A DNA stretch of 26,429 bases from Candidatus Ratteibacteria bacterium. Lineage in GTDB: Bacteria; Ratteibacteria; UBA8468; B48-G9; DTJG01. This document shows positions 1 to 26,429 of this stretch, in pieces. The notes beneath the pieces were generated by a model, which was given only the letters and a program-made list of their open reading frames with translations, had not been told where the DNA came from and ran no database searches. A program made the position numbers and the translations under genes. Numbering within the stretch: position 1 is the stretch's first letter; every line of letters begins with the position of its first letter. The stretch covers positions 1-26,429 of the forward strand of contig JBMFLH010000022.1 of NCBI GenBank assembly GCA_049971295.1, given 5' to 3'.

Positions 1-35
1 CGAAGCAGGACTGAGGGAAAAAACGCTGGACGGGG

Positions 36-56
36 TTGTCGCCCGTAGGGCGACAA
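36..56. repeat. Perfect 9-bp inverted repeat (TTGTCGCCC-GTA-GGGCGACAA)
   Basis: Read directly: arms 36-44 and 48-56 are exact reverse complements around a 3-nt GTA loop. Confidence 0.85.
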
Positions 57-149
57 TTAAAAGTCAGCGTCAGGATTTTGTTCAAAAAAAGTTCGGATTT
101 TGTCCAAAAGGTACCGCCAATTGGAAAAAGAGGTTGCGGGCTCGTCTTC

Positions 150-239
150 TGCGAGAGTGTTCAAAAGAACACTCCAGCCGATTTTATGCGCAAAATTGCC
201 AGGGTATCGGGTGTTAATATTGAGGAGTTAATAAAATAA
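150..239 (+). pseudogene. Possible C-terminal remnant of an XRE-family helix-turn-helix regulator
   Basis: The tail of ORF 36..239 (KNTPADFMRKIARVSGVNIEELIK*) resembles the XRE-HTH ending (NP..xTLxKIAxALGVxIEELI). The N-terminal part of the ORF does not look like an HTH. Confidence 0.4.
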
Positions 240-245
240 CATTTG

Positions 246-670
246 GACTAAAATAAATTAATTGCGTATAATAATTTTTCCAAGTGAAAATGATAAAACC
301 AATCGCATTAATAAACAGCACCCGGCTAAATGAAATTTGTCATATACTTTATCTTTTTGTTCTTGGGGTTCTGGGTTACAGAATGAGACAGTATATTGAA
401 GTATCTCTTAAGACAATTCACAAGGTATTTACGGTAATACGGCAAGCAATTTATGATGAAGCATCTGATGAACTTAAAGAGGCAAATATTTCTGGCAAGG
501 TAGAGATGGATAAAACGATGTTTGACGGTAGGCATGCTGGTAAACGTGGCTGGGGTGTGTCGGGAAAACAACCGATATTTGGTTTATATCAAACAAATGG
601 GAAGATCTTTTTAATCATAGGACTAAAAATTTGTTTCTCTTGTTTGCCAAATTAATTACAAAATTTAGTC
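246..670 (+). mobile_element. Truncated/internally deleted IS1595-family insertion sequence
   Basis: Contains an IS1595-type transposase fragment. It is bounded by imperfect inverted ends GACTAAAATAAATTAATT (246-263) and AATTAATTACAAAATTTAGTC (650-670). Confidence 0.6.
284..655 (+). pseudogene. IS1595-family (ISXO2-like) DDE transposase fragment
   Basis: SGKVEMDKTMFDGRHAGKRGWGVSGKQPIFGLYQTNGK matches the IS1595 signature (GxVExDETxFGGxxxGKRGxGAxGKxxVFG). Similarity stops after this and the rest of the catalytic domain is missing. Confidence 0.8.
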
Positions 671-819
671 AAAAACTTACTTAATTACATTGTATTTTGG
701 TCCTCACCCTACCCTGCTTTTTATAAGAAAAACATCTCCCCGTTGGAACCCTCTTTCTTGATGGTAGAAGGTGAAACTGGCAGTAGGAAAAAAATCTTGG
801 AGCGTTTTGGGTACTGGAT

Positions 820-1275
820 TTAATCCTTTTTCAAGGTTTCCACGCTTTTTATAAAGTCCTTGATTTTCTCGTAAATTTTGTCCCTTATTTTTCTCATCAA
901 AGCAAGTTTTTCTTCATAACCAGCGCATGGCACATCTGGATTTTTTATGTTCCAGTGCAATTTTTTGCTATTATCAGAAAAAGCGGGACACCTGATATCC
1001 TCAGTTTCATCGCATAAAGTTATGATGTAATCAAATATTCCAGCATGCGGCATAAAATGGAGCAAACTTTTTGGGCTGTTTTTTGAAATGTCTATGCCCT
1101 TTTCAGCCATAACCCTCACTGCCAGCGGATTTAGTTCAATGGCTGGAACAGTTCCTGCGCTGGAAACCTCGAAATCATCTCCAGAGAGATGTTTCAAAAA
1201 TCCCTCTGCAATCTGACTTCTTGCATCGTTTTTTATGCTGATGAAGATCACCCTGATTTTTTTCTTCTGTTTCAC
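820..1275 (-). CDS. arsC: Thioredoxin-coupled arsenate reductase / LMW-PTP family protein with a substituted P-loop nucleophile
   Basis: Motifs RSQIAEG, SAGT, LNPLAVRVMAEKGIDIS, DYIITLC...CP and HW.I.NP...RDKI. The P-loop reads SIKNDAR instead of CxxNxxR. Confidence 0.85.
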   Translation of the reverse strand: MKQKKKIRVIFISIKNDARSQIAEGFLKHLSGDDFEVSSAGTVPAIELNPLAVRVMAEKGIDISKNSPKSLLHFMPHAGIFDYIITLCDETEDIRCPAFSDNSKKLHWNIKNPDVPCAGYEEKLALMRKIRDKIYEKIKDFIKSVETLKKD

Positions 1276-1322
1276 TGGATTTTCCTTTTCTTATATTATA
1301 GAATACCACAAAAAGGAGAAAA

Positions 1323-1625
1323 ATGGTTTTCAGGAAAAATGCACTTGAAAAAATAAAGAAAATCCACGCTCTTTCGTTGTCAATCAACAAGCAAAACCAC
1401 AGAGAAAAACTTCTACATCTTGCAAAAAAACACATCTCCGAAATTGAGCATCTTTATAAAAAACAGAATGCGCACGCTGATATTGAAACAGGAGACCTTG
1501 CTGTATTGTGTTTTGAACTCTTACTTGAAAGCAAAAAAAATCTCGATGAAATTTTGGAGATATGTTTTTCAAGGTATGAGAAAAAGTTAAGTAATATGCT
1601 TACTGAAAGATCTAAGGTTCAGTAA
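1323..1625 (+). CDS. Hypothetical protein, possibly MazG-like all-alpha NTP pyrophosphohydrolase fold
   Basis: AGGAG RBS just upstream. Helical 100-aa protein with ISEIE...IETGDLAVL, resembling the MazG E..E / EExGDL motifs. Confidence 0.55.
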   Translation: MVFRKNALEKIKKIHALSLSINKQNHREKLLHLAKKHISEIEHLYKKQNAHADIETGDLAVLCFELLLESKKNLDEILEICFSRYEKKLSNMLTERSKVQ

Positions 1626-2820
1626 TTTCAGGCAATCTTTCCTTCTTTTCCACCGGGGTCTCTTCAAGAATCACAGGACAAATGAGTCCTGTCAGAAATA
1701 ACATGATACCGCTGAAAACAAAAGTGGACTCAATGGAATATATTGAAGCAATCGCTCCGCCAATCATTGGTCCTATGCCTGCTCCAAGTGACGAAATTCC
1801 GCCAGCAACTCCAAAATTTTTCCCAAGAGACGCCTGTCTTGTGCCAAGATGGATATGCGTGTTAATAGTGGTAATGATGCCGCCTGCTGAAAGTCCAGCC
1901 GCAATTCTTAACAGCATCAATTGGCCGGTTGTTTTGCACAAGGATGTAAGCATCGTCAGTATTCCTGTAATTCCGAGCATAGCAGCAAGAAGAATTCTGT
2001 AGTCTTTTTTTCCTGCAAGGTGTCCTGCGCCAATAGCCGAAAAAACACTCGCAATTCCTGATACTGCGATAATTGAGCCGGCAATCGTTGCAATTTTTTT
2101 TGATTCAGGAGAAATTTTTTGAATAAATATCGCAAGAACTGGCGAAAGAAAGGTTGCAGCGCATTGAAAGAGAAACAGTACTATCAAAAGGAAGAGAATA
2201 TTATTTTTGTTTGTGCTTTCCTGTTCAATATCGTCTTTTTCTCCCTTGGATTTTTCTGGTTCATGTACACCAAATGTAATCATACATCCGGCAATCCCAA
2301 CAAGAATTCCAGAAAAATAAAAGGTATTTCTGTAACCCCATATGTCTGACAGGGCCCCTCCAACAAAAGGTCCAACAGTTGCCGCGATATACGCAGATGT
2401 TTGCATCAATCCAAGACCAAAACCACTTTTTTCCTTTGGAAGTTTGCTTGCCGCAAGAACAATGGCTGCTGTCAATGTTCCAGTGAAAAAACCCTGCAAA
2501 ATTCTTAAAACAAGTAGTTGCTGCACATTTTTCACAAAACTCATTGCCACCAGTATCGCAAAACCAGAAAACATTGCTCTTTCGACCATGATTTTTCTTC
2601 CAAATCTATCAGAAAGTATTCCCCAGAATGGTGAAGAAATAACCAGCATCAATGGTCCGACAGTTTGAAGAAGTCCTGTCCAGAGCGCTGCTTCTCCAAT
2701 GTTTTTTGCGCCAAGTTCCTGCACATAATAAGGAAGAAATGGCAGACAAAAATAAAATCCAATCAGCGAAATTGTTTCGGCTACCCAGATGATGTAAAGG
2801 TGTTTTTTCCAGGCATCCAT
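1612..2820 (-). CDS. MFS transporter, DHA1 (MdtG/TetA-like) drug:H+ antiporter family
   Basis: WKKHLYIIW, LPFLPYYVQELG, motif A (GILSDRFGRK), LRILQG and GPFVGG; about 12 hydrophobic segments. Confidence 0.9.
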   Translation of the reverse strand: MDAWKKHLYIIWVAETISLIGFYFCLPFLPYYVQELGAKNIGEAALWTGLLQTVGPLMLVISSPFWGILSDRFGRKIMVERAMFSGFAILVAMSFVKNVQQLLVLRILQGFFTGTLTAAIVLAASKLPKEKSGFGLGLMQTSAYIAATVGPFVGGALSDIWGYRNTFYFSGILVGIAGCMITFGVHEPEKSKGEKDDIEQESTNKNNILFLLIVLFLFQCAATFLSPVLAIFIQKISPESKKIATIAGSIIAVSGIASVFSAIGAGHLAGKKDYRILLAAMLGITGILTMLTSLCKTTGQLMLLRIAAGLSAGGIITTINTHIHLGTRQASLGKNFGVAGGISSLGAGIGPMIGGAIASIYSIESTFVFSGIMLFLTGLICPVILEETPVEKKERLPEITEP

Positions 2821-2823
2821 ATT

Positions 2824-3858
2824 TTATTCAAGGAGCGTGTTGATTTCTCCCAGGTACCTTGCGTAAAATGAAATGATAATGGATGCGACATAAAGAGCCA
2901 CAAGAAGATATATCACCACGGGCACAATTTTCAAAATTGCTTCCACTGCTAGATTAACTTCATTTTGAAGATGCCACGCTGCCCTGTCAAGTGTTTCGTC
3001 GAGTCGTCCGCTTGCCTGGCCTGTTGAAAACATTTCAAGAACAATTGAAGGAAGAAATACATTGTCTGCAAATGCCTCTGTTAAACCTGAACCCCTTTCA
3101 ACCCTTCCAAGTGCTCTGGAAAGTTCCTTTTCAAAAACTTTGTTGCCTGAAGATTCTGCTGCAAGCTTGATTGTTTCAGTGATTGAAACACCTGCAGAGT
3201 AAAGGCAGTTAAATGCGTGCAAAAATCTGATAACAGCAATGTTTTTGAAAAGTCTGCCAAAACCAAGTGGAAGTTTGAAGGCAAGAGTGTCTCTGATCTC
3301 TCTCATTTCTGGTCGTGAAAGCGCCTTGAAGGCAACAAAAATTCCAAATCCAGTTCCATAAATAAGAATAAACATTGGAAGAATCCTCGCGAAGAAAGCA
3401 AAAACTGATTTCGTAAAAAGAAGAGGGATAGCTGGGATAAGAATGGCTGCGTGAAGAAGTATTGCAGGATATATCATTCCTGCGACAAGCCTGTATTTCA
3501 CATCCTGAAGCGACTCAAAATATAAGGCAAGTTTTTCCATCAGTTCCGCAAGATTTCCTGATATTTCTCCTGCTGAAACTGTTTTGATTTCAAGTTGACT
3601 GAATAATTTCTGTTGTTTTTCCATCGCCCGGGAAAGGGTTTCGCCTTTGAGGATACTGGATAACAGGGTTTGTGAAATGTTCTCAATTGCCGAATGCTTT
3701 TTCATCTGACTCAAGGCAGTATTTATTGGAATGCCTGCTTTCAGCATCACAGCCATCTGTCTGTAGAAAAGTGCTTTTTTTTGATGCGCGGTCCAGAATT
3801 GAATAATTGAATGCTTTATTTTCGTGGGCCGAAAATCGCTGTGCCAATCCTGATGCAT
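2824..3858 (-). CDS. pilC: Type II secretion F family / type IV pilus platform protein (PilC/GspF); start uncertain
   Basis: Two T2SSF repeats (LFYRQMAVMLKAGIP...GE.LS.AM...AGEISGNL and SAGVSI...G..L..A...GQASGRLDETL) plus the MIYP TM segment. Confidence 0.85.
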   Translation of the reverse strand: MHQDWHSDFRPTKIKHSIIQFWTAHQKKALFYRQMAVMLKAGIPINTALSQMKKHSAIENISQTLLSSILKGETLSRAMEKQQKLFSQLEIKTVSAGEISGNLAELMEKLALYFESLQDVKYRLVAGMIYPAILLHAAILIPAIPLLFTKSVFAFFARILPMFILIYGTGFGIFVAFKALSRPEMREIRDTLAFKLPLGFGRLFKNIAVIRFLHAFNCLYSAGVSITETIKLAAESSGNKVFEKELSRALGRVERGSGLTEAFADNVFLPSIVLEMFSTGQASGRLDETLDRAAWHLQNEVNLAVEAILKIVPVVIYLLVALYVASIIISFYARYLGEINTLLE

Positions 3859-4460
3859 GTCGCTCCTTCTTCAATGGCAATACGCCAGGAGTCACTCATT
3901 CCCATCGAAAGGATTTTCATTTCAACATTCGGCAGAGACAGGTTTTTCAAATTATCAAAAAGGTTTTTTGTTAATCTGAAATACGGTCTGATATTTTCTG
4001 GATTTTCAACAAAAGGACCCATTGTCATCAGTCCATAAATTTTGATATTGGGCAGATTGGAAATTTCTTTAATCAGTTCTTCGACCTTTTCAGGATATGC
4101 ACCTGACTTCTGGGGTTCTTTTGCGCTGTTAACTTCAATAAGTACACCGAACGCATTTTTTGCAAGCCTTGAAATTTCTCTTGCAAGTTCAAAAGAATCA
4201 ACTGTTTCAATGATATCAAAAATTTGAAGCGCCTTTTTTACCTTGTTTTTTTGAAGATGTCCAATAAGATGCCAGGTGACAATTCTCCCGATTTCATTAA
4301 ATTTTTTCTCTGCCTCCTGAATATAATTTTCGCCAATATGAGTAATTCCGCATTCAATTGCCTGTTTAATTTCTTCCACAGAACGCGTTTTTGTCGCAGC
4401 GACAATCACTACATCCTGTGGAACTTCCTTCATAATTTTTTCAATATTTTCTCTTATCAT
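3816..4460 (-). CDS. yggS: YggS-family pyridoxal phosphate homeostasis protein
   Basis: VAATK, GENYIQE, WHLIGHLQKNK, GLMTM, LSMGMS.S...AIEEGAT.IRIGTAIFG. Confidence 0.97.
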   Translation of the reverse strand: MIRENIEKIMKEVPQDVVIVAATKTRSVEEIKQAIECGITHIGENYIQEAEKKFNEIGRIVTWHLIGHLQKNKVKKALQIFDIIETVDSFELAREISRLAKNAFGVLIEVNSAKEPQKSGAYPEKVEELIKEISNLPNIKIYGLMTMGPFVENPENIRPYFRLTKNLFDNLKNLSLPNVEMKILSMGMSDSWRIAIEEGATCIRIGTAIFGPRK

Positions 4461-5233
4461 ATCTTTTTGCCCCTTCTTTTCATCGTGTCTTTCGTGCTGA
4501 TGGGCTGAACAACTTTTTTATGTGCAGAATAAACTGATACATACGGCAGACTTTCAAAAAATTTCTCCACTTCCTTAAACGATTCCTGTGAAAGTGGCTT
4601 GACAGCGCTATCCCTGAGCGGAGTATTGAGATAAACAATGTCAGGAGAAAGTTTTCTGCAAATTTCTGCAATTTTCTCCATTTCTTTCAGGTTTTCTTCA
4701 ATCGCCATTATCTGAATTGTAAAAAGTCCCTGATAAACTTTCCTGAAATCCGCAAGATGATTGAGAATTGTGTCAAGTGTAATTCTGCAGCATGGACGAT
4801 TAACTTTTTCAAATGTTTTCTGGGTGGCTGCGTCTATTTTGAATGAAACAAGGTCCATCACGCAAAGATCTTTTTTCACAGAAGCATCTGTGATCGTGGT
4901 ACTATTGGTCAAAATGGCACATCTACCCTTTTTTTCATTTTTTATCCAGGTAGCGAGTTTTTTGAAGTCTTTAGCAAGGGTTGGCTCGCCCTTGCCTGAA
5001 AAAGTGTAAAAGTCAATCTCAAGTTCTGGCAGTTGTTTTAATTCCTCTATCACTGCCTCTGCTGGCACATAAACTTTTCTTTCGCATGTAAAAATGCCTG
5101 TCCTTCCTATCTGACAATAAACGCAGTCAAAAGAACAGATTTTTTTCTCCTGCGAAAGCTGGTCGATACCTAACGAAGCTCCTAATCTCCACGAACTGAC
5201 AGGTCCATAAATGTACTTGAATGCTTTTTGCAT
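4457..5233 (-). CDS. Radical SAM protein (Tyw1/Taw1-related Fe-S oxidoreductase family)
   Basis: YIYGPVSSWRLGASLGID, CSFDCVYCQIG (CxxxCxxC) and GKGEPTL. Start moved to ATG at 5233, directly after the sulfatase stop. Confidence 0.88.
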   Translation of the reverse strand: MQKAFKYIYGPVSSWRLGASLGIDQLSQEKKICSFDCVYCQIGRTGIFTCERKVYVPAEAVIEELKQLPELEIDFYTFSGKGEPTLAKDFKKLATWIKNEKKGRCAILTNSTTITDASVKKDLCVMDLVSFKIDAATQKTFEKVNRPCCRITLDTILNHLADFRKVYQGLFTIQIMAIEENLKEMEKIAEICRKLSPDIVYLNTPLRDSAVKPLSQESFKEVEKFFESLPYVSVYSAHKKVVQPISTKDTMKRRGKKI

Positions 5234-5234
5234 T

Positions 5235-6638
5235 TTATTTCCTTGCAGCAAGGTCGCTACAGCCGGGCGCATCCATCTGTTTTTTGGCAAGATCAACAAG
5301 CCACTGTGGAAAACTTCCACCAGCATCTTTTATTGCAATGTTCATCAGTTTTCTTGCAATTTCAGGGTACTGTGAAGCATAATTTTTCTTGAAGGCATCC
5401 TTTCCTTTTCTTTTATAAAGAAGAATGCCTGTCATATCCATCTTGAAATTCAACCACCACTGGTCTGTGATTACTGTTGGATTTGGTCCCCAGCCAACTG
5501 TGACATATTCTCTAATTTGTTGATTTTTTAATGCCTTTTCAAGGAAAACACGACCATCAAGAGGTGGAAGATTTTTCACTTTTGCCGTATGAAGTATCTC
5601 TGCCGCAATATCATGATGCTGTACAAAAACATCGCTTAATTTTCCTTTGTGTTTTGCTCCTGGAAGCCGTATCATCAGAGGTATTTCATAAACCTCAGGC
5701 ATTGAAGGATAGCCGCGTTTACCCATATAAGAACGATCTCCTATGGAATGACCATGGTCAGAAGTAACAATTACGATGCTGTTTTTTAGCAGTCCCATCA
5801 GTTTCATGCTTTCAATAAAAAACCCGAACCACCTGTCGCACATTGTGACTTCACCACTATAATTTGCCTGGGTTCTTTTCAGAAGGTACCTATCAAGTTG
5901 TTGTTCAGAATACCCCGACCTAATTTGTTCAGCGCCATCTTCTTTAAGATACAATTTTCTGTAATAAGGCGGTACTATCCAGGGTTCGTGCGGGTCAAAC
6001 GATTCTACCACAAGGAAAAACTTTTCAGCATCCTGGTTTTGCTGAAGCCACTTTGTTGCTTCGCGAAAGACACGCGGACTAAAAAATTCTTCTTCATTTG
6101 TCCATCTGTCGTGCATGTTCATAATACACTGCTGGATAAACCTTACACTACCTTCTGTCTGCAATTGTTTTGGAAGCCATCTGTCAATCTCTTGTTGAGT
6201 TAATCTTGGCCCTGAACGAGCAGGGTCTGTTTCCTGGCCGCGCAAAAATGTCCACTGATCAAAACCTCTCCAGAAATTCTTTGATGGTTTGAACATGTGG
6301 TAAACATCTGAAATTAGAGCTGTGCGATAGCCGGATTCCCTTAAAATCTCTGCAACTGTTGGTTGGTCTTCTGGTATAGGACCCCATCCTGCTGCACCAA
6401 CAAAATCTCCTTTTAATCTAAAGTCGCCATTGACGAAGGGGTATGTTCTTTTTCCGGTGTAGAGAGCTCTTCTTGCTGGAAGGGTTGGCAGAGATTCAGG
6501 AAAGGCACTTGTAAAAACAATTGATTCCTGAGCAAATGTATCAAGGTGCGGGGTAAAAACTTTACCCCAGAATGGCTTGCCATAAAAACTAATGCAATCC
6601 TTTCTCAAAGAATCAAAGACAACAAGCACAATGTTCAA
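5235..6638 (-). CDS. Sulfatase-like hydrolase (alkaline phosphatase superfamily)
   Basis: NIVLVVFDSLRKD, SLPTLPARRALYTG, FDPHEPW, SDHG and GK. TTG start at 6638 follows an AAGGGG RBS. Confidence 0.88.
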   Translation of the reverse strand: MNIVLVVFDSLRKDCISFYGKPFWGKVFTPHLDTFAQESIVFTSAFPESLPTLPARRALYTGKRTYPFVNGDFRLKGDFVGAAGWGPIPEDQPTVAEILRESGYRTALISDVYHMFKPSKNFWRGFDQWTFLRGQETDPARSGPRLTQQEIDRWLPKQLQTEGSVRFIQQCIMNMHDRWTNEEEFFSPRVFREATKWLQQNQDAEKFFLVVESFDPHEPWIVPPYYRKLYLKEDGAEQIRSGYSEQQLDRYLLKRTQANYSGEVTMCDRWFGFFIESMKLMGLLKNSIVIVTSDHGHSIGDRSYMGKRGYPSMPEVYEIPLMIRLPGAKHKGKLSDVFVQHHDIAAEILHTAKVKNLPPLDGRVFLEKALKNQQIREYVTVGWGPNPTVITDQWWLNFKMDMTGILLYKRKGKDAFKKNYASQYPEIARKLMNIAIKDAGGSFPQWLVDLAKKQMDAPGCSDLAARK

Positions 6639-6884
6639 TTTTACCCCTTTTAGATGAAGGACTTTAGCTCTGATGATGAGAATTTTAACCTGAAAAACAA
6701 AAGATGACAAATCAGTTCATAGTCAATACAGAGAGGCACTGTTTTAGAATAATTTTGACTTTATAGCGAAGCGGCATAAGACAATCCCCTATCATGCGGG
6801 TCTCATTCTATCTTTGAAACAACAACATTTTTTGATTTGAAAAGATAGTGAAAAAGTATATCATATTTTGAAAGAGGAGATGGA

Positions 6885-7913
6885 ATGGAAGAAAAAATAC
6901 AGTGGTTGAGTGTGAAGGAAAATGTGTTTGAAATTAAAGGACTTGCATGGTTTGAGAAGGAAAAAATTTTCAGGCGGCTTCCTGAAAAAAGCCAGTTTCA
7001 AATTCCTCAGGCAGTAGACTATCTTGCCAACAATACTGCTGGCGCTCTCGTAAGATTCAAAACAGACTCACAATCTTTGTGGGTAAAGGTGAATTTAAGA
7101 GAAGTGGTCAATATGATGCACATGCCTGCGACAGGTCATAGTGGGTTTGATTGCTACATTGGAGAACCAAAAAAAGAAACATATTGTAGCACTGCAATTC
7201 CTGTTGCTGGAAGCCAGACATACGAAAGGCAACTTATTAAGTTTGCTGAGAAAAAAATACGACATATTACTCTTTATTTTCCGCTTTATAATGGGGTGAA
7301 TGATGTCTGGGTGGGGATTGATGCGTCTGCAAAAATTACAAGACCCATGCGGCTTCCTGTGAAAGGCAAAATTGTTGTATATGGAACATCAATCACACAG
7401 GGCGGTTGCGCAAGTAGACCCGGCATGGCATACACAAACATTTTAAGTAGATGGCTTGGTGTTGAATTTATCAATTTGGGTTTTTCAGGCAGTGGCAAGG
7501 GAGAGCCAGAACTTGCACATTTGATTTCCATGATAGACGATGTCAGATGCATTATCCTCGACTATCAGGCAAACGCAGGAGTTGAGGGATATATTTCAAC
7601 ATTGCCAGCATTTGTAGAAATTTTGAGGAAAAAATTTCAAAAGATACCGATGATCGTTATTTCAAGGCCTGCGGTTTCTGGATGGTTTTTTGACAAAAAA
7701 GCCAAAAATGACTACATGAAGGGATACAGGTTCCAGGAAAAACTTGTGAAAGAACTCAGGAGAAATGGAGATAAACTGATTTTTTCCTATTGCGGAAGCA
7801 AACTTTTTGCGAAAATGTGGCAGGAATCAACTGTTGATGGTGGCCATCCAACTGACCTGGGTTTCATGACTATGGCACAGGCACTGTATCCGATAATGAA
7901 AAAATTGATTTGA
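6885..7913 (+). CDS. SGNH/GDSL hydrolase with GxDLY-type N-terminal domain
   Basis: VRFKTDS, HMPATGHSGFDCY, FPLYNGV, YGTSITQGGCASRPG, NLGFSGSG and DGGHP.DLGF; GAGGAG RBS. Confidence 0.92.
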   Translation: MEEKIQWLSVKENVFEIKGLAWFEKEKIFRRLPEKSQFQIPQAVDYLANNTAGALVRFKTDSQSLWVKVNLREVVNMMHMPATGHSGFDCYIGEPKKETYCSTAIPVAGSQTYERQLIKFAEKKIRHITLYFPLYNGVNDVWVGIDASAKITRPMRLPVKGKIVVYGTSITQGGCASRPGMAYTNILSRWLGVEFINLGFSGSGKGEPELAHLISMIDDVRCIILDYQANAGVEGYISTLPAFVEILRKKFQKIPMIVISRPAVSGWFFDKKAKNDYMKGYRFQEKLVKELRRNGDKLIFSYCGSKLFAKMWQESTVDGGHPTDLGFMTMAQALYPIMKKLI

Positions 7914-7925
7914 AATGAAAAGGGG

Positions 7926-7943
7926 TTTTCTCTTCAGAGAAAA
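7926..7943 (+). terminator. Short hairpin after the SGNH hydrolase gene (possible terminator)
   Basis: TTTTCTCT-TC-AGAGAAAA inverted repeat 12 nt after the stop. It is AT-rich and lacks a + strand U-tract, so support is weak. Confidence 0.25.
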
Positions 7944-8084
7944 AATAGATTTGTTCAGGGTTTAGATTTCAAAGACCCTCACCTTTATTCTCTCCAACTT
8001 TCTTTTGTTTTTGTGTCTAACGATGGAAGAGGCCGTGGGGCCAGGTTGAAAATAAAGGAAAAACAAATAAAATCCAGTCCAGTG

Positions 8085-8093
8085 TGATATAAT
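8085..8093 (+). promoter_or_regulatory. Extended -10 element (TGATATAAT) upstream of the HAD gene
   Basis: Exact TGnTATAAT match 65 nt before the ATG at 8159. Confidence 0.5.
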
Positions 8094-8158
8094 ATACGGC
8101 ATCAAAATAGTAAAAAAGTGGCACCCATAACATTAAGATAATCAGTTTACGAGGGTAA

Positions 8159-8815
8159 ATGGCTATAAAAGCGGTAATATTTGACCTTGATGGAGTGATT
8201 TTTGATTCTGAAATTTTGCATCAGATTGCCTGGGAACAAATTTTTACTGGCTATGGCATAAAACTCGAACAAAAAGATTATGTCAGCGGAATTGGCATTT
8301 CGGATAAAGATTTTCTTGAAAAATTGAAGATGAACAAGAAAATTCCTGAAAGCATCAACACTGATACATTGATTGCAGAAAAACGAGAAAAACTTCTGCA
8401 ACTATCAAAAAACGGCGCAAAGATGATGCCTGGCGCTGCTGACTTTATCGATGCGATGAGCAGGAATTATGTGCTTGCTGTGGCTTCAAACTCTGACATA
8501 AACTTTATCAGAAACCTGCTTGAAAGGTCAAAGTTAATGCCGTATTTTGCATTTGTTCTTGGTTATCAGGATATATCAAATCCAAAGCCAGCGCCTGATA
8601 TCTATCTGAAATGTGCTGAAAAACTGAAATTACTTCCAGAAGAATGCGCAGTGATTGAGGATTCTCCCGCAGGAATAAAAGCAGCAAAAAACGCTGGCAT
8701 GACCTGCATTGCGATTACATCGTTACTTCCAGAAACAATGCTTTCAGAAGCAGATTTTGTTGTGAAAAGTTTTGACATTGAAAGGATAAAAGATTCTCTC
8801 AACTCAATCCAATGA
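8159..8815 (+). CDS. HAD-superfamily phosphatase (beta-phosphoglucomutase-like, subfamily IA)
   Basis: IFDLDGVIFDSE, VASNS, KPAPDIY, VIEDSPAGIKAAKNAGM. Confidence 0.93.
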   Translation: MAIKAVIFDLDGVIFDSEILHQIAWEQIFTGYGIKLEQKDYVSGIGISDKDFLEKLKMNKKIPESINTDTLIAEKREKLLQLSKNGAKMMPGAADFIDAMSRNYVLAVASNSDINFIRNLLERSKLMPYFAFVLGYQDISNPKPAPDIYLKCAEKLKLLPEECAVIEDSPAGIKAAKNAGMTCIAITSLLPETMLSEADFVVKSFDIERIKDSLNSIQ

Positions 8816-9420
8816 CAGAGGCATACTTTGTTTTCTTAAACGCTGTGGGGCTGATTGCATTTTCTTTTTCGGGCGCAATCAAGGGCATCATGAAAGAGCT
8901 TGACTTATTTGGAATTATTTTGCTTGGAATCGTCACAGCGCTTGGAGGAGGCGCTATCAGAGATATTATGGTCCAGAAAATACCTGTCATGTTGAGTGCT
9001 CCAAGTTATGTGCTTTTATCTCTTATCGGAGTAATTGCAGCAATTATTGTGAAGGGAAAAAGAAATATTGCGGTATATACAAAAGTCTTTCTTGTTTCAG
9101 ATGCCATCGGACTTGCCTCATTTACAGCAACAGGCTCTATCATTGCATATCAGAATGGACTGGGAATGATTGGTATGGTTGTTCTTGGAATGAGTACAGC
9201 CATCGGTGGAGGCATGATCAGGGATATCCTTGCCAATGAAGTGCCAATGGTATTAAATAAAGAGATTTACGCAACATGTTCCTTTGCTGGATGCATCGTG
9301 TTCTGGGCATGCTACAGGATATGCGACTTAAATTTGACTTCCTATCTTTCAATGACAACGGTTTTTGTTTTGAGAATCCTTGCCATCAGGTACAGGTGGA
9401 ACCTTCCTAAATTTTCTTAA
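8812..9420 (+). CDS. Trimeric intracellular cation channel family membrane protein (YadS/UPF0126)
   Basis: AFSFSGA, DLFG...TALGGGAIRD, DAIGLASF, TAIGGGMIRDILANEVP.VL.KEIYAT. Confidence 0.92.
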   Translation: MTEAYFVFLNAVGLIAFSFSGAIKGIMKELDLFGIILLGIVTALGGGAIRDIMVQKIPVMLSAPSYVLLSLIGVIAAIIVKGKRNIAVYTKVFLVSDAIGLASFTATGSIIAYQNGLGMIGMVVLGMSTAIGGGMIRDILANEVPMVLNKEIYATCSFAGCIVFWACYRICDLNLTSYLSMTTVFVLRILAIRYRWNLPKFS

Positions 9421-9467
9421 AAAAGCCATTCTGGAGTAAAATAATAATAGTATTAAGGAGAAAAACC

Positions 9468-10679
9468 ATGAATGACAGTAAAGAAATTGAAAGGCAATTT
9501 GAGATTATCAAAAAAAATACTGTAGATGTGATTGAGGAAGCAGAACTGAAGAAAAAACTTGAAAGAAGTATATCGACAGGAAAGCCCTTGAGGGTAAAGT
9601 ATGGCATCGACCCCACAAGCCCTGAGATACATATCGGACACATGGTTGTCATCAGGAAACTGCGTGAATTTCAAAATCTCGGACACAAGGTATTCTTTCT
9701 CATAGGGGATTTTACCGCAAGAATTGGAGATCCAACTGGAAGAAATGAGACAAGACCAATTCTTTCGAAAGAAGAAATAAAGAAAAATCTTGCCAATTAC
9801 ATTGAGCAGGTCAGCAAGGTTCTGGATGTGAATAAGGCAGAATTTGTTTACAATGGAAATTGGTTGAGTATCCTTTCAATTGAAGAATTTATCAAAATCG
9901 CATCCTGTTTTACAGTGGCTCAAATTCTTGAAAGGGATGACTTTTCAGCAAGATATAAATCAGGGAAAGCCATTTACTTCCACGAATTTATGTATCCGCT
10001 TTTTCAGGGATATGACTCAGTAGTTCTTGCATCAGACATTGAAATAGGAGCGACTGAACAGAAGTTCAATCTTCTTGCTGGTAGAACACTCCAGGAATTT
10101 TTTGGACAGGAAAAACAGGTTGTCATCACAATGCCAATTCTTGTTGGAACTGATGGAAAGTTAAAGATGAGCAAGACCTATAAGAACCACATTCCTGTCT
10201 CAACAACGCCCGATGATATGTTTGGAAAAATCATGTCAATCCAGGATAACCTGATGCAATCATACGCATCCCTGTTAACAGAACTCGACCTGAAAAGTTT
10301 TCAGCGCCTGGTAAAAGAAAACCCAAGGAAAGCAAAGGCACGTCTTGCAAGGAACATTGTAAGCCAGTTTTTTGGAGAAAAAGAGGCAGAGAAAGCAGAA
10401 GAAAATTTTGATAGAATTTTCAAAGAAAGACAATTACCTGAAGAAATCCCAGTGATTGAAATAGATTCAAAAAAACTTGGGGGGAAAAAAGCAAAAATCG
10501 TTGACATTCTGTTTATTGCAGGACTTGTTGAGTCAAAATCAGAAGCAAAGAGAATGATCCAGCAAAACGCAGTAAAAATTGATGGGCAGACGATTTCTGA
10601 CATTAACGCAGAAATAGAAATCAATGGAAAAATCGTGAAAGTTGGAAAAAGAAAATTTGCAAAGATTGCAATCGTGTGA
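9468..10679 (+). CDS. tyrS: Tyrosine--tRNA ligase
   Basis: GIDPT, HIGH, GDFTARIGDPTGR, YPLFQGYDS, KMSKT and a C-terminal S4 domain. Confidence 0.98.
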   Translation: MNDSKEIERQFEIIKKNTVDVIEEAELKKKLERSISTGKPLRVKYGIDPTSPEIHIGHMVVIRKLREFQNLGHKVFFLIGDFTARIGDPTGRNETRPILSKEEIKKNLANYIEQVSKVLDVNKAEFVYNGNWLSILSIEEFIKIASCFTVAQILERDDFSARYKSGKAIYFHEFMYPLFQGYDSVVLASDIEIGATEQKFNLLAGRTLQEFFGQEKQVVITMPILVGTDGKLKMSKTYKNHIPVSTTPDDMFGKIMSIQDNLMQSYASLLTELDLKSFQRLVKENPRKAKARLARNIVSQFFGEKEAEKAEENFDRIFKERQLPEEIPVIEIDSKKLGGKKAKIVDILFIAGLVESKSEAKRMIQQNAVKIDGQTISDINAEIEINGKIVKVGKRKFAKIAIV

Positions 10680-10703
10680 GAACGTGGAAAAAGGAGCAAT
10701 GAG

Positions 10704-11357
10704 ATGCAAAGCATAAGAAAACAACTTTGCAAATACGGCAAACTTGTACTTGAAAAAAATCTTGCTGCAGGACCTGGCGGAAATATCAGTGCAAGGGATG
10801 GAGAATTTGTGTATCTTTCACCCAGTGGCTTTGCCCTTGATGAAATAAAAGAAAGTCAGTGGGTGAAAATCAATCTGAAAACAGGAAAACAATACGGGTC
10901 ATTGAGGCCCAGCTGTGAAATTTCTATGCATATTGGTTGTTATCTTGCAAGACCTGATATTAATGCTGTCATTCACACTCATCCCCCTGTAACCCTTGGA
11001 TTGATATCAGCAGGTATTGAGCTGAAGCCGTTTTATCCTGACTTTGTCGCAATTCTTGGAAGAGAAATACCAGTGGTTGAGTATGTGATTCCAGCAGGTG
11101 AAGAAATCAGACAGGCAGTTGTTGAACAGATAAAGAAATACAATGTGGTACTGCTGAAAAATCACGGCGCAGTGTGCGTGGGCACCACATTGAAAGAGGC
11201 TTTTTCCCGGGCATGGATGACAGAAGAAACATCAAAAATGCAGGCAATTGGAATGATGGTTGGGAAAATCAGATACTTTACAGAAGAAGAAATCAAAGGC
11301 ATTGAAAACCTTGAGGCAGAAGATTACAGGAAAGCACTTTTGAAAAAACTGAAATAA
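10704..11357 (+). CDS. Class II aldolase/adducin family protein (L-fuculose-1-phosphate aldolase-like)
   Basis: GGNISAR, SPSG, PSCEISMH, AVIHTHP and LLKNHG (catalytic Glu and three Zn-binding His present). Confidence 0.9.
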   Translation: MQSIRKQLCKYGKLVLEKNLAAGPGGNISARDGEFVYLSPSGFALDEIKESQWVKINLKTGKQYGSLRPSCEISMHIGCYLARPDINAVIHTHPPVTLGLISAGIELKPFYPDFVAILGREIPVVEYVIPAGEEIRQAVVEQIKKYNVVLLKNHGAVCVGTTLKEAFSRAWMTEETSKMQAIGMMVGKIRYFTEEEIKGIENLEAEDYRKALLKKLK

Positions 11358-12571
11358 TGAATATTCGCATCCTTACTCCTTTCACAGCACAGGACGAATT
11401 AAAAAATATTGATGTTCATCCTGAAGGTATCCGTTTGATGGAGCCAAAAACCCGCCACTACTGCGTGAAAATCTCTGGCGTAAATGTCAAGCAGGCAAAT
11501 GTTATTAAACAGGAAGCCCTTGCTGTTGGTGCTGATGCAGCAATTCCATATTCTGTTTTGAATCTTGAAGACAAAATTGTTGACATTGTAATTATGGCAA
11601 CTCTAAAACAGTACAGGAAACTTGCAGAAAAACTTGAAAACCAGTTTTTCAACCTTAACAAAGTGGGATACAGGATTTTGCAGGCGATTGAAAATTACCA
11701 GAATCCCTGCGCGAAATTTTCTGTAAAAGGAAGAAACATTGAAATTAAAGATTTCATGATTATGGGAATTTTGAATGTGACGCCTGATTCATTTTCGGAT
11801 GGAGGGAAATATTACGGAGATATAGCCATTGCTGTTGAACGGGCGCTTGAAATGGAAAGAGACGGCGCTTCAATCATTGATATTGGAGGAGAATCCAGCA
11901 GACCAGGTGCAGAAAGTTTAAGCGAGCAAGAGGAAATGAAACGGGTGATACCTGTGATAAGAAAGCTGAGGCCGAAAACAGAGGTATTGATTTCTTGCGA
12001 TACATCAAGGTATTCTGTTGCAAAGGCAGCATTAGAAGAAGGTGCAGATATCATCAACGATATTTATGCTCTCAGGCGTGACGAAAAACTTGTGGAGATT
12101 GTTGCAAAAACAGGTTGTGGATTTGTTCTGATGCATATGAAGGGGACCCCTAAGGATATGCAGAAAAATCCTTTCTATCATGATGTGGTCGGTGAAATTG
12201 GGGAATTTTTCACCGAGAGAATAAATTTTGCTGTTGAAAATGGAGTAAAATCTCAATCTATCATTATTGACCCTGGTATTGGATTTGGGAAAAGAGTTGT
12301 TGACAATCTTGAAATTATCAAAAGATTGAGGGAATTTACCTGCTTTGGTTTGCCACTACTTCTTGGCACATCAAGAAAATCGTTTATCGGAAAGGTTGCA
12401 GATGAACAAAGTGTTGAAAATCGCTTGCCCGGAACCATTGCAAGTTGCGTTGCAGGTTATTCTGGTGGAGCGAAAATTTTCAGGGTTCATGATGTAAAAG
12501 AAGTGTGTCAGGCATTAAAGGTGGCGTGTGCAATCGAAAACTATGGAAAATACAAGAGTTCTTGCTCTTGA
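11357..12571 (+). CDS. folP: Dihydropteroate synthase with ~130-aa N-terminal extension
   Basis: MGILNVTPDSFSDGG, IDIGGESSRPGA, IINDI, LMHMKG, DPGIGFGK, GTSRKSFIG, RVHDV. Confidence 0.96.
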   Translation: MNIRILTPFTAQDELKNIDVHPEGIRLMEPKTRHYCVKISGVNVKQANVIKQEALAVGADAAIPYSVLNLEDKIVDIVIMATLKQYRKLAEKLENQFFNLNKVGYRILQAIENYQNPCAKFSVKGRNIEIKDFMIMGILNVTPDSFSDGGKYYGDIAIAVERALEMERDGASIIDIGGESSRPGAESLSEQEEMKRVIPVIRKLRPKTEVLISCDTSRYSVAKAALEEGADIINDIYALRRDEKLVEIVAKTGCGFVLMHMKGTPKDMQKNPFYHDVVGEIGEFFTERINFAVENGVKSQSIIIDPGIGFGKRVVDNLEIIKRLREFTCFGLPLLLGTSRKSFIGKVADEQSVENRLPGTIASCVAGYSGGAKIFRVHDVKEVCQALKVACAIENYGKYKSSCS

Positions 12572-12980
12572 TCTGGGCGAAAAAAGAATAGGAGTTGCCA
12601 TCAGCGACCAATACAGGACCATAGCGCGTGGGCTTGGAACCATCGAGGTCAATGGCAAAGAACATGAAAAAATCAAAGAAATTGTAAAAAAATACAATGT
12701 GGCGAGAATTGTATATGGTATACCGCTGCGAAACGATGGTTCTTTAAGCGCACGTGCTGAAAAAATGCTTTCCTTTGTCTCAAAACTTAGAAATATGTTG
12801 AAGGTGGAATTTATTCCGTGGGACGAGAGGATGACAACTGTGGAAGCAGAAAATATTTTGTTGATGGCTGACCTCAGCAGAAAAAAAAGAAAAAAAATCA
12901 GGGACAAACTCGCAGCTCAGATTATACTTCAAAGTTACCTTGATTCACTTTATCTAAAAGATAAAACACTGGAAGAATGA
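12543..12980 (+). CDS. ruvX: Holliday junction resolvase-like / pre-16S rRNA nuclease RuvX (YqgF)
   Basis: VLALDLGEKRIGVAISD, GIP, WDERMTT, DKLAAQIILQSYLD. Start could also be 12528. Confidence 0.95.
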   Translation: MENTRVLALDLGEKRIGVAISDQYRTIARGLGTIEVNGKEHEKIKEIVKKYNVARIVYGIPLRNDGSLSARAEKMLSFVSKLRNMLKVEFIPWDERMTTVEAENILLMADLSRKKRKKIRDKLAAQIILQSYLDSLYLKDKTLEE

Positions 12981-14170
12981 TAAAAAGGGTTATAAAACGT
13001 TATACCAGCATAATGTCAAAACTTCTAAATGGCATTACCTCTTTCAATGGTTCTACTATAGCCGGTTCAAACGCAGCAGGTTTCATTGATAAAGAAAGAG
13101 ACCTGGTGAAACTGGTGGAAAACTTGAAAAAGGAAAAAGAAATCGCTTTTGACATTGAGGGAAATTCCCTTTATCGTTATCACTCAAAAATCTGCCTGAT
13201 ACAGATTTCAATAAGAAGTGAAAATTTTATCATTGACCCTTTGAAAATAAAAGACACTTCTGCCCTGCACGAGGTGTTCACCAGTCCCAATATCGTGAAG
13301 GTGCTTCATGGCTCTGGTTATGACATACAGATGCTCTATCAGCAAGCAGGCATTATAATAAGAAATCTTTTTGACACCCAGATTGCTGCACAATTTCTTG
13401 GAGAAAAAAAGACAGGACTTGCCAGTTTGATTGAGAAAAATTTTCATGTCCGTCTTGACAAGAAATATCAAAAAAGCAACTGGGGAATAAGGCCCTTGTC
13501 TTCTGAAATGCTTGATTACGCAATTAGTGATACAAAGTATCTTTTGCCACTTGCCGACAGATTAAGAAAAAAACTGGAAAATATTAAGAGAATTGAATGG
13601 GTTATTGAAGAATGCGAAGAACTTGCCAGGTCAGTGCTGAAAAAAAAATTGGAAAAAACAAAAATGATCAGAGGAGCAGGAAAAATCCAGGGGAAAAAAA
13701 GGGCAATTGTGGAAGCAATCATTGAATTCAGGGATATGATTGCGAAGGAAAAAGACATTCCTCCTTTCAGAGTTCTTGATAAAGAAACAATTTTCAAAAT
13801 TGCCGCAACCGACCATCTTGACCTGAACAAACTGAAATTTTTGACATCTCATCATAGACATATTCAGAATCATCTCACAGCGTTGCTTGAAAAAATCAAA
13901 ACGTCTCCGATTAAGCACTACAAGACCGCCAGGCATAAAAAAGTACATCATCCTTTTTTTCATAAAAAAGCAGAAGAGCTTCATCAATGGAGGCAAGCAA
14001 AGGCAAAGACACTTGGAATACAATGCCATCTTGTATTATCCCATCATCAAATTGTTGCTCTTGCTTCGTCAAATATAAGTTCCTTAGAAGATATCGAAAA
14101 AATCGAATGCCTGAAAAAGTGGCAGAAACAAGAATTTGGAAAAGAGATATTTTCTTTGTTCAAAAACTGA
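12977..14170 (+). CDS. rnd: Ribonuclease D (DEDDy 3'-5' exonuclease with HRDC domains); start uncertain
   Basis: AFDIEG, CLIQIS, KVLHG..YD, LFDTQIAA, NWGIRPL, YAISD and HRDC (RD.IAKEKDIPPFRVL). Confidence 0.9.
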   Translation: MIKRVIKRYTSIMSKLLNGITSFNGSTIAGSNAAGFIDKERDLVKLVENLKKEKEIAFDIEGNSLYRYHSKICLIQISIRSENFIIDPLKIKDTSALHEVFTSPNIVKVLHGSGYDIQMLYQQAGIIIRNLFDTQIAAQFLGEKKTGLASLIEKNFHVRLDKKYQKSNWGIRPLSSEMLDYAISDTKYLLPLADRLRKKLENIKRIEWVIEECEELARSVLKKKLEKTKMIRGAGKIQGKKRAIVEAIIEFRDMIAKEKDIPPFRVLDKETIFKIAATDHLDLNKLKFLTSHHRHIQNHLTALLEKIKTSPIKHYKTARHKKVHHPFFHKKAEELHQWRQAKAKTLGIQCHLVLSHHQIVALASSNISSLEDIEKIECLKKWQKQEFGKEIFSLFKN

Positions 14171-14233
14171 TAGATAACTCTTACCAGTTTCGTAGGGCTC
14201 TACTGCCTCATATAAAATTCTAAAAACCTTTTT

Positions 14234-14368
14234 GATATAATTTTGTGTTTAAGGATGGCAATAGGACTTGACCAGATGGATATAAATGTTGCAGATATGG
14301 ACAGAGATAATGACGTGGATATCAGCGATGTCGTATTGATTTTGAGAAAGACGATAGGGCTTGATTGA
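14234..14368 (+). pseudogene. Orphan dockerin type I / EF-hand-like repeat fragment (or 37-aa mini-protein from ATG 14255)
   Basis: Manual translation: DIILCLRMAIGLDQMDINVADMDRDNDVDISDVVLILRKTIGLD*. It carries one Ca-binding loop DxDxDxxVDxxD plus two matching helices. In-frame stop at 14213-14215 upstream. Confidence 0.8.
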
Positions 14369-14370
14369 TA

Positions 14371-14952
14371 TCAACCATTATTAACCAAAATTGTCATCAA
14401 AATTCCAGGAATAATCCCCACCGTGAGATTGTCGTCAATTTTTAGTGGCAATACTTCAAGGATACATCCAACAAGAACTCCGACAAACAAAACTTCAAAT
14501 GGTATCGCAAACCGAAAAGAAAGAAGAAGTCCAATGATGCTATTGATAATAATTCCTCCAAGCATTCCTTCCATTGTTTTACCAGGAAAAATCTGAAGTT
14601 TTCCGTATTTTGAACCAATTACTGCGCTTGCGGCATCTCCGAATGTAAGAAAAAATAAATTAGCGACAGCAACAGGAAATGGAAAATACAAAACAGAAAT
14701 AAATGTTGCTATCATGAAATTCGTATCGCCTGTAAGAACACCGGGTTTCGTCTTGAAAACACCAGGAGAATGTCTCAAAAGCCAGTTCCAGAAACCAGGG
14801 TGAAGATATCTCTCAAATTCCATCAAAAGAAGCCAGAATAAAAAAAAGGAAGTAATCAAGCCAGGCACAAGAGGGTCTCTTGTCAAAATATACACAAATG
14901 GAACAAGCCCTCCCAGAACAATTCTATACAATTTCCTTTTCCAGAGAATCAA
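14371..14952 (-). CDS. CTP-dependent diacylglycerol/polyprenol (phytol/dolichol) kinase family membrane protein
   Basis: RKLYR, LTFGDAASAVIGSKYG, PGKTMEG, LE......DDNLTV. Confidence 0.85.
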   Translation of the reverse strand: MILWKRKLYRIVLGGLVPFVYILTRDPLVPGLITSFFLFWLLLMEFERYLHPGFWNWLLRHSPGVFKTKPGVLTGDTNFMIATFISVLYFPFPVAVANLFFLTFGDAASAVIGSKYGKLQIFPGKTMEGMLGGIIINSIIGLLLSFRFAIPFEVLFVGVLVGCILEVLPLKIDDNLTVGIIPGILMTILVNNG

Positions 14953-15524
14953 TGTGCTCTCCTCATTTCTTTGAATGCCTCACGGTTGATAAAAATGTTG
15001 GTGAAAATCAGGAGCAATGTTGAAACTGCGAGCTTTGTAAAAACATGTGGATAAATCTGCCAGAGTATCACAAAAAATAAAATCACCTCAGAAAGAATGA
15101 TTTTTAATGAACGCGGATTGAGTATTTGTGCAATGAACCAGAAACCAAGTATAAAGGGAAACACAAGAGGTGCAAGATATAGCATCACTCCACCCATAGT
15201 GGCAATACCTTTTCCGCCTTTGAATTTCAGAAAAACTGGATAACAATGTCCGATAACAGCAGAAATCCCAATGATTGTTAAAAGGATTTCATTTGTAATA
15301 CCATAAAATTTCGCCACAGCCATAATTCCAGCGCCTTTGATTGTGTCGCCCAGCCAGACAATAATTCCCCACTTTTTGCCAATTTCCCTTGCAACATTTG
15401 CTGCTCCAGGATTTCTGGTGCCAATTTCGCGGATGTCTTTACCTGTCAGAAAGAAAGCAAATAGATATGCAAAGGAAATACTTCCGATGATATAGCCAGC
15501 GATGATAAAAAGAATTAATTCCAT
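14949..15524 (-). CDS. plsY: PlsY-family acyl-phosphate:glycerol-3-phosphate acyltransferase-like protein
   Basis: YIIGSI, DIREIGTRNPGAANVAR, D.IKG and GHCYPVFLKFKGGKGIAT. C-terminal motif is divergent. Start set at ATG 15524. Confidence 0.8.
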   Translation of the reverse strand: MELILFIIAGYIIGSISFAYLFAFFLTGKDIREIGTRNPGAANVAREIGKKWGIIVWLGDTIKGAGIMAVAKFYGITNEILLTIIGISAVIGHCYPVFLKFKGGKGIATMGGVMLYLAPLVFPFILGFWFIAQILNPRSLKIILSEVILFFVILWQIYPHVFTKLAVSTLLLIFTNIFINREAFKEMRRAH

Positions 15525-15601
15525 CAACAAAATTATACCTGCTATTTTATATTCTGACAATGGTAAGAATTGAGCAAGAACCTTTGTCCTTTACTCCTTT
15601 C

Positions 15602-15620
15602 CTCTCCCGTCAAGGGAGAG
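15602..15620. repeat. REP-like hairpin CTCTCCC-GTCAA-GGGAGAG
   Basis: Perfect 7-bp GC-rich stem in the divergent plsY/GNAT intergenic region. Confidence 0.6.
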
Positions 15621-15692
15621 TAAAAATAAAATCAAGGGATTGGGTGATGTTTTCGGACATATTCCTAATTGTCTCTGTGGTAAAATAAATTT

Positions 15693-16310
15693 GTGGAATA
15701 CAGAACAGCAAGGATTTCAGATTTACGGGAGGTCGCGAGACTATACATTGATGGGTTCAAATATCAATTGCATACAATCTTTGGTAGACATATCCCTGAG
15801 AAAATTTTTATTGATTTTCTTTCGCGCGTGAGAAAATTTGAAAAAAATGGATTTATTATTGCCTGTGAAAATAAAGAAATTATTGGTTTTACCATTATGA
15901 GTGTCAATCCATTCAATCTTTATGGGAAGATTTTTCTTTTGAGTTTTTTTCCTTCGGTTTTCAGTTTGATTTCAGGTAAATACAGGGGGATTTGTTTTCA
16001 CAGGGCACTAAAATCGTTTTTTGACTTTGTGAGATTTTCTCAAAAAAGCAGTATCGCGAACAAAAAGTATAAGGATGCAGGCCAGGTAATTACAATGGTC
16101 GTTTGTGAAACTATGCGGGGTAGAGGTATAGGAGGGCATCTTTTACTTCAAGGGCTTGACTACCTGAAAAAATATAAAAAATTCGTAAAACTTGAGGTCA
16201 GGCAGGATAACCTTCCAGCAATTCATCTTTACAAAAAAAATGGCTTCATAGAAACAGGGGTCATCCATTCAAAAGTTGGTTCCTCCTTTGTAATGGTCAA
16301 GCATTTATAG
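15693..16310 (+). CDS. GNAT-family N-acetyltransferase
   Basis: Acetyl-CoA loop MRGRGIGGHLL and LEVRQDNLPAIHLYKKNGF. Confidence 0.9.
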   Translation: MEYRTARISDLREVARLYIDGFKYQLHTIFGRHIPEKIFIDFLSRVRKFEKNGFIIACENKEIIGFTIMSVNPFNLYGKIFLLSFFPSVFSLISGKYRGICFHRALKSFFDFVRFSQKSSIANKKYKDAGQVITMVVCETMRGRGIGGHLLLQGLDYLKKYKKFVKLEVRQDNLPAIHLYKKNGFIETGVIHSKVGSSFVMVKHL

Positions 16311-16370
16311 CAAAAACACTCATTTTATTGAGCAACGCACTTGCCTTGACAAAATTTTTATAAATGAAGT

Positions 16371-16712
16371 CCCTGCTGTCCAATAAAAACCTTATGAATT
16401 TTTGTAATGACAACCCCCAAGGGTAAGGTAGAATAGAGAGAAGAACTCCACCATTACCCAGGGAGGTTGTCTATGAAATATATCAGCACAATTTTCAATC
16501 AATTGCTGAATATGTTACCGGGGTATCAGTTTGAACAGGTTGTTAGGAGAGAGCAAGCGGATAGATATACCAAACACTTCACAGCGTGGAAGTTGCTGGT
16601 AAATCTATGCGCACAGATAACAGGAAAGAAGAGCTTAAGAGACATAGAGACGGGATTGAAGATGCAGCAGAATGCGTTTCCCCGGGCAAAATTCAGAAAG
16701 ACCAAGGGGTAA
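16371..16712 (+). mobile_element. IS4-family (DUF4372-type) insertion sequence, left-end remnant
   Basis: CCCTGCTGTCCAATAAA at 16371 resembles the terminal repeat of this IS4 group as I recall it. It is followed by an AGGGAGG RBS and an N-terminal transposase fragment. Confidence 0.65.
16467..16712 (+). pseudogene. IS4-family transposase N-terminal (DUF4372) fragment
   Basis: STIFNQLL..LP...F...V....ADRYTKHFTAW......AQITGKKSLRDIETGL; no DDE domain follows. Confidence 0.8.
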
Positions 16713-16897
16713 AAGTGGCACAAACGGTAATCGGATTGCAGGAACCTGCTGAACTGAACCAGATGAACATACCTTTTCCACCAATTATGATGAGAACAAT
16801 TTATACATCATTGCCTATGATGTGATAGACAGAAGATAGTTTTTTAACGATATCAGGTGTATTTGCTATTTTTTGCATCAAGTGATAAAACATACAT

Positions 16898-17692
16898 GTG
16901 GATAGAAATCATTGGTGCAAAAAAGGTATCGCGCTGACTGAGTTGATTATCTTTATCGTGATTTTTTTGATCATCGCAGGAATCAGTTTCAGACTTGTCT
17001 ATTCTGTCAATCAAAAGGCAAAAATTGTCAAAGCAAAATCAGAAATTACCCAGTTTGCCATTGCCCTTGAAAATATGAAAGATGATACGGGTTATTACCC
17101 TGTTCGACTTGGAGCAATTTTTGACAAAAACCCACCAGCAGGTATGGAAAAAAATTGGAATGGTCCATATGCAACAAAAATGAAAGATATGGTCAATGAT
17201 GATACCCCACTTGATCCATGGGGAAATCCCTATTTTTACCAGATTCCGTTGACAGATGTTCCTCCTGTTACTTATATTCAGACACCAGAAATTGGCAGAT
17301 TTACAGGTTCACCGAGAACATACACATATAATTTCACTGCACCTGCAGGATCTGCATATTTAACTTTAATAAACTATGGAATTACAGCAGGGGAGATTCG
17401 TTTGAATGGAGCTATTATCATAGATCAGCGTGAATTTAAGAATCATCCATACCCTCAAATTATCATAAAAAATGTAACCTTACTCGGTGGTGTAAATACA
17501 CTGTCCTGCTGGATTTCCAGCACACCACAAGATTATTATTCTGTTTCTATCGGGAATCCTGTAACAAAAGCGTATCTTCCTACATCTGATTTTTTTCTCA
17601 TCGGTAGTTACGGCAGGGATAAAAAAAGCGGTGGAAAGGGTTTTGACAGGGATATAATTTATAATTCAAAAACATATCCAAACTTCCAGTGA
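16898..17692 (+). CDS. Type II secretion major pseudopilin GspG-like protein with an inserted domain
   Basis: Prepilin-like KKG|IALTE plus hydrophobic helix; D.GYYP, NWNGPY, DPWGNPY and C-terminal SYGRD...GG.GFD.DI. Confidence 0.82.
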   Translation: MDRNHWCKKGIALTELIIFIVIFLIIAGISFRLVYSVNQKAKIVKAKSEITQFAIALENMKDDTGYYPVRLGAIFDKNPPAGMEKNWNGPYATKMKDMVNDDTPLDPWGNPYFYQIPLTDVPPVTYIQTPEIGRFTGSPRTYTYNFTAPAGSAYLTLINYGITAGEIRLNGAIIIDQREFKNHPYPQIIIKNVTLLGGVNTLSCWISSTPQDYYSVSIGNPVTKAYLPTSDFFLIGSYGRDKKSGGKGFDRDIIYNSKTYPNFQ

Positions 17693-17699
17693 GGGAAAA

Positions 17700-18215
17700 A
17701 TGGCAAAATTCAGAAGAAGAAAATATCTTATCAACAAACCGGTTCAAATCGGATATTTCGGATTAACTGCGTGGTTTATATGTCTGGGGATATTACTGGT
17801 TGGAAGCATCACCTATTATATCACGCTCAATACCATTATCAATGAAATTCAAATTACATCGCCTGCATTTGACGCAGTTGAGACAGTACAAAAAATTAAT
17901 CTTTTGCTTCAGAAGAAACTTGCTGGTGTTTTTGTGGGGCTTGTTATTGTCGCTGCGATTCTGGTCATTCTGTATTTACACAGGGTTGTAGGTCCTGTTT
18001 TCAGAATTGAAAAAACGTTGCACGAGGTGATTGAAGGCAAACCATTTAATCCTATCAAACTCAGGAAAAAGGATAGTTTCAAATCCCTTGCTGAAACCAT
18101 TAATACTTTCGTCCTGCATTATGAAGAGAAAAATCAAAAAACAAAAGAAGTCCTGAATGAAAACCTATCAGACGCAGAAAAAATCCAGCAAATTAAGGAA
18201 ATTTTTAAGGATTAA
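17700..18215 (+). CDS. Small 2-TM membrane protein with HAMP-like domain
   Basis: RRRKYLINKPVQ, two TM helices, then HRVVGPVFRIEKTL...IKLRKKDSFKSLAETIN (HAMP-like). Confidence 0.75.
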   Translation: MAKFRRRKYLINKPVQIGYFGLTAWFICLGILLVGSITYYITLNTIINEIQITSPAFDAVETVQKINLLLQKKLAGVFVGLVIVAAILVILYLHRVVGPVFRIEKTLHEVIEGKPFNPIKLRKKDSFKSLAETINTFVLHYEEKNQKTKEVLNENLSDAEKIQQIKEIFKD

Positions 18216-18522
18216 CCCTTTCAGCATCAAGCCATAGTTTTTCAAGATTATAGAATTCTCTTGTTTCTGGCAGAAAAATATGCAGGACAAAATCTCCGTA
18301 ATCAAGCAAAATCCAGTTTGTTTCAAACCCTTCAATTGAAAAAGGAGGGCTATTGAACTTTTCAATCACTGCTTCTGCCATTGCCCTAATTTGAATTGTT
18401 GTTTCGCCTGAGACAATGATCAAATAATCGGTAATCCAGGTGAGTTTCCTAACATCAAGAATTACAATGTTTTCTGCATTTTTTTCTTCAAGGATTGCCA
18501 GTAATTTTTTCAGTTTCTCTAT
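18205..18522 (-). CDS. rsfS: Ribosome silencing factor RsfS (Iojap), probable ATA start
   Basis: Frame extends upstream of the listed ORF: EEKNAENIVILDVRKLTWITDYLIIVSG...QIRAMAE...EG...WILLDYGDFVLHIFLPETREFYNLEKLW. AGGAG lies 5 nt before the ATA at 18522. Confidence 0.93.
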   Translation of the reverse strand: MEKLKKLLAILEEKNAENIVILDVRKLTWITDYLIIVSGETTIQIRAMAEAVIEKFNSPPFSIEGFETNWILLDYGDFVLHIFLPETREFYNLEKLWLDAERVNP

Positions 18523-18541
18523 ATCTTCTCCTTTTTATCTT

Positions 18542-18550
18542 ATTATACCA
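18542..18550 (-). promoter_or_regulatory. Extended -10 element (TGGTATAAT) for rsfS
   Basis: Exact TGnTATAAT on the minus strand just upstream of the rsfS RBS. Confidence 0.55.
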
Positions 18551-18623
18551 GAATCTCCGCTATTTCTCAACTTCTGCAAGGTGTTCACTGGACAGAAAGC
18601 ATTTCTTGCGTTAAACTTGTTGC

Positions 18624-19658
18624 ATGAGAAAAATAAACCTGGCTATGATTTTTTCTTTCAGCATTTTTATTTTTCCCTCGTATGGACATCTCTGTGATAA
18701 TGTTTTCCGTCAGGCAGACAAACTCATTGTTAAGCCAGAAACCTACAATATAGTTGTGAAAGATAAAGCGACGTTCAAAATTTTTCTGCAAAACAATATG
18801 GACAGAGGCATTGCAGAAATCAGGTTGCTTGCTGAAAGTCCTGCGTTTGACTTCCAGATTTATCCTGAAAAGATGTCAATTCCAAAAGACCAGAGGGTAT
18901 ATTTTGAAGTGACAATGATTCCCAAACCTTCTACCTCCTCAGGAAACTATTCTGTAACTTTCAGATTGGTTGGTGGTGGAAGACAATTCAAAAGTTTCAG
19001 TATTGATATATCAGGTGATAAAGGGGACTCTGGCGAAATAAAAAAAGAAACACAACAAACCAGTCAGGTTCCTTTAATGAAGACACGATCAATTCTGTCT
19101 GTTCGCAGAACAAACCAATCTCCAAAAATAGATGGAAGGATTGTAGAAGAATGCTGGAAAAATGCTGGCGTTGCCGGAAATTTCTGTTTGTTTAATCAGG
19201 GCAAGCCGGTCTATCAGACCGTCGGGTTGCTTGCGTATGATTCAGAAGCAATGTATCTTGCATTTTACTGCAGGGACGGAACTCCGGAAAAAATCTCGGA
19301 TAAGGATAAGATTGAAATACAGATATCACCTGATCGGACAGGCAAAAACTATTATTCTATTATTCTGACAGGCGACGAAAAAATTTCCTGCAAAAAGGCC
19401 AGTTTCAACGGTGAATTTCAAACAGTATCTATAAATGGATTGAAATACGCCATGTCAAAAGGTGTGATTGCGTGGATGGTTGAAATTGCCATTCCCTTTT
19501 CTTCTATCGGAACCAGAGTTCCTGAGTCAGGAAATATCTGGGCTTTGCGAATCATACGAACAAAGGCAACGCAATCCTTTGAAGAAAGTTTCTGGGCAGT
19601 TGATGCATCATCCTATCATCAGGAAAAAGGGTTTGGTCAGGTTGTTTTTGAGCAATAA
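18624..19658 (+). CDS. Exported protein: signal peptide, Ig-like N-terminal domain and CBM9-like (DOMON-like) C-terminal domain
   Basis: Signal peptide ending SYG|HLCD and a beta-rich domain (IFLQNN...GNYSVTFRL). CBM9-like motifs PKIDGRIVEECW, YDSEAMYLAFYC.D, D.IEI.I and WMVEIAIPFSSIG. Confidence 0.75.
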   Translation: MRKINLAMIFSFSIFIFPSYGHLCDNVFRQADKLIVKPETYNIVVKDKATFKIFLQNNMDRGIAEIRLLAESPAFDFQIYPEKMSIPKDQRVYFEVTMIPKPSTSSGNYSVTFRLVGGGRQFKSFSIDISGDKGDSGEIKKETQQTSQVPLMKTRSILSVRRTNQSPKIDGRIVEECWKNAGVAGNFCLFNQGKPVYQTVGLLAYDSEAMYLAFYCRDGTPEKISDKDKIEIQISPDRTGKNYYSIILTGDEKISCKKASFNGEFQTVSINGLKYAMSKGVIAWMVEIAIPFSSIGTRVPESGNIWALRIIRTKATQSFEESFWAVDASSYHQEKGFGQVVFEQ

Positions 19659-19669
19659 TGTGCATCCCG

Positions 19670-20194
19670 ATGAAAAAATTGATTCTCGTCGTGTTCGTTT
19701 TTGCATATGTTTTCATTGGCTGGGCTGAACAGATTGACATTAATTTCGAATATCCCGACATAGAAGGCGATTTTTATCTTGCTGGGACGGTTTTTTTTCC
19801 GCCGTCTTCTGTTATGTCTGTCAATAACATCCTTGTGCTGGACGCCGGTACGAAAAACGAGATTGCTTCAAAAATTACGGTACAGGAAAAATGGCCTGAT
19901 GATTCAATTATGAGCGTCGAGATTATTTTCCCTGCAAACAGTCAGAAAAAAACAAATTATGCCATCCATTATGGAAGTGATATCAAAAGAAGAAAAACCT
20001 TTTCTGAACCTGCAGTTCTTCCCACGATTTCCTTTTTTCCAGCAGGTGCCGGAAGGCCTGTGGAAAATGTTGACATATCGGTTGGTCAGATCAATGTGAG
20101 GGTTGACAAGAGCACCAGTATCAGATACTGGTGGTACATTGCGCCGATGGGGATTTTTTGTTTTTCACTGTTTACAGAAGCGTCAGAACCATAA
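19670..20194 (+). CDS. Hypothetical exported/membrane-anchored protein (C-terminus probably frameshifted; restored end 20211)
   Basis: MKKLILVVFVFAYVFIGWA signal peptide and a beta-rich body. A C-terminal hydrophobic segment starts at YWWYIAPMG. Confidence 0.65.
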   Translation: MKKLILVVFVFAYVFIGWAEQIDINFEYPDIEGDFYLAGTVFFPPSSVMSVNNILVLDAGTKNEIASKITVQEKWPDDSIMSVEIIFPANSQKKTNYAIHYGSDIKRRKTFSEPAVLPTISFFPAGAGRPVENVDISVGQINVRVDKSTSIRYWWYIAPMGIFCFSLFTEASEP

Positions 20195-20207
20195 GGACTC
20201 AGAAATC

Positions 20208-21281
20208 ATGATACGCATTTCAGTCGCAAGAAGAATCGTTCAAGTTATCTGTCTTGTGCTTCTTGTTTATGGCGGTTATATTTTTAAGGACTGGAAAGAA
20301 TCCGCTGAAACCAGCCAGCAGTCAATTTTCCCTTCTCTCAAAGCACCAGAAGGAAGCGTGTCCACAACACAGTTTGAAAAGGGAAGCATTCTATGGCCAT
20401 CAGGAGCAACACCTGTAATTGAAAACTATCCACCTTCACTTGTATGTAGATTTAATCCAAAAGGAGGAATGTTCAAGGCATGCATCATGCACTTTTTTTC
20501 AGAAAATCTTACATGGCAAACACCTTTCAAATATCTTTTGCCGTATATCACTCTTTTTATTGCTCTGTGTTTTCTGCTTGGAAGGGCATGGTGCGGATGG
20601 GTGTGTCCAATTGGAACAGTTGGAGATTTCCTTACATATCTGCGCAGGAAAATGAATATCCCGGTCAGAAGGTTCCCGGAACGATTCAGATTTAACCTTT
20701 CCATCACAGGATATTCACTTATGGTGATTTCCCTTGCCATTTCAACTGTCATAGGCATGCCAAATTACGCAAGATTTCAATGCTACTGGTTTCTTCCTTA
20801 CTGCCAGATATGTCCTGCAAGATTGATATGTCCAATGTTTGGTCTGATAAAACCGAACTGGAAGGACTTTTCAACCGGTATTACCACCTGCTTTACGTTT
20901 CTTGCCTGGATTGTACTGGGACTTTTTGTTGCAGCGTTTTATTTTGGAAGAAGGGTCTGGTGTCATATGTGTCCTGTAGGACTGATTAATTCCTGGTTCA
21001 ATAAAGGTTCAGGAATAGAACTTCATAAGAAAGCCATCAGGTGTATTAAGTGCGGATACTGCGCGGATGCCTGTCCCATGGGGCTGACAGCAATGTATGA
21101 GTTGAACAAGGATGCCATTTACAATCAGACAGGTTGTATCATGTGTATGAGATGCGTGGAAGTATGTCCAAGAAAGGGCTGTCTGAACGTCAGTTTTTTT
21201 GGAAAAAAGATTGGTAATATGCAAAGGAGAAAATTAGATGCAAAAAAAGTTTCTGAGCCAGTACAGGGAAATATTGCGTAA
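20208..21281 (+). CDS. Membrane-bound 4Fe-4S binding protein (NapH/MauN-like polyferredoxin)
   Basis: RRIVQ, GRAWCGWVCPIG, RVWCHMCPVG, two ferredoxin motifs (CIKCGYCADACP, CIMCMRCVEVCP), extra CQICP..ICP, and several TM helices. Confidence 0.88.
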   Translation: MIRISVARRIVQVICLVLLVYGGYIFKDWKESAETSQQSIFPSLKAPEGSVSTTQFEKGSILWPSGATPVIENYPPSLVCRFNPKGGMFKACIMHFFSENLTWQTPFKYLLPYITLFIALCFLLGRAWCGWVCPIGTVGDFLTYLRRKMNIPVRRFPERFRFNLSITGYSLMVISLAISTVIGMPNYARFQCYWFLPYCQICPARLICPMFGLIKPNWKDFSTGITTCFTFLAWIVLGLFVAAFYFGRRVWCHMCPVGLINSWFNKGSGIELHKKAIRCIKCGYCADACPMGLTAMYELNKDAIYNQTGCIMCMRCVEVCPRKGCLNVSFFGKKIGNMQRRKLDAKKVSEPVQGNIA

Positions 21282-22479
21282 GAATCTGAAATGCAATAGC
21301 CCTGATTCTGAGAATATGTCAGCCCGTGTTTTTGAGTATATGAAAAAATCCAATCTTTCCTCAATGGAAGGATTTTATCAGGCAATATTAGATTTTGGAA
21401 GAAATGGAATAGATATCAGTGAAAAACCCATTGGATTTTTTTGCAACGTTGTTCCTGAAGAAATTATGCTTGCCGGTTCTCTGCGACCTGTAAGGTTGTG
21501 CTGCGAGGAGTATGAATGCGGTTCAAAAGGAGAAGAAATTGTGCCTGGAGATATTTGCCCTGTAATTAAGTCAATCTGCGGTAAATTTTACAGCAATTCA
21601 TACGACAATCTTGAAGTTGTTGTGATACCCGGCACATGTGACCCGAAAGCAAAACTTGCCGAGATTCTATCACCCGTAAAACAGGTGTATTTTCTTGACA
21701 CTGGAAGGGACTCTGAATACCTGGCCAATGTTGATATCTGGGAAAAAAAATATACACAATTTTTCCAGTTTTTGAAAGAAACATTTCACTGCAGTGCAGG
21801 GAGGCGGCAATTACTTTCAGCATGCAAACTTACAAATGCCCGCACAGAAGTTTTCAGAAATATTTATCAATTGAGAGCAGAACAGCCAGATGCGATTAAT
21901 GTTTTTGATTATTACATCATGATGTATGCTGGTTTTTTTATGAAGGTTGAAAAATGGAACGCTCTTGCAGAAAAGGTTTATCGACAGGCAAAACAAATTC
22001 ACAGATTTGTTGATAAACCCAGAATTCTTCTTGCTGGAACACCGGTAATTTTTCCCAATTTTAAGATTATTGATGTGATGGAAGAATCTGGATTAAAAAT
22101 GGCAGCAGACCTTCAGTGCATATCATTCGGGAGATTCTATAATCCTGTGATGATAGATGAAGAAACAGAAGCAGGCATCCTGCGGGCTTTAACATTGAAA
22201 AATATTGCCGGGAGCATGTGTCCGTGCTTACTGAATCTGGAGAAACTGGTCAATCTTATAATTGACACTGTGAATCAGTACAAACTTGACGGTGTCATTT
22301 ATTACAATCTAAGATTGTGTCAGGTTTTTGAGTTACAGACAGCATTAATCAGGCAGATTCTGAAAGAAAAAGGGATACCATTTCTTTCAATAAAAACAGA
22401 CCTTGGAAAAGAAGACACAGGACAATTGAAAACCAGAATGGAAGCATTCAGGGAAATGATTGAATCCCGCAACGAATGA
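21238..22479 (+). CDS. 2-hydroxyacyl-CoA dehydratase (HgdB/FldB/BcrBC) family protein, double-cubane cluster reductase (DCCP)-like
   Basis: IGFFCNVVPEEI, RLC, ICPVIKS, TCDPK, PRILLAGTP, QC, CPC, DGVIYY...CQ and ETD-like KTDL...DTGQLKTRMEAF. Confidence 0.88.
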   Translation: MQKKFLSQYREILRKNLKCNSPDSENMSARVFEYMKKSNLSSMEGFYQAILDFGRNGIDISEKPIGFFCNVVPEEIMLAGSLRPVRLCCEEYECGSKGEEIVPGDICPVIKSICGKFYSNSYDNLEVVVIPGTCDPKAKLAEILSPVKQVYFLDTGRDSEYLANVDIWEKKYTQFFQFLKETFHCSAGRRQLLSACKLTNARTEVFRNIYQLRAEQPDAINVFDYYIMMYAGFFMKVEKWNALAEKVYRQAKQIHRFVDKPRILLAGTPVIFPNFKIIDVMEESGLKMAADLQCISFGRFYNPVMIDEETEAGILRALTLKNIAGSMCPCLLNLEKLVNLIIDTVNQYKLDGVIYYNLRLCQVFELQTALIRQILKEKGIPFLSIKTDLGKEDTGQLKTRMEAFREMIESRNE

Positions 22480-22489
22480 AGGAGGCAAC

Positions 22490-23248
22490 GTGTGGAAGGC
22501 AGGTATTGATATGGGTTCTGTGATGGTGAAATGTGTAATTGTTAATGGTGAGACAATAATCGCAAAATCCGCAGCAAGGACTGTGCCGATGCCCGAAATT
22601 ATCGCAGACACAGTTTTGCAACAGGCACTTACAAACGCAGGGATTGATTTTTCTCTCATTGAAAAAATTGTATGTACTGGTTATGGCAGATACATCTATA
22701 CAAAGACACATGCAAAAGTAACAGAAATTTCTGCTGCAGCAAGGGCATCCTTTTTGCTTTCTGGAAAACAGAGATGTCTTGTGATTGATTTGGGTGGCCA
22801 GGACACAAAAATTATAGAGGTGGACCACAATGGAGAGGTGGTTGATTTTTTAATGAATGACAAGTGTGCGGCTGGAACAGGGAGGTTTCTTGAAATGATG
22901 GCAGGTGTTTTAGGCACAGACCTTCATGGTTTTGGAACACTTTCTTTAAAGGCAGAAAGACCCGTGACTATCAATGCTACATGCAGTGTTTTTGCAGAAA
23001 GCGAAGTAATTTCCTTGCTTGCCCATAATGAAAAAAAGGAGAACATTGCTGCTGGGCTTCTTAATGCAATTGCCGGGAGAATTTCAACCATGTTAAATCA
23101 TTTTCAGAGTCAGATGCCAGTTTTTTTCTGTGGTGGTCCAGCAGGGATACCAGGGCTGAAGCAGGCAATTGAAAAGGTAAGTGAAAGAAACATTAAAATT
23201 TTTGATAATTCGGGGTTTGTGGTTGCCTATGGTGCTGCGCTCAGTTGA
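22490..23248 (+). CDS. ATP-dependent [4Fe-4S] activase (acyl-CoA dehydratase activator, HgdC/DCCP-R type, ASKHA fold)
   Basis: GIDMGS, TGYGR, IDLGGQDTK, MNDKCAAGTGRFLE and TCSVFAESEVIS. GGAGG RBS precedes the GTG at 22490. Confidence 0.93.
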   Translation: MWKAGIDMGSVMVKCVIVNGETIIAKSAARTVPMPEIIADTVLQQALTNAGIDFSLIEKIVCTGYGRYIYTKTHAKVTEISAAARASFLLSGKQRCLVIDLGGQDTKIIEVDHNGEVVDFLMNDKCAAGTGRFLEMMAGVLGTDLHGFGTLSLKAERPVTINATCSVFAESEVISLLAHNEKKENIAAGLLNAIAGRISTMLNHFQSQMPVFFCGGPAGIPGLKQAIEKVSERNIKIFDNSGFVVAYGAALS

Positions 23249-23273
23249 CAGGATGAAAAAGTTTTAATAAAAT
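23245..23273 (+). promoter_or_regulatory. Sigma70-type promoter for the ferredoxin gene
   Basis: TTGACA (23245-23250), 17-nt spacer, TAAAAT (23268-23273); GAGGAGG RBS downstream. Confidence 0.7.
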
Positions 23274-23308
23274 TATCTGGTCTATTTTTTTCTCAAAGAG
23301 GAGGAAAA

Positions 23309-23494
23309 ATGAGAGTGAAGATCGATGAAAATACCTGCACTGGATGCGGTCTATGCGCAGATAGTTGTCCTGAAGTATTTGAAATGGGAGATACAACAGC
23401 AAAGGTGATTGCTGACCCAGTACCAGCAGATCAGGAAGAATGCGCAAGAGAAGCTGCCGAAAATTGTCCGGTAGATGCGATATCTATTGAATAA
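23309..23494 (+). CDS. Monocluster [4Fe-4S] ferredoxin
   Basis: CTGCGLCADSCPEVF...C..AAENCPVDAI; acidic 61-aa protein with a strong RBS. Confidence 0.95.
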   Translation: MRVKIDENTCTGCGLCADSCPEVFEMGDTTAKVIADPVPADQEECAREAAENCPVDAISIE

Positions 23495-25055
23495 AAGGTT
23501 TTATAGAGCAGTTTCAGGTATATCCATTGTTGCAATTTTTGTTGCTGGATGCAACCTGAACCACAGAGAAAAGGCGCAACAACATCTTCTGAAGGCACTG
23601 CAAGAGTACAGACAGGACATCGTTAAAAATCCTGATGATAGGGCTCTTGAAGAGAAGTATTATGTGCTTGCCAGATTGACGCTTGGCGACATTCAGGCAA
23701 AGATAGAGCTTGCTTTGATATATCAGGAAACCGGCAAGTCCGACCAGGCAACAGAAATCCTGAAACAAATTTCTACAGAAAATCCTGAGCAGGCATCTGG
23801 ATACCTGAAAAAAAAATTAGAATCTGCATATAGCATTGAGCAACGCATTGGAATTTATCAGGCACTTTCATATCTCAATCCGCAGGATACAAGCTATCTT
23901 GAGCAACTTGGTCGATTGTATCTTGGAACAAACCAAACAGAAAAAGCAATTATTGCGCTGGGAAACGCCATAAATTATGGCAGTAGAAACAGCGAGACAA
24001 TAAAATATCTTGTCAGGGCATACATAAATCAGAATAGGTATGATAGCGCAGAAAATCTCTTAAAAACACTTATTTCAAAAAAGGATGATATTCAATTAAG
24101 AGAGCAACTTGCTGATGTTTATAAAAAACAGGGCAAGAAGGATCTGTACCTCGCTGAAGTAGAAAAAATTTCCGAAAAAAAGGGAAAAAAGAAACTGATT
24201 GTATTCGAAAAGCCAGAAATTCAGAAAATTCCTGAATTGAAAAAATTTACACTTGGTGAAAAAATATCTGTAGAGCCCTACACATTTCTTGTTGTTGACA
24301 AATCCCTCCAGAAACTTTTTGTTTATAGGTTTGATGGTCAAACTTTTGAGCAACTTACGTCCATAGTGTGCACGACAGGGAAAAATATGGATGATAAAAA
24401 AAGACATGGAGACCTTGCAACTCCTGAAGGAACTTTTCTTATCAGGACATTTATTCCTGGATCAAACCTTGAACCAAAATATGGTGCAGGAGCATATGTG
24501 CTTGATTTTCCTGATTATTTTTCACAGAGACAAAATAAAGATGGAAGTGGTATATGGTTGCATGGGACACCGATTGAAAGACCTCCTTATAACAGCGCAG
24601 GATGCATTGTTGTTAATGACAATGATTTTCGTGCATTGCAACAATATATTGAGCCCGGTAAAACATATATCCACATTTTGAAACAGGAAAAGGATATGAA
24701 TCTTGCTGATTTTGTTCCTGTGTGGAAGACAGTAGTATCCTGGAAACAGGCATGGGAAAGCCTGGATACTGAAAAGTATCTTTCTTATTATGCAGATGAC
24801 TTCAAAAGCGATGGCAAGGATAAAAAGGCATGGAGCCAGTATAAGAAAAAAATAAACAAAGACAAAAAGTATGTGAAACTTGAGTTAAAAGACATAACAA
24901 TTGTTCCGTACGGAAACACGCAATTTGGTTATGTGTTTCTGATAGATGCAATTCAAAAATACGAGTCAAATAATTTGAAAAGCACAACAAGAAAAAATTT
25001 CTATCTGGTCAAGTCCAACGGAACTTATAAAATTATTGGTGAACTTGTAAAATAA
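23475..25055 (+). CDS. Lipoprotein with TPR repeats, L,D-transpeptidase (YkuD) domain and NTF2-like C-terminal domain (Csd6-like architecture)
   Basis: Lipobox VAGC, TPR helices, VVDKS.QKL, GD.ATPEG, GIWLHG...SAGCI and W..AWES.D...YLSYY. Confidence 0.88.
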   Translation: MRYLLNKRFYRAVSGISIVAIFVAGCNLNHREKAQQHLLKALQEYRQDIVKNPDDRALEEKYYVLARLTLGDIQAKIELALIYQETGKSDQATEILKQISTENPEQASGYLKKKLESAYSIEQRIGIYQALSYLNPQDTSYLEQLGRLYLGTNQTEKAIIALGNAINYGSRNSETIKYLVRAYINQNRYDSAENLLKTLISKKDDIQLREQLADVYKKQGKKDLYLAEVEKISEKKGKKKLIVFEKPEIQKIPELKKFTLGEKISVEPYTFLVVDKSLQKLFVYRFDGQTFEQLTSIVCTTGKNMDDKKRHGDLATPEGTFLIRTFIPGSNLEPKYGAGAYVLDFPDYFSQRQNKDGSGIWLHGTPIERPPYNSAGCIVVNDNDFRALQQYIEPGKTYIHILKQEKDMNLADFVPVWKTVVSWKQAWESLDTEKYLSYYADDFKSDGKDKKAWSQYKKKINKDKKYVKLELKDITIVPYGNTQFGYVFLIDAIQKYESNNLKSTTRKNFYLVKSNGTYKIIGELVK

Positions 25056-25059
25056 ATTT

Positions 25060-26355
25060 TCACTTTTTCAAAAACACCTCAATCACAGGCACGCAAACAT
25101 CAGGTTTCACCACAGGAAGTATAAACGATGTCATTGTGATTTTATTTTCAGCTTTTTTTGTTCTCACAATAGGATAGTCAATTTTCTTGACAAAAACTTC
25201 TGAACCATCGTGGAGTAACTGTGCATACTCAATTCTATCTTCAAATCCTTTAATCGGTAAGAATACATAGGGCCAGGCGAAAATGTGTACATAAAGTCGA
25301 TTTGTTTCAGGATTATATGTGAGCCGGCAATCCTTCGGCGCACTAAACTCTTCAGGCGCCTTTGTACAGCCATAAATAGACCTGCTGTGTCTTTTCATCC
25401 ATTCACCAATTCCTGCAAGTCTTTCCATAGCTCTGCTATCAAATTCGCCTCTTGCAGTGGGCCCAACATTCAAAAGCAAATTTCCACCCTTACTTACTGT
25501 ATCAATCAACATTCTTATCAGTACATCAACACTTTTCCATGTCGCTTCGTCTCTATGATAACCCCAGGAACCAGAAAATGTGTGGCATGATTCCCATACA
25601 ACAGGTTTGCCGTCAACTGTAAGTGCTTCTGGAACATCAATCTGCTCAGGAGTTAAAAAGTCCCATTCGTTTTCAAGGTCAAGGCGATTGTTAATCAAAA
25701 TATGTGGTTGAATAGACCTTACCATTTTCACAAGATTTTCACTATCCCAATCCTGCCTTCCTTTTCCAACCCAGCCCTCGGGTCGGTTCTTGTCAGCGGG
25801 ATAACTGAAGTCACACCATAATATATCAATTTTCCCGTAATGGGTAAGTATCTCTCTGACCTGATTGTGCAAGTATTCCCTGTATTTGTTCATATCACGG
25901 GAACTATTGAGTTTTTCTCTTTCAGGATGGTTTCTTAATGGATGCAAACTATCAATGGTAAAATGGGGATGATGCCAATCAATGAGTGAATAGTAAAAAC
26001 CAATTTTGAGCCCCTCTGCCCTGAATGCATCAACAAATTCCTTTATTAAATCTCGTTTCGCAGGAGTATTGGTGGCTTTATAGTCAGTGTATGCTGAATC
26101 CCATAGGCAAAATCCTTCGTGGTGTTTTGTTGTTATTACCACATACTTCATTCCTGCCTGTCTTGCGGTTTTTGCCCATTGCGCAGGGTCAAAAAGATCA
26201 GGATTAAAGTGTTTGAAATAAATGTCATACTTTTCATCTGGAATTTCTTCCCTGTGCTTTACCCACTCGTGTCTTGCAGGCAAAGCGTATAATCCCCAGT
26301 GAATAAACATTCCAAATCTATCATGAACAAACCATCCTGCATCTCCTTTTCCCAT
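25060..26355 (-). CDS. Alpha-L-fucosidase (GH29)
   Basis: RFGMFIHWG, TTKHHEGF.LW, GFYYSL.DW, ILWCD (nucleophile), INNR, SWGY and GGNLLLNVGP. Confidence 0.96.
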   Translation of the reverse strand: MGKGDAGWFVHDRFGMFIHWGLYALPARHEWVKHREEIPDEKYDIYFKHFNPDLFDPAQWAKTARQAGMKYVVITTKHHEGFCLWDSAYTDYKATNTPAKRDLIKEFVDAFRAEGLKIGFYYSLIDWHHPHFTIDSLHPLRNHPEREKLNSSRDMNKYREYLHNQVREILTHYGKIDILWCDFSYPADKNRPEGWVGKGRQDWDSENLVKMVRSIQPHILINNRLDLENEWDFLTPEQIDVPEALTVDGKPVVWESCHTFSGSWGYHRDEATWKSVDVLIRMLIDTVSKGGNLLLNVGPTARGEFDSRAMERLAGIGEWMKRHSRSIYGCTKAPEEFSAPKDCRLTYNPETNRLYVHIFAWPYVFLPIKGFEDRIEYAQLLHDGSEVFVKKIDYPIVRTKKAENKITMTSFILPVVKPDVCVPVIEVFLKK

Positions 26356-26381
26356 TTATTCCCCCTTGTAAGTTTTCTTAA

Positions 26382-26409
26382 ATTATACAGCAGTGCAAAA
26401 TTATTTCAA
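26382..26409 (-). promoter_or_regulatory. Sigma70-type promoter for the fucosidase gene
   Basis: Minus strand TTGAAA, 16-nt spacer, TATAAT, followed by an AGGGGG RBS and the ATG at 26355. Confidence 0.55.
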
Positions 26410-26429
26410 TATCAGTTCTTTTTAGCCAG

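Follow-up and report, generated by a model that had tools for sequence, protein, structure and literature searches.

The physiological role of double-cubane cluster proteins (DCCPs) was still given as unknown in 2025 (PMC11971306). The 26,429-nt stretch of DNA considered here (the window) encodes a candidate DCCP whose gene neighbours specify a membrane polyferredoxin and two exported partners. Five co-oriented open reading frames abut or overlap one another (Table 1), as had been predicted, and literature searches found no published description of this five-gene cassette. Genes 1 to 5 very probably constitute one unit, and the cassette persists across several groups of anaerobic bacteria. A leaderless gene-1 transcript is possible from the weak promoter-like site ahead of the unit; promoter-like sites numbered 23 over the whole region, compared with 17.9 ± 5.0 in shuffles.

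Table 1. Features of the cassette and its downstream flank, in window coordinates
Feature	Position	Strand	Description
Promoter-like site	18589..18617	+	9/12 match; weak; ends 7 bases 5′ of the gene-1 ATG
Gene 1	18624..19658	+	Exported; Sec-type signal peptide, Ig domain, linker, CBM9/DOMON-like beta-sandwich
Gene 2	19670..20211	+	Signal peptide, beta-sandwich, C-terminal membrane anchor; the reading frame here stops at 20194
Gene 3	20208..21281	+	NapH/MauN/CcoG-clan polyferredoxin; Fer4_5 ×2 and dicluster domain; four membrane helices
Gene 4	21238..22479	+	HGD-D; predicted divergent DCCP-type protein with N-terminal extension
Gene 5	22490..23248	+	BcrAD_BadFG; predicted ASKHA activase of DCCP-R/HgdC type; GTG start after AGGAGG
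Separate promoter-like site and monocluster ferredoxin	23245..23494	+	Outside the unit; tied to the next TPR/L,D-transpeptidase gene; sigma-70-like site (11/12) at 23245-23273, ferredoxin reading frame 23309-23494

Gene 4 is predicted to be a divergent DCCP from its motif, profile scores and single-subunit genetics, and gene 5 is the predicted activase of that DCCP. Seven cysteines of gene 4 (C69, C88, C107, C134, C294, C328 and C361), invariant in 27/27 aligned proteins, align to the DCCP cysteines and reproduce the motif of six ligands plus the Cys94 equivalent. Their spacers are 18, 18, 26, 159, 33 and 32, two of them shorter than in the published DCCP motif (26 vs 29, and 159 vs 166-170 in Carboxydothermus hydrogenoformans). 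The best PDB match was DCCP (7YYL/6ENO; E 8e-42 in a single-sequence and 3e-92 in a profile search), ahead of HadC (6e-22 and 5e-43). The same preference appeared in profile scores, which upheld the original call of a DCCP-like reductase: the NCBIfam equivalog NF040772 gave 233.5 bits, below its cut-off of 350 (three relatives scored 211.5-272.6), while the competing profiles gave 102.6 for HadC (cut-off 700), 25.4 for HadB (750), 65 for BcrC (421) and 40.3 for BzdN (453.8). Class I DCCPs have a channel-closing extension at the N-terminus, for which about 60 extra residues of gene 4 are a candidate; the profile alignment begins at DCCP residue 38. In a quick tree that contained no C. hydrogenoformans, Had or Bcr sequences, the gene-4 subfamily formed its own clade (SH-aLRT 97). 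Gene 5 scored 226 bits against TIGR00241, above the 125.4 cut-off, and its cluster ligands C126 and C165 were present in 21/21 aligned proteins.

The host genome (92% complete) contains one PF06050 match, gene 4 itself, and tblastn found no paralogue of gene 4 or gene 5, and no partner subunit for the predicted single HgdB-family protein was found. Gene 4 thus departs from the alpha/beta heterodimers with three-Cys clusters of the Had, Hgd and Fld enzymes, and the two catalytic-type and two ATPase subunits of class I benzoyl-CoA reductases have no counterpart in the single-copy genes 4 and 5. The closest known system is DCCP/DCCP-R of C. hydrogenoformans (6ENO, 7YYL), which shares the lone HGD-D gene adjoining an ASKHA activase, the seven equivalent cysteines and possibly the N-terminal extension; unlike the systems described in the available portions of that literature, the present one adds a membrane polyferredoxin and two exported partners. 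Neither dithionite nor Ti(III) reduces DCCP when its ATPase is missing (PMC7317905). DCCP has narrow channels for small molecules, and the isolated protein catalyses small-molecule reactions by itself. In BzdN, the double-cubane cluster is a transfer/storage cofactor (PMC11971306). A selenium role for this cassette was rejected, as no stop codon aligned to a cysteine in 264 tblastn segments and SelA was found in 0/5 genomes.

Gene 3 proved to be the Cys-rich polyferredoxin that had been anticipated, with two Fer4_5 matches and four helices. Like NapH (of NapGH) and MauN, it combines four helices with two inner CxxxCP-type motifs and a cytoplasmic 2×[4Fe-4S] domain, but it scores 79.7 against a cut-off of 234 and carries an additional outer Cys/His set. 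The AlphaFold model (pTM 0.86) and charge-based topology place C80, C92, H95, C192, C199 and C202 at the outer face, C129/C133 and C252/C255 at the inner side and the ferredoxin domain at 279-320, so that conserved cysteines lie on both membrane faces. C80, C199 and C202 are retained in a Sulfurovum homologue and in the fusion protein P0349; at the position of C92, Sulfurovum has Cys and P0349 has Ser, with the second Cys of P0349 next to that column. Fold searches matched only the ferredoxin domain, and the membrane part, having no clear match among solved structures, is a structural target. Gene 3 also belongs to the same clan as the cupric reductase CcoG/FixG. It ends after the ferredoxin domain with no fused C-terminal periplasmic Ig domain; the Ig domain of gene 1 resembles NEW3/FixG_C, an arrangement comparable to a split CcoG. 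In contrast to CcoG/FixG, the Ig domain here sits on a separate protein that would start with His-x-Cys, the partner is an ATP-driven DCCP, and the tested hosts show no cytochrome-c assembly match.

The original description of gene 1 as an exported Ig and CBM9-like protein was supported for the CBM9 fold (Foldseek match 1i82, E 4.3e-9, 16% identity); the Ig assignment is a lead from Atlas clusters (NPCBM_assoc/FixG_C, 0.86-0.91). The NEW3/FixG_C-like domain spans residues ~30-128 and the CBM9/DOMON-like domain ~158-343 (AlphaFold pLDDT 87.8), with Pfam CBM9_1 on residues 169-341 at 22.7 bits, just below the 23.4 cut-off. EbdC shares this CBM9-type fold; the alignment revealed no conserved His or Met pointing to heme in the gene-1 domain, and sequence inspection found neither a twin-Arg motif nor a heme motif in genes 1 and 2. 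Residues 1-21 would form a Sec-type signal peptide with a small residue at −1, so the mature protein would probably start His-Leu-Cys-Asp-Asn, ahead of the Ig domain. These residues are strongly conserved among alignment rows that have a residue at the position (H22 in 67/70, C24 in 69/71, D25 in 71/71, N26 in 69/71), and M59 and M84 add to this ligand set. CopC, which has an N-terminal His on an exported beta-sandwich, and the Ni-hook of NiSOD, a His/Cys N-terminal metal hook, are functional analogies only. Complex prediction of the gene-1 N-domain with genes 2 and 3 scored 0.01 and was given no weight in either direction.

Gene 2 has the signal peptide and C-terminal anchor predicted for it, but its tail is disrupted in this assembly. 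Relative to L001 and L050, and to related contigs in three runs, one base is missing at ~20155. The tail is therefore out of frame and lacks the invariant Arg170, together with the anchor's basic end and the ATGA that couples the gene to gene 3. Among 32 aligned homologues there was no conserved Cys or His; no Pfam domain matched, and similarity to the Atlas clusters DUF4861/PcRGLX_1st (0.78-0.81) is a weak lead.

The exported proteins and the polyferredoxin were found to co-occur with the reductase and activase in other genomes. Among 65 genomes of the host phylum, 24 contain a full gene-1 N-domain, and each of these has a gene-3 orthologue and a full or split DCCP; none of the three was found at full strength in 38/65. 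Of 33 metagenome gene-1 loci, several of which come from the same organisms, 28 carry further cassette genes, with the complete ordered set of five in 17, and the remaining 5 stop at gene 1. Gene order is retained down to 32-37% gene-1 identity, and one homologue pair is labelled Eremiobacteraeota. Three distinct splits keep the parts: 1-4-5 apart from 2-3 (G016 and G020), 1-2-3 apart from 4-5 (G017), and gene 4 followed by 1-2-3 with no gene 5 at the locus (L068); all five genes were demonstrated in three genomes. The cassette has a patchy distribution, and local decay is visible in a remnant (G055), a frameshift (G008) and the gene-2 lesion described here.

A link between genes 3 and 4 at the inner membrane face is supported by three proteins (P0296, P0339 and P0349) in which a NapH-like domain is fused to a seven-Cys DCCP, and polyferredoxin-DCCP coupling is probable. 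The fusions fall in two subclades of the quick tree. Their DCCPs belong to a different clade from gene 4 (28-31% identical), and outer loops are missing in 2/3. Among 247 gene-3 homologues, no fusion to an activase, gene 1 or gene 2 was found. In the wider family the exported partner varies: a DCCP and NapH-like pair lies within a TonB uptake operon in Sulfurovum and within a selA-selD-selB-selC operon in G027, where a small membrane protein with a CPT-TGA sequence lies upstream of the NapH-like gene. The pairing is not universal, since an Acetoanaerobium DCCP has no NapH-like neighbour.

We favour, at a rough probability of 0.4, an ATP-driven, outward-facing low-potential reduction module whose direction and substrate are deduced from these features. 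ATP-dependent activases of this family provide the basis for a first step in which gene 5 would accept an electron from a carrier in the cytoplasm and spend ATP to drive it into the [8Fe-9S] cluster of a gene-4 dimer. Gene 4 would then act as an electron booster feeding the cytoplasmic 2×[4Fe-4S] domain of gene 3, a hand-over suggested by the fusions and by the storage and relay of electrons in the BzdN cluster. Given the conserved gene-3 ligands, reducing power may pass through the inner four-Cys site to the outer Cys/His site. There, a thiophilic species (metal, metalloid or sulfur) might be reduced while bound to the His-x-Cys-Asp-Asn hook at the N-terminus of gene 1, and gene 2 would serve as anchored adaptor. 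The cassette suggests that the enzyme's target is caught at the cell surface, and the likely purpose would be reductive mobilisation or detoxification. Class I BzdNOPQ likewise sends an ATP-driven electron into an [8Fe-9S] relay/store, but the cassette has no BzdO-like catalytic partner and would hand its electrons to a membrane protein. Somewhat more tentatively, the archerase-DCCP pair may export electrons of sub-ferredoxin potential across a quinone-free membrane, by a Cys/Fe-S wire to a secreted His-Cys hook; this would be an envelope redox machine of a new class. By our reasoning, the extra potential bought with ATP would be lost on an acceptor close to the potential of ordinary ferredoxin, which counts against the favoured model, as do the origin of the fusions in another DCCP clade, the missing loops in two of them and the catalytic activity of DCCP on its own.

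The earlier proposal that the reductase is wired across the membrane came through both of its own refutation tests, on co-occurrence and on grouping with dehydratase subunits, and the fusions support a link at the inner face; its downstream ferredoxin falls outside the unit. That gene exists where predicted; it has its own promoter-like site, follows the cassette in only 5/20 related loci mapped (2 of these behind an inserted gene), and occurs with its promoter region in the cassette-free G001 and G006, where rsfS and the ferredoxin are on different contigs. A contig joint skipping 18556-23243 (three runs), with 28 letters only on one side, was not used.

Cys relays across membranes are familiar from MerP/MerT/MerA and DsbD as functional analogies, and on the model of MerP-MerT-MerA, gene 1 could capture a thiophilic ion, gene 3 relay it inward through its Cys sets and DCCP reduce it in the cytoplasm. 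The Cys sets at both faces, the tethering of DCCP at the inner face in the fusions, the apparent retention by gene 4 of part of the N-terminal extension together with the narrow channels of DCCP, and the presence of Acr3, CDF and ChrA among some neighbours all fit this scheme, and the clan relative CcoG is described as a cytoplasm-facing cupric reductase (PMC8267372). We nevertheless regard it as a credible but unlikely alternative: a pure ion relay would not need the 2×[4Fe-4S] domain, gene 3 offers no pore evidence, and related operons already encode importers.

Electrons could instead enter from the membrane or outside through NapH-like gene 3 to the activase, with DCCP reducing a cytoplasmic small molecule. 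The NapH-like architecture and the activase's requirement for a donor would suit such a feed, and NapGH is a quinol dehydrogenase (PMC5449189). Yet none of the 5 cassette genomes tested (completeness 92-97%) gave a match to UbiA (PF01040), MqnA (PF02621) or cytochrome-c assembly; the controls matched PF01040 in 14/14 and PF02621 in 4/14. Together with the missing twin-Arg and heme motifs, this leaves no obvious donor for inward flow, and the lack of quinone-prenyltransferase and cytochrome-c assembly matches makes gene 3 unlikely to be a quinol dehydrogenase. The cassette, unlike NapGH, also has no NapG-like gene, and it is DCCP rather than the activase that is fused to gene-3 homologues. Inward feeding is therefore improbable.

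Two further schemes fare worse. DCCP and activase might assemble a metal site on gene 3 or gene 1, or activate one reductively, for an envelope reaction, in keeping with ASKHA activators that reactivate metal cofactors (RACE) and with the conserved N-terminal ligands, M59 and M84. This is distinctly improbable, because the Sec-type signal implies unfolded export of gene 1 without a cytoplasmic cofactor, and the exported partner is swapped across the wider family. A relay that reduces the disulfides of envelope proteins in the manner of DsbD would find support in the outer CxxC of gene 3 (C199/C202) and the small CPT-TGA protein of G027; it is a long shot, as DsbD/CcdA-type domains already occur in 5/5 cassette genomes, the cassette has no thioredoxin and disulfide reduction is not known to need ATP-boosted potentials. 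Least credible is gene 4 as a conventional subunit of a 2-hydroxyacyl-CoA dehydratase or benzoyl-CoA reductase with its neighbours there by chance: gene 4 shares their Pfam family and BzdN also has a double cubane, but the sole PF06050 match, the seven cysteines, the low HadB/C, Bcr and Bzd scores and the way it strictly accompanies genes 1 and 3 contradict this reading.

The surroundings gave no conserved substrate clue, and flanks vary between loci. No shared importer appeared among the 44/112 flank or comparison proteins scanned together with those read by eye, and no riboswitch was found in 34 sources; metal-efflux neighbours (Acr3, CDF, ChrA, CutA) occur at ~5/42 loci. A tungsten client was rejected (AOR in 2/65 genomes, both cassette-free; Mo/W-pterin enzymes in 2/5), and CbiM (18/65), PF12849 (49/65) and NiFe-hydrogenase-like proteins (59/65) did not track the cassette by inspection. 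B12-binding proteins were present in 5/5 genomes, all cassette-bearing.

DCCPs are nitrogenase-like ATP-driven reductases, and the five-gene unit and the natural fusions name candidate partner proteins for them. A related DCCP and NapH-like pair in cultured Sulfurovum mangrovi provides a tractable host. If true, the outward-facing envelope reading would for the first time assign a DCCP a physiological role and place the system at the centre of a modular family whose exported partners can be exchanged to suit different trace elements.

The original prediction of five co-oriented genes followed by a ferredoxin gene was borne out, with all five ORFs confirmed on a contig from a 1.89 Mb genome (92% complete). 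The genes encode an exported protein (gene 1), an anchored protein (gene 2), a membrane polyferredoxin (gene 3), a protein of the double-cubane cluster protein (DCCP) type (gene 4) and an ASKHA activase (gene 5). The ferredoxin has a separate strong promoter-like site and is also found in two relatives lacking the cassette (G001 and G006); the cassette was therefore limited to five genes. The ferredoxin overlaps a gene for TPR, YkuD L,D-transpeptidase and Cds6_C domains, and this pair recurs across the genus whether the cassette is present or absent. Compared with two related loci, and with related contigs in three runs, gene 2 is missing a single base near 20155; at locus L001, it ends in a C-terminal hydrophobic anchor and basic tail, and its 3′ end overlaps the gene-3 start. 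The rsfS gene has no ATG/GTG/TTG at the expected start and an in-frame ATA 5 bases 3′ of AAGGAG, possibly a non-canonical start or a mutation.

Coordinates of features in the window and at related loci
Feature	Location	Strand	Content
Cassette	window 18624-23248		five ORFs
rsfS	window 18205-18522	-	Pfam match
Ferredoxin/TPR-YkuD overlap	window 23309-25055	+	
Short ORFs	window 284-655, 16467-16825		presumably transposase-like fragments
Cassette remnant, G055	L087 3992-4273		gene 1
Frameshifted cassette gene, G008	L048 3624-4864		gene 4
Acr3, CDF, ChrA or CutA	L033 4132-5202, L034 3683-4732, L056 43-2081, L075 7332-8537, L057 7534-7863		adjoining or near cassette, minority of loci
Sulfurovum mangrovi NZ_CP087125	L095 2623-16402	+	TonB receptor, DsbD_2-family gene, two polyferredoxins, DCCP, activase, RND permease, second TonB receptor
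G027 sel operon	L088 3909-10999	-	selA-selD-selB-selC (tRNA-Sec), second DCCP, 100-aa membrane protein, NapH-like gene
100-aa membrane protein, G027	L088 4709-5017		
G050 locus	L085 2160-5199	+	TupA-like + TPR protein, exported protein, gene-3 relative (37%)

Gene 4 had been proposed to be a DCCP-like single reductase, and the comparisons agree: its top solved relative is DCCP (E 8e-42, versus 6e-22 for HadC), profile comparison gave 3e-92 for DCCP versus 5e-43 for HadC, and it is the only PF06050 match in the genome. Seven Cys are invariant in 27/27 aligned proteins (25 from the cassette and two other DCCPs), in a pattern that fits the DCCP motif of PMC7317905 except for two shorter spacers. 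Its NF040772 score (233.5) is below the cut-off of 350 and far higher than on the dehydratase and benzoyl-CoA reductase (Had, Bcr, Bzd) models. Judged by sequence, gene 4 is a divergent DCCP scoring below the cut-off of this curated equivalog. Gene 5 is the activase, with both cluster Cys present; those of DCCP's ATP-dependent reductase are C115/C152 in PMC9351452.

Gene 1 and the polyferredoxin track DCCP across 65 phylum genomes, and most of 33 metagenome loci show further cassette genes, as expected of a linked system. Gene 1 with its full N-domain occurs in 24 of the 65, all within the 25 with gene-3 orthologues, themselves all within the 27 with strong PF06050 matches; kin in these counts are not independent, but presence is patchy within genera. 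The genomes beyond the gene-1 set are G051 and G049 (54% and 64% complete, with contigs stopping inside the cassette) and G050, with distant homologues on separate contigs. Among the 33 metagenome loci with gene 1, some from organisms already counted, 17 hold all five genes in order, 11 hold part and 5 stop at gene 1. Homologue labels include Ratteibacteria and Omnitrophica, and high-GC loci whose gene 1 is 32-37% identical still keep the gene order. Three different splits of the operon occur, with all five genes kept in three genomes (G016, G020 and G017); four were seen at the split locus L068. Flanking genes differ between loci, and no sixth cassette member was found. The cassette is a real, conserved five-gene system whose component protein families are all known. 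Signs of decay were also observed: G055 retains approximately the first 42 codons of gene 1, the remaining cassette not being found, and gene 4 of G008 is frameshifted.

The AlphaFold model of gene 3 has four membrane helices (pTM 0.86), and charge bias places loops 1 and 3 at the predicted outer face. Outer C80, C92, C199 and C202, inner C129, C133, C252 and C255, and eight ferredoxin Cys are invariant in 75 rows, and H95 and C192 are conserved in at least 90% of them. The family is set apart: 76 clusters have identities of at least 40%, beyond which there is a drop. Some relatives have extra parts (P0187, P0188, P0191, P0195, P0204, P0219, P0257, P0258 and P0287): 150-370 added N-terminal residues forming membrane or exported domains outside any Pfam family, or, in P0287, a long C-terminal extension. 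Some of these extensions may replace genes 1-2. Gene 1 (78 homologue clusters) comprises a conserved N-terminus, an Ig domain, for which a resemblance to NEW3/FixG_C clusters is a lead, and a CBM9-fold domain. Conservation peaks directly after the predicted signal cleavage site, placed by eye, with H22 in 67/70, C24 in 69/71 and D25 in 71/71 rows holding a residue; the single-chain model has low confidence there. Gene 2, with no conserved Cys or His among aligned homologues, looks like an anchored adaptor.

A gene-3 profile search of 1.84 billion representatives identified P0296, in which a NapH-like domain and a seven-Cys DCCP are joined in one protein. Both domains occur together in three proteins (P0296, P0339 and P0349) within the top 120 of 424 matches to P0296. 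These occupy two subclades of one clade in a quick tree; this clade, 28-31% identical to gene 4, contains Lachnospiraceae- and Ruminococcus-labelled proteins. Mis-assembly of any single fusion is possible because each was recorded from one short contig. In Sulfurovum mangrovi, the genes from the first TonB receptor to the activase are consecutive and one polyferredoxin scores 190.7 bits on the gene-3 profile; C80, C199 and C202 are retained in the Sulfurovum homologue and P0349. In G050, DCCP and activase lie on a contig other than that of the gene-3 relative, where the TupA-like match scores 83.7/400 bits. The Acetoanaerobium DCCP has no NapH-like neighbour. DCCP-like genes near selenium genes are already published; the G027 membrane protein ends in C-P-T-TGA-L-stop, a likely CxxU.

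The fusions favour a link of the reductase to the inner face of the membrane. No conserved substrate clue was found around the cassette. We give roughly 40% probability to outward flow, in which electrons leaving DCCP would travel via gene 3 and end on a thiophilic ligand that gene 1 holds. A NapH-style inward feed is left without an obvious donor, because UbiA, MqnA and cytochrome-c assembly families had no match in five well-assembled cassette genomes and the exported proteins carry no cofactor motif. DCCP takes electrons solely from its ATPase (PMC7317905) and the same cluster in BzdN acts as a relay or store (PMC11971306). Outward flow is favoured on these grounds. Counting against it are the missing substrate clue, the failure to find a riboswitch, the only scattered metal-efflux neighbours, and AOR, CbiM, PF12849 and hydrogenase families that do not track the cassette. 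Inward relay of the ligand is unlikely, though a serious competitor; inward electrons, lacking that donor, are improbable, a maturation role slightly more so, and a DsbD-like role has still poorer prospects. An ordinary dehydratase is very hard to credit.

CopC, the Ni-hook, Mer and DsbD serve as comparison systems. No description of the DCCP-polyferredoxin-exported protein linkage was found in the main texts of the openly accessible literature searched, nor any mention in the accessible text of PMC9351452, PMC11971306, PMC7306483, PMC10418091, PMC5322559, PMC5449189, PMC8267372 and PMC10134865; supplements to DCCP papers could mention such neighbourhoods. What may be new is the arrangement of known families, with a proposed mechanism that is testable.
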